Positions 1 through 64,000 of a stretch of 64,000 bases of DNA are shown here, piece after piece. The translations under genes and the position numbers were made by a program. The DNA comes from Squalus acanthias. Lineage: Eukaryota. Numbering within the stretch: position 1 is the first letter of the stretch; each line of letters opens with the position of its first letter. Under the pieces are notes generated by a model, which saw nothing but the letters and a program-made list of their open reading frames with translations, made no database searches and was not told where the DNA came from. Where the stretch lies: NCBI GenBank assembly GCA_030390025.1, contig CM059446.1, positions 11,904,001-11,968,000 of the forward strand, in the 5' to 3' direction.

Positions 1-559
1 TACAGTCTCTTCCAGTTTCTAATCAGAAAACATCAGAATAATTGAGGGGCAAAGTTGACAGTTGTGGATGTCTTGCATCACGTTAACACAGTCGAATTTG
101 TTACCCTGTAAGTAAATAAAGACAGGAGAGGATGCAGTTAATTATTTCCTGCTAGGCCTGTCAGGGTTGAGCCTGGAGGTGAAAGAGGTCTGAGGGGTGT
201 TGAGATTGACAGTTCATCTAAATGACAACAAGCTATAAAAAAATCCACTATCTTGTCAGCTATATTGCACCTGATGTCTGCCTTTTAAAGATCTGCTAGT
301 TAATGAATAAATCTAATTTGTGTTAGTAAAGAACGCCTGGTTTACAGCAGTTAAGTGATGAAAAGGACCAATCTCAGTGTTGGTCTTGAATAGCAGAAAT
401 ATTTCCCCCCCAATTTGACCTTTACAGCATCACAGCCAAGCCCCATTCTGTTTAAAGTAACAACTAACAGGGTCCGTGATCAGTGATAAGGAAAGGACAT
501 GTCCAGACCTACATCTGGGACCTCCACCAGCCTTTCAACCCCTCCTGAACTTTCCCTTC

Positions 560-990
560 CTGTCCTCTTGTGCATCCCATTTTCCTTCACTCCCACCTTT
601 GACAGCTACGCCTTTTAATTGCCTAGGTCCCATTATTTGGAACTCCCTCCCTAAACCTCTCCACTCTCTGCCACCTTCTTCTCCTGTGAGACCCTCCTTA
701 AGACTCACCTCTTTGACAAAGCTTTTGGCCAGCAAAAACTCCTTCTTCAGCTAAGTGTCCATTTTTCCCTTGTGCCTCTGTGAAGCGCTTTGGGATGCTT
801 TTCACATTACAGATGCTGTATAAATGTAAATTGTTGCTGTTTACGATCGCCTCCCTTAAAACCCACCTCTTTGCTGAAGCCTCGAGTCTTTCGTAACCTC
901 TCTTGAGGTTTGCATCCATTTCTCACCATGCCTCTGTAAAGGCCCGGGATATTTTTCTATGTTAAAGACACTATATAAATCTATGTTGTA
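560..990 (+). mobile_element. Two adjacent L2-type LINE 3' ends
   Basis: FNCLGPIIWNSLPKPL; tails tgtgaagcgctttgggatg...tgtataaatgtaaattgttgctg and tgtaaaggcccgggatatttttctatgttaaagacactatataaat. Confidence 0.75.
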
Positions 991-1544
991 GTAGAAGAAG
1001 AAATATGCTGTAGTTTATATGGTTGACATTTTTTTCTCACCTGCCCCCCCCCCCCCCCCCCCACTTTAGCCGAGGACACTGATGACAATTGTAGAACCTC
1101 AAAATCTTGCTTGGGCTGGTATTAACTGACTTGGTACAGACATGAAATAAAATCTGTGTCTTTCTTGATCAGTATTGCCAGGCTTAGTAGGAATATGTAT
1201 ACACGGTATTGTAACTCTCCAGTGTTCTTAACATTCTCTCTTCATGGACATATGATTAGTCAATAACAACTTCCATGTAGGAGAGCATCTTGGAGCATTT
1301 TACAGTGAATGATGAGTAGGAGATGGGAAAGATGGAAGGGGAAACCAAAAGCACTTTAGGGTTATGGTAGAAAATAACATTTACTTGCATGTTGTTGAAT
1401 TTAAATTCTGAAGACTAATGTTTCATAATGTGTGTCATATTCACATAATTGTGGTCACAGTCTTAATGAAAAATATTTAACAGTATAAATTAATTTTTCA
1501 AACCCCTTCAGAAGTAAAAGCAAAAGCAATATACTATTGGATTC

Positions 1545-1802
1545 CATAGTAAATGAAACAGTGTACTGTACATTGATATAGGCCATCCAAAACACTTCAC
1601 ACCCAATTAATTACTTTTGTGGTGTTGTTACTGTTGTTTTGAAAGCAACTGTGTTCGCCTGCTTACTCACATCAAAGTCCCACAAACTGTAAACGAATGA
1701 CCTGCACTAATTAAAGACTGTGACGTTGGTTGAGGGAGGCATGTTGGCCAGGACATTGGTAGAACTCCTTGCTCATCTATAAATAGTGCAATGGGATCTT
1801 TT
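1545..1802 (-). mobile_element. SacSINE1-like SINE 3' half
   Basis: Antisense of the SINE body and tail (caaagtcccacaaactg...gttggttgagggagg..tgttggccaggaca..gaactccttgctc..aaatagtgcaatgggatcttt). Confidence 0.65.
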
Positions 1803-1804
1803 GG

Positions 1805-1879
1805 GGAGCAGCGCTCCGAAAGCTTGTGATTTCAAATAAAGCTGTTGGACTATAACCTGGTGTTGTGCGACTTCTCACT
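1805..1879 (+). mobile_element. Truncated family A Penelope-like fragment
   Basis: ggagcagcgctccgaaagcttgtgatttcaaataaagctgttggactataacctggtgttgtgcgacttctca matches ~25362-25436. Retains helix II and GAAA but lacks the CUGANGA box. Confidence 0.7.
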
Positions 1880-1914
1880 ATTTAAAAGTGTCAGTCTAAA
1901 TTATGTTGTTAAGT

Positions 1915-2290
1915 CAAGGCCTTGGAGAAGGTGCAGAGGAGATTTTCTAGAATGGTGCCAGAGATGAGGGACTTCAGTTGTATGGAGAGACGAGAAAAGC
2001 TGGGATTGTTCTCCTTAGAGCAGAGAAGGTTAAGGGGAGATATAATGGAGGTGTTCAAAATCATGAAGGGTTTTGATAGAGTAATTAAGGAGAAACTGTT
2101 TCCAGTGGGAGGAGTGTCAGTAACCAGAGGACACAGATTTAAGATAATTGGCAAAAGAACTAAAGGGGACATGAGAAAAAAAAAATTTACACAGCAATTT
2201 ATGATGATCTGGAATGTACTAACTGAAAGTGTGGTGGAAGCAGATTCTATAGTAACTTTAAAAATGGAATTGGATATATACTTGAAAACT
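1915..2290 (+). mobile_element. CR1 LINE fragment (ORF2 C-terminus)
   Basis: LEKVQRRFSRMVPEMRDFS...LGLFSLEQRRLRGD..EVFKIMKG...TRGHRFK, the typical CR1 ORF2 tail. Confidence 0.9.
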
Positions 2291-2569
2291 CTCAGCCTTC
2301 TGACTCCAGTATTTCCTAGGATGAAGACGACCGTGATCTCCTGATCTACAATTTGAGTGTGTCTTTCTGAAGGGAGTTTCAGGTTTACGGTGAAGCTCAA
2401 TTTTCGAACTGTGACTTCATCCCAAGGGTTAGACAAGATGATTTCTGAGGCTATCAGAGCTTAATAAAAACATAAAGAAAAAGCTTAAGGGGAACACAGA
2501 GTAGTACATATAGAAAGAGACACAAAAAAGACATATCAAGAGAGACTGAGAGTGTGGCAGGAAGATTTC

Positions 2570-2810
2570 AACAACAATAATTTGCGTTTATCTAGCACTT
2601 TTAATGTAGAGAGGCTTCAGAGACATAATTTTAAAAATTGGACAAGCCAAAGTAGGAGACGTTTGAGGGGTGACCAAAGCTTTGTTAGAGATGGGTTTTA
2701 AGGAGGGTCTTAAAGGCGAAGAGGGAGGTAGTAAGACCGAGGGAATTCCAGCTCATAAGGCCTCGGCGTCTGAAGGCAGGCTGTCAATCGTAGAACAAAG
2801 GGGATTCTGC
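2570..2810 (-). mobile_element. L2-type LINE 3' end
   Basis: Homologous to 10739-11215 (caacaacaataatttgcgtttatctagcacttttaatgtag...gtgaccaaagctt..gggaattccag). Confidence 0.75.
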
Positions 2811-5800
2811 AACAAAATCATTTTACATCATACAACTCCTGGTTTTTTTTGTTGAAACGTGTACAGCACAAATTTTTCATGTGTATTTTTAAAAGTAAAT
2901 ATACTGACTCTTGTATTGATGGCCCCTTTGGCACAATCCTATTGATTCTAAATTTCTTGAATTATGAATTGTTTTGTCCTTTAGTGTGCAATCACAAGTT
3001 ACTGTAATGCAGATGTGTTACGACTTCAAATGTTGGTACTTTTCTGACAAACACATTGGTTCTGTAATTATACTCTACATATGATGGCCCCAAATTATAT
3101 CCAATTTTAGCTATTCTCTGTTTGTTCAGGGATGTTACTGCACCAAAACCATACTTTTCCTGCTTTCCACAGGAGATGGGGAATAACAAGGATATGTTCA
3201 GTTCACTGCTATTACCTGTGATTTGCTTTACCAAGGGAAATCCTGCCCTACTGGCTGTACTGTGCCATTAAACCTATTCAACCTTTGGGGGAATATGTTT
3301 TGCCCTAGCACTCAGTAGCAATGCGACGATGGAGGAATATTTCCATTATGCACTAGGTATAGTGAAATCATAATGCATGGTTATGATTTTGCTGCACCTG
3401 GTGCACAGAGGAAACCTTCCCTCATAGTCGCCTTATAATTCGTAAGCACACATTTGTAGATGCTCTACAGTATAGCATTTGCTGAGCAAATCTTAAAAGA
3501 CAGGGAAAAAACTTCTGTGGCAGCTTTTTATTTATTTTCCTTAGTATGACTCAAGTCAAGTGATACAAGTGCCGATCTTGCTTCAGGTGAACCTTTCTTC
3601 TGACAAATAAAAATTGATCTTAATGAGTCCGTATGTGCCGTGCAAAAAAAAAAAGTCTGAATTGTTAGAAACTTATATCAATTACTTGTTGTTGAAAAAT
3701 AAATTTATATGTTGGACTTCAAACATATTCTTTGTGCAAAACAGCTATCAACTACTGATGGTCATTAAGCTCTTGAAAGCAATAACTACGTGTTTTAAAA
3801 TACAAATTGAAAGTTAATACTGTAAATGGAATTTTATGGTTTCCTTTTTTCTCTAAAAGAACATTTTAACCTTTTGAGAAAGGTGTCTAGTGTCAGTCTC
3901 AGTTTTCATGACATTGAAGTACAGAACAGCCTGGGGAGTTGTCACAAAGAAATGCTGTCTCTTCAGTGATGGTTTCGGCTCTCAGTAGAGAAAGATGAAT
4001 GATAACTATATTTCTTAAACTATGCTTGTCAGCTTTGCTCCTCAGCGAAAGGCAAGAGGTGGTTCAGCTAAAATTCAGATGTTGATTTGCAGCCCACAAG
4101 AAAAACGGAGGGTCAAGGACTGATGGATAAGCTTATTTTCAGTGGAGCTGCTTCTTCGGAATAACATTTACTTGGGGCATACTTGATTACAAATTTGACT
4201 TGAAATATGTAGAACTTAACAATTCAAAGAGCTGCATTCATCCTATTGTCAAGGTCTGTCAAAGTAAATCAACCATGTCAGTTAATCGGCGTGGATAAAT
4301 AAAATTCTGTAAATCTGCACCTTTATGTACACAAGGGTATTAAAACTGCCTTTTTACTTGATTACTGCTTCTCCTTTGTGATGTATGGAAATGCCTGTGG
4401 TCATGTGACAGGTCTTGGTTTACTTTATTTGATACGTTGTCAGGGTTTGATTTAAACCTGCTAGGCCTGCTGCCTCAGCGCCTTCTCATCTAGTCCCGTC
4501 AGGGGTACTCATTCATTACCCACACTAGAGCAGTTTTATAGTGACAAGCAGTCATTAGTTATGACAGTATTTAGTCAAGCCTCTTTGTGGCAATATAAAT
4601 GTTCACTTTACTAAATTGCCAGTCAAGGCTGTCTTCCCAGGAAGTTGTCATCCTCCAACTAAATCAAGCCATTTGCATTTCTTCTCTGCCTCCATTTAAT
4701 CAACATCCTGGGAGCCAGCCGTGATGAAATTACTAAGTGATTGATTGCTCTGACACGTCCCAGCCAATATCTCTGTAAATCAATACTTGTGCAGGTCAGA
4801 GCTCTGAATATTTTTGTTTCAGATTTAATACAGAGATGGCCACTTTCCTTATTTTTATTTTTTTGGCCATAACCCAAGTATTATTGTTTGCAAGAACTTT
4901 GTACTGTGAGGCTTTTCTTCTAGTTTCGCAATTCTGTTAACTTTGTAAAGAAACAAGGATTGTAGTATCTGCGCAACACTGAAGCAGATTTGTAATGATT
5001 CTGTTTCGAATAGTCGAGTATGTTGAACATCTTTCAGTTTGGGCAATACAAAAGGATGTTCTCTTTTTTGCCCTTTGAATACCACTAGAAATATGCATTC
5101 TACCTGATCAAACTTTGTTTAATATTCAGAGTGAGCTTTGTATTGATGAGCCTGTTGCCATTATCATACTTCGAATGTCACACCTGTAAAGCAGGAGAAA
5201 AATTTAGTATTCCGAGGCTTAATGATTATTCAGGATAGTGTCTGTGTTGTGCAGTATATAGAAGCTGCTGACAGGTGCCAGAAATCCGGTCCTGCAGAAA
5301 CTATTAGCCAACGACAGCCTGCATCTTTTGGCCACAGGCTGAAGACTGATTGCCTTTTCTCACATGGCATTTCTCAGGAGCTGACAGTAGTACTGAGAAA
5401 TAGGCTAGCTGGGGTCAAATGTCATGTTTGTATAGCTGTGGTTGCCCAGAACTTTGTTTCTTTGGTTTGAGGATTGTCAGATACTAATAGCTGAAGAGTG
5501 AGAAGATATTGACTGAAATCACTGGGGAAAATATAGTAGTATTGAAATGCATAAATAATATGACAGACATAATTTCTTTTGACAAGTTTTGGACTAGCCT
5601 GAGGAAAGTGAGCTTTACTCTGTTTAATTTTGTGGAAAAAGTGGGTTTTTTTTTCACACTCCCCATTTTGGATCCCCATATGCCATGCACCATCTTCTAC
5701 TATTAAGAGTTTGCAAACTTCTTCCAAGTATTCACCTGTCCCTCTTTGAAACAGATGGCTGGGAATAGTGTGAGAGCAGTCTGAGTTGCTACTTCTGATA

Positions 5801-5971
5801 ATTTTTGTTGGCTCCACCAATGTTCCCGTTAAGCGGCTGCACAGCGGTCTCAAGGTCCCGCGCAGGCCGCTTGCCAGCTTCACAATGCAAAAAAACGCGC
5901 ATGCGCGGAAGTTTAAATGGGCCACGCAGCCCGTTAAAGGGGCTGTGCACAGCAGAGATCAGAAACATGAT

Positions 5972-6717
5972 GGGCCGGATTTTACAACCCCTACAGGTGC
6001 GTATGAGGTGTGTACGCACCCATAGGGGCCGCGTAAGTGCCGGGTTTAGGCATGCGAAGCGCATGCGCTAAAACCCGGCACTTATGATCTGTTAAGAATC
6101 CTCTTGACAGTTCGCACGCATGCCCGGGAGACGGGCCTCCGTGGGCAGAGAGTTCCGCTTTCTGCACAACCTCCGCCCGCTGAAAGCCTTTAAAAATCTT
6201 ACGCCTGGTAAAAGCCTGCGTAAGGCCTGCTTTTACCAGCATATTAAAAAAAAAAAATTTTTTTCACTCATTTATAATTTTAAAATACTTTTTAAAAAGG
6301 TAAGTTTATTTTTAGCCCTGTAAAAAAAACTTTAATTATTTTTTTCAAAAAATTAAATTTTTGTTTAAAATATTGAATTTAATGTAATTTTAAATATGTG
6401 ATTTAAAAAAAAAATTATTTAATGTTTAACTTTTTTAAGTGATCCCTATTCATACTTTTGACAGATCTGTGCGTAGAGAACTGTCAAAAGTGTGAAGGGG
6501 GATTCCCTTCTTTGATTGGTTCCCCATGGCCCACGTGATCCTAGGGGCGCTTGCGAACCGCATGCGCTCCTGGGATAACTGGGCCTTTGTGCATTTCCTC
6601 GAGCAGAGGCCCAGGATCGGAAGTCTCGGGGCCTACGGAGCCTGCAAGTAAGTGCGTAGATTTTTTCCGATCAGAGGCATCCGCCCGCAGGAAGCCTCTG
6701 ATCAGAAATTCAGACCC
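5972..6717. mobile_element. Non-autonomous TIR element (MITE), PIF/Harbinger-like
   Basis: Imperfect TIR GGGCCGGATTTT / AAATTCAGACCC; GC-rich arms with hairpins (taagtgccgggttt..aaacccggcactta; gatcagaggc..gcctctgatc); AT-rich core. TSD is ambiguous (atg/atg if the left end is 5973). Confidence 0.7.
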
Positions 6718-6944
6718 ATGTATCGGGGTTATCGTGTGAACTGATGCCACAGTGAGCACATCCCAAGCTTAAAGAGTGGTAGCTATCTGATTCCAGGCTT
6801 CTGCCAATATTATTGGAGATGGCTTGCTGGGTGTTTGGCTCTGGACTTTTTCATGTTTTTTGTTTAAATACTTGTAATGCAAGAGAATATAGATTCTGTG
6901 ATGGAAAGCACAAACCACGTTGTCTTTTAGTTGCTTGGGGATTC

Positions 6945-7870
6945 TTTAGGGTGCAAATTACTCTGGGCCTGTCACAAGGATTTATCTTTGACTCCCTCCT
7001 CTTCCTCATCTGCATGCTGCCCCTAGTGACATCATCCACAGGCATGGGGTCATCAACCATATGTATGCTGATAACATCCCTTGAACCCAAAACTATCTAT
7101 GTGCATTAACGGCTGAAGTCAAAATTTCTTCCAGCTGAACATTTGGGAGACAGAAGCCATAGTTTTTGGTCCCCATCATCAATACCACACCCTTGCCACT
7201 GATTCCATCGCCTTACCCAACCACTCCCTCAAGCTGAATCAGGCCATCCAAAACCTTAGCATTTGCTCATCCTAGAGATGAGTTTAAAGCTCCAGATTTT
7301 ATCTGCCACCAGGACCATTTCCATCTCCTCAGCATTGCTTGCCTTCGCCCCTACCTCTGCCAGGTCCCTTATCCATACTTTTGTCACCTCTAAACTTGAT
7401 TTCTCTAACGTTTTTCTTGTCGGCCTTCCATCCATCACGAGCTATAAACTCCAGCTGGTTCAAAACTCAGAATTCTCCTCTGATCTAAGTCCTGCTCTAT
7501 ACCCCAGTCCCCACTTGGCTCCCTGCCCCTCAATGAATTTGAAATTCTCGTCTTCATCTTCAGATCCTCCATGACCTTGCCCCACCCTACTTAAGTCCTT
7601 CTGTGCACCCTCTCCTCCTTTTCCCTACAATTGGGTTACATATTTCAGTCACCATGACCCTGCTAACTGAAAGTCCCTCTCAACTTCTCTCTCCAGTTTT
7701 AGAAACCTAAGAACATTTTTTTCCAACCAAAGAGTCAGTCATCTCTTCTAACTCTCCCACCATGGCCCAGTGTGCGCTCCTTTTTTATATTTTTAGTTAT
7801 TTTCCCCTGTAAAGTGCCGTGGGACATTTTCTACATTAAAGACGTTATATAAATACAAGTTGCTATTGTT
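6945..7870 (+). mobile_element. Degenerate L2-type LINE RT and 3' end
   Basis: LIHTFVTSKLDFSNVFLVGLP...KLQLVQNS and H.YAD; tail tgtaaagtgccgtgggacattttctacattaaagacgttatataaatacaagttg. Confidence 0.8.
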
Positions 7871-9454
7871 CTGGAGCATTTCTCTCCTTTTTCTAAGCAA
7901 ATGAAATCAAGAGGAAATGGAGCTTTGTCAGTGGCAGCACACTGGAGATGTGTTGATGTCACGTCATACAGCATTTCCAGAGACCAACAAGCGTAGATTG
8001 CTGCTGGAACTGTTGGGCCACCCTAATTATCAGCCAGTTTTACCGAGCTCTGTTACAACAGCAGTGAGTAGCCATTTAACAGCTGTGTGCAGAAATGGTT
8101 GGCACAATATTATCCAATAATTTTCTTTCAAAATGTACAATTGAAGATGCATTTTAACTCTTTTTAATGGAAGGGGGAAACGACGCATTGCAGATTATCC
8201 CTCTGAGAACTTCAAATTGTAACTTGGGTGCCAATGCCATGCTGAGGTTTTCAATGCACTGGTGCCAGAAGTACAGTGAAAAAAAATTACTGGTGTGAGC
8301 AAGTATTGAAGTAATCGAGGGCACCGCTTAGAGGTGCTCTTGCTTCATTATTGCCCTGTACAGTTTGTATGAAGCTAATCTTTGAACTTGGCTGTTACAA
8401 AACTGTAAAAACAAACTATGTACACAGCACTTTCCTTTCTAACTTCCACTAATTAGAAAGAGCTGACTGTTTTGTCAGCTCTTCTCAAATAGGTCAGAAT
8501 TGAGGTGGATAAGCAGTACTTGGGCCTATGTTCAAATCTGTTGGCACAAATCTGCACCTTCCTCCTCCCCCCCACCCCAATCCATTAGAAAGTGAGCATG
8601 TGGTGCAATTCTGATGCACAGCTTGCATTTCTGCGAAATATTATTGGCCTTGTCGGTGCAGTGTAGAGAAACCGTAAAAGAGATAGACTAGCAACAATGA
8701 GCCATGCTACATTTCTCTGTGGGATCTGTTCTGTCTTGCTATTTGATCAGAGCATTCAGTACAAAAAAAAGTTCGCTCTTGCCCCCTTTCTATCCCAACT
8801 TCATTCTTCCTTTTTTCTGTCTGTTTCCCTGTTTTCTGCTTAATAGGTTTTCTTTTCATTTTCTGATTTAATTCTGCTCCTTGTTCTTTGCCAAAGTGTT
8901 GCATGTGAGGACCCAGATTAACCAGTTGGTGATAGGTTAGTCAGGTATTCGGCACTGGATTTGAACATTGAGGTGGCTAGTGTGGTGCAAGCTGCCCTGT
9001 GTAAGACATTCCACCATGCTGAAGGAACATGTCCCTTGAGCAGCTAAATTTGGGATGAAGACTGCCGGAAGGCATTACCTGGAAGCTAGGCGTAAGAAAT
9101 GTTGTGCCTATATTCAGGGCTAAGTGTTTACTATAATTCCTGGATGGATACGCAATTAGAAGCTTACCAATGCTTTGTGCTGGCTGTCTGCATGGTTTTA
9201 GCTGATAAAACTTCAACAGTACCCAGTGTACACAACCCTAAGCATTGGGTCTGCCAATCTGCACTTAATCTCTGGGTTTACGTAGCGGGTGTATCTCTAG
9301 GGGAGAGAGTGTGCACTTGATAGCGGGCAGATAAAATTCTACCTCTGCGAATTTCTCAGTAGCTTGGTTGAGGACAACGTAGCCTGATCCTGCTCCTATT
9401 TCGTGTGTCCAATTCTGTTAGGTTCAGGAGATGGTTCTGTGATAGTAGATTGGC

Positions 9455-9545
9455 GGTTAGGATCAGATCAGCCATGATCTTATTGAATGGCGGAGCAGGC
9501 TCGAGGGGCCAATTGGCCTACTCCTGCTCCTATTTCTTATGTAAT
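9455..9545 (+). mobile_element. CR1 3' UTR fragment
   Basis: gatcagccatgatcttattgaatggcggagcaggctcgaggggccaattggcctactcctgctcctatttcttatgt matches the tail of the 22461-23400 copy. Confidence 0.8.
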
Positions 9546-10077
9546 GGATTTTCATGCATGCTGGACATCTAGTTGAGCAAATAAAATGTGTCTGCCTTGG
9601 GTCAGCTCCTGGATCCAAGACATATTATTCACACTATTGTGATGCCACAGAAACTGCCTTTACTTGTGTTACTCCATGTACATTTCAAAACAAATGTTTA
9701 GAAATGACTGCCAAAAATCATTTTTTTTTATATAAGTTATTTGAAACTATAGTGGACCATTAGTAGACCTCACTAATAGTGAGTTAGTTCAGGTGTCACG
9801 GAAAATGATACGGGCCTTTTTTTAATTTAAGATACCCTATCAAATCCTTTAATACCTCAATTAGATCATATAGTATTAGTGTAATTCCACTGCAATAATT
9901 TTATTAACTTATGTTTATTATGGTAATATAATGTACTGTGTGATGAATATGTGCATGCTTATAATTAAAAAGTGCCTTTAACACTTTTTGCTCCAGTGCA
10001 CTGCAGTTACTGCTGCACAGGACATGGGTTCAATTATTGCAACAACTTAGTACATTTTTTATTCATTTTATTTTTAG

Positions 10078-10170
10078 GATTTAAATGATGTTGAAACACA
10101 GCACCTTCTGCAGTCCCTTTTGCCCGAGATGGCTGAACTGGCTCTACGACTACCAGCTGTTTGTACCCAG
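10078..10170 (+). CDS. PARG: PARG internal exon (93 nt, phase 0-0): DLNDVETQHLLQSLLPEMAELALRLPAVCTQ
   Basis: Polypyrimidine tract ending tttttag, donor gtaagt. Aligns by eye to human PARG [31 protein letters not shown] (recalled) and splices in frame to the next exon. Not in the ORF track. Confidence 0.9.
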
Positions 10171-10738
10171 GTAAGTAACGAAACTCAGCGAAGCTTGAAG
10201 TTTCATTTCTTGAAGCCTGGACAAATTCACGTAAGCTATAAGTAATAGAAGGGGTCGGGCTGTTGGGCCTGGGTTATATTTTTTATAAGTTGTCATTATT
10301 ACTCCTTTTGTCATTTCAAATTAAGAATAGTACAATTAAGAATAGCAGCGCAATGGTAGTTGTTTTTTTATATCATTCTGCCAAAGGTGGGAACAATCTT
10401 CAACAGTGAGATATTAACTTAAGTGGATGACTAGGTGTTGTGCACATCAGGTATAGTACATTTAAACAACAGGCGGACCCCACAGAATGGCATCCGACTG
10501 CTGAAATCACTGTTACATTTCTTCTGGTCAATTCCACTTGGGGCTGAGGCATTTTGTTGGAGGCAGACGAAAGGGAGCTTGAGGGCAACATAAATGGAAC
10601 TTTACTCTGTATCCAACTGTGCTCTGCCTGATCTGGGAATACTTAGTGCTCACAGTGAATGCTTAAAATGGAGTGAACCATTGTCCAGCACATAATGAGC
10701 ACAAAAAAATCCCACAAAAAAGATCCGGTTAACTGATT

Positions 10739-11215
10739 ACAACAACAACTTGTATTTATATAGCGCCTTTAACGTAGTAAAACGTCTCAAGGCGCTTCAC
10801 TGGAGTATTATAAGACAAAGTATTTGACACTGAGCCATATAAGGAGAAATTAGGGCAGGTGACCAAAAGCTTAGTCAGAGGTAGGTTTTAAGGAGTGTCT
10901 TAAAGGAGGAAAGAGAGGTAGCGAGGCGGAGAGGTTTAGGCAGGGAATTCCAGAGCTTAGGGCCTAGGCAACAGAAGGCACGGCCACCACTAGTTGAACG
11001 ATTATAATCAGGGATGCTCAAGAGGGCAGAATTAGAGGAGCGCAGATATCTCGGGAGACGGCGGGGTGGGGGTGGGGGCAAGCGAGGGGTTTTGGGGCTG
11101 AAGGAGATTACAAAGATAGGGAGGGGCGAGGCCATGGAGGGATTTGAAAACAACGATGAGAATTTTGAAATCGAGGCATTGCTTAACCGGGAGCCAATGT
11201 AGGTCAACGAGCACA
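10739..11215 (-). mobile_element. L2-type LINE 3' end
   Basis: LVDLHWLPVKQCLDFKIL...GGRAFCCLGPKLWNSLPKPLR..SFKTLLKTYL; (caa)n tail. Confidence 0.88.
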
Positions 11216-11367
11216 GTGATTAGTGATTTATGTGAGTCATCAGGAAAAATAGTTGACAGAAGTGATGTAAATATATATAAATTCCTTGGCTAACAGCAAA
11301 TGTTTTACATTCCAGCAACTAATTTGACACTCCAGTATTGAAGGATTTTAAATCTTCAATATTATTT

Positions 11368-11782
11368 AAGTTATCAGTTGGTAGCACTCTTGCTATTTCT
11401 GAGTCAGAGAGATATGGGTTCAAGCACCACTACAAACTTGGCTGGAATTTCAGTGCAGTACTAAGAGAGCTGCCATTGTCGAATGAGACGTTAAACCGAA
11501 GCCCAGCCTGCCTGTTCAGATGGACAGGAAAGATCTCATTGCACTATTCAAAGAAGAACAGCAAGTTCTTATGATGCACTGCACAGTACTTTTCCTTCAA
11601 CCACAAATATTAATTGGACATTCATTTATTTGCTGTTTGTGGGACCTTGCGATTCACAAATAGGTTGCAGTGTTTGCAAGTATAACAGTGACTCAAACGT
11701 AATTCATTGGCTATAAAGTGCTTTGACACATCCTGAGAATGTGATAAGGTGCTATATAAATGAAAGTATATTCTTCTTTCTT
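11368..11782 (+). mobile_element. tRNA-headed Deu-domain SINE (SacSINE1-like) with L2 tail
   Basis: A box (tcagttggtagcactcttgc), B box (gggttcaagc), Deu-like core atgagacgttaaaccgaagccc, tail aggtgctatataaatgaaagt. Family name is from recall. Confidence 0.75.
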
Positions 11783-14164
11783 CAACTATCAAAATTGCTT
11801 TTTCTGTTTATTTGGCAAAGTAACAGTTTGATTGGTTTCTATATTCAATGAAATAGATTACAATGCAATAGGCCTTTATGGCATGAAGTGTGTTTAAGTG
11901 TATAGCAGCAGTTACGCAAGATAAATGGACTCTTCCCTGAAATTTAGGTAGAATATCACAACACGGGGACTACCAAGAATTCTACGTAGAAAAAAATATT
12001 AGGTGCAGACATTAAATTTTGAGTCATAACTTTGCCATGCAAATTATCATAATTTGTACAATTCTGTTTTATGGGTGCATTTAGTAGTATAAAGAGAATA
12101 ACACTTTGTGTCAGAAGAAAGTACTTTTACAGCAGATTTGAGATGGTACTAAATGTAGTGGATATGCCATGATCTGAAGTTAAATAATATGATCAAATTA
12201 CCTTGATTCGATGGTCATTTCCTTTGCATTACCACATTTTACCTGTCTGTTTATCTTTCCCATGTATAGATTTTAAAAAAACAGTCCTACCAGTTTAGCT
12301 AAAAGTTTAATTCTGCCAGCATGTTGAGACTGACATACTGGGTCAGGGTGGAGACACTGATTTGACGTCAGTGAAAAGCTGTGCCATTGAACAATTAGAG
12401 AGCACTGTCCTTTTTTTTTCTTTCTTTGGTAATGATCTAGAGTGGACATTAATTCCCTGAACCAGTGTCAGGTAAGTACACAGCCATACTTGACTGCTGC
12501 TGTCTTGACGAATTGATGCCCACTCAAGATTGTCAACCTTTTCCTTCATGGATGACGATCTCCATTCTTTGAGACCAGCAGCTCACTGACTCTGTTTATT
12601 CCTGATTTCAGCTGAGCATAAATCAGTGGCTGCAACTGACCTGATGCATCTTGGTCTCTTGAGGGGGCCTAGGCATGGGGGAGCCCAGGTGGGAATGTTG
12701 GGTAAAAACTGAAGTTTGCCGCTAATGGGGCTTTTTTCTTTTAAAATTTGTACTTGGGGAAGATGAAAGGAGGAAATACTGAACAGCACTTTCCTTTTTA
12801 AAATTGCTTGGGAATTAATTACTACTAAATGTATTGGGTTGACTATGAGTTATCTGTTTTGAATTTCTTTTTATGTGTAGTCAGCTTTTTGTGTTGAATG
12901 CAACTATTTTATGAATAAAAGTCACGTTCAATACATAGTGATATTCGTCAAATAGATTGTTGTCAGCAAGAGGACCAAAAATAAATGTACTCTATTATTA
13001 AGGGGTAGAACTACTTCATAACAGTGTATTAGTTATAGAGTAATAGGAAGTGATCACTTTTTCAGACAGAGAGACTTGTATTTATATAGCACCTTATCAC
13101 ATCTCGAACAGTTGACAAGTAATGAAATGCTCCAATCAAATGGTATCCAACTAATCTGCAACTGAAATAAGTCAAATAGACACAAAGACTGAGCCGTTTA
13201 AATACAGTTTTATTTTTGAAAGAGGTGAACTTTTTATGCTCAATGATATGTAGGATATCAATGCTAGGAATTGAATGATTTTCTACTTTCTGAACTCAGC
13301 ATCTGTATTCAGCATTTCCACATCAGGTTTATCGTAGGTTAAGTACATGCTAAAGCTGGCTCCGCTCTGTTCCAGTCATATTTCCCAGTCCCAGTCTCAT
13401 AGATCACCAACTATGTCAGCGTGACATTTCCATTTCTCTCACCAGCCATTCTTGAGGTCTCACTGAGTGATGCTGTCAATTTGGTACAAAATCATGGACA
13501 GTTTTTTATTGTGAAGTGGAACCAGCCAGGACAAGCTCATTTCACTTGGGGGGGGCGGGGTGTGGGGTGGGGCCTTGCAACCATCAGAATGTGCTATTCC
13601 ATCAGTGTGGGCTGGATTATAACACAGGTTCAAGAGGGTGAAAGGACAGTGTTCTAACCAATGCATTATCCAGTTCCCCATCAGATAACCTAGTTGAAAG
13701 AAACAATAGGAGAAAATATTTTTTTTAATTGTATGGCATTATAGAAGGAACTTGTAAAATGTCTGGGGAGGTGTTACGATATGCCATTGACAAAAGAGGA
13801 AAGCAGGTGCAAGCACAGCAGGAGAGCTTTATGCTGCTTATGTAAAGATGGAATTACCAAGAAAGTACAAATTCTGGTTATTCCAGTCTGGCTTGATTCG
13901 ACGAGTGCAGTGGTTACAAACTATCTCTGAAGTTTGTCAGGGGTGGGGAACATGGAGTGAAAGGCTTGAAGCAATGGTTGGGAGTGTTGAAAATACTTGC
14001 GTATGTGTAACATACAGGGAAGTGTGGAATATGAAATGTAAGAATGTGCACTGATAATGATGAGAGTCACCAGACCCTGTTACAGCAAACTTGCAACCAA
14101 ATGTGTTTAATGTTGTTTTATCTTTATTTTTGTCCTTAGTTTCTTCATCATTCTGTTCAATAAG

Positions 14165-14250
14165 AGAAAATGCTGGAAACACACAGCATGTTAGTCAGTA
14201 TCTATACAGAGAACAGACAAGTTTATATTTTAGGAGCGGACCCTTTTATA
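14165..14250 (-). mobile_element. Degenerate family B-like arm
   Basis: gaaaatgctggaaacacacagcatgttagtcagtatctatacagagaacagacaag resembles gaaaatgctggagatactcagcaggtcaggcagcatctgtg. Confidence 0.4.
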
Positions 14251-15759
14251 AAAAAAAATAATAATTCTGTTCAGCTAGGATTTTTGGGGGTAGTGGGGAA
14301 GAAAGATAAAAGTTTGAGCCAAGGGCGATTGTACAATCATTGGCATAGTTGCTTTTACTGCTATCTGACATTAGATGCACTTGTATCGGGGCATGTTGGC
14401 ACTTCATTTTTCCTTACCTTCAAATGGGACAACTTGCAATGGTTTTCCACTTAGAGACCTTATGTAGAGCTGATACAGTTCATTACCAACATTCATTTTG
14501 GATGCTCAAGTGACACGTAGTACTGGTGTTCAAAACCGTAGCCATTTGCTTGGGAGAAAGGTACATTTGGTCCTTTACTTTCAAGCATTGTGAGAGTACT
14601 GGAAAATGGACTTTGACTTTAAATTGTATATATTTTATTTATAAAATGTTTATCCTGGATTAAATGCAAAAATGTCCAGTTCAACAAAGTTTTCTTTTAA
14701 TTCTAAAACTTCAGCTTTGATTCAACTGCGCATTTGAAAATAGGAGAAAATAAATTTTTAAAGGTTGTATGGCATTATAGATGGAATTTGCAAAATGTCT
14801 GGGGAGGACCTTTGTATCCTTCAGGGTTACTTGACACTATTGGAAGTAAAATTAAAAGAATAAATTTGTTATGTCATCTCTTAAATCTTAAAAGCAGACC
14901 TCTACAGATTCAGGCATAGCCATTCTGCCTTGCTTTAAGCTCAGTGACTGTTTGGTTCAATTATTAAATTAAAAATTAACAAGATTACCATTTTCATTAT
15001 TAATCCTTTAAGAGAAGCAGATCCATCACTATCCACTGATGTGCTTTAAACTGCTGTCAAAGGGCAGTGGTCTAGTAAGATTACTTAAGTTTTTGAAATA
15101 GAGCAGTGCTACAATAACTTTTACGTCATTTTTGCTGGATAATGCCTTCCATTAAGTGCTGTTTTTATCTAACATGATGGTGAAGCTCTTTGTCTGATAA
15201 ATGGCAGAATCCAGATTTGAGGTAACACAGGCGCTGTAGTGGTTCCTTAGTGCTTGTGACCTATCACCGGTTTAATAAGACAGAAAATTGAATGGCTAAA
15301 TGTGGATCAATAAAGATGCTGCTCATTCTTCATGGCTGATTGGAATCTGTTGGTGATTGCCAAGGACTTAATGTGGAGATTAATGATTAGCTGATACCAA
15401 GTGCTCTTATGTACTTTGTTCTGGCTGAGGACTGTAAATCAACCAGTTGATACTGTGGAAAAATAATTGTTTTTAGTCATTCTGAACTAATTTATAGCTT
15501 CTGTATAAAAAAGACGGATTTTTTGTAGTCTTGAAATCTCCTGCATGCCTTTCTGTAGGGTGCATCCATTCTTGATGATGGGCAAAATTCAGTTCAGACC
15601 TTTTTAAAAATCCTGATGCCTTCTATTAATTTCACTGAATTATTTACCTGGGAGAACATTTAACCCCATTCCACTTCCACAGATTTTATTGCCGTTAGTC
15701 TTTTGAATCATAAAATTCAACACGGTAGAGAGCAAACTTACAAGGTTTTTTTTTGTTTT

Positions 15760-16055
15760 ATTTTCCTGCCTTCGATTTTCTCCTCTCTACTGCTGAAGAC
15801 ACTGACTCATGCTGGGATCAGTTTCTGCAGCCGCCTTTAGGTGTCTCATCCACATGCTGTTCTTCATGTGTGAGCTCAGACAGTGAGTATCAAAAGTGAT
15901 TCAACCATGGGGAACAGAATGGCCGAAGGTGAGGAGGTCCTCACCCGACATCCACACGTGAGCATTATACAATGGGGGTCACCGGATCATGGTTTAGCAT
16001 AAGAATTTTTGCTGTGTTTTATCCCCTTCCTGGAAATTCTGCGGCTAATTGTAGT
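15760..16055 (-). mobile_element. Second SINE-like family, interrupted by the SINE at 16058; appears to resume at ~16510-16560
   Basis: Antisense homology to 40890-41200 (ttcttcatgtgtgagc vs ggctcacacatgaaga; ctgaagacactgactcatgctggg vs ccagcatgaatctacaccttcag). Confidence 0.6.
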
Positions 16056-16057
16056 TA

Positions 16058-16500
16058 GCTGGGCTTAGTTGGTGGGCACTCTTGTTTCTTGGTCAGAAGG
16101 TTGTGGGTTTGAGTCACATACCAAAGTTAATGAGCCCATAATCTAGGCTGACACTCCAGTGCAGTACTGAGGGAAGTGCTGCAGAATACATAGTTTGAAA
16201 TCTCATCTGAAGAATCTAAGGCCCCATCTGCCTGTTTGGTGGTTCAAGTGCAAGTTAAAGATGCCATGGCCTACTCAAAGAGTAAGAAGTTCTCTTGGGT
16301 TCCTTGCCAACATTCCTACCATAACAAAAAGTAAATTAACTGGTTGTTCATTTTATAACTGTTTATAGGATGTTGCTTGTGCAGAATGGCTACCATGTTT
16401 GCCTACATAAATACAGTTGCTGCTCTTCAAACTAATTCATTATCTGCAGCGCTTTAAGATATTTTGACATGATGAGACATGACAGAAATGCAAGGATTTT
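16058..16500 (+). mobile_element. SacSINE1-like SINE
   Basis: ggcttagttggtgggcactcttg..tcagaaggttgtgggtttgagtc..ctaggctgacactccagtgcagtactgaggg; colinear with 11368-11782. Confidence 0.75.
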
Positions 16501-16564
16501 TTTTTTAAGTGTCCCTAATGCCACTGCTGACTGAGATCAATAAATTCCACACAGGAGCTTAGAT

Positions 16565-17080
16565 CTGTGGACATTCAGAAAGCCTTTGACAAGATACCAC
16601 ACAGGAGACTATTGGAGAAGATTAAGGGGTATGGAATTAGGGGAAGGATAGTAAACTGGATTAAAAATTAGTTAGAAGGGAGAAAACAGAGAGTAGGAGT
16701 TGAGGGTATTTTTTCAGAGTGGTTGGAAGTGGATAGTGGTGTTCCACAGGGTTTAGTTCTGGGGCCACTATCAATGACTTGGATATAGGCCTAGAAGGAG
16801 TGGTACTGAAATTTGCAGATAATACCATTTTAGTTAATTCTTTAGAAGACCAAAGGAAGCTGTAAAGAGATATTGATAAGATGGGGGAATAAGCTAAAAA
16901 GTGGTAGATGGAATTCAGTGTGAGGTGATGCATTTTGGTAAAGAAATAACAGCAATAATTATACTCTGAATGGAAGTAGACTCAGTGCTGTGGAACAGCA
17001 GAGGAATTTGAAGGTACACGTGTGCATGATTTTAAAAGCAGCACCTCAGGTTGATAAGGCTGTAAAAAAAAAAAAAGCTC
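16565..17080 (+). mobile_element. Degenerate CR1 RT fragment
   Basis: gacattcagaaagcctttgacaagataccacac (D.QKAFDK.PH), agtggtgttccacaggg (SGVPQG), aaatttgcagat (KFAD); contains stops and frameshifts. Confidence 0.85.
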
Positions 17081-17099
17081 CAGGAATTCGAGGAATTCA

Positions 17100-17390
17100 C
17101 CATCCTAAAGCCTATAACTATTCTCATCATGATCATCTACTTTTCCAAGTTTTGTATCATCTGAAAACTTCAGAATACTGCTCCCTACACTCGTGTCGAG
17201 GTTGTTTATAAAAATTGAAAAGAGTAATGGACCTAAACCTGACCCTTGGGGAACATCACTGCAGACCACCTCCCAGTCTGAAAAAACATCCATCCACCAC
17301 CACCTTTTCCTTCCTGTCACTGAGCCAGTGGGAAACATCCATACCGCCACTTTCCCCTTAATTCCATGGGCTTCCACCTTCTTAATAAGC
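17100..17390 (-). mobile_element. CR1 RT fragment
   Basis: ORF 17105..17377: VPQGSGLGPLLFSIFINNLD...LKFSDDTKLG. Confidence 0.88.
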
Positions 17391-17393
17391 CAT

Positions 17394-17635
17394 AAAAACA
17401 GAAAATGCTGGAGATACTCAGCAGCTCAGGCAGCATCTGTGAAGAGAGAAACAGAGTTAACGTTTCAGGTCGATGACATTTCGTCAGAACTGGAGTTCCA
17501 GTTCTGACGAAAGGTCATCGACCTGAAACGTTAACTCTTGTTTCTCTCTTCACAGATGCTGCCCGACCTGCTGAGTATCTCCAGCATTTTCTGTTTTTAT
17601 TTCAGATTTCCAGCATCTGCAGTATTTTCTTTTTG
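17394..17635 (+). mobile_element. Non-autonomous Penelope-like mini-element (family B), near-perfect palindrome
   Basis: Arms ~17392-17494 and 17497-17600 are inverted with a 2-nt spacer, followed by tail ttcagatttccagcatctgcagtattttc. 15-bp TSD ttcttaataagccat at 17379-17393 and 17636-17650. Confidence 0.82.
17500..17536 (+). ncRNA. Minimal type I hammerhead ribozyme motif (family B)
   Basis: AGUU-CUGACGA-A-AGGUC-auc-GACCU-GAAAC-GUU-AACU. Helix I AGUU/AACU, helix II AGGUC/GACCU, palindromic helix III (ACGU), cleavage triplet GUU. The antisense copy at 17455-17491 has one helix II mismatch. Confidence 0.72.
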
Positions 17636-18406
17636 TTCTTAATAAGCCATCTTTTCTCGTAACCTCTCTCTGCCTCCCGTAATTAACTTTTTCAATTCCC
17701 TGCTGTATTAATTGGAGAGGAAGGGAAGGTGACGTAGGTTTGGTATTTTGTCAGCAGTCACGGTATATTGCAGGGACTTTAAAGAACTGAGAGCTGTTGA
17801 TTGGGGTCCATTTGGTAGGCCATTAATCTGGTTGTTGAAATGTCTGAGAACGCTATTTGTTTGCCTGAGACCTGGTATTCCTAAAAGCTGCTCATGTCAG
17901 TTTCTCCCTTCACCAATAATTGAATTTTAATCTGGAGCATGCATGAAATGTTGGTGCTCTACTTCTAACCAGCCACCTGACTGATAATTTATTTTTCTTA
18001 CTTTTCCAATGGATTTACGTGACTTACTGTATTAAAGAATTGAAAACATCTTGAAGTACTCTTATTAGAATAAATAGTGTTTGTAACAGGCTTACTGTGA
18101 TGAATATTACCAAGTTTTTAGTTGGCAACATATGCTGCCTTTGTATGAAGCGCATACATTTCGAGCGATTCAGGAGCAGTCATCTGATCCATACTGATGT
18201 TAACTTTATTAATTACATTAATAATATAACAGCAGGAAAATAAATTACTTCGACATCAGTTAAGCATCCTCATAGGATATAAATACAGTTTCAATTAATT
18301 ATAATTAGTATTTACTCTTGAGTTTTGCTCAATTTTTAGATTCAATAAGGTATATCAACCTAATATTTGTGTGCTTGGAATGTCTTTAGCTCTAGTAAAT
18401 GACAAC

Positions 18407-18610
18407 TTAATATTCAAAAATCTATCGATCTCTGTCTTGAGTATATTCAAGACAGAGAGCGATAGATTTTTGAATATTAAAGGAATCAAGGGATATGGGA
18501 ATAGTGCAGGAAAGTGGAGATGAGGTAGAAGATCAGCCATGATATTGAATGGCGGAGCAGGCTCAAAGGGCCAAATGGTCTATTCCTGCTCCTATTTCTT
18601 ATGTTCTTAA
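18407..18610 (+). mobile_element. CR1 3' end with 5' fold-back palindrome
   Basis: CR1 3' UTR (gatcagccatgat..gaatggcggagcaggctc..cctgctcctatttcttatgttctt); 18407-18440 is the inverse of 18447-18480. Confidence 0.85.
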
Positions 18611-18954
18611 CTATATGAGGCTAGAAGCAGTTTTTAGAAAGAGTTTTTATACTTACAAGGCAATGCATTTTTCTATGACATGAAGTTAATGAAAGAAGGC
18701 ACAATGCAAAACTAAAGATGCAAGTAAATATTATAAAGGGAAAATGGCAAGTGTACCAAATTAGGCTGAATGTTTTTAAAATCCAAGTATAACATTCAAG
18801 AGGCACTAATAGGTTATTTATATTTGGAACCTGAAGCATACTAATTACATCCCAGCTTAGATCAGTTCAAATAATTGTATAATTCTTTGCTGTTTTACTC
18901 CTAGCGTGCAAGTATGAGTCAGTGGCACTGCAGAAACATGATTATTTTCATCAT

Positions 18955-19696
18955 GGCCCAGAAATTGATCTCGCTCTGTTCCCGCGGGGGTAAGCCTTCC
19001 CCGCGATGTCTCACCTCGCTTATGCTTTTTCTGATCCAGCTCGCACGAACTTGATGTTCCAGACATCAGCTGTGCTGGGCTTGCGTATCCCAGCGGCGCA
19101 GTTAATTCGTGCGAGCTGTGGGATCACGTGACTCAGTTAGAGCCAATGGCAGCACACCATCTTCCATTCATAAGTCTCACAGCATGGCTGTGAGACTTAT
19201 GAATCTTACACCCCCCCAAAATAACAGCTAAACCTCAATTAAATTAAAAAAAACCCATCACATTAATAAAATAAGTATAGTTAATTAAATTAACCATTTT
19301 AAATAAAAAATTAAATTTTTGAAAAAATTTAAAATCTTTTAAAAAGTTATAAAAATAAACTTACCTGTCTTTAAAGTCTATAAAAAAGATATACCTGTAA
19401 AAAAAAATTCAAAAAAATACTTAATTCACTACTTACCTTCTTAAAAGCGGGTCTTACTCCTCCTTTTTACATTTCCAAAATCTTCCCTACTTACCTGCGC
19501 GTCCAAAGCATGAAGTGCACAGCGTGCGCGCAGCCTGTAGCGCGCACGCGATGCAGCCAGGCCCCGCCCCCTTTTCGGAAGAGCAATTGCCGGTTTTCAG
19601 CGCATGCGCAGGGCATGCAGAAAACCGGCAATTGGAGTGGGAATACGCGAGAGTATGCAGTGCGTACTCTCGCGTCCCGGGATCAATTTTCGGCCC
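18955..19696. mobile_element. MITE, PIF/Harbinger-like
   Basis: TIR GGCCCAGAAATTGATC / GATCAATTTTCGGCCC; 3-bp TSD cat at 18952-18954 and 19697-19699; subterminal hairpins; AT-rich core. Confidence 0.8.
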
Positions 19697-21294
19697 CATG
19701 TCTCTCCACACTGAAAATACCAGTTGCTGGCAAAACCAAATCTGGAAATTGATCAACAGTTTGATTCCAACTGGTTTTGCTCGAATTCAGGTGCAGATCT
19801 TGCAACAAGAGGTCTGCCAGAATTTAAAGCAATTTGCAACTGGATATCCATGTAGCATCTTTACAAGAAGCTGGAAACAAAAGTGCATGGGAATGTTGGG
19901 GTGCTCCAGTTTTCAATTCCTAGTGAAACCATGGGATGATAACGGCCCATGTGTTGAAATGTTGTTCCACATTATGTTGAACTGTGCTTGTGGAATCTGT
20001 TTCCTCCTTTGTCACAAAGTAGTTGATTTTGTCAGCACTTTTAGCCACAACTCAGTTTTTTTTAAACTATTGAATTTAAAGATTTTAGTGATTTCTAAAG
20101 CATGTGCAAAAATTGTAATTGTGCAATTAACAAAATCAACTAATTCCATAAAATAGAAAGGCACATTTTGAGAGTATTCCACTGTGCCAGGCTTTGCCAG
20201 CTGTACAAGTGTTGGGTGAGTGGGATATGTTCATACCAAAATTAGCAGTTTTGTTTCATGTATCCTGAATAGTTTGTTGGGAAAAATGTATTGAATTTTG
20301 TGCCCCAGCAGTGTGCCTTAGCTGATCCAAAAGAGCGTCCCCTATTGCAACACTGTATATTTTGCACGCCATCAACCCTTGTGGCTTCTCTGAGGGTGCT
20401 TGCTCATTGTCAACAAAACAATTCCAGCAGCAATTGGGTTGAGATTACCCAAATGCATGTCATGTAGACTGGAAAGATTTTCAAGCCCAATTCTGAAGTG
20501 AAAGGATGGTATATTACATCAACCAATTTCCCCTTCACCCCCCGCCCCCAGAAAAAATTGTATCTTTGCAGGATCTGTCACTTGGCCTAATCTCCAAATG
20601 CAGTATAAAAACAGAAGATCCGGATCATTCAGAGAAAAAGGCTAATTTGTAAAAGTAAAAAAGAATTATTTCTGAATTCTGGTTGAAATCTACTTCTGTA
20701 AAAACAAATGCTAAGTGACCATTTTATTCTTATTATTTAACTTCATGGTTCATCTCACGAAGCTTCACTTCAAAATGTGGAAATGGAAACTGAAATTCTG
20801 CTTTAATGGTAATATTTTCAGTTTTATATATCTATTAGATAGGGGGTCCATATAAAACTCAATGCAAATACACAGCCCAACATTGTGACAGAAAATCAAT
20901 TTGGATAAAATAGCATAATTTGTTTTCGATTAACTAGGACATAATTATAATTTAAAACATTAATCTTTTAAATGACAATGAGCTGGTGTGAATTAAGAAG
21001 AACAAGAAATGCCCCCTCCCTTATTCCAGATAAAAGAATGCAGGCTGTATTGTGACCCTTGTACAAAATATTGGGAAGAAGCCAATCTATTTTTTTCTTG
21101 AGGTTGTTTTGAGAGTTTTTAAGACATTGGGAATCAGTAATACCTCGAATAAGAACATTTTCCGATCAATCGAGAGAAATAAGATTACTGCCACAATGCT
21201 GCTTGTAGAACGTAGCAGTGTTCCTAAATTGCCACATGTACTATAATTTGGTAAATGTAAGTTTGCTTCTCTGTTTGCTAAATTGCTAAACTAA

Positions 21295-21483
<189 letters not shown>

Positions 21484-22460
21484 TAAGTACAACAAAAATT
21501 TTCTACTGCATAATGCAGTAGCTCTTTAATTTCATAATGCAAAGGTTTTACAATGCCATTTTTCAAAGTGTGAGTCAACATTATTTTGTTTTAATTTGTT
21601 GTGTATTTTCTGCTACAATTTTGCATGCATGGACAACTGTGCTTCATTAATATTTGAAGCTGTCCTACTGCACGTACTTTCACACACCAGTGTACCAAAC
21701 AGTCATCCATGTTAACTTGGGGAGCTGCCACTTGGAAGCCATGTGCTTCGCTAGAGGGAGGGAGGAAAAAGTAAGGGTTCTTGGGTTGTAGTGGCCAACT
21801 ATCCAACTGTAGTTATGTAACGATATGGCCTTGTAGTTAGATAAAGAAAGGACAGCAATTGTGAAGGTCTGGAAAATGATCTTGGGCTCTTAAGAAATTG
21901 TGTAGTGTAGGGAGACTGAGAAAGGAGACAGGAAAGGAAAGAGAATAACTTGCAAGGAAAATTATATTGAGAATGAGTGATGTAAATTGCATATATTCAA
22001 AGAAAATGGAACAAGCAGGGCCCTTGGGAATTTTGGTTGTGGCTGGCAGTCCATCGAACTATGATGGGATATTGTGTAATCTAAGATGGTGGTCTGGGTA
22101 TTTAATCATTTTGAAGTTTTATGATAAAGTTGGAGATAATAGTCTAAGGTATTGTAGAGTCTATTTTGTGGTCTGTTAGCTAGGTAGCTCTGCTGTGCGA
22201 TTGTCAACCAGGCGTATGCTGGATTGCTGGTAAGCATATTAGGCAGGTTAGAAACTGATTTTTTACACGGCTTGTCCATGAGAGGGTAATTGAAGGGGTG
22301 GATCATATTTTGGGAAGAATTGAGTTTTGTGGAGTAGGACGATTCTGTTATCTAAGTAACATTTTTGTAAGTGTACAAATAATACATTTTGGAATAAATA
22401 GTAGTTTGCAGCCTTGAATGTTGAAGATCTTCACGGGTTAGCTTGCTTTTGTATCCTATC

Positions 22461-23400
22461 TGCTGACGACATGAAACTAGGTGGGATTGTGAGTTGTGAG
22501 GAGGATGCAAAGAGGCTTCAAGGCGATTTAGACAAGTTGAGTGAGTGGGCAAATACATGGCAGATGCAGTATAACGTGGATAAATGTGAAGTTATCCACT
22601 TCGGTAGGAAAAACAGAATGGCAGAGTATTATTTAAATGGTGACCGATTGGGAAATGTTGATGTACAAAGTGATCTGTGTGTCCTTGTACACCAGTCACT
22701 GAAAGCAAACATGCAGGTGCAGCAAGCAGTTAGGACGGCAAATGGTATGTTGGCCTTCATTGCAAGAGGATTTGAGTACAGGAGCAAGGATGTCTTACTA
22801 CAGTTATACAGGGCCTTGGTGAGACCACACCTGGAGTACTCTGTGCAGTTTTGGTCTCCTTACCTAAGAAAGGATATACTTGCCATAGAGGGAGTGCAGC
22901 GAAGGTTCACCAGACTGATACCTGGGATGGCAGGACTGTCGAATGAGGAGCGATTGGGTCGACTAGGCCTGTATTCACTAGAGTTTAGAAGAATGAGAGG
23001 GGATCTCATTGAAACGTATAAAATTCTGACAGGGCTAGACAGACTGGATGCAGGGAGGATTTTTCCCCTGGCTGGGGGGTCTAGAACGAGGGGTCACAGT
23101 CTCAGGATACGGGGTAGGACATTTAGGACTGAGATGAGGAGAAATTTCTTCACTCAGAGGGTGGTGAACCTGTGGAATTCTCTACCACAGAAGGCTGTGG
23201 AGGCCAAGTTCACTGAATATATTTAAGAAGGAGATAGATAGATTTCTAGACACAAAAGGCATCAAGGGGTATGGGGAGAGAGCGGGAATATGGTATCGAG
23301 ATAGAGGATCAGCCATGATCATGTTGAATGGCAGAGCAGGCTTGAAGGGCCGAATGGCCTACTCCTGCTCCTATTTTTCTATGTTCTATGTTTCTATCTA
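22461..23400 (+). mobile_element. 5'-truncated CR1 LINE, young, with 3' UTR and ttctatgt tail
   Basis: ADD..KLGG, KCEVIHFG, YRALVRPHLEYSVQFWSPY, RRMRGDLIETYKI, RRNFFTQRVVNLWNSLP; 3' UTR gaagggccgaatggcctactcctgctcct. Confidence 0.95.
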
Positions 23401-23899
23401 TATTGGTGTATGATTTATGTAATGGCCGTAGGATATTTTTCAAAAATCTTTGGAATATTGATTGGCTAAGTATATGTACCTGTGTATTATACATATATAG
23501 TCAGTCTTGTATGTGAAAAGTGTATGTTGTGCACCTGACTGACTTAGCTATCATATTCATAAAATAGCAACTAAGCACAAGTGAGCATGTAGAAAATCCA
23601 CCTATAAACAAGCCATGTCTTTTCTTAAAGAAAAAATCCGTTCCTTTCGACAGACAAGAGACACAGCAATTAGCCTCTAATTGATCTCAGGGTGTGCCTA
23701 TTTATAGAATTCCCCCACAGGGAGCCATTGATTTGCTGGAAGACAAGATTTCTCTTCTGATCCACCTAGACTTTGTGGTTTAAAGGGACTTGCTAGGTGA
23801 AGCATTCGTCACCTGAGCTGCAGACATGTTTCCTCAAGGCAGTACTTTTAAGACTATTAAGTAAGGGGTGTTAAGACCTAAACAATCTGAGATGAATTT

Positions 23900-24635
23900 G
23901 GTCTACCGTAGCTATCTTCTCGGGTGCAATGGTGTCAGTTTCTCCCTTAAATGGTCTGAGCGCCTACTTTTTATGGATTCCACTGCTCTATATCTACCTG
24001 TTTAGTAGGAGACCCAGGAGTGTAACAGTGAAACTTCCTTGTGATGCAGACAGGAATGCCGTATCTTCTGCATGTGTACTACTTCACTCTCTGAAGGTGA
24101 ACCGAGTTAACACTGGGTGAGGCAATGTTTCCGGAGTAGGTAAAGCAGCACAGAACAATGAGATTGATGAGAGTCGCTTGATACAATCTATACAACTTCT
24201 GTTTGTTGTACTGTTACAAAAATAAAGAACATGTCAATGCTAGCTCACTCCGGAGCATTGTCTAACTCAACATTAAAGCACAATCTCTGTACTCTGTCCT
24301 ACCATCATGACAGCAACTCATTGCTTTTTCAGCATTTTGCTCTCGGTGTCTCTGTTCTGATTCTTTCACAGCCATCACAGAGATCAAAAAAGGCTTCTAA
24401 CATCAAGGTACAACATGTCTTTTTCAATAACTAGACAAGGCTAATGAATTGTCCATTGTTTTGGGGCTCAGAGAGGAACAACTTCCCATCTTGCCTTGTA
24501 ATTACCATTTGACTGCCTACCAAATACACAACTAAACACAGGGCTAATCCCGTCTAGGAAAGCATTTGGTAAAAAAAACCATATTTTTACATAGCTCATT
24601 TCCAAGTCCTTTCCGGAAAAGAAAATGGCCAAACC
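23900..24635. repeat. Unclassified interspersed repeat, copy 1
   Basis: Colinear blocks shared with 46115-47270 (gacccaggagtgta, accgagttaacactggg, cacagaacaatga, ttgtccattgttt, cctttccgg..gaaaatgg). Confidence 0.75.
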
Positions 24636-25075
24636 ATGACACACTCCTCAATTAATGTGTTGTGTGTTGCATGGTATTATTGTTAGCTTGTAGAGATTAA
24701 CAATCTCTTTCAAATTATTAGGATCAACTGCAAACCAATGTGGTGGGAACATTGTGTTTAATCAGAGTTTAAGACGGAATATAACACACTAGTTGTACAG
24801 CAGAAACATACGACTGTGACGAGCAGCTGGTACCGGTCCCGATTGGACAGACGGCTAGCATGCGTGAACAGTTCTCCGGCTTACGGCCTTTCTCCCTCTC
24901 GTCTAGAACCTCCAAGAATGGGTTGAGTCCGCTCCCGGAAGAGTGTTAGACCAGCCCCACTCTTGTATGGCTCTCCCTTCCACTGTCTGTGCTAAGGGCT
25001 TTTCAGGTCTTTCTCTTATACCCTTTTTTAGAAGTCGCACAACACCAGGTTATAGTCCAACAGTTTTATTTAAAA

Positions 25076-25113
25076 TTACGAGCTTTCGGAGCTGCTGCCC
25101 CTTCGTCAGGTAA
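25076..25113 (-). ncRNA. Minimal hammerhead ribozyme motif, identical antisense copy
   Basis: Exact reverse complement of 25351-25388. Confidence 0.72.
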
Positions 25114-25350
25114 AGGTACAGTGAGGGAATCTATTACACAGTATATATACACAGAGAGCACAGTATATATACACAGTATCTATTACACAGTATATATACA
25201 CGGACACGTTGGACCCCCTGTGACCCACCTCATTGTCTTAGCTGTACTCTGATGTGTCTTTGATGTAATGCCTCCCTAACAGATTGTATCACTGCAGACA
25301 AATTGCTCTCTGTGTATATATACTGTGTAATAGATTCCCTCACTGTACCT

Positions 25351-25388
25351 TTACCTGACGAAGGGGCAGCAGCTCCGAAAGCTCGTAA
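25351..25388 (+). ncRNA. Minimal type I hammerhead ribozyme motif (Penelope-type)
   Basis: UUAC-CUGACGA-A-GGGGC-agca-GCUCC-GAAA-G-CUC-GUAA. Helix I UUAC/GUAA, helix II GGGGC/GCUCC, loopless palindromic helix III AGCU, cleavage triplet CUC. Confidence 0.75.
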
Positions 25389-28300
25389 TTTTAAATAAAA
25401 CTGTTGGACTATAACCTGGTGTTGTGCGACTTCTCATTTTTGTCCACCCCAGTCCAACACCGGCATCTCCGCGTCATGACCCTTTTTTAGGGGTGGGCCT
25501 GATGTAAAATATGGACAGGACCGTTTAACCTGTAAGGTTCTCTTCCTAAACCAAGGTGCCCAATGGCACGTTGAGTTCTTTGTCTCAACTTCGAGATGAA
25601 GATCCTCCCTCCAGGAGGGGTCTTCACAATCATTACACATGCTTTATTGTTTATACGTTTTGAAGGCCTACCCATCGGAATTTCTCTTATCTCCCTTGTC
25701 CCTATCCTCCCTAGTTTGGAGCCATTCTCGGCTATCGGATGTTATCAGTTATTTATGTTCATGCTGTTCATGCAGCTTTAGCTATGCAAAACTAACTTTT
25801 ATTATCAGACTATTGTACCATGGAATGAATCATTAAATTCCCAAAGATATCTTCTATTCTATTCTCATACACTGGTTAACTTACGCATTTTGAAGCAGTT
25901 TTGTAAAACAAAGTCAAAATCCTAACTTAGCATTATAATATGGTTATTAGCAGTAATGGAAGAAACATAGGTGTTGGGCCTTCAAAAACAACCTTCCTAG
26001 CACACAAACAGCAGACAGCTAGCTTGGAAACAAGGTCATATAACATTTTACACCGTGACAAGTCATATAACATCCGCAGGGAACCAAAACATAAGCAAAT
26101 TCTAAGCATCTATCCAGTTATTCTAACACCAATCTGAAGAGACTTTTTGTCTCAAGTTCTAATACATTCATGTAAACACAGTCTTATTCGCATCACAATT
26201 TCATTCGCATAACCCCATATATTTTGGACACCACTGATTTCTAACAATGTTTCTGTGATTATAAAACAGTTTGCCCTACATTACAACAGTGACTGCTCTT
26301 CAAAAAAATACTTTGTTTGCTGTAAAGCGCTTTGGGATGTCTGGTGGTCGGGAAAGGCTCGATATAAATGTAAGTCTTTCTTTCTCCAACTTGCAGTACG
26401 CAATGCCACAGGAGATCCACTGCTGCTGTTCCAGAAAACCCTCAAATGTTTGAAATATTTTTGCACTATTAAATCTATCAGTATTTCTTTTTGCAATGCA
26501 TGTTTTTGAATGTGCTCCCAGGTGCAGTGCAGTGTTCTGTCCACATTGTTATGCTCTGCAATCTTAAATAACTTGAACCATAGGCTCACAGAAATTAGAG
26601 CACAGAAGAAAGCCATCCAGTGAAGTTGTCTTCTGCTGGGACTAGCCCTTCAACTGGAGCTATCTACTCCAATCTCATTGCTAATAATAAAAAAAGTTAC
26701 TATAGTTGTGAACATAACGGTATCCATAGTAGGAACAGTAACTGCAACAATGCTTAGCAACAAATCCAGATGTGCATGCAGTGAAGCACAATGATGGAAA
26801 CATCCTGTTCGTCGACCTATTTGTTTTCCCTGTTGACTTGCATGTTAACTTGTGAAACCCTGAGTACATCCACATTTTTTGGGTGAGGAAGTAGGAAGTT
26901 TGTTAATACATTGCATGATCTAACCACTGTGCCTAAGTAACAACAGTGACTGACTGTACTTCAAAATCAATTAGTTGGATGTGAAGTGCTTTGAGATAGC
27001 CTGATGGATGTGATGAGGTGCTGTCTAAATGCAAGTTCTTTCTTACACGACTAAGAGTGAAAATAATTCCAAATATATTCTAGAAAATGACCAGTCTGAT
27101 GAATTGTAAGTATAAGGTTACATAGATTACTTTTACAAAGCTAATAAGAAATTGCTATTGAAAAAAATAAAGATTGGTAGATTTAAAAAGTTAATTTGTG
27201 AGAGAATTATATAACTATAAAAAAAAAAGTCAAAGTGTGCATATTGTAAGATTTTAAAACTGATCACAGGGTTAATAATTTTTGAGACACTTCCAAAAAG
27301 CTCTTTGGAGCAAAAAAGTGGAAATAGCAGAAGTTGACAGTAATAATGTGCTATGCCTTATTTAAAATCAGTTCAAGCATGCAGACTTGCATTTCTAGGC
27401 ACATAAGTAGCAACAATATCTAGCCTATGGTATGAGAGATTTAGAAATGGTTAGGAGCATTGTATTTATTTAGTGTTGAACCTTAGAATGTCAAACTTTT
27501 TGTGTTGTTCAGGAGGTGAGATGATGATTGGTTGTCTTTGACGGTAGCCTCTATTACAGTACATTTAACAATACAACCATGTTGTATCACAGCACACTTC
27601 GCCCCTTTTAAAAAATACTCGTTGCTTGCAATATTGCTTAAATTCCTGATGAAATAACATTACTAGTAAGGTCAAGTTGTAAAGGAAAAGTACTTGCTGA
27701 TCTGTGTTGAGGTATATATTGTGTATGCATAGTTTGTAATTATGAAGAGAAGTCTTATTTGTGGTATTCCAGAAGAGGCAAAAAGAAGTTCTGTTATGAA
27801 TGAGGAGCAAATTAATAAGTATGAGTATTCCATTCATAAGACATTTCCGCTCATATTTACCTAAAAAAAAAGGTAATTAAACATGTCGTGTTCAGAATGA
27901 TTTTCAATTTGATTTAATATTATAAAGTGATTATAAAAGACGCATTACAGTAAACAACATAAATTATGGCAGTAATGAGCATCATCTGGTGATTCTTAAG
28001 AGTAAATTATCCAATTCAATTAATCTAACATAGTTAGAGGACAGCAGAGTAATGTCTTAATATAATTCTTGTTGAAGGCACACCAAAGTGTTCAAAAACA
28101 GTTTCCTTAGCTTCCTGCCTTTCATTGGCAGCCTGCTCCCTGTGAGTTCATGGATAGATGGGCTCCAGTCACTGAACCAACCTTTCGGTAAGGGTGCATT
28201 TATTCTGCAAATACCAGTCCGAGACTGGCAATATCAGTTTCAGCCAGGCAATATTAATTTCTACTGCCTAGCCTAGCTTCAGCTGCAATGCTCTGGCCCA

Positions 28301-28976
28301 AGAAAGCACTCCTGCATGCATATTTACACATGGGCATAAGAGCTTCCCTCCTAGTGGTTAGAATTTTAACTGGGAGCATGGCACTTGCTAAAAATTAAAG
28401 TCATTTATTGATGAGTTGCAGTCTGAACACATGCCAAGACCGTTACGAAGAAAATGAGTGCTATTTATAGTGTGCTATGAGACATTGAAAACTGAACAAA
28501 AATGCTTTAACAATATATTGGTTTTGTTCTTGCGTTTAAATATTGGAAGTGTTATAAGTTCATCCCTAAAAGATGCTGAGTAGCATGATTGGTATATGTT
28601 AGTATTAATCCTGCAGCATCTTATTTTTGTTGGCTTCAGTTTGTATTTAGAAATAAAACTTGGGGTTCAAGGCCTTGAAAATGGTGATCAAGCTGCACAC
28701 CCTTAAAATTAGTATTGTTTTTTAATCTTAAACAAAATTAGCTCCATTACATTAATTGATGAACAGTTCCAGTTTTCATAATCCATATTCCACATTGAGC
28801 AAATAGGTGATCTCAGTTTTAAATACTGATAGCAGCTTTTGATCTTGTAATGATCAAAAATTAATTTTAAAATAGAGCAAACCAATAAACCATAAGATAA
28901 CAGAATTTGTACAAAAGAATTTCTTGACAACACTGAAAATGTTTTAATTCACAGGAACTACATTGAGAAACTGTTA

Positions 28977-29151
28977 TAAAAACAGAAAATGCTGGAGATA
29001 CTCAGCAGGTCAGGCAGCATCTGTGAAGAGAGAAACAGAGTTAACGTTTCAGGTTGAAACACCAGATGCTGCCTGACCTACTGAGTATCTCCAGCATTTT
29101 CTGTTTTTATTTCAGATTTCCAGCATCTGCAGTATTTTCTTTTTGTATTAG
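28977..29151 (+). mobile_element. Family B Penelope-like mini-element with central deletion
   Basis: Same arms and tail as 17394-17635, but the centre including both CUGACGA boxes is missing. 14-bp TSD ttgagaaactgtta at 28963-28976 and 29152-29165. Confidence 0.8.
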
Positions 29152-29199
29152 TTGAGAAACTGTTAGTCATTTTCAGGAGTCTTGTGTCATTTGTGTACC

Positions 29200-29800
29200 T
29201 TAAAAAGAGAGAATTCCAGATCATGGGGCCTGAAAGACTGAGGGCACGATCGCTAATGATGGGACAGAAGGGAAGGGGATGCACAAGAGGCCGGAGTCAG
29301 AGAAATGGAGAGTGTATTGGGGGTGGGAGTGGGTGTATTGGGGGTGGGGGTGGGGGTGGGGGGGTGGGGGGGGCGGTGAAGGAGAGACTTAATTGAGCTG
29401 GAGGAAGTTAGAGAGATAGGGAGAGGAAAGGCCATGGAAAGAAATAAACACAAGGTGCGGAGCTATTGGGAGACCTGGAGCCAATGTAGGTCCGTGAAAA
29501 TGAAGGTGATGGGCAACTGGGGCGATTATGGGCAGCAGAGGTTTGAATGAGCTGACAAAGGTACGTTTGAAGGTTTCAGATGAGATGAGCTAAGGTATGG
29601 GTAGAGGCAGGTGATCTTACAGAGGTAGACGTAGGGGATCGTTTTGATGGAGAGTATGTGGGGACAGAAACTCAATTTGGGGCCAAACAGGACACCGAGG
29701 TTCACGATGGCCAGGCAGTGAGATGGAGCCGGTGACAAAGGTGTGGAGTTTGTAGCGGGAGCTAAAAGCGACAGCTTCAATCTTCCTGATATTTAGCAGT
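29200..29800 (-). mobile_element. Degenerate L2-type LINE fragment
   Basis: NLGVLFGPKLSFCPHI, LNIRKIEAVAF, RALSLSGPMIWNSL on the minus strand. Confidence 0.75.
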
Positions 29801-30483
29801 AGCAATTGAATTGGAATTGGATCAGCAGTAGTACAAGTGCACTTCATGGTCTCTGTAAAAGCTGACCTGGTGACTCTTGACGTTGAACAGTATAATCCAT
29901 TTGTTCACTGCCTTTGATTTTTTTGTTATATAGAAGCTGTAGGAGCTTTAAGATGAGTCACATCTTTCAACCAATAGATTTTTTTTCTTTATGAAAGTAT
30001 CTCTTATGTGCCATATTTTGGCCTTTAAATTATGACTTGTAGACCCCACCCCTGAAATATTTGTGTATTAGGAGCGCTACATTGTTTTCAGGCAGGGATT
30101 CTGAATGTAAGATTTGTTTAATGAATCTGCATGTCAGGACTTGGTTGAGAATTAATGTTAGTTGATAAGCTGTGAAAATGTATATCTTAATACAATCTCC
30201 ATATGCCTCAGCAAAAAATATTATATAGGAGCTACAGTTAGGATCTTATGAGAATGTTAAATTGAGGTTAACCTTAGGTAATGAATCAGCACCTCCTGGT
30301 ACTCATGATTTTGGCAGATTAGTTTTATTTATACAAATGTTTAATTTCATTATGATCTCTCAATTTTACTTGTATATGACAGCATAGTGTAATAGTGTCC
30401 TGATATATATGTATGCAATGATTCTTTTAAGTTTACATTCTATATGGTAGCTTGCCCATCAATCTATATGTATTAAAAATCTT

Positions 30484-31200
30484 GGGCTGGATTTTCAATG
30501 ACCCGTGGAGTCGGGTTTGGAGGCGTGTGGGGGGTTAAAGTTGCAGATTCGGGGGTCCCGACTCCATTCCGCCTCCACGCAATTTTGACAAAATCGGTCG
30601 CGGGGTTCCCGACTCCGTCCCGCCTCCAAGAGGCGGGAGAGGCCATTAAAGCCCTTAACAAGCCCTAAATTGGCTCTGTAATGCCATTTTGAAATGTTTT
30701 AGCTAGTTTAACCCTTTTCCGACGTGAAGTACGCCTGATGTGAAACACGCCAGTGAAACCTGGCGGGAGCACAAGTGGATAGCTGACTATCAGCTGCAGG
30801 TCCACTATTACAACGGAGATGTGATGAAGGTAGTAGTAGTATTGTGATGAAGGTAGTAGCAGTATTAGGTCTGAAAGTCGCCTCTGATGCTGCTGCATTG
30901 AATGTCTTCCCTGGGAGGACTTGGTCTCTCTCTCTCTCTGATGCTGCTCATTTTGCATCCAGGTCCACTCACAGCAAAGGCCAGGCAGTCTCTGAGACCA
31001 GGCAGTCAGTCTCTGACCTGCAATGATGACATCATCAGAGGCGACTTTCAGACTGAAACCACTAATTGGTTCATGGGTTCCCACATGCTGGAACTCAATT
31101 GCCCAATTAAGTGAAAATTGCATCATTCATCCACATTAATCTGGAGTCGGGGGGGCAACACGAAATGCGGGTAACACGACCCCAAGACAAAATCCAGCCC
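30484..31200. mobile_element. MITE, PIF/Harbinger-like
   Basis: Perfect 12-bp TIR GGGCTGGATTTT / AAAATCCAGCCC; 3-bp TSD ctt at 30481-30483 and 31201-31203. Confidence 0.85.
30821..30867. repeat. 24-bp tandem duplication inside a MITE
   Basis: gtgatgaaggtagtagtagtatt followed after one base by gtgatgaaggtagtagcagtatt. Confidence 0.85.
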
Positions 31201-31839
31201 CTTGTGTCTGGTCAGTTCCGGTCAAGTTGTCCTATTAGAAATTCCTATGTCCGCATTTATAATCAAAGCTGTGTATGTAAACTTATCCTGTTGTAATTGC
31301 ACCCTCTTGACGGTGGTGGTGCTGCAGCTTAAGTGGAGCAAATAATGATGCTGATTGGCCGCCAATATCTGGAGTAGAGAAATCTACCTTGAAACGTTTG
31401 AGACTTCAAATGTGAGTTTAATGTAGAAAGTGAACCTGAGGTGTCAGGGTGTGTTTATGTAACTATTTTGTCAGCTGAACAGGTAACTGTCAACAGATGG
31501 TGATCAATTCAGTGTAATATATTTCTTGGCTTCTGTCGCAGCAACAAGCAATATTTGGCTTCTGAGACTTGTCACAAGACTGCCTGCACAGGATTCATGA
31601 AGGAAGGGTTTCATTTTGGCTCATCTTGTACATAAACCTGGTCAGATATCTAACTGAATTAAGTTGGCATTTAAAAAAAAAGTTACTGAATGTTCAGCTC
31701 GTATAGAGAAAGAGCCAAAAGATTAAGAAAAAAACAACTTGTAAGCATACTCAACAGAGATAATAGTAAAAGCAGCCTCCAACAACTTTCTGTTTTTCTT
31801 AAAATCTTGCCAAAAAACTAATGCATATATTAGGTTAAT

Positions 31840-33630
31840 TAGGTTACAGCGCAGATTCACTCGGATGCAGCCTGGTATGAAGAAATTAAAATACGAAGAA
31901 AGACTTGAAAAATTAGAACAGAGGCGATTAAAGTGTGATTTGACAGAGTTGTTTAAAATGAAGATGAGATGGAACAGAATAGATAGAAACAGACTGTTGC
32001 TAGTGATTGAGGGGTCTACAATGAAGGGATATGGATAGAAGATTAAATGTAAGCGATTTAGACCAGAGAGCAAGGTGATGGAAGGTGTCGTCGACAGTGC
32101 TATCAAGCAACACTGACTCACCAATAACCTGCTCACCGATGCTCAGTTTGGGTTCCGCCAGGACCACCCGGCTCCAGACCTCATTACAGCCTTGTTCCAA
32201 ACATGGGCAAAAGAGCTGAATTCCAGAGGTGAGGTGAGAGTGACTGCCCTTGACATCAAGGCAGCATCTGACCGAGTGTGGCATCAAGGAGCTTTAGTAA
32301 AATTGAAGTCAATGGGAATCGAGGGGAAATCTCTCCACTGACTGGAGTCATACCTAGCACAAAGGCAGATGGTTGTGGTTGTTGGAGGTCAATCATCTCA
32401 GCTCCAGTACATTGCTGCGGGAGTTCTCAGGGCAGTGTCCAGGGCCCAACCATCTCCAGCTGCTTCATCAATGACCTTCCCTCCATCATAAGGTCAGAAG
32501 TGGGGATGTTCGCTGATGATTGCACAGTGTTCAGTTCCATTCACAACACCCCAGATAATGAAGCAGTTCGCGCCCGCATGCAGCAAGACATTCAGGCTTG
32601 GGCTGATAAGTGGCAAGTAACATTCGCGCCACACAAGTGCCAGACAATGACTATCTCCAACAAGCGAGAGTCTAACCACCGCCCCTTGACATTCAATGGC
32701 ATTACCATCGCCGAATCACCCACCATCAACATTCTGGGGGTCACCATCGACCAGAAACTTAACTGGACCAGCCACATAAATACTGTGGCTACAAGAGCAG
32801 GTCAGAGGCTGGATATTCTGCGGCGAGTGTCTCACCTCCTGACTCCCCAAAGCATTTCCACCACCTACAAGGCACAAGTCAGGAGTGTGATGGAATACTC
32901 TCCACTTGCCTGGATGAGTGCAGCACCAACAACATTCAAGAAGCTCGTCACCATCTAGGACAAAGCAGCAAGCTTGATCGGCACCCCATCCACTACCTTA
33001 AACATTCACTCCCTCCACCACCGGCGTACCGTGGCTGCAGTGTGTACCATCTACAAGATGCACTGCAGCAATTTGCAAAGGCTTCTTTGACAGCACCTCC
33101 CAAACCTGCGACCTCTACCACCTAGAAGGACAAGGGCAGCAGATGCATGGGAACACCATCACCTGCACGTTACACACCACCCTGACTTGGAAATGTATCG
33201 TTGCTGGGTCAAAATCCTGGAACTACCTCCCTAACAGCACTGTTGGGAGTACCTTCACCTTCATGGACTGCAGCGGTTCAAGAAGGCGGCTCACCACCAC
33301 CTTCTCGAGGGCAATTAGGGATGGGCAATAAATGCATGCCTTGCCAGCGATGCCCACATCCCAGGAACGAATAAAAAAAAAAAGGACCTTTTTACACACA
33401 GGGTTGTGGGACTGTGGAATGCACTACTGGAGTTAGTAATTGAAACAGGCCGTGTCAACATTTAGGAATAGGTAAGATATGTGGTTGAACGATAGGAGGA
33501 TAATAGGATATGTGAACGGCGCGGGCACATGAGATTCGGATGTTTGCTTGTGTGCAAGTTAAACACCAACACAGACTGGTTGGGTCGAATGGCCTGTTTC
33601 TGTGTTGTAATTTCTATGTAATTCTATGCT
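31840..33630 (+). mobile_element. Old CR1 3' fragment (31840-32070 and 33384-33630) split by a second LINE
   Basis: acagcgcagattcactcggatg...tttagaccagagag resumes as tttttacacacagggttgtgggactgtggaatgcactac and ends in ggtcgaatggcctgtttctgtgttgtaatttctatgtaattctatg. Confidence 0.8.
32071..33383 (+). mobile_element. Nested non-LTR retrotransposon (CR1/Jockey-group RT), 5'-truncated, A-tailed
   Basis: QFGFR, LDIKAA.DRVWH, QGSV.GP..F..FINDLP, MFADDCT, YKAQVRSVMEYSPLAW with frameshifts; ends gaataaaaaaaaaa. Confidence 0.9.
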
Positions 33631-34784
33631 GTCTAATTATTTTAGGCCCAACTGGATCCGGAAATTGAAACACTGTGACAGACTCATCCATCGCATTTTA
33701 CATACTGCCAAGTCCCGATGCCCAGGAGGATCTCATTTATATTAATAAAAGACTGGGATATTTTAACTAACTTTCCCTAATTTATTGGCAGTTTGTTTTC
33801 ATGGATTTGTTGAGAAAGTGCAGAGCCTAGCTGCAAGTGTTAAATTGGTTTTTATTTTATTTAGTTATTTATAGACTTTAGGGATTGTCACAGAAGTTCT
33901 TTCTCCCATCACAGAACTACAGATTTTTTTTGGGGTGGGGGGTGGTGGGGTGGGTGAGGATGCGAAAATCTGACCTCTTCACTAAGCTACCTGAAATAAT
34001 TTTATTTGTGGGGAAAAAAAGCATCCAATTTAACAAAATTATCAGAACACAACAGATGCCTGACAGATTTCTGCAACACATTTCAATGCAGCATTTAAAG
34101 GACTTTACTCAGGGATATATTTTCAGTCCAAGATTTTACAAATACTCTATTTTGAAATGTGCTGGTCCATCTTGCCGTGATTCAGTGCTTCAGTGCAGGT
34201 GATGAGATCTAGATGATACTTTAATGTGAACTGATATTGCAATACTTTAGGGAAACAGCGAAAGAGATTGCAAGATCAAGAAATGAAAATGTGCACAGAA
34301 GACTTAACTACTGAAACCATGATGCCATCAATAAGTCTCAGCAGTTGATGCTGTTTATCAAAATATGAGTCACTGGACTTTTATAAAACTAATGTACAAG
34401 TACTAGTAATTTGCCCACGATGCTGACCAATCAGTTAATGAATATAATTTTTTTTAACATACAAGATGGTGACAGGGTGGGGCAGGGAGGACAAGAGACT
34501 TCAGAAACCCACTCCACAACATCATCTACTGGTTAGAGCCGGCAACTTCTTCATAATCTGGCAGTGGTTTACATAAGCAGTTTCAGTATTAAATGTTTAC
34601 ATAAAAGCATGACTGAAAATCGTGACAACGGAAATTTGGACAGACAGTGCACGCATACACAACATTTAAAAAATAATATATAGATATGCATAAAGCCTAA
34701 ATTATTTAGTATATCGTGCAATTTCATATTCATAATAAAATAATGAGAAGTCAAGATCTATATTGAGCACTATACCTTTTGAAG

Positions 34785-35482
34785 TACAGGTAAAAGACTG
34801 AGGGGTGACCTGATAGAGGTCGTTAAAATTATGAAAGGGTTTGATAGGGTAGTCGTAGAGAAGATGTTTCCAATTGCGGGGGAGACCAGAACTAGGAGCC
34901 GTAAATATAAGGTAGTCACTAATAAATCCAATAGGGAATTCAGGAGAAACTTCTTTACCCAGAGAGTGATTAGAATGTGGAACTCACTACCACAAGGAGT
35001 AGTTGGGGCGAATCGCACAGATGTATTTAAGGGGAAGCCAGATAAGCACAAGCGGGAGAAAGGAATAGAAAGATATGTTGATGGGGTTAGACGAGGAAGG
35101 GTGGGAGGAGGCTCGTGTGGAGCAGAAACATAGAAAAATAGGAGCAGGAGTAGGCCATTCGGTCCTTCGAGCCTGCTTCGCCATCCAACATGATCATGGC
35201 TGAACCTGTATCTCAATACCATATTCCCGCTCTCTCCCCATACCCCTTGATGCCTTTTGTGTCTAGAAATCTATCTATCTCCTTCTTAAATATATTCAGT
35301 GACTTGGCCTCCGCAGCCTTCTGTGGTAGAGAATTCCACAGGTTCACCACCCTCTGAGTGAAGAAATTTCTCCTCATCTCAGTCCTAAATGTCCTACCTC
35401 AAGTCCTAAATGTCCTCCTCCGGCATAGACCAGTTGGGCCGAGTGGCCTGTTTCTGTGCTGTAAATACTATGTAATATGTGT
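34785..35482 (+). mobile_element. CR1 3' fragment interrupted by an antisense CR1 tail
   Basis: RLRGDLIEVVKIMKGFDRV..RRNFFTQRVIRMWNSLP; the 3' UTR resumes at ~35420 (ccggcatagaccagttgggccgagtggcctgtttctgtgctgtaa). Confidence 0.88.
35125..35400 (-). mobile_element. Young CR1 3' end nested in an older CR1
   Basis: Reverse complement is nearly identical to ~23113-23395. Confidence 0.9.
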
Positions 35483-37079
35483 GTAACACAGGAATAACTT
35501 TAAAAGCAATGTAAACCTTGACTTGGTTTGTTAAAGCCTCAAAAAAAAATTGGATTAATTTGGCTAGTTTTATAAGGAAAGATGTTAATAATGAATTTTT
35601 GTCTCCATTAAATACACTGTACAAAACCAGTAGAAAGATTAGTCCCTAAGTGTCTAGGCTCCGAGTCATGAACTGCAGCCTAAAATCTCACATGGGCTAT
35701 GGATTGTAACCTAAATTAGTCATGCATTTGATGTCCAATATCCTCCACAATCTAAAAAGTCATGGATAATTATGCACGAGCCATCTTCATAATATAAACA
35801 AACTAATCCTACTGACTTAAGGGAGTAATTTCTGCTGCAAATGCTTATTATTCTCCAGTGAATCTTAATTGTCTGCAGCTGCTGTCTGATGACCTATCAC
35901 ACGAAGTCCAATGAGGTCATAATTTGTTACTTGTCACAGAAAGAATCGCAAGCCCAAAGCTGGTTACCATGTAAATAGGGAAGAAATAGCAAAGGAGAAC
36001 CTACTTCACAAGGGTATTTTCTATAATTACGATTAAAAGAAAGTAAAAAATATAATTTGAGACGGTGCGGTGTTTCTATGATGGAAGTACATTAGCACAC
36101 TATACATAACAGTGGAAAAATAGCCTGACCACCTTGATTGTACAGATCCATTCAGAACTCAAAATATCCATCTGACAGATAATTTAACATGGTTGTAATA
36201 AAAGGTACAGCACACAGAATTCTTAACTTTTAATACAGATAGAATGGCCTATAAACATTGTAGACTCTGTTTTCTAGGTTTTCTGTGTTTAAAAGGCAAA
36301 TTTGCAGAGTTTCAAAAATACTTCATGTTCTTGAATGCAGTGTTTATAGAAAGAAACTTGAATAATTGTAAAACTGATTGAGTGGGTTATAAAATAAACC
36401 TGCTAGTAAGAAATCTCCTCAGTATCTTGCAGTTTCTGTACACCTTTGATTTGCCGAACGTTAAGATACTGAAATACTATTAATTGCTTTTTTTTCCCAA
36501 AGATGTTTGTCAAGTGTTGATTTTTATCACCAAGCATTTGTAATTTTCATACCAGACCTGGTATATCGACTTTATTCTATTGCAGCTTGATATTGTGCTT
36601 TCTTTTACGATCCAGTTGTCTAACTGGATGTCCAAATCCAAACTATTCAATCAAATAAACACACAATCATGCTTCTCATTCTGACTGATCTGCTCTTCTA
36701 CAAGATGAATAAATTATGAAGACCCATGCGATATCACTTTAATTCCATGTGGGCTGACCTCCTAACTACTCCAACTTTGAGTTCTATTCTTTGCCCTGCA
36801 TGGGTTACAGCGAATCTCATAGATGTTCATAATCCATCTAAACATTAAAATGTAAATGAATTGGGTCAAAAGGTTGAAATGTCTATAATATAAAATATAA
36901 ATTCATCTGGTAAAGAGGTTTTAGGGGACCCCCCCTCCCCTCTCAGTGGCCAAGGCAGATGCCTCGATTATGAGTAAATTACTTGGTCAAGAAAGTGATA
37001 TTCCAAAAGTTGACATTCTGTACTCTAATTTCATGAATGATAAACCATCCATTGGCAATATCGATTTTTTAAAGACTAT

Positions 37080-37694
37080 GAGCTAAAAATTGAGTAACGC
37101 CCCCTTTGTGGCGCTAACTACTTTTAGCGCCCCAGAAAAATTAGCGCCCACGCGACGGAAATTGAGTGGTAGTGCCCCAAGAGGGAAGCGGGGCATTATT
37201 GGGAGCGCCCCGCCTCCCTGTTGGGGCGCTGCGAGGGAATATCGCGGCGCTACATGGCGATGCGGCACGTCGCGCCGCGGTAGTGCAGGCCTTCCCCTTC
37301 TTAAAGGGGAGGGGCCTTGCGCAGCGCGACCCCCGGGGATCGGGAGTGCCGGCAAAAGAGCCCGGCACTCGAGAAGTGCCGGGCTCATGGAGCGCAGCCG
37401 GCACTCCGCAGGGGGGCGGGTAAGAAGGCTGGGGACAGGAGCGGAGGCAGGTGCTGGCAGGCGGCCAGCAACAAAAATGGCTGCCCTGCACCTCGCCTTT
37501 AAATAGCGCCTCCCCGGCCGCAGGTAGGCCCCCCTCACCCTGTCGGACATAGCGTCCGGCGGTAAGTCAGGGGGCGCTCCCGAAGATCGCGAGCAGGGCG
37601 CTGCGCACGGCGATGATGTCATCGCCACGGGGCGCTGCCGGTTACTGCCGCCGCTGCTAACCTCCCGCTGAATTTCGCAACCAAATTTTTCCCC
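37080..37694. mobile_element. GC/CpG-rich MITE-like element
   Basis: Abrupt GC island with imperfect TIR GAGCTAAAAATTG / CAAATTTTTCCCC, flanks tat/cat, repeated agcgccc motifs and internal hairpin gagtgccgg..ccggcactc. Confidence 0.65.
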
Positions 37695-40600
37695 CATGCC
37701 TCTTCTCTATAAATGTTTAGTTATTATATTCAATACAGATCCTTCCTCTTGCTTTGACAATGGGCAGTGTATCTTGGTAATGTCATCATACCCACCTTTA
37801 CTTGAATGACTGGCTTCTCAGCTCAGTCAAGTTCCTGGAGAAATACCTAGCAAATTATTTGACGCTAAATGATCATCTGGATGAAATGTTGCCTGGTGCC
37901 AGACTGAGAAAAGGATTGGTTCCCTTTGAGAAGGATGCTTTGGAGGGATCAGTCAAATGGCCTGGCAGTTTCATTCACTCATAGTTCTGGAGTCAAGAAT
38001 GCTTCTGAATCTATTAATACAATGACACGTGGTGAAAAATAGAAGTGACTTTCTGAGGCCTTTATAACTGCCTTTTCGACTGAATCTCTTTGCTTGAAAC
38101 TGTTCTTTGACAAGAAAATCTGGATAAGTTCATCTTCTGTGTGACACTGTCCTGCAGGAGTAGGACAGGGCATATTGGATATCCTCTAGGCGCTCTGAGT
38201 GGAAAGTTCATCAGGACCCACAAATGTCTGAAGATCCTTTACATCAAGAGATGAACATGAACATCACTTTAAATGCTTAGAAATCTTAATAATTCCCATT
38301 GCTTTCCACTCAAACAGCTGGATACTGCTGTCCTATATTATCTGAAGCAACTCTGCAGGTCCAAGGCTCTGTTCCTGTCTCAGAGAATAACTTTAAAGGT
38401 GACTCATCTAGCCATGACATAGAGTGTTTTACTGATTATCTAAACAGATACAAATATCAGTGGGCTATACAGCAAAGTGCCTTCTTTGGACTTGATTTCA
38501 CCACCTCTACTCATGGTCAGCTCAGAGAAAAGTCTTGAAGTGGATGCTTTCTTCCTTTCCTGGAGCTACGTGGAAATCATACATTACTGTTGAATGAACT
38601 GAACTGATGGTCCATCTTGTCTGAAGGATGGCGCCCTTCATTTAAGGATTTATTAGTAAAGAAAAACAAAGCTGTAACTACCATAACTATCAGTTGAAAG
38701 TTAATGCTATCTTGGCAGCTTTTGAACTCCATTTCTGTCATAACCAAGTGATACACAGTGTAATTTCTAGCTCTTTATGAATAACTGTATTTTTTGAATG
38801 GGCAGCTGAGCACATTACTTTTTTGTCGCATTTACTGAATAATCTAACAATCACATTTAACAGTAGTGCTAAAAGGCTTCAAAATGATGAATTTATAAAA
38901 CTGTGTTGCATAAAACTAATCTGTGCTGATTTTATTTGTATTTTTCCACTCCTCTTGTGCTTTTGTTCACAATGACTGACAGTGCTGTGTTTTTATGTCA
39001 TTGTCCTGTCTGCAGCAGGGTAGTTCAGACTCTGATTAGCCAAGTAAAGGAATATATTTGATTAGCATTGATGCAGCTGCTCCTCACTGACAGTGAAAAG
39101 GTCAGAGACAAGCTGTGGGTGGCCTTCATGGTGTGCTTCTCGAGTTAATTGAATTAGATGTATAGCATTCTGATGTAAGGCAGTGCCAAAAAGACATTAG
39201 TGTCTCCAAAAAGTACTGCACTTCTGTGTGTTTAAAAAAAATTATTCAAATTTGAATGTGGTGCGGAATATTTTGTTTGATTTATAGTCCCAGTAATTGG
39301 GATGAGTGCATGCTTTCCCATTTAAACATTTGGCTTGTGCTTCTATAAATAGGAAATGCATTGACCCCTGATTACTGATCACTAAGCTAACTTTTGCCTT
39401 TGTGTTAGCTCCTCTTAAATATTCTGGCCAGCTTCTGTTGTCTGGCATTAGCACAGAAATTGTAACATTGTCTTTTTACCTCCCACCAACAGATGACAAG
39501 CATGTCTGCTGTCTGACATGTGACACTGCCTGATTGGGAAATCTCAATGATCATAAATCAACAGCTCCAAATTACCCTCAAATCTGTCTGTATTGTATAG
39601 AAAATGCAAGGAAATGGTAATAACACGGTATGGGATGGAATACTTTGGTCAGTGAAGTAGTGTGATGCAAATGGAGGCTCTATACTGCGTCCGGCCTGCA
39701 CTATACCTAATTTAAGAATGCTCCATGCAACATGGCTATTGTTGTGCTTGACTGGTGCACACATTGTTTATGTAAGTCCATTGCAGTATTAGTACAGTAA
39801 TTATATAAGCCCAGCCCAAATTGACCATCACCAATTATTTTTTTCAGATTCTCCTCCCGGTGCAACCTCTTAATTGCATGGCCGAAACTGAAAATTTGCC
39901 ATACAGGGAATTACTGGTGCAAATCATTTAACACCAGACAAAACCCACAATTAAAATAACAGTCAGATAAATAGTGTCATATTTTTGAAAATTGGGACCT
40001 TTTATTTGATAGGCTCATTTGCAGGCCTCTCTGAAAGCTATCAGCATGTTTTGCAGGCAGACTTTTGTAGCCATTGCTTACATTTCTACTTTATAAAATA
40101 TTTTGTGTTCTCCAAATGCTTTCAGAACAAAAAAAATCAGTGGCAGTATCATTTACTAATACATTTTGTTTTAAAATTGTACTATTCTGTGCAACCAACT
40201 GAGTTTGTGACTTGGATTACTAATATCCACGCAGTATTTGATGTGGGTAAGGAGACAGTGCTCTGATTTTGTTTTTGCTGAAGTTGTTGTAAGGTTAAAA
40301 TATTGACACTGGCTCTTCACAGCTACCGCTAACAACGTGCATGGATGCAAATTAATGGTTAAGTTCAGAGAAATCCACTGGCCTATTTATGTTGTGCAGT
40401 AAATTGAACTACACTCTTCAGTAAGCCTTGAAAGAAATGTAATAGAGCCTGTAATTTTGTTCACAACTTTGCCTGCAGTCTATACTTAACACACACATAT
40501 AATTTTACCTAGTTATATGAAATGGGATGGCATTACTCTGAAGTGGGGAGATAATAAGCTGAACTGTACCACTGTTTGCCGCATTAAGTGCATAATCTTT

Positions 40601-40889
40601 CAGGTTGTGTATATGGGTAGTGTCCACACCATCTATGTCCTTAGTCTGCATATAGTACGTGAGGGCGTGGTAGACGTCGCAAGATTTTTTTTGCTGAATG
40701 TCTCTTGATGCTTTTGTTAGGCAAAGAATGTGAGTAGTTATGTTAAAATTAATTTTATCACACATACCCCTCATTGTGTCTGTTACGTGCTTTCATGCTT
40801 CTGGTATATTTGTATTTTAAGCCTTTTGAATATTAATTTTTCCTGGTTATATTTCAAGCTACTGAATTTGGCTGGAATATGCTCCTCCA

Positions 40890-41200
40890 ATGGCACAGTA
40901 GATAACTGCACTGTGTGGTACTAAGCCAAACAGACCAAGAAGCTTCTAGGTTTGTGCTTTCGTGTATTGAGTGAGAAAATTTTTGCAGGGGCAGTACTGG
41001 TCTTCAGAATCAGCCTCTGTGTTCTCAAGCTAGGGTAAGAAATGATTGGCCAGTGATCATATAGCCCGATGATACAGACTAGGTAGGCTCACACATGAAG
41101 ACTGGTCTGTTGAATGAGGTAGCAGAGAGCTGTATTACTTTCAAAACTGTATTCCAGCATGAATCTACACCTTCAGAAGCAGAGGGGAGGAAATTAAAAA
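40890..41200 (+). mobile_element. Second SINE-like family copy
   Basis: Homologous to 15760-16055 in the opposite orientation; ends gaggggaggaaattaaaaagaaaaa. Confidence 0.55.
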
Positions 41201-41499
41201 GAAAAAACACAGATATATCTGATATAAAATAGTACAAACGATCATTTAATTTGTAAATCAATTGAAATGTGAATCTGAACAAAAGTGCATTTGCCTGCTC
41301 TTTTGGGGTCCATTTTATGAAATGGAAATAACTATTGTAGCCACTTCAGCAGAATTCGCAATAGAGATGGAATTTGATTACCAAATCAGAGGTTGATCAG
41401 ATAATGAGGCTTTCACATCTGTGCTCCTTGACTGAATTGCACCCAACAGATTGATCAACCATAGTTTTTTGTGACTCTTGAGGCCCTTTTGTACTGGTG

Positions 41500-41907
41500 C
41501 CAGTGGGCTATTTGCACTGCAAGTACAGGAGCTGGGGGGTCTTGTTAAACCAGTGGGCTATTTGCACTGCAAGTACAGGAGCTGGGGGGTCTTGTTAAAC
41601 CAGTGGGCTATTTGCACTGCAAGTACAGGAGCTGGGGGGTCTTGTTAAACCAGTGGGCTATTTGCACTGCAAGTACAGGAGCTGGGGGGTCTTGTTAAAC
41701 CAGTGGGCTATTTGCACTGCTAGTACAGGAGCTGGGGGGGTCTTGTTAAACCAGTGGGCTATTTGCACTGCTAGTACAGGAGCTGGGGGGTCTTGTTAAA
41801 CCAGTGGGCTATTTGCACTGCTAGTACAGGAGCTGGGGGGTCTTGTTAAACCAGTGGGCTATTTGCACTGCTAGTACAGGAGCTGGGGGGGTCTTGTTAA
41901 ACCAGTG
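41500..41907. repeat. Minisatellite, 8 copies of a 50-51 bp unit
   Basis: Unit ccagtgggctatttgcactgc(a/t)agtacaggagctggggggtcttgttaaa, head-to-tail with no spacers. Confidence 0.97.
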
Positions 41908-44106
41908 CCAACTTCAATATGAACCACTGATTGGTTAAAAGTGGGTTTTTCCACCATTGGATTTAGCAATTCCAGCTGGCTTACATTGGGGTTCCAGCTG
42001 GCTGCACGAGACCTCAGTGGTGCAAACACCATTGCCAAGAACATAAAGGGGCCTTTTGGCGGTAGTTGTACTGTGCTGTTAGTCTGAGACTTGAAGGTGC
42101 AGATTGCATTTCATAGCTGGCAAGACCTGTTTCATTGCCTTCTGTAGTGATGTTTCCTACAGCTTGAGTGGCTTGTTAGACCACTTCATAGGACATTAAA
42201 GGTCACCAGTGTCATGTGTAGGCCAAACCAGGCAGGTTTCCTTCTCTGAAGGGCAATAGTGAACAAAGTTGAGTTTTTAAAACAATCCTCCTTTCAGTGT
42301 CATTTTTGTTTCTGGTGACAATCCACAAATTACCAGAATTATTGGATTTAGTTTCATAACTTGGTACGGTGTGAGTTGAACTCACCGCCTCTGGGTTGTT
42401 AGTCTAGTGCATTAATCACTATGTTCACATCCATGTATAGAACTCCACTCCAGAAAAATTGTTTGTTTTAAGAGCGCAGAGGGACAACCTGCTTTCTCAA
42501 CATATAAAAGCCTTTGCATAAGTCAGTAAGGTGCCCCTACGCAGTGTCAGGCCCCGAGATGTGTGAAAGGCCTCCCTGAAGGAGTTTCACACCACTGCAT
42601 TCCACAGTTGGATTGACTCCTGACGCCAGAGTTTACTCAAATGGAAACTGCTTTGCAGTGATATAATTGTACCCCAAATGTTTCCTATTTTAAGTAAAAG
42701 CCATTTATTTAAAATCAATGCTTGTAACAGGCCATATTTAGAATATGTATATTCAAAGTGGAATTTTAATAGTTATATATTGAGGCTTATAAAAAATATG
42801 AAAATTGATCAGTTAGCGAAGAATTACAAGATGCAGCATATAAAACTTTCAGAATTATTAAGATAAAATGCAAAAGGTAACAGAAAAGTTACATTTGAAC
42901 AATTGAATTAAAACAAACCTTGTCACTACTCAAATTATAGAAAATAAACCATTCAGCATCATTAAAAAGAACAATCCAGGCATCAACTAGGTAATTATTT
43001 GTATAATTGGATAACCCCATTAATAATTAAAAGATGAAAATCACTCCGATGGAAGTTAGCAAATATAAAATGGCTTCCTTAAGAGAGCAGGATAGTTAAT
43101 TGAAAGTGCATTGGAGTACTCAGGCTGTGCAGAGCAGCATGGATATATTTAATGTCTATGGGATAGCAAATTGGAAATAATGTTTTCCCTTTAAAATACA
43201 ACGCATAATAACCAACAACAGAAGGAAAGTACAGTGCACTAATATTCAGTAAACGGCTTTAAATAGTTTTGTCACTGTGCTAACTCTAATATAAAAAGTA
43301 GGGATTACCCAGGAAGCTTAGTTATCCTGAAGGCTATCCTGTATCAAAAAAACTGGTTTGCCCATAAGGCATGCAGCAGTTCACCCGGCTGATGAAAAAC
43401 ACATGTCACTTTAGTTTGGCAGTGAAATCAGTCGTATACGGGAATCGGCTTTCAGAAATGATATCTATAGCCTGAAGGGCTTTTACTGCATCAGCCTAGA
43501 TTTAGCAATTTCATTCCCAACCTTGTTATTTGAAAGGCCCTGAGAGTGATATTTATATCTAGGAACAATGACATGATGTAGAAAGCAACTAAATAAGCTG
43601 TGCAGTCGGATGAGGGAGCGAATACTTGTCATACAATAGACTAGCATTTACTTGGGTCTGGCAAAGGAACAAAAGACAATGGTATTACATTCAAGGGTTT
43701 TCAGAGTGGAGCATTACATTATTTTGAATACTGCTTGAGGGGTTAAAACATAAAAACAAAATTAAAATGAGCATGAAAGATACACAATTCATTAAGAATT
43801 TCCTTGGGTATTCACTTGTTTCAAAGGCTTTTTGAAAAGAATGAGACCAGTGAGGAGTAAAGAGATGAGAATTAATGTGTATTTCTTTGTTACAGCATTC
43901 AGCTTCTTTTGTCACGATTTAGAGTACCCATGTTTTATTTCATTACAATATTCAAGGTTGCTGCAACCATAATCATTTATTTAGCCAGTTTGACATTGGC
44001 TGTATGAGAAATGTCTTGAGCCATTAATACAAATTTGATTTTCTTGTTGTCTTTCTCCTCCCTCTCATTTGTTTTTGTTGAGGAAAAATGTTTTCTTGAG
44101 TTTTAA

Positions 44107-44262
<156 letters not shown>

Positions 44263-46114
44263 TAAAATAAAATTGAAAGACAGCTTTCATGAATGGACCA
44301 TCTGAATTCCTATTATTGGTCCTGTGGTATTAACTATTAAGCATTATAGGGCATCATATAAAATAGCAGACTGAAGTTCAAGTGCGCAGTGCCATACAGT
44401 AGTGAAACATGGATTCATATTCTTGATTCTCCACATCTGAAATTCTGGTCATAATGGTGAAGGTTAAAAAACAGAAGTCAGGATCTTCACCATAGGGAGG
44501 AAGGGAAAATAGTAAGCATTAGTGCGCCCCCCGCCCCCCCCCCCCTCCCCTCCCCTCCTCCCAGGTCACGCCTGTGCACTTTTGACCACTTATTTATAGA
44601 ATGGCATTGTTGGGGGACTGAGAGCACTGTGCTGTGCGAGCCTTCGGGAAAAGTAAAAATGAGACCTATATAGATTTTTCCAGCAAAAAATATATCTTAT
44701 TGTATATGTGTCAGGAAAAAAATAAAGTTAAATGGTAGTTTTACAATTAATCTTCTGGTAGTAAAATGAAACAAAACGTAGGCCTGAGTATTCATACCTC
44801 TCTCTTAGCTTCTAGAAATTCTAAATTCTATTGCAAAAGGCACGTTACCTACTCAGGTGTGGGAGAGGATGTTTAAGATGGTTCTGCTTTCTGCAGAATT
44901 AGCCCCTTGATACCACTGGGGAGGAAGATCAATGCATCAAATTAGGAATCTAAGGACAACTTGAAGATGGGAGGTAAAATAGAAATCTGACCTCCCACCA
45001 ATCTAAATGTTCAATTTTGTTTTGTAATCTAGCATTGCTTTATCAGTTAAGATATGAAAGCATATTGGGGAAATCATAATTTTTATTTCTGACACAACTT
45101 GTGTTTTGAGATAACTGTTAACAGAATAATACATGCCAGCGTGCTTCTTAAAGTCATCTGGATGCCAAGTGATGGGAGCTGAATTTGGAAAAGTTACCTA
45201 AAGCTTGGTCAGAAAAGTAGATTTTGAAGATACTTTTGAAGGAAGTGGCGGGGGGGGGGGGGGAGGCGAGAGAGAGAACAAAGCATGAAAGGGACACTTC
45301 TACAGGGTTAGGTTTTGCAGCACTACAAATTACAAGCAAACTCCTCACCACAAACAGCTACTCTCGTGTTAGTAAAAGACAGCAGATCCTTGCACACAAA
45401 AGCAATATGCACGGCTCCTTGATTTAGCAATTTGAAGCAGCAAAAAAAGCTAAAGAGCAGCAAGAAGAAAAGCATAAGCTCGTGGTAGTTCGAACTTCAT
45501 AGGTGAAGGAAGTGACATCATCGGCGAGTTCGCATATTTGCAGAAAATAATATCGGGACCGGCACAATCGCCCAAGTGGTGCGATCAGCGCGTTTCAGGA
45601 AGTGGCCACAGAATGTCACTATTCACTCTGAATAAAGATTTAGCTCAGTTTTGAGACCAACAATCCTTTTGAAAGATATAATGCTGCATTTGCTACAGTC
45701 TCATCTGGCACGTGGACAGGAGAATCCTTCAATCACATCCAAAATCCCCCTCAAATGTACCAGTTAAATTAATTCTAGCCAAATGAATTACTATACTGTC
45801 GTTTTGCCCTGCTCTAAGTAAATCTTAAATGGTTACGTAGAAGGTAGCACTAAATGTGCCAGAAAATTGTCTCGGCAGTTTGTATCATGGAAACAAATCT
45901 TTGGGTAAACCTGTTGCTAAAGAATTGTTGATTTGAAGACTGCAGCTCGCATTACTGATGCTGTATGATAACCCTGACTCTGACACAGTTGAGACTCATT
46001 CTATGTGTGCAGTAGCATTGCATGATTGAGTTTTAAGAATTTTGCTTTTGAAGATGTGTGTAAGACACCGATTAGGGTAATTACATTGTCACCAAGCATT
46101 TCACTACAAATTAG

Positions 46115-47270
46115 GGTCTGCCACAGATAGCTATTTGGGTTCATTGGCGTCAGCCACTCCCTTGAGCAGTCTGGTCGCCTGCTTCTTGTGGAAGTTGATT
46201 CCCACTGCCCTATATCTACTAGCGTGGTTACGGGACCCAGGAGTGTAGCAATGAAATTCCCCTGTGTTCTGAATCGATCTCTGTGCCGTACGCACATGTA
46301 CTTGTTCAATGTCTCTGAACGGACCGAGTTAACACTGGGCGAGAAGTTTGGTTCAAATTGTAAGTTGCTTTATTCCACAATAGGTAAAATACACAGAACA
46401 ATGAAATTGATGAACCATTTGATACAATTGATAGCATTCCTGTTCACGTACTGTTATGAAACCAAAGAACACGAGTGCTAGCCCACTCTCGTGGGTCATT
46501 TAAATAGAAAGAAAGAAGACTTGGAAGCGCAATCTCGTAGTACCCCGTCCGACCACGGTTTGCAACCTTTGCAGCCTTCAGATGTTCATCTCCCTCTTAG
46601 TGCTTGTGTTTTAATTTTTTAAAAGCCTCTCTCTCAGCACCTACCACTATGAAAAAAGATTTGAATACCCAGGTGTAAAGTGTCCTTCTGAATAACCAGA
46701 TGTGGCTAATGATTTGTCCATTGTTTGCCTCTCTGAGAGAGCATCCCAACTGCATTGTAATTGCTATTTGTCTCACTAACTAAACCAGAGTGTCTTTTGA
46801 CACCACTGTGTCAGCCAATGAGTTGCACTGTGTCAGCCAATAAGTTGCACTGTGTCAATCAATGAGTTGGAGGCAGGGCGGGATCCACAGAAGGACTCAC
46901 AGCAAAGCAGACAAAGGGTCTCTACGAACTACAGCAAACAGAACTCTTGACCGAAACTACAGCAACGTCTCCCGATAACAGCAAAATGCAGTGAGTGGAG
47001 GATAGTTACATAATGCAATTTGTGTGTGTAAAATCAATCCCAGTCACTTACTAGAGGTGCAGTCTCTGGGCATGATTAACTGGGGAATTTCCCATTCATC
47101 TCCATTCTGGCTGGGAATAGTGGTGTCACTATGCAGCCTACCGATACACACTCAGAACATAAGCCATCTTGGGAAGTTACCCCCATTTTGGCAAGTTTTT
47201 GCTAAAACACCATCTTAACCTATCTCATGTCGAATTCCTTTCCGGGAGAAAATGGTCAAAGAATCCCAAA
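46115..47270. repeat. Unclassified interspersed repeat, copy 2 (with ~400 bp extra internal segment)
   Basis: Same ordered blocks and orientation as 23900-24635. Confidence 0.75.
46804..46869 (+). repeat. 3 x 22-bp tandem repeat containing CCAAT motifs
   Basis: cactgtgtcagccaatgagttg / cactgtgtcagccaataagttg / cactgtgtcaatcaatgagttg. Confidence 0.9.
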
Positions 47271-47467
47271 CGGTGACATATTGTTTTTGGGTTTAGTTCC
47301 AAACAAGATACACAGCTTGACAAGCCAGACTGGACTACTCTTTGGCTCCTACTTAGGTAGTATCTCTCATTCTTTGTATGTAGTTATCCCAAGTGTCACA
47401 TCCTACACCTTCTGAAGGTTGCTCTTGTGGTGTTTGGATTTCTCATTCACTTGACTATTAAGTTTAA

Positions 47468-47605
47468 TACATAGAATTGCATAGCGTTTACAGCACAGAA
47501 ACAGGCCATTCAGCCCAACATGTCTATGCCGATGTTTATGCTCCACATGAGCATCCTCCCACATTACTTCATCTCACTCTATCAACATATCCTTCTATTC
47601 CTTTG
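47468..47605 (-). mobile_element. CR1 3' UTR fragment
   Basis: tacagcacagaaacaggccattcagcccaacatgtctatgccgatgtttatgctccacatgagc is antisense to the tail type of the 34785-35482 copy. Confidence 0.8.
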
Positions 47606-48103
47606 AAAAAGTTAAGCCTTGTTCATTCAAGTGTAAGTGAATTTTTAAAGGCGTGATAAGTCTTAATTACTGCCAACCAACCTCTCTGGCACTAACTTTT
47701 GCAAGGGTGGTGTCTCATTCCTTCAGATTTTAATTGTTGTTGGAGATTTTTTAAAATTAAAAACTTTTTTTTACTTTTTCTGTCTCTTTATATCTCTCTC
47801 TCTCTCTCTTAATCCCATCTTTCTTTCCCTCTGTTTCTTTATTTCGCTTTCTGTACATGATTTACATTGAATTAACTAATCTAACTTATACTTCCTGGTT
47901 TAGACTGCGTTTCTCAGTAAGGATTCTTCAATCTGATTGGTTAAGGAGACACACCATTGCTTGCTCTGTTCACACAGGTCCCAGATCCCCTGTTTTTGCT
48001 CTCTAATAACTGCAAGTTCCAATGCAAAAGCCCACAGAAAGTCTGTGGACAAGTGTAATGAACAGCTAACGCTGTTTGTTCGCCTGACTGCAAAATCCAA
48101 GCC
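47606..48103. mobile_element. Truncated MITE (one arm plus core)
   Basis: Ends in AAAATCCAAGCC (compare AAAATCCAGCCC at 31189-31200) after hairpin gaacagc..gctgttt; pyrimidine-rich core. Confidence 0.55.
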
Positions 48104-48493
48104 AATATGTCTCATAGCAGGGGGGAAGGGTCCACGTCGAGAGTCCTTAGAGGGGCAATGTGCCTAGTTATTTCTCCCTTTGCAGTGATAACCTTATGGT
48201 ATGCGAAGGATAGGTATGTTTGGAGAATGCGGTGTGTCTTCTGTTTCATGACTGTTTTATTGAATTTTGAAGTAAGAGGAGATTTGGAAAAAGTAACTGG
48301 AGAGGCAACAAAAGGCATTTGTAAAAGGTAAATGTGTATTTTCAGTATCTCTTGAAAAGAGGGATTTGTCTAACAGTGTGACGTGTGGTTCTTTTGCTAG
48401 GTAAATATTGTAAATGTTGCATTTATTACAATATTTATAAGTGTGTTTATTATTCTGTCTCTTTTATTAATTTCCTTCCCTTTTTTGTCTTAG

Positions 48494-48554
48494 AGCCTAC
48501 TGGTCTAGTAACTTTTCAGAGACAGTGTCTTCAGAAATTTCCTGAATGGGAAAG
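48494..48554 (+). CDS. PARG: PARG internal exon (61 nt, phase 1-2): (K)PTGLVTFQRQCLQKFPEWE
   Basis: Long pyrimidine tract plus tag, donor gtaaga. Matches human [20 protein letters not shown]. Confidence 0.93.
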
Positions 48555-51500
48555 GTAAGAAAACTCTGCCGACCTATATTAGGGTTTAATTTATCCAGCT
48601 AACATTAACTTCAGCACAGCTACTACTAGTACCTAGTCATCACATTTTGCTCGGTCATTGCTGTGTTTGGTGTGGCTCTGTTGAAAAATGATTGAGGTTG
48701 CCAATAGCATATAGCGTTTGTACCACTTAACATCTGCCACTTAGACCCAACCTGTGGGCAGAATTCATGTTTGTGGGCAGAAATCATGTTCATGCCATCC
48801 AAGATGAAAGCTAGCTCAGTGTATCGCATTGCCTGCACTTAAATCAAGTCACACTTGACGGTTGTCACTTTCCAACTCACAGAATGTTTGTCATTGAATA
48901 GCTTTTTGTTGTGGTATAGTTTTAGTATTAATAAAATAGCACAGTAGTTTCTTTTCCTGGTTGGTGGATAAAAATCCAATCTAACAAGAAATTAAGATGA
49001 AAAGAACTGGTTACCAGCTAAACATGTATAAAATATGTATATTTTAATAGACTTCATCACTTACTAGTGCTGTTCCTTGACACTGAAATAAAAATCTCAG
49101 AAAAGTAAGCACATAATAAATCTGAGTGTTGCAAGAATTTGTTTTTATCTAGTATTGCAGATTGATGCGACCATATCGGTGTTGGTGCTTGATAAATGGA
49201 CAGCCCTAAGGATGTAGTTTTGGAGTTTATTCGAGAGCAATGTAACTAAAAGTAGCCACCTAGAGAGCCAACATCCCAGTCCCCTGGCACTAGCAGAGAG
49301 TGCTATTTGATTCAGTAAAGTGCAAAGGAGACAGATTCCTTCAAGCTTCTGTTGCAAGCGTGAGTTATGAAGGACAAGCACTCACATCAACTGAAAGGCC
49401 TCAGAAAAAGAATGAGATTGCTAAACAGTAAGCAGAGAAAGCCAGTAAAATCTATAAATTGCTGTAGTGCATCTGACGAGGAAAACTCATTGTGTGTGTT
49501 TAAATAATTTCTATTATACTGCATTAATGCTGTTGGTGAAATACTTTTCTGCCTTTAGCTTGAGGGTAGTTTGCTAATGTTAAATTTCAAGATATGTTGC
49601 ACTGGGATTTAATTGACATGTTTTTAGTGCATTAAAAGTCTATAGGGATAGTCAAACAGATGTGGTATGACTTCACCCTTTTGTAAGGTTAAGTCTTTGT
49701 AAAAAAAAAAATCTGCCCACTTTTTTCGTTTTCTGGAAGAAGTGCAGTATTCAGAGTCACTGCTACCAAGAGGTAAGATATAGGGTCTCACCTAAGATTG
49801 GCAACCAGAGAGATCAAAATCTCAGAAGGGCTGAATAGGAGAGGATCCAAGCACAGAGAAAGCAGTCCTACAGAGATACGGAAATTGGTCAGTGAGCCAA
49901 CTTGCCTCCGTCTCTTGGGGCTTTAAGCATTCAGTTTAGGAGTGTCAGTGACAGAGGCCTAGGACTAGGTTACAAGCTCAAAGAATTGGTGCAGTGTGAC
50001 CCAAAAAGGGGAGCAAGTTGCTTACAAAATGGGAGAAGGGAACAAAGAGTGGATTGTGATGCTTTCAGTAGTTTATTTCTTGATATGAATCTAAGTTAAC
50101 CTTTTGAAGAAATTAACGTTTATGTTGAAATTGTGGCCATCTTAGTTCAGTTCTGTTCTTGGTTATGAAAATTAAAATCACTGTTTAATTAGCCAATTTT
50201 ACTGAGACGGAATCCAACTTTCGCTGCTTTATGTGGAACTTATTTGTTTCATCAGGTGTGTGCTCCTGTAGTGCAAATATTTTGCATGTTTCACAGGTTT
50301 GCTTCTTAGTGTGCACATCCTGCACCTTTCGCCCACTGTCTTCAGGATTTTCGGATTTTCATATGGATAATTTCCAGGCAAAATATTGTTGCTTAGAAAA
50401 CAGCATTAGAAATAATGAGCATTCAATCATTTTTAAGTAATTGATGTGGCCTCTTAAATGTAAAAAAAAAGGCAAATTTAAAAAATGTGCATATACACAC
50501 ACATGGTTCAGAAGATGTGTGTGATTAGGGACCTGATCTGAATATTATTTTAAAACCTGGCACTTGAATGTGTTAGTTTCTATTTACTAGTCGTTTAAGC
50601 AAATGTCTGATGACTAGCATCAAAAGCAATATTAACTTCCTTTGGGCAGACCTTGTAAGATACTAAAAGAATATAAAATACAGGATGAGAAAAACTCTTG
50701 CACCAAAAGAAAGACCACTCCTCCCACTCTGTGAATATATTGAATTGAGTCCAGGGGTAAAGGAACGTATTATAATAATAATAATCAAATCCACTGATGT
50801 ACCGTTGTCACAGAAAAATGGACACTGGTGGAATTTGATCCAAAACACTGGTTAAAAATCCCAGAAAAATTCAATTTCACTCCATCCGCCATCATAAATG
50901 AGCGGGTCAGTTCATACAATGTGTGTCACATGGCATAAACCAGCATGTCTTACTTTCTGTGAGTAATGTCATGGGAGATCCACTAAAAAGTCCCCCAGTA
51001 GCCATCCAAATGTACGACTGATTTTTTAATTCCATTGCTTTTACAGCACTATTAAACATTGTTAAACATATTTATAACGTGTTAATTTAGATTTCTGGCA
51101 AGTAATCAAATTTGCTGAGGTGATATTTTTTCCTTTATCATTGTTTTTAATAGGCAAGAAAAAATGGTAGTAATTTTGTCCTCCCATATGAGTTAATATC
51201 TTGAATACACAAGCAGTAAGGCCTTACTGTCAGTTTGGACACTGAGTGCAAATTTATTTTCATTGGTGGTGGCCAGTAAATTTATTGCAAAGCATTAGCT
51301 TGTGTAAATTCATACCTTAAGCACTAAGGATGCTCATTGCTATGAATGTAATTTGCACATGGGATATAACTTTTGCAATACGTGAAGCTAACACAGCACT
51401 GAGAGTATGTTACGGTTCATAGTTTGAAGTTCAAGGTTCTACGGGATTCGATTTTTCTTATTGTGACAAGCTTCCATTTTCTTTCAAGGAGGTGGTTTAT

Positions 51501-51891
51501 CCATGTTTGATTAAACTGACTTGAAATTTCATGGCTCCAGTTCACTTGACAGATGCATACAGCCCAAGGCAATCTGTCTTATCTAAATACTTGGACTAGT
51601 ATATTTGCACAGGTATAATTGGATATTTTTCCAAATTTTGCTTTTGAAATGAAAATGAGACAAACAGCAATCTGATGAGGCCCTGATTTGCACATATTGT
51701 TTTAATGATGTGCTTGACTTCAGGATCAGGCTTTTGTTTTCTGTTTACACTGTTTGTAATTGGGTGTTTTTTTTCAGTTTTCATGATTAAAGTAATCATT
51801 TGGAAGCTTTTTCTTATTTCCTTTATACAATTTGTCTAGTATTAAAAAAAGTAATTTCTGTCCAATTTTATGTATGTGGACCAGTGATCTT

Positions 51892-52852
51892 CATAGAGTC
51901 ATATCGGCACAGAAGGAGGCCATTCGGCCCATCGAGTCCGTGCCGGCTCTCTGTAGAGCAATCCAGTCAGTCCCATTCCCCCCCTCTATCCCCGTAGCTC
52001 TGCAAGTTTATTTCCCTATCCAGTCTCCCCTTGAAAACATTGAGTGCCTCCGCTTCCACCACTTCCGTCGGCAGCGAGTTCCAGGTCCTCACCACTCGCT
52101 GCGTAAAAAAGTTTTTCCTCACATCCCCCCTGTATCTCTTGCCCAAAACCTTAAACCTGTGTCCCCTAGTCCTTGTACCATCAACTAGTGGGAACAGCCT
52201 TTCCCCGTCTAGCCTATCCAAACCCGTCATAATCTTGTACACCTCTATCAAATCACCCCGCAACCTCCTTTGCTCTAATAAAAACAAATCCAGCTTCTCC
52301 AACCTGTCCTTGTAGCTAAGATCCCCCATCCCCGGAACCATTCTGGTAAATCTCCTCTGCACCCTCTCAAGTGCCTTCACATCCTTCCTAAAGTGTGGTG
52401 ACCAGAACTGGTTGCAGTACTCCAGTTGTGGCCTAACCAGCGCTTTATAAAGGTTCAGCATAACTTCTCTACTTTTGTACTCAATACCTCTATTTATGAA
52501 GCCCAAAATCCCATATGCTTTGTTAACCACTCTCTCAATATGTCCTGCCATCTTCAGGGACCTATGCACATTAACTCCCAGGCCCCTCTGTCCCTGCACA
52601 CTCTTTAAAACTGTGCCATTAAGTGTATATTGCCTCTCCCTGTTCCTTCTGCCAAGATGCATCACCTCACACTTCTCTGTATTAAATTCTATCTGCCACT
52701 TGTCTGCCCATTCTGCTAGCCTTTCTGTGTCCTGTTGCAATCGATTGGTATCATCCTCACTGTTTGCCACACCCCCAAGTTTGGTGTCATCGGCAAATTT
52801 AGAAATTCTACTCTGTATTCCAATATCCAGGTCATATCAAAAAAAGCAGTGA
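51892..52852 (-). mobile_element. 5'-truncated CR1 LINE
   Basis: ORF 51967..52770 carries CR1 ORF2 motifs (KCEVMHLG, YKALVRPQLEYC, RRLRGDLIEVYK). KFADDTKLGG lies upstream; 3' UTR present. Confidence 0.95.
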
Positions 52853-53165
52853 ACTTTGAAAGATGTAATTTGAGATGGATAAGAAATATATCACTGCATT
52901 AATAAGTTAACAAAAGAAAAATGGATAACTTGGAATTCCAAAGGGAGCTAATTTACTTTTTAGTTATAAATTGCAGTCACGATCAATAAAACGTCAGGCA
53001 AGGATATATAGCAGAGTTAAACCAGAATGCAGACAATCAAATTAGTTGAATATTCCAGAAAAATGCCGAAATAAATACCCAGCGTAAATTTCAACAGCAC
53101 ATTTGTTTCTATGTAAACCGGTTGGATGAATTAGATTTATTTAATTGCAATGTCCTTGTGTTCAG

Positions 53166-53241
53166 GTCCACGAAGAAGCTGACCAGGCTGCACATCACAT
53201 GTGAAGGGACAATTGAAGACAATGGACATGGCATGCTACAG
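53166..53241 (+). CDS. PARG: PARG internal exon (76 nt, phase 2-0): (R)STKKLTRLHITCEGTIEDNGHGMLQ
   Basis: ttcag acceptor, gtagga donor. Matches human [25 protein letters not shown]; lies inside ORF 53122..53355. Confidence 0.94.
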
Positions 53242-56200
53242 GTAGGAGCAGAACAAATGATTAAAGGAAGCTATGAAAATTGGCTGATTACCAAAACTGC
53301 GTTGATCATTGTCTTTCTTGATCCAACCAATAACAGAGGAATGCTGTACATGTAAAACAAAATATTAAAATAGCATCTACCTTCTGATTGACATTTCAGC
53401 AGTGTTTTAATAAATATAGAGCACTATATTTTAAATACTAGATTGCAATTAGAAGGGTTTTACAGTGCAGTATTCTAGAAAAGATTCATTTTGGGATCAA
53501 TTTTTCCTACATAAAAGTAGTCGCTGTATTTCAAAAGTAAGTTGGTGTTTTGTTGCATTTTGACGTGCTGAGGCACTATAGAAATACAAGTCGTCTTATA
53601 ATTTTACTGGGAAAGCTGGACCCAGCGGTCAGCAAGCGTAGAGTTCACGGTATTTTTCTGCAAGTCTAGAAATTTACTAGTTTTTGCACCATACCAAATC
53701 ACTTACTTCAGCCATTGAGTTGTATCAGCATGTTTCCATGGTATTCCCACAAAGGTGATTGGGTCTACAGCCATGAGAGCAATCAAAACCTATATTTGGG
53801 ATTCCAATCAGCCAGCCTGGGAGTCTTGAATACTTGCAGACTTTAATTTTTTTATTGTGCTGCAATCCTAATTATATTTTTAACTTTCCTAAGCAGCCTA
53901 GTCCATAACAGTAACCTGAGAAATACCCCTCATCAAAACTGATTTCAGCAAGTGGTGGTTAACTCTGTACTTAAACTTGTGCATGCAAGGGACGGATACC
54001 AGGCACCCATAACATCTGGGATAAAACGCTACAGTTAAGTGAAGTATTGGTGAGGCTTTATTCGTATGTTCTGAAGGATTTCTGCATTGATCCAGAATAT
54101 TGAGGTGCAGCTGTGTCAGTTTTTAAGTTCCTGGCATAAACATGCAGCTCTGTCTCAAACATTTAGCAACTCTTGTAGTGCTGCTCCACTAATAATCTTG
54201 TGCGAGTGTCCACCCGCAGTACATTTTGATTGAAGGTATCATGTAGAGGGCAACTGGAATTTGAAATTGCTTGATTCCTGATTGCTAGCTCAGGTTTCCA
54301 AGCTGCTGCTTTATTATATGGCAGCAGATCTTCACACTGAGAGACTGATTTTTAAATTGACACGATAGCCTTTTCCATAGGGCATGCTGATAGATTATTA
54401 GTGCAGCCTGAACGCTGTCCAGTTGCCTGTGGCTTGTGGTCAGTTTATAGGTCTACCAGCAACTGCGATAAGTGTGCTGTTTGTGCTACCCTGCAAAGTT
54501 CACTATCCACTGAGGCAAAACGCAAAGGCTGTTGTCAACACGACACCCTTTTAAAAAGGTGTCAAGCCATTCCACCACCAGGTGGTTGAAATCTCCAGGC
54601 TTAATTTTTTTGGTGGGGGGAGAAGAGAGCTGGAATATAGAAAACAGCTGGTTATGTTGTATCTGATTTTCAGTAAGCAAGGGAGATGAGCCTAATTAGA
54701 TAATGCACAGACACGTAACGCTAGAGAGTTCAACTAAATACAATTATGAGTGAATAGAGGTTGCTTAACCATAAAGCACTACTGGGGGAGAATGTACAAT
54801 CACAGTACACCCTGGGGATTAACTTCCTCTAAAATAAATCAAAATAATTCTCAGTCTAGTAGCCTTTTTGCGACATTAAAAAGGATGAGCTTTTAATAGG
54901 CATTGCCTTAAAAGTCTTAAGGAATTACAATAATGTTTGATTATAATCACAGACTCAACATCCTTGGAAACAGTATTTCAAGAAGCATACAAAATGGTAA
55001 AATAGAAAATAAGCTAACAAGAATAATATTAAAGGTTTTATATAACTCTTTAGCCTGTCTGGTTTAATATAGTGATTAGAGATGGAAAATGAAAAGTGCT
55101 TCTGAAGTTGCCGAGGGACACAGTTAGATTAGCATCTGAATAATGCAATGCCTTTTAAAAGTGCATTCTGCTTGTTGCAAATTGGAATGAATTACAGGTA
55201 CATGAAGATGCTGGTGGTCATTGAGAAAGTCTACTTAAAATCTTGGCCCTGAGGCAGCTTCTATCATTTCTCCACTTCATTTTAACATGCTTGAAGGAGC
55301 TGCAATGGCAGCTGTCATCTGGCAAGTCGGAGACCAGAGCAAAGCTCTGATGGGATCATAGCCTCATCTCAGTTCTCTCCCTTTTTTTCCGTTGAATTTA
55401 CAAAGAGCTTTTAAAGGACTCTGTGGCTTTCAACATGACAGCATCAGAACTGATTTACGGAAGTTCAGATTTAATCTGAAGCTCAGAAGTGTGATTTAGC
55501 CAATTAACCCTTGCAGTCTTAAACTAGAGGCTTTATTGATTTGGTATTAAATATGAGGAGACAGATTTCTTTTTGATATTCTATTTCTTCAGAGTGGTGT
55601 ACTGGCGCTCGAGACAGTAACAGAATGCAGGGTAGCACCTGCAACATGCGTGCGGTCCTTCCTCCCCTGCGCGTTCCCAAGCTCAGTTGTGCACATGGGG
55701 GACAGGCATTTTCACACACAAAACTGCATCAGGATACAAAGCAGATGTGTAATCATGCAGACTTTTAGTGTATTTTTGAGAAATGTTTTCCCCTTCCCTC
55801 CTCCTGAAGGCATTGGTTTTTTGCTGGGGTATATATGCCATGCAGCACTGATTACAGATGGTTTACAAGAATTTGCTTTTAAAATTGTGAATTGGAAAAC
55901 CTGCACCTTACAAAACAATGCTGCAGTTGCATTTGAGTATAATATTAGAAATCTGTGTGGTGACCTTGAAGTGAACAAATCAAACAAGCATCTTTTTACA
56001 GCAACAGGTTAAATTAGTTCTGCTTGTTTTATTGATTCGGTTCAATCTTGTTCTATGTTAAATGCTGTTCACAGAATGTAACTGTACCATAAATAACAAT
56101 GGTTTTCAGTACTCATTCTATCGCTGTTTTGATTAATTATAGTAGCGGTAGATACACTGGTAATTTAATTGAAATCTTGAAACTATTTTACTAGTTTTGA

Positions 56201-57539
56201 AATCTGGCCACAGTGATTGGCTATTTTATGAAGTATTTTACCACTTTCTCATTTCCTGGCTCTGCTGGTAGAATCCCTGGCTGAGTGACCTGTTCCCAAA
56301 TCTCTGCCAGTGCCCCTCTGAAACCTAAAAAGGGTGTGATAGTGGCCCAGGCTGACTCCAAAAAAATATGACCATGTAAGTTGCTGGATTGTCATAAAAA
56401 TCCAACTGTTTTACTGATGCGCTTCAGGGAAGGGAACCTTGACTGTGCCATCCTTTTAAATTGCGTTGAGTACTCCTTTTAATAGGCAAGGTGCAGTAAT
56501 CTGTGTATACTCCTAATTGACATGCTGTGCTATGACTCATTAGGATGTAATTAACCTACCTAATTAGTGTTACAATGTGCATATTTAACTGAAAGATAGG
56601 ATTGTAGCAGTCAAAAAGGAAATATGCTGTGAAATGAAGGTACTGGCCTTACTTACTTGTTCAAAGTAAGTAATGAGGTAAAACCTATTTTTTATTGATT
56701 AGTATAAATATTAATGAAAACTCTAATTAAAGGTCATTTAAATTGTTGGGCAGCTTAGCTTACAGTGCTCAGCTTGTCACATGATATATGTGAATACCTC
56801 CAGCCATTATCGTTTCCTCCATAAATGTGATCTGTTTCTGTATTTTGATTTGAACATATTTTTGTTGTAATATGTATTTTTGCTATGTGCATTCAGGCTA
56901 TGAAAAACAAAATTAATGTAGTTGAACTGTGGACTGGGTGATCTTAATTACTGTGTTGGAAAATGTTTTCAGGATGTAAGTGTGTTGATTAATGATTGCA
57001 CTATTTAACAAAGCAATTAAGAACCCTTATTTGGAAATATTAAGATTTATAGAAATGGCTATTGTTGGGAAAGATTTTTAGTAAATGATTTTAAAGTATC
57101 CATTAGAGTTTACTGCATTACAAGGCAAAGGTGTCCAGTAAACGAGAGATTCAGCATATTAAGGCAAAAAGTAAATTAAGCTAAATTAGCAGTGCTGCAG
57201 AGTATAATTGAAAACTGATTAGCTGTCAGTTCGTGCTGATTTGTGTTTCTTCATGACGATTAGCCAATAACATGATGCTTCGTTACTGTTCACATTTATA
57301 TCTGTTAGTCGTGTCAAGTTTTCCAACTGGACTGTATTTTTCAGCTGGACTCTGCCGTCTGGGTGAGCGGGTAAGCAAAGGCAAGGTGATTCCTTAATTG
57401 AGAGCATTTTCTCCCATTCCGCTTACGAGTGACTTTAGCAAGAGACCAGAGAACAAGGTGCTGGGAAATAATACAAGCGGCAATGACCCTACAAGAGAAG
57501 GTGAAATTAAATATTGAGGCAAGGGAGAATAGTAATATG

Positions 57540-57694
57540 ATAGCAAAATACTGCGGATGCTGGAAATCCGAAATAACAACAGAAAACGCTGGAAGAACTC
57601 AGCAGGCCAGGCAGCATCCGTGGAGAGAGAAACAGAGTTAACGTTTCAGGTCGAAGACCTTTCGTCAGAACTGGAAAAAAGCAAGAAATGAAAT
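57540..57694 (-). mobile_element. Family B Penelope-like mini-element, single arm
   Basis: Reverse-strand homolog of the family B arm plus tail. 14-bp TSD agaatagtaatatg at 57526-57539 and 57695-57708. Confidence 0.8.
57636..57672 (-). ncRNA. Minimal hammerhead ribozyme motif (family B), intact
   Basis: Minus strand reads AGUU-CUGACGA-A-AGGUC-uuc-GACCU-GAAAC-GUU-AACU; only the helix II loop differs from 17500-17536. Confidence 0.72.
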
Positions 57695-58029
57695 AGAATA
57701 GTAATATGTTTGATTAATCAGTTTTGGGAAGATCATCACTTCAAACTTAAAAATAGCAGAGCAATGGCATTCTATTGCCACTCAACATTCCGCTGCTGTC
57801 AGTGCAGTGGTTCCCATCCCTCATGTCCTTGTCCCAGCCCAGATCATGGTCTCACTTTCACAAGTCCATCAGCCAACCACTATCTCACAGAATTAAAAGT
57901 CTTGCGTGTTTTCCTGATGCTTGTGGCACACATCCAGCCGTGGCACACTCTGGGTCGTAGGGAGTGAAAGTTTGCTTACAGGACCGGTCTATGGCACTGC
58001 CATGAGGCAAATATCTGGTGAAGCCCTAA

Positions 58030-58407
<378 letters not shown>

Positions 58408-60537
58408 TGATTTAATTATAATTGAATATAATCAAAGCTGCTCCTGAAAAAAAATTCTACTAAGAATCTAGTTTAGTTTATTGTTTTGAAAGTAAAATGG
58501 TGCACTTTTTAAAGATTCCAGCAAATTTTGGCTGATTTCCGTGCCGAACACATTCTCAAGGACCATTGCACTATACTTAATGAGACAATTCTGAAAATTG
58601 CATTCTCCACAAGCCATTTCTTCACTGCATTGTGATCCTCCTCTTTAATTCTTACATTTCTGCACTATTAAGAATCTTGCTGCATATTTCTATTAGTGGT
58701 TGTTTATGTAATGTATGAGTTTATCTATAAATTGTATGTATTCCGGAAATTTTGTGTTTATAGATTCACATACGTAGTATATGTGACTTTGTTATTTGAT
58801 GTGCACGCGCAATCAAATTTTTAAGTACGTGATAGGCTGCAAACTGACCACCTGCCGACGACGAGAGACTATCTTCCCCCTCTCAACTTTGAGGAGATGT
58901 AAAATAATAGGGAGGAAATGGCTCCACATTACAATACTTCTGTCACAAAGATTTGGGAGTTGTCATAAATTCAGAAGTTTAAAAAAAAATCTCAAATTGA
59001 TCCTGCATTGCCACTGAGAAAATGTCAGCTCTTGAAAATAGTCCCAATTATTTTCACAAGAGCATGAATGCCAGGTTAGGCTGGCATACCTGAGTGTGTG
59101 TGTGTGTGTCTTCTCGAATATTAGAGCAGGTTCTTTGAAAAGCAAGAAATATTTTTGTACATTGGTTGGTCTCTTTCTCCCCCCCCCCCCCCCCCCAGGC
59201 CACCTCCCACTCTTTTATCTGTGTAAACAGGTAATGAGTAGATTCTTGTGAATAAATTACGACAACACCAACTCGTCCATCGCTGACAAGATAGATACCT
59301 GAAGCTCGTTTATTATGAGTTATTCCCTGGAGGCTTTTAAACTGGCTGGCTGTTACTTTCACTGTTGAGTGAATCACTGTATGTGAGGAAGGTAAACGTG
59401 TGCTACAATCAGTCTCCATTAAGTGACTTTTTTTTCCTCTCCAAGCTTGTTTTCCTCCAGCTTCTAGCAATCAGCTGTATCCTGCTGATTAGAGTACTTG
59501 ATTCAGTACTTAGTCTGTTTAATTCAAACTTGCTTCCAATTAGTCGTTGAATTCTGATAGAAACTGAACAGGGTGATAAAAGTCAGGACGGTACCTGTTG
59601 TGTGTGTAAAATGATGCAATACAATAAATAGAACACTGTCAATACCAACAAAAGCAGACTTTTATATAAAAAATTACTGCTTGCCAATTTGAAGGTTTGA
59701 TCAATGATGAATAAAAGCAGTGCATTACCAACAATTAGTAATAGATCAGTGAGTTAATAATTTGCTGACTTATTTTATACCTGTAATTTTTTGTGTGTGG
59801 CCTCAGAGAGATTATGCAGTGCACCCATTGCGGATTGAAGCAAATACATGCTATGATTTTATCAAACAATTTAAAGGAGAAGAATTCTCCAAGGATAAGT
59901 ACAGTGAGTGGCCAATACTTAAGGGCAAGGGATCCCTTGTAACATGTCTGCTGCTTGAGATGGTTGTCACTTATGCTGCGTATTATCTTTTTCAAAAACT
60001 AGATTTCCACAGTCTTTGCAAAGGTATTGGCTGCACTGGCGGATAAGACTGCAGTCAGTCAGTTTGCACAGAGACCAGTGATATGTTGTAAAGCACACTG
60101 TGAAGTATCCCCTTGCCCTGCATCGTCCCAGTGTGTCTCCAGCATTCATTGCTAATGAAATTAGATCAATGTCGGGCTCTACAACAGAGCTTTGGAAATG
60201 TTTTTTTTAAGTATACATTATTTTAAATACTAACTATACAGCAGTGATCTTGGGGTAAGCTCCCATTCCCGGCACAGACCGCCTCCTGTGCAGTAAATTT
60301 CTATGATTCTAAATATTTTTACGTTGCTTTAAATAAGCAATTAATAGGGCAAAACTTCTAAATTGATACAAACAAAATATTCTGAAGGAATTAAAGCATT
60401 GTTAATTCTTTAACACATTTAGATGAATAAAAATCAGGTCTCAAGAAAATACAGCTAATTTGATGAGAATGCTTTGTGAGTACAATATTTCAGTGAGTGA
60501 ATTAAAATCTACTAAAAATAGTTTTGCAAATTCTAAC

Positions 60538-60740
60538 GCAGCTGAGAAGAGAAAAGGCAGCTTAACATTTCAGGTGAAGACTCCTCATCAGAACATGGAT
60601 TTGAATTCTGACAAAGGGTCTGCACCCCAAACATACGCTAACTAATATTTATCTCTCTAGAGATGCCGAAAGGCCTGCGATGTAGGCCCTTCATTTCTGC
60701 TTTTAATTCAAATTTACAGCTTTGGCAGTTCTTACTTTTT
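60538..60740. mobile_element. Old, degenerate family B-like inverted element
   Basis: ttaacatttcaggtgaagactcctcatcagaa (minus-strand CUGAUGA...GAAA) faces ttctgacaaagggtctgcaccccaaacat, followed by a decayed tail. Confidence 0.5.
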
Positions 60741-61999
60741 ATCTCTGGTATTTTGAAAGAATGGTGATTTCCAACTAGTGGGTAAAATGGATCTCCACAG
60801 TAAAAGGTCTCCTGAGTCTCGGAGTCAAGACCACGTGTAGTCTTCAGGTGAGGACAGAGGCCGAGGATAATTGGACCAGGGAAAGCTGATGTCATTTATT
60901 CCCCATTTTAAAGTCCTACATTCTGTCTCTCTTATCATATATTTCCTTTATAAAGTCCTGTGTCCGTACTTAGAATGGAAACTACCTATGTAAACTTGTC
61001 ATGCTGTAATTACCCCCCCCCCCCCCCGACCAGTGGTGATGCTACAGCACATCCACTGCGGGGAGTTTAATTATAGTGTGACAAGTTACCTAGGCAGTTT
61101 CCTTTATGAATATGAAGATATGTATAAAATAAACAGGCAAGCCAGACGTGCAAATGTCACTTTCTATTGCTTGTTTTGAAGCTGGAGTTGTGGTTTGATG
61201 GTTCTTATAGTGCTATTGTACAAAATACTGTAAAATCCTAATTACTGTGTGGATGAAGATTTCAAAGATTCCAACAGATATCTTGCAGCCTGTTCTTGTT
61301 GTTAAATTAAAATGCTGCAAAAAACTTGTTTAATTTCCACAAAAGTATACAATAGACTTATCTCTTTCCCTGATGTATGACAGCAATAATTGCCTGTGGG
61401 AGGCAATATTTCTGATTTGTGGCACTAATTGGTTCGCTAATTTAAAATGATAGGATTTTGAGATATGCTGGAGTTATGCCCACTATGCTCTGATTTGGAC
61501 TATGCTGCAATGGGTTGGTGTTAAGCAGAGGCCAGATACCTTCCTGCAGGGAAGAAGAGGAAAATCAGATGCTCAGTCATCGAGTAATGTATTCACACAA
61601 CGTAGTGGCTGGCTGAAGAATATGTTGTCTTGGCTGCAGATGGCATAGTGAGACTACAGGAAAGGAAAACAGAGAAGCAAATAAAATAAATGACTTCCAC
61701 AAGCTAAACTGAAACTGGTGTTCTCCTGTTACCATATTTTCTTTCTCTCCTTAGAAGCTAACTAAAGGAAGAAATGTACTCCCTCCCCCGACTCTTTCCG
61801 AAACAATCTGTGGTTGAAGGGACCCCATATAGAGCCCAAAGGACAGACTCAAGTGAATTAATTTATGTTTGTTGAAAGGTGCCGAGCCCTTAGTTTTGTT
61901 AATCAAAACTATCAAATTATGTGGGGATTGTTGGTTTGCAGTGCACCCCACCATAGGTCTGTTCCCTGGTCTCAAATAGGAAACGTCAAAGATGAGAAA

Positions 62000-62385
62000 A
62001 AGACCACTTGGCCAACCATATTTCCAGTATTCCAGCTCTCTCAATATAGCATCAAACTGCATTTTGAATGACTCTAATGTTTTTGTCTCTACTGCCCTGT
62101 CTGGCAGATTATTCCAAATATATTTCACTCTTTGAATAAGGAAGTTCTACCTACTTTAAATTTACTTTTCACTAATTTAAATTTATGCTTCTAGTCCTAC
62201 TTTTCTGACTTGCTTTAAAGTACTATTCTGGGTTTACCTTATTTATACCATTTAGTATTTTATATACCTTAAGTACAATCCCCTCCCCTTAACCACCTTT
62301 CTAAACTGTGGAGCCTGCGCTCGTCAAATCTTTTCTTTATAGCTCATCAGCTTTACACTTGGCATCATTTTGTTGCTCTCCTTCA
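62000..62385 (-). mobile_element. Degenerate CR1 3' fragment
   Basis: Minus ORF 61751..62128 begins KYIWNNLPDRAVETKTLESFKMQFD, a variant of CR1 WNSLP..VVEA...FK. Confidence 0.7.
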
Positions 62386-62429
62386 GTAGATGTATATGCT
62401 TTTGGTTCTGCGGCAGCCGGAGGCATAAT

Positions 62430-63240
62430 CAAAGAAAAACAGACACCAAGACAAAGAAGCAGATGTTAGCAGGGGTGACAGCTTGGTCAAAGAACTGCAT
62501 TTTAAGGAAAGCCTTAAAGGAGAAGAGGTAGAGGGCTTTAATGAGGGAATTCCAGGTCATGGGGCTTAAAAAGCTGAAGGCGAAGCTGTCAATGGTGGGG
62601 TAAAGGGAATGCACAAGAAGCCAGAGTCAGTGGAACAGACAGCTCGGTTGGGTTGCAGAGATAGAGAAGGACAAGGCAATGAAGCGATTTAAACACAAGG
62701 ATGAGAATTTTAAATTTGAAGCATTTGGGCACCAGAAGCCAATGTAGCTCAGCAAGGACAGCGGTGATAGATAAGCAGGACTTGGTGTGGGGTCGGATAC
62801 AAGCAGCAGAGTTGTAGATCAGCTGAAATTTGCAGAGGGTAGAGAATGACAAGCTGGCCAGAAGGGCATTGGAATAGTCGAGTTTAGAGATGATAGGCAT
62901 GTATCAGTGTTTCAGCGACAGATGGGCCAAGGTAGGGATGGAGACGTGCGATGTTACAGAGGTGGAAGTAGGCAGTGCCTGTGTTGGAGTGTATAGGGGG
63001 TCGGAAGCTCAGTTTGGGGTTAAATAGAATGGAGAGGTTGCAAAAAGCCTGGTTCAGCCTGAGGCAGTGGCCAAGGACGGAGATGGAATCAGTGGCAAGG
63101 GTTTCAAGCAGGAGCCAAAGACGACAGCTTCAATCTTCCCAATGTTTAACTGAAGGCAATTGCAGCTCATCCAAGATTGGATATCAATAATGGAGGGGTT
63201 GAGAGAGATGATGGCGAGGTAGAGCATGTTTGTGGGGCAG
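62430..63240 (-). mobile_element. Degenerate L2-type LINE RT and 3' region
   Basis: DIQSWMSCNCLQLNIGKIEAVVFG; ISKLDYSNALLASL...LAELHWLLV..FKILILVFKSLH; WNSL. Confidence 0.85.
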
Positions 63241-64000
63241 CATGTAAATGAGGAAGAGGAGATGCAATTGAAACATTTTATTTGAGGTGGCAAAACTCTG
63301 GCAGATACTACATTTTGCTTCGAGCGGTACTGATCGGTCACTTTACAACAAAATCCATTTAGTTTTGTTCTAACAGAGTAAATGCCATCCAGTTTAAAAA
63401 AAACTAAACATGTAATACCTAAATTTTAAATTGTAATTCTTGCTGTCTTGTTGTAATGTGACTCCACTCCACCACATAGTCATTTATTGCAATGCAAAAT
63501 ACTCTTTTTTTGATTACCTGGTTGAAAATAAAATTGAGTTATATAGCCATCAGCAGTCTTAATAATTGTTGGGAGAAGAAAAATGTTATTAGAAACATAG
63601 TAGAAGCTGTTATTTCTTGCTGGATTTAGGAGAGGGGTTAATGTTAGCTTATATTAAATGCACTTTTCTTAATGCATCAGTCCTTTGTGCACCTTTTAAA
63701 CTCCATGTAGTGTTGTAAAACAATTTCCATATCCACCAAAGGTAAATTATTATGAACCATGGGTAATTGAGGTGGGATCTATGTTCCATTGAGAATTTAT
63801 CTTGCTCCCTGTGACATCCCATCAGCGTACATGGACGGCATCAACATCACGTACATCACAGATTGAAAATTCTGTTTCAGCTAAATCAACCATTTTTAGT
63901 TCAGGAAGTATTTTTTTCAAGTAAATTTTGATACCCAACTAATATTTGAAGTTTGCGATTTTGTACATGTAGGGTTCTGTTGTTCTACCCCAGGCAACAT

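What the first reader, a model, noticed from the sequence alone, without database searches (positions are those of the whole stretch)
17379..17650. Second, sequence-unrelated family of hammerhead mini-elements: ~100-bp-arm palindrome with 15-bp TSD
Seen: a 242-bp insertion made of two inverted arms with a 2-nt spacer and a short tail, flanked by ttcttaataagccat. The + arm folds as AGUU-CUGACGA-A-AGGUC(auc)GACCU-GAAAC-GUU-AACU. Compared with family A, the core (CUGACGA+A, GAAA) is identical while all three helices differ yet still pair (UUAC/GUAA vs AGUU/AACU; GGGGC/GCUCC vs AGGUC/GACCU; AGCU vs ACGU). Inference: this covariation within one window argues for a real ribozyme fold rather than chance.
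Basis: partly seen in the sequence, partly recalled or inferred. Interest (0 to 1): 0.75.

Follow-up and report, generated by a model that had tools for sequence, protein, structure and literature searches.

The report
Dead Penelope retroelement end with hammerhead
This is a short, mirror-image insertion of the end repeat of a Penelope-like jumping gene, carrying that group's known minimal self-cutting RNA motif in a form that is predicted to be folded shut here, so it is a correct catch of an ordinary kind of repeat.

Summary
In detail: a 242-bp insert between exact 15-bp repeats, arms of about 103 bp that are 96% alike, a 35-nt one-sided tail, and a minimal type I hammerhead (17500-17536). 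A strict descriptor finds 4 such motifs in the window and none in 200 shuffles. The anatomy matches the described end product of Penelope-like element (PLE) insertion: inverted pseudo-LTR + pseudo-LTR + tail + TSD. Tens of thousands of public contigs from three organisms match; their 3' ends pile up at the two tail boundaries, hundreds run on upstream into parental sequence, and their central joints vary. TSDs are 12-15 bp and unrelated, and a one-armed copy has its own TSD, which argues against a MITE. The 'covariation' is between two unrelated families; none was seen within family B. Helix III forms only between two molecules, the left-arm motif is mutated, and in this copy (a PARG intron) the arm-to-arm hairpin buries the ribozyme in the folding model. 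The parent ORF was not seen. One lead: two diverged copies turn around at the same point, about 8 nt before the core. The scan reported such motifs before, here and in other shark-like genomes. New member of a known kind; low interest.

The parts
17379..17393 (+). Left target-site duplication (15 bp; last 2 nt also fit the inverted arm)
17394..17494 (-). Inverted arm: tail-less copy of the repeat, outer end at the proximal 3' boundary (equivalent to 17598-17600)
17455..17491 (-). Left-arm hammerhead, helix II broken by a substitution at 17478 that most other copies lack
   Evidence: table 3; fails the descriptor
17495..17496 (.). Centre of the palindrome, about 8 nt 5' of each core; the two cores are 16 nt apart
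17497..17600 (+). Direct arm (pseudo-LTR body), with a 1-nt insertion near 17539 that the window's other close copies lack
17500..17536 (+). Minimal type I hammerhead: helix I 17500-03/17533-36, core 17504-10, bulged A 17511, helix II 17512-16/17520-24, GAAA 17525-28, 4-nt palindrome 17528-31, predicted cut after 17532
   Evidence: compared with PMC4209133; cleavage not tested
17601..17635 (+). 35-nt one-sided tail
   Evidence: 3' ends of other copies cluster at 17601-02 and at 17628/17636 (table 7)
17636..17650 (+). Right target-site duplication
17105..17393 (-). Target: edge of a decayed LINE reverse-transcriptase fragment
   Evidence: RVT_1 E=5e-4, below Pfam's cut-off; multi-copy depth; the label CR1-like is recalled
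57540..57694 (-). Same family, one-armed copy with intact hammerhead, 26 nt upstream of the core, tail and its own 14-bp TSD (57526-39 / 57695-708)
28977..29151 (+). Same subfamily, asymmetric inverted copy without the hammerhead core; same tail-less left end, tail on the right, 14-bp TSD (28963-76 / 29152-65)
60537..60740 (+). Old inverted copy (71-80% identical to the one-armed copy), both cores decayed, cores also 16 nt apart; no TSD found
14160..14263 (-). Old one-armed copy, core decayed; possible 10-bp TSD
25032..25478 (+). Family A, for comparison: 131-bp identical arms, 143-nt asymmetric centre with short re-copied pieces, 44-nt one-sided tail, 12-bp TSD (25020-31 / 25479-90)
10171..21321 (+). 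Host context: interval between two PARG coding exons (10081-10170 and 21322-21483); the intact hammerhead is on the gene's sense strand

Best explanation
The insert is a dead-on-arrival product of a Penelope-like retroelement: a pseudo-LTR with its tail, joined head to head to a tail-less inverted copy, in a staggered cut that left a 14-15-bp TSD. Shown in the sequence: anatomy, TSD, tail, motif, high copy number, variable architecture among copies. From the literature: the PLE protein nicks and extends both target strands and starts reverse transcription at two sites inside the RNA that bound the tail (PMC11167929). Inferred, most likely route (about 60:40 over fold-back): each nick primed one cDNA, one from the distal start (arm with tail) and one from the proximal start (arm without tail); both ran to about 8 nt upstream of the hammerhead, at an RNA 5' end or a stall in the U-rich tract, and were joined head to head. 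The template was uncut RNA, since the cleavage site lies inside both arms. The hammerhead was selected in the parent element, where two copies pair through the 4-nt palindrome and cut as a dimer, probably weakly. In this copy it is a passenger: the arms form a hairpin of about 100 bp in either transcript direction, and the sequence is decaying.
For: One-sided tail of 35 nt here, about 40 nt at 29.1 kb and 44 nt in family A; the tail-less end falls at the same boundary in both young inverted family-B copies. Among the 24 of 1731 loose-end rows shown, 3' ends pile up at 17601/17602 (270/248 contigs in X6), 17628 (638/983/1068 in X5/X6/X9) and 17636 (336/580/631); 265/381/336 contigs continue upstream of 17496 into a shared non-palindromic sequence. 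657 central joints were listed, and the 15 shown have varied left ends (17430-17502). TSDs of 15, 14, 14 and 12 bp share no sequence, and a one-armed copy has its own TSD. The same layout (inverted pLTR, 31-bp one-sided tail, 8-10-bp TSD, palindromes at pLTR 5' ends) is described in PMC3846280 and PMC8557442. The motif has the bulged base between 9 and 10.1 and the palindromic 15.2-16.2 of PMC4209133, which also reports opposite-strand pairs 100-700 bp apart; 15 of its 56 listed motifs share the CG-UU stretch (counted by eye). A pattern built from this hammerhead hit 2 loci in the metagenome collection, and 1 of the 2 (L002) lies 161 nt behind a GIY-YIG ORF end (PF01541, 24 bits, above cut-off). 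Folding: helix I and II probabilities 0.0 in the whole insert; forcing the hammerhead costs about 56 kcal/mol (-123.2 vs -179.4).
Against: No Rfam hammerhead model matches, at gathering score or at E up to 10. Family B has A10.1-U11.1 where the published consensus has G-C (A-U in about 2-3 of 56 listed motifs, by eye). Two diverged inverted copies share the same centre, and 9 of the 15 joints shown restart at 17501-17508, which a fixed palindromic master would also give. Self-cleavage was not tested; in bioRxiv 2026.07.22.740005 only 1 of 9 tested Xenopus dimers cleaved.
Confidence: 0.87

Rival explanations
1. The palindrome is itself a replicating non-autonomous unit (a PLE-dependent SINE-like family with a fixed centre); asymmetric and one-armed copies arise by deletion or truncation.
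For: Identical 16-nt core-to-core spacing in the 17.4-kb and 60.6-kb copies, whose arms match the one-armed copy at 89-93% and 71-80%; right-arm restarts cluster at 17501-17508 in 9 of 15 joints shown; palindromes are prone to central deletion (general knowledge).
Against: The 17.4-kb and 29-kb copies share subfamily letters in both arms but no arm-specific difference. Hundreds of contigs per run continue into upstream parental sequence. A one-armed copy with different upstream bases has a clean TSD. Family A shows the same layout with another centre. A palindromic RNA would be double-stranded and a poor template (inference).
Confidence: 0.08
2. DNA-transposon MITE whose long inverted repeats happen to hold a hammerhead-like motif.
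For: Short, non-coding, palindromic, very high copy number.
Against: The inverted repeat stops 35 nt before the right end; TSDs are long, of varied length and unrelated; a one-armed copy has its own TSD; the motif is absent from 200 shuffles and recurs in an unrelated family.
Confidence: 0.02
3. The copy has been co-opted by the host as an active intronic ribozyme or regulatory hairpin of PARG.
For: It lies in a PARG intron with the intact motif on the sense strand; a 100-bp hairpin could be an editing or small-RNA substrate (general knowledge).
Against: Ribozyme helices are not predicted in context. The only other intact sense-strand hammerhead in the window is family A, with a different palindrome and its own inverted arm. 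Private changes lie in both arms. Contigs from organisms B and D begin exactly at the right TSD with 17 unmatched letters beyond it, a weak hint that the site is empty there (records 24 and 32; letters not shown).
Confidence: 0.03

Closest known systems
Minimal hammerheads (min-HHR) in pseudo-LTRs of metazoan PLEs (Cervera and De la Pena 2014, PMC4209133)
   Same: Type I core, bulged base before helix II, short helix I, no intramolecular helix III, palindromic 15.2-16.2, U-rich upstream, several unrelated families per genome, single and opposite-strand copies.
   Different: A10.1-U11.1 instead of the usual G-C. No cartilaginous fish name (Callorhinchus, shark, Leucoraja) in the searchable supplement file (file 1 could not be searched). 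Parent ORF not seen here.
Inverted-pLTR insertion units of EN+ PLEs, e.g. Adineta vaga Pen2a/Pen3a (PMC3846280) and the general scheme in PMC8557442 Fig. 2
   Same: Inverted 5'-truncated copy next to the 5' end, 30-40-nt tail on one side only, TSD, palindrome at the pLTR 5' end.
   Different: No ORF between the repeats (pLTR only); TSD 12-15 bp against 8-10 bp in A. vaga.
Poseidon element of Anolis (PAc), in vitro (PMC11167929)
   Same: Two 3' boundaries that define the tail; copies keep the uncut hammerhead, in line with cleavage not being needed for insertion.
   Different: Clade of the present family unknown; nothing tested biochemically; the parts read do not model the inversion.
Animal non-LTR retrozymes (PMC7229834, listing only; bioRxiv 10.64898/2026.07.22.740005)
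   Same: Non-coding, pLTR-derived, type I hammerhead, reported also in one chondrichthyan genome.
   Different: Retrozymes are head-to-tail tandem repeats with two same-strand ribozymes; this is head-to-head with opposite-strand motifs, so it cannot release a monomer.

Membership tests
PLE minimal hammerhead | Conserved core CUGANGA / GAAA / UH | tested here: met
   right arm and the one-armed copy
PLE minimal hammerhead | Unpaired base between positions 9 and 10.1 | tested here: met
   A17511; feature from PMC4209133
PLE minimal hammerhead | Palindromic 15.2-16.2, no monomer helix III | tested here: met
   4-nt palindrome 17528-31; intermolecular duplex -6.2 kcal/mol
PLE minimal hammerhead | G10.1-C11.1 pair (usual, not universal) | tested here: not met
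   A-U here; family A has G-C; A-U also in about 2-3 of the 56 published motifs (by eye)
PLE minimal hammerhead | Self-cleavage as a dimer | not testable with these tools
   needs an in vitro assay
PLE minimal hammerhead | Compensatory changes within the family | tested here: inconclusive
Penelope-like element insertion | 30-40-nt tail at one end / two 3' boundaries | tested here: met
   35 nt; end clusters in public contigs
Penelope-like element insertion | Optional inverted 5'-truncated copy at the 5' end | tested here: met
   3 of 5 family-B copies in the window are inverted, 2 are one-armed
Penelope-like element insertion | TSD of variable length and sequence | tested here: met
   15, 14, 14 bp (family B), 12 bp (family A); none found for the 60.6-kb copy, 10 bp possible at 14.2 kb
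Penelope-like element insertion | Repeat adjoins an RT + GIY-YIG ORF in a parent copy | tested here: inconclusive
MITE | Terminal inverted repeats at both ends | tested here: not met
   35-nt unpaired right end; one-armed copy
MITE | Short TSD of fixed length | tested here: not met
   14-15 bp, unrelated sequences
Non-LTR retrozyme | Head-to-tail units with two same-strand hammerheads | tested here: not met
   motifs are on opposite strands
Rfam hammerhead families | Covariance-model score at gathering threshold | tested here: not met
   0 matches in the window; at E up to 10, 11 sub-threshold matches, none a hammerhead model

The most novel reading that the evidence does not exclude
This family has a fixed turn-around point about 8 nt 5' of the hammerhead core, set by a defined RNA 5' end (a transcription start, or processing beside the acceptor-like pyrimidine tract + CAG that overlaps helix I). 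A short pLTR-only RNA would then be mobilised in bulk as a PLE-dependent SINE, and its tens of thousands of copies would record, base by base, a two-primer insertion in which each strand uses a different start site. That would give a genome-scale test of how PLE inversions and tails form, which the literature read calls undefined.
Probability: 0.2. Interest if true: 0.45.

Novelty: new member of a known kind. Interest (0 to 1): 0.2.

Why it matters
As a class it is known since 2014. Its use is practical: such very abundant palindromes are easily filed as MITEs or miRNA hairpins (Rfam gives only sub-threshold miRNA hits), and they add long double-stranded RNA to introns. The family's size in at least three organisms makes it a good data set for the open question of how PLEs build inverted ends.

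Tried and rejected
Family patterns found nothing in viral contigs, nothing in the first metagenome and genome scans, 2 unrelated loci in the second metagenome scan and one 23-nt match in a bacterial genome that does not extend and is taken as chance (L003). The L002 protein found no relatives in viral contigs. No RNA holder is on record; X21 is only guessed to be RNA and holds contigs, so expression, strand, editing and the cleavage site could not be read, and contig depth was not used to rank parts of the element. No contig piece listed spans the whole site, so the empty site is not shown. The automatic alignment of six motifs misplaced family A, so pairs were counted by hand and no covariance model was built. 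Lunse et al. 2016 is not held; only its title in a reference list was seen. Searches for a paper on this family or on two-primer insertion in PLEs showed none in the listings (20 of 80 listed); subscription journals, Repbase/Dfam entries and bioRxiv supplements were not visible and may describe it. Earlier-findings look-ups by sequence, by nearby place and by mechanism words were empty.

Full report
Observation. The 15-mer occurs exactly twice in the window and encloses 242 bp; 5 of 1500 random window pairs shared a word of 10 nt or more. The arms match at 96.2% over 104 columns, the centre is 2 nt and a 35-nt tail lies on the right only. The hammerhead reads as stated, with a predicted cut after 17532. 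A descriptor requiring the core, helices I and II and a palindromic 15.2-16.2 finds 4 motifs in the window, two of family B and two of family A, and none in any of 200 dinucleotide shuffles. Rfam has no matching hammerhead model at gathering score or at E up to 10, where 11 sub-threshold hits, mostly miRNA hairpins, appear.

Context. The insert lies between two PARG coding exons on the + strand, at the edge of a decayed reverse-transcriptase fragment (RVT_1 below cut-off). That the host is a cartilaginous fish rests on my recall of its repeats and on earlier scan notes, not on a test here.

The family. The window holds five family-B insertions: this one; an asymmetric inverted copy at 29 kb without the core; a one-armed copy at 57.6 kb with an intact hammerhead; an old inverted copy at 60.6 kb; and an old one-armed copy at 14.2 kb. 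TSDs are 15, 14 and 14 bp in the three young copies and share no sequence; none was found at 60.6 kb and a 10-bp candidate at 14.2 kb. The unrelated family A has the same layout: identical arms, one-sided 44-nt tail, 12-bp TSD, but an asymmetric centre with re-copied pieces. Laying 4 of the 24 listed runs on 17150-17900 placed 38,948, 63,595 and 67,139 contigs from organisms A, B and D, and 2,948 from a run guessed to be RNA; depth is concentrated on the insert. In the 24 of 1731 loose-end rows shown, 3' ends pile up at 17601-17602 and at 17628/17636, and 265, 381 and 336 contigs continue upstream of 17496 into a shared sequence that is not the mirror arm. Of 657 joints, the 15 shown have varied left ends, and 9 of them restart at 17501-17508. 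None of the 40 of 111 variant rows shown falls in the right-arm hammerhead; the left-arm break at 17478 is a minority letter. Two contigs from organisms B and D start exactly at the right TSD with 17 unmatched letters beyond it, a weak hint of an empty site.

What it is. These features match PLE insertions as described. PMC3846280 (parts 1-3 of 5 read) describes an inverted pLTR, a 31-bp tail on one of the inverted repeats, 8-10-bp TSDs and palindromes at pLTR 5' ends. PMC8557442 (passages) gives the same scheme and calls the route to these structures undefined. PMC4209133 (parts 1-2 of 4, and parts 1-2 of 3 of supplement file 2; file 1 not searchable) defines the minimal hammerhead, with a bulged base before helix II and a palindromic 15.2-16.2, reports several unrelated families per genome and opposite-strand pairs 100-700 bp apart, and finds no monomer cleavage and low dimer cleavage. 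By eye, 15 of its 56 motifs share this motif's CG-UU stretch. One departure: family B has A10.1-U11.1, seen in only about 2-3 of the 56. As outside support, a pattern built from this hammerhead hit 2 metagenome loci, and one lies 161 nt behind a GIY-YIG ORF end; that locus is not DNA-similar to the family, so the family's own parent ORF remains unseen.

How it most likely arose. PMC11167929 (parts 1-2 of 4) shows that a PLE protein nicks and extends both target strands, starts at two internal sites that bound the tail, and does not need hammerhead cleavage. My inference is that each nick of a 14-15-nt staggered cut primed one cDNA, one from each start site, and the two were joined head to head. 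This accounts for one arm with and one without tail, the same tail-less boundary in both young inverted copies, subfamily letters shared by both arms and variable centres. Fold-back of a single cDNA with later resolution at the tail boundary is the alternative (about 40%). Both arms contain the cleavage site, so the template was uncut.

Does the ribozyme work here? Probably not. In the whole insert the pair probabilities of helices I and II are 0.0, and forcing them costs about 56 kcal/mol; in the isolated 39-nt motif helix II is at 0.98-0.99 and helix I at 0.3-0.7. Helix III needs a partner molecule, and the only other intact sense-strand motif in the window has a different palindrome. These are equilibrium predictions, not assays.

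On the covariation argument. Between families A and B, 7 of 10 variable pair positions change on both sides, 1 on one side and 2 not at all (by hand). This shows that two unrelated repeats obey one motif, the pattern already published. It is not covariation in a statistical sense, and within family B no compensatory change was found in the five arms examined.

Results against my reading and an open lead. The cores of the 17.4-kb and 60.6-kb copies are both 16 nt apart, and joints cluster near the same point, so turn-around is not random. A stall at the U-rich tract, or a defined RNA 5' end, would explain this within the PLE model; a fixed palindromic master cannot be fully excluded without the genome. 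The sample is 2 of 3 inverted copies and 15 of 657 joints.

Novelty. Eight literature searches showed no paper on this family in their listings, but Repbase, Dfam, subscription journals and bioRxiv supplements were not visible. bioRxiv 10.64898/2026.07.22.740005 (parts 1-3 of 5) reports pLTR-derived retrozymes in one chondrichthyan; those are head-to-tail and differ from this. PMC6765202, PMC8969392 and PMC6155905 were seen as passages. Earlier scan notes reach the same class verdict on other DNA of this and other genomes; they are not independent evidence. Verdict: new member of a known kind, interest 0.2.

Noticed in passing
window 10081-58280: Six PARG coding exons on the + strand (10081, 21322, 44122, 48493, 53164, about 58120), five of them 87-98% identical to P0007.
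   Followed up: partly
window 57660-57694 (minus strand): Upstream of the hammerhead in the one-armed copy is a pyrimidine tract ending in CAG that overlaps helix I, like a splice acceptor; PMC4209133 notes an intron end at helix I in Drosophila Penelope.
   Followed up: no
window 60592-60607 and 17488-17503: Same 16-nt spacing between opposite-strand hammerhead cores in two diverged insertions.
   Followed up: partly
window 25161-25303: Centre of the family A insertion contains short re-copied pieces of the left arm, which looks like repeated template jumps.
   Followed up: partly
window 1805-1877: Truncated family A fragment that starts inside helix II; no TSD found.
   Followed up: partly
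window 41434-41940: Tandem array with a 50-nt unit.
   Followed up: no
window 6035-6383 and 19284-19633: Two dispersed copies, in opposite orientation, of a GC-rich repeat; possibly a DNA-transposon family.
   Followed up: no
L001 3241-3444, 3748-3848, 3995-4033: Two palindromes beside a hammerhead-like motif with a 6-bp helix I in an unrelated metagenome contig; no PLE-like ORF among the 3 ORFs listed.
   Followed up: partly
L002 118-1148 (minus strand): 3' end of a PLE-like ORF (Cys motif, GIY-YIG) followed by a minimal hammerhead with imperfect helix I.
   Followed up: partly
Rfam RF04021: The mir-3492 model consensus contains a hammerhead-core-like stretch in its 3' arm; it may itself derive from such a repeat.
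   Followed up: no

Follow-up and report, generated by a model that had tools for sequence, protein, structure and literature searches.

A probable 5'-truncated Penelope-like insertion with paired minimal hammerhead motifs in a PARG intron of the shark Squalus acanthias

An inverted-repeat element at positions 25020-25490 of a 64-kb stretch of Squalus acanthias DNA (the whole of this stretch is the window) is, with high probability, an insertion of a Penelope-like element (PLE) of the endonuclease-bearing kind, heavily truncated at its 5' end, in an intron of the shark PARG locus, and the same confidence covers the insertion mechanism that is proposed for it. What appears new is this shark family member; its architecture and the pairing of hammerheads on opposite strands have already been published. 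According to Craig et al. (PMC8557442), PLE insertions are truncated at the 5' end, where an inverted copy, itself 5'-truncated, is often found, and one of their ends bears a tail of 30-40 bp. Arkhipova et al. report copies in which the inverted pseudo-LTR is the shorter of the two, the tail measures 31 bp and the duplications span 8-10 bp, and give head-to-head as the most frequent orientation of inverted pseudo-LTRs (PMC3846280), and the commonest Penelope form described in D. virilis has inverted terminal repeats (Schostak et al., PMC2377424). Moreover, a study of 2014 described dual minimal hammerhead ribozymes (min-HHRs) that sit 100-700 bp from each other on opposite strands, and it also shows a truncated PLE whose 5' end carries a second, opposite-strand min-HHR (Cervera and de la Pena, PMC4209133).

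Layout, host locus and coding content of the element

The arms at 25030-25160 and 25304-25434 are exact reverse complements (131/131), the match stops at both sides, and the gap between the arms is 143 nt. They are flanked by a 12-bp direct repeat at 25020-25031 and 25479-25490; among 20,000 random window positions with equal zone sizes, a direct repeat of at least 12 nt occurred by chance in 0.15% of cases, and one of at least 10 nt in 1.6% of random window positions. The left repeat and the left arm overlap by 2 nt, so that the target-site duplication is 10 or 12 bp long; A/T occupies 8 of its 12 positions, in a window of approximately 60% A+T. The exact 131-bp inverted repeat, the 12-bp flanking repeat, repeats internal to the spacer and the lack of a reverse transcriptase (RT) or endonuclease ORF had been put forward in the original prediction, and all four were recovered. 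Its account of the element omitted the segment of 44-46 nt (25435-25478) that lies 3' of the right arm and has no mirror at the left, which makes the element asymmetric. The features, named according to the PLE reading, are as follows.

25020-25031, no strand: left target-site duplication (12 bp; 10 bp without the 2 nt that it has in common with the arm)
25030-25160, minus strand: inverted, tail-less, 5'-truncated pseudo-LTR copy, complementary to 25304-25434
25076-25113, minus strand: minimal type I hammerhead, mirror copy (descriptor match, C3 at 25109; predicted cut after H17 at 25080)
25159-25201, minus strand: two additional partial copies (24 nt and 18 nt, exact matches) of the arm segment that contains TATATATA
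25202-25303, plus strand: unique inner segment, with no other match in the window
25304-25434, plus strand: direct pseudo-LTR arm, its 3' 74 nt 92% identical to the copy at 1805-1877
25315-25344, plus strand: candidate TATA box TATATATA (25315-25322) and candidate initiator TCACT (25340-25344), at motif level
25351-25388, plus strand: minimal type I hammerhead (descriptor match, C3 at 25355)
25435-25478, plus strand: PLE tail, right side only (44 nt, or 46 nt with the 12-bp duplication)
25479-25490, no strand: right target-site duplication, repeating 25020-25031
1805-1877, plus strand: second, older fragment of the same family, 68/74 identical to the right arm

Within the spacer, 25178-25201 and 25159-25176 match 25312-25335 and 25310-25327, respectively, and these two repeats are best read as re-priming by the reverse transcriptase; alternatively, they may reflect a repeat polymorphism in the master element. 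The inner segment probably represents element sequence upstream of the arm, either 3' UTR or the 5' part of the pseudo-LTR, and the head-to-head junction lies somewhere within it. TATATATA and TCACT possibly constitute a TATA box and an initiator, a weak lead at the level of motifs, and the same motif pair is reported from an A. vaga pseudo-LTR (PMC3846280). The last triplet of the tail is ATG (25476-25478), and the frame running into it is 31 aa long; for other PLEs, an overlap of pseudo-LTR plus tail with the ORF start is described (PMC3846280). Positions 25451-25458 of the tail are able to pair with 25403-25410, in a stem that does not differ significantly from shuffled sequence (z -0.74).

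The window is the shark PARG locus. One exon matches PARG; its two top-scoring relatives are just 70-75% identical, and the next are shark PARG proteins, at 96-98% over the exon. When nine named PARGs of cartilaginous fish were mapped, six exons came to lie on the plus strand, from 10078 to 58284. The element lies within a 22.6-kb intron between the exons at 21322-21483 and 44122-44208, which have contiguous protein coordinates; it is on the PARG-transcribed strand, and the nearest mapped exon is 3.5 kb away.

No RT or endonuclease frame is present inside the element. Among the 211 stop-free window frames of at least 65 aa, Pfam detected no GIY-YIG domain and four RVT_1 matches, the nearest approximately 7 kb from the element; these four frames are presumably LINE fragments. 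A protein search with an antisense element frame of 67 aa returned four matches, in which the inspected stretches were unrelated repeats or of low complexity, and a sense frame of 44 aa and an antisense frame of 40 aa had no match among longer proteins. A 25-nt arm pattern was without match in bacterial and archaeal genomes, as expected, and ARAGORN found no tRNA gene in the whole window.

The hammerhead motifs and their predicted state in transcripts

A re-implementation of the min-HHR descriptor from Fig. S7 of Cervera 2014 (PMC4209133) was run on the 64-kb window, where it matched four times: at 25355 (plus strand) and 25109 (minus strand) in the element, and at 17504 (plus strand) and 57668 (minus strand) in a second family. 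In 1000 dinucleotide shuffles of the whole window it matched eight times in total, with at most one match per shuffle. The plus-strand hammerhead consists of a 4-bp helix I (25351-25354 with 25385-25388), the core at 25355-25361, a 5-bp helix II that includes one G-U pair (25363-25367 with 25372-25376), GAAA at 25377-25380, a palindromic 15.1-16.1 at 25380-25383, and C25384 as H17, after which the cut is predicted. Four recurring traits of PLE min-HHRs, including covariation within families, have been described (PMC4209133), and three of these are present: the additional nucleotide after position 9 (A25362), the G10.1-C11.1 pair (G25363-C25376), and a palindromic 15.2-16.2 (G25381/C25382). Covariation can be read in the one independent copy, 1805-1877, in which A-U replaces G-U and thereby keeps helix II, and from which the 5' strand of helix I is absent. 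The original prediction had located one minimal hammerhead in each arm, with helices I and II pairing and H17 at C25384, and had ascribed the motif to the minimal type I kind of PLEs; the descriptor matches on both strands and the consensus traits bear this out.

The same prediction had named Infernal hammerhead models as a further check, and these gave no support, as Rfam had no match at the gathering threshold in the whole 64 kb. At E<=10, the region 24800-25700 yielded two chance matches, mir-880 (E 4) and ArcZ (E 2.9), and no hammerhead model; an Rfam null would be expected for a motif without helix III. Folding energy gives the hammerhead no support either, with z values from -0.74 to +0.82 relative to shuffles for the four element segments that were folded. 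Given this Rfam result and the unremarkable folding energies, the evidence for the hammerhead is the conserved core and its pairing rather than stability.

Both hammerheads face outward, so that in read-through RNA, whichever strand is transcribed, the antisense arm is synthesised ahead of the hammerhead. With arms identical at all 131 positions, the originally predicted arrangement, in which a transcript of either strand carries one hammerhead together with its perfect antisense, stands. When the plus-strand RNA of the whole element (the PARG direction) was folded, the mean arm-arm pairing probability was 0.997 and the probability of helices I and II was 0 to 8 decimals; the minimum-energy fold of the minus strand is the same long hairpin. 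The duplex of core and antisense was calculated at -84.4 kcal/mol versus -17.5 for an active-type dimer, and after removal of the left arm the hammerhead helices are predicted at merely 0.09-0.18. Because the antisense arm is made first and the predicted fold lacks the hammerhead helices, the hammerhead is probably silent at this locus, with both arms locked in a 131-bp duplex; this silence is a computed prediction, as equilibrium folding is not a cleavage assay. Only transcripts starting within the element would escape the antisense arm. For min-HHRs in general, monomers are reported not to cleave and dimers to cleave weakly (PMC4209133).

Related copies, proposed origin and alternative explanations

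The older fragment at 1805-1877 starts inside helix II and ends at most 2 nt from the end point of the tail-less arm; no flanking duplication of at least 6 nt was found for it. A second hammerhead-bearing family, unrelated to the first, has copies at 17379-17650 (15-bp direct repeat), 28963-29165 (14 bp) and 57526-57708 (14 bp). The copies at 17379-17650 and 28963-29165 both run in the order duplication, inverted arm, direct arm, tail, duplication; their inverted arms stop at the same point within 1-2 nt, their direct arms continue as a tail of approximately 35-37 nt, and their inner junctions, which hold short hairpins, differ. The third copy (57526-57708) is single-armed, and the paired arms of this family are imperfect (100/104 in the copy at 17379-17650; 47/48). 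The window thus holds five ORF-less remnants of two families, a small sample of two and three copies, respectively, all in-window, in which the outer ends are fixed and the inner junctions vary. Such a pattern argues for repeated truncated insertion from a longer master rather than the copying of a fixed unit, and the family copies, which differ at their inner truncation points, look like separate insertions from such a master.

According to the proposed mechanism, an autonomous family member elsewhere would have supplied RT and GIY-YIG endonuclease, and a staggered cut, 10-12 nt apart, would account for the duplication that is observed. The PLE tail is bounded by two adjacent internal start sites, and cDNA synthesis would have used both: the distal one for an arm with its tail, and the proximal one for the tail-less arm on the other side. 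Both cDNA copies would have ended early, the left one after two rounds of re-priming on the TATA-like segment, and a head-to-head joining of these truncated cDNAs would give the product that is seen in the element, for which this order of events is a proposal. The simplest route would be priming from both nicked strands, and fold-back of a single cDNA would give an equal product. Both the left arm's top strand and the right arm's bottom strand are antisense to the element RNA and adjoin the duplication, as would be expected had each nicked strand primed one cDNA; the short hairpins at the second-family junctions would fit fold-back. A biochemical precedent comes from a purified anole PLE protein, a predicted dimer, which is reported to cut and extend both target strands, to start reverse transcription at two adjacent internal sites bounding the tail, and to insert in vitro without need for hammerhead cleavage (Frangieh et al. 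2024, PMC11167929). The way in which PLEs form inverted ends is treated as unproven, with further steps awaiting validation, in the accounts available (PMC8557442, PMC11167929). The hammerhead would be a passenger of the pseudo-LTR that needs a same-sense partner, and most likely the present copy was defunct from the moment it inserted and is catalytically silent.

Several other explanations bear on the same observations. The original prediction had called the unit a non-autonomous element, and transcription and re-insertion of the whole 449-bp inverted-repeat unit by PLE proteins acting in trans was accordingly weighed, and is unlikely. The unit holds the cis signals that are likely needed (pseudo-LTR, tail, and a possible TATA box and initiator), PLE proteins are described as able to act in trans on sequence lying between pseudo-LTRs and mobilise it (PMC3846280), and non-autonomous derivatives of PLEs are known (PMC8557442; bioRxiv 10.64898/2026.07.22.740005). 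However, neither the spacer nor its junction has a second copy in the 64 kb, the other family copy at 1805-1877 is a single arm with a different truncation, inner junctions vary between the second-family copies, and the proximal start site would be hidden in the 131-bp duplex; shared outer ends combined with different inner truncation points thus do not bear out the original label. Quite improbable, when taken as one joint claim, is an 'inverted retrozyme', in which the whole 449-bp unit would be a self-contained, PLE-mobilised non-coding shark family, the antisense arm would keep the hammerhead off in read-through RNA, and transcripts started inside the unit, in both directions from the TATA-like repeats, would lack the antisense arm and could dimerise, cleave and re-insert. 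Long perfect inverted repeats, a duplication of 10-12 bp and the lack of an ORF would also suit a non-autonomous DNA transposon, i.e., a MITE with the long terminal inverted repeats of Mutator-like elements and a chance hammerhead-like motif, which is made very unlikely by a repeat that is not terminal at the right (44-46 nt precede the right duplication), by truncated single-arm copies, and by descriptor matches far above chance. A DIRS element was rejected on the presence of a target duplication, as DIRS elements are characterised as having inverted termini without one (PMC8969392).

The position on the transcribed strand of a 22.6-kb PARG intron, where a 131-bp duplex would form, and perfect arms that could reflect selection might point to a hairpin or ribozyme retained by the host to act on the PARG pre-mRNA, through editing, as a source of small RNA, or in splicing. 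There is very little probability in this, since the nearest mapped exon is 3.5 kb off, comparable insertions are common in the window, and the arms are expected to be perfect at birth. Fold-back chimeras that arise in libraries or assemblies typically show 100% identical inverted arms, as is the case here, and the perfect inverted repeat could in principle be such an artefact; the flanking duplication and one-sided tail, the arm end in common with the independent 92% copy, and a second family in which the arms of this layout are imperfect (100/104; 47/48) make this extremely unlikely.

For the truncated PLE insertion, the absence of differences between the arms (0/131) bounds their divergence below 2.3% (95%). 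At the pedigree-based rate of 7e-10 per site per generation reported for the epaulette shark (PMC10587355), this bound allows approximately 1.6e7 generations, by hand arithmetic that takes the rate from a different species and leaves gene conversion aside. The arms match better than those of the second-family copy at 17379-17650 (100/104), and observed/expected CpG is 0.63-0.78 in the element versus 0.36 in the window, with high values also in the immediate flanks (0.71 and 0.52). The insertion had originally been called young and recently mobilised: relatively recent it appears to be, and youth in absolute terms, with a bound of just 2.3%, is loosely supported.

Relation to known elements

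Endonuclease-bearing PLE insertions (Penelope/Poseidon, Neptune, A. vaga Pen2; PMC8557442, PMC3846280, PMC2377424), as described, have the same head-to-head truncated pseudo-LTR as the shark element, in agreement with the inverted pseudo-LTR arrangement predicted originally, as well as the one-sided tail, the target duplication, the 5' truncation, and the pair of TATATATA and TCACT. The shark element differs in that it has no ORF, in that its tail, at 44-46 nt, slightly exceeds the 30-40 bp that have been published, and in that its inverted copy has two re-priming repeats on the inner side. Relative to the metazoan PLE min-HHRs as described in PMC4209133, it fits the descriptor, is likewise U-rich upstream and AU-rich downstream, and has its opposite-strand pair within the same 100-700 bp; the alignment in Fig. 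S3 of that paper includes neither this sequence nor any cartilaginous fish. In Poseidon PAc of Anolis carolinensis, as described in PMC11167929, and in the shark element alike, the hammerhead is followed by two end points that bound the tail and fall in a potential stem-loop. However, the PAc ORF starts at stem II of the hammerhead, where no long frame starts in the shark element, and the sole ATG downstream of the shark hammerhead is at the tail end.

Non-LTR retrozymes (PMC7229834; bioRxiv 10.64898/2026.07.22.740005) are, like the shark element, non-coding, hammerhead-bearing and related to pseudo-LTRs, and they have been reported in one chondrichthyan genome (bioRxiv 10.64898/2026.07.22.740005). 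They are described as head-to-tail tandem repeats with mostly canonical hammerheads and circular RNA, in contrast to the inverted pair, the minimal motif and the one same-sense hammerhead per transcript found here. A non-LTR retrozyme was rejected because the two copies stand in inverted orientation and the motif is absent from the tandem arrays in the window.

No paper describing the shark family was found in the open-licence literature, and Repbase/Dfam or the supplements of the retrozyme preprint may hold relatives. Thousands of min-HHRs are reported for coelacanth and Xenopus (PMC4209133), and the PLE hammerheads of chondrichthyans appear thinly described. By itself the element is one more truncated PLE insertion, of modest value as a clean specimen; a genome-wide catalogue of such copies in the shark could test two-strand priming versus fold-back.

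Coding and repeat content of the window

The following features were annotated:
10078-58284 (+): shark PARG, six coding exons, catalytic region
1913-2344, 22405-23226, 32272-32958, 34783-35133, 51967-52836: open frames of reverse transcriptase (RT)-like retrotransposon fragments
41500-41907: minisatellite in which a 50-bp unit is repeated ~8 times with 98% matches
6442-6503: short palindrome, 81%
18407-18480: short palindrome, 95%, adjoining a LINE-like 3' end
19166-19204: short palindrome, 92%

The RT-like fragments are presumably LINE-like, and in-window comparison revealed 96% identity between 23113-23385 and 35127-35398. Within a PARG intron, a GC-rich stretch (37080-37700) contains long open frames that overlap each other and are without a Pfam match.

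Insertion site of the Penelope-like element

Both flanks of the truncated Penelope-like element, 24810-25019 and 25491-25750, displayed higher G+C and CpG than their surroundings, which suggests that the insertion landed in the interior of another repeat of ~470 bp; no further copy of this putative host repeat was encountered within the 64-kb window.

A second hammerhead-bearing repeat family

A second hammerhead-bearing family is represented by three copies in the window, which are bounded by direct repeats of 14-15 bp:
17379-17650: copy inserted in an RT fragment
28963-29165: copy
57526-57708: copy

Sequence motifs for intact minimal type I hammerhead ribozymes were detected in this family at 17504(+) and 57668(-) (positions of C3) with a re-implemented RNAmotif-type descriptor (PMC4209133). 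A degenerate hammerhead-like core at 60480-60620 (-) is similar to this family and does not satisfy the descriptor. Judged by sequence organization, the second family repeats the Penelope-like layout seen in the element: target duplication, inverted arm, direct arm, one-sided tail, and target duplication in the copies at 17379-17650 and 28963-29165, and a single arm between its direct repeats in the copy at 57526-57708.
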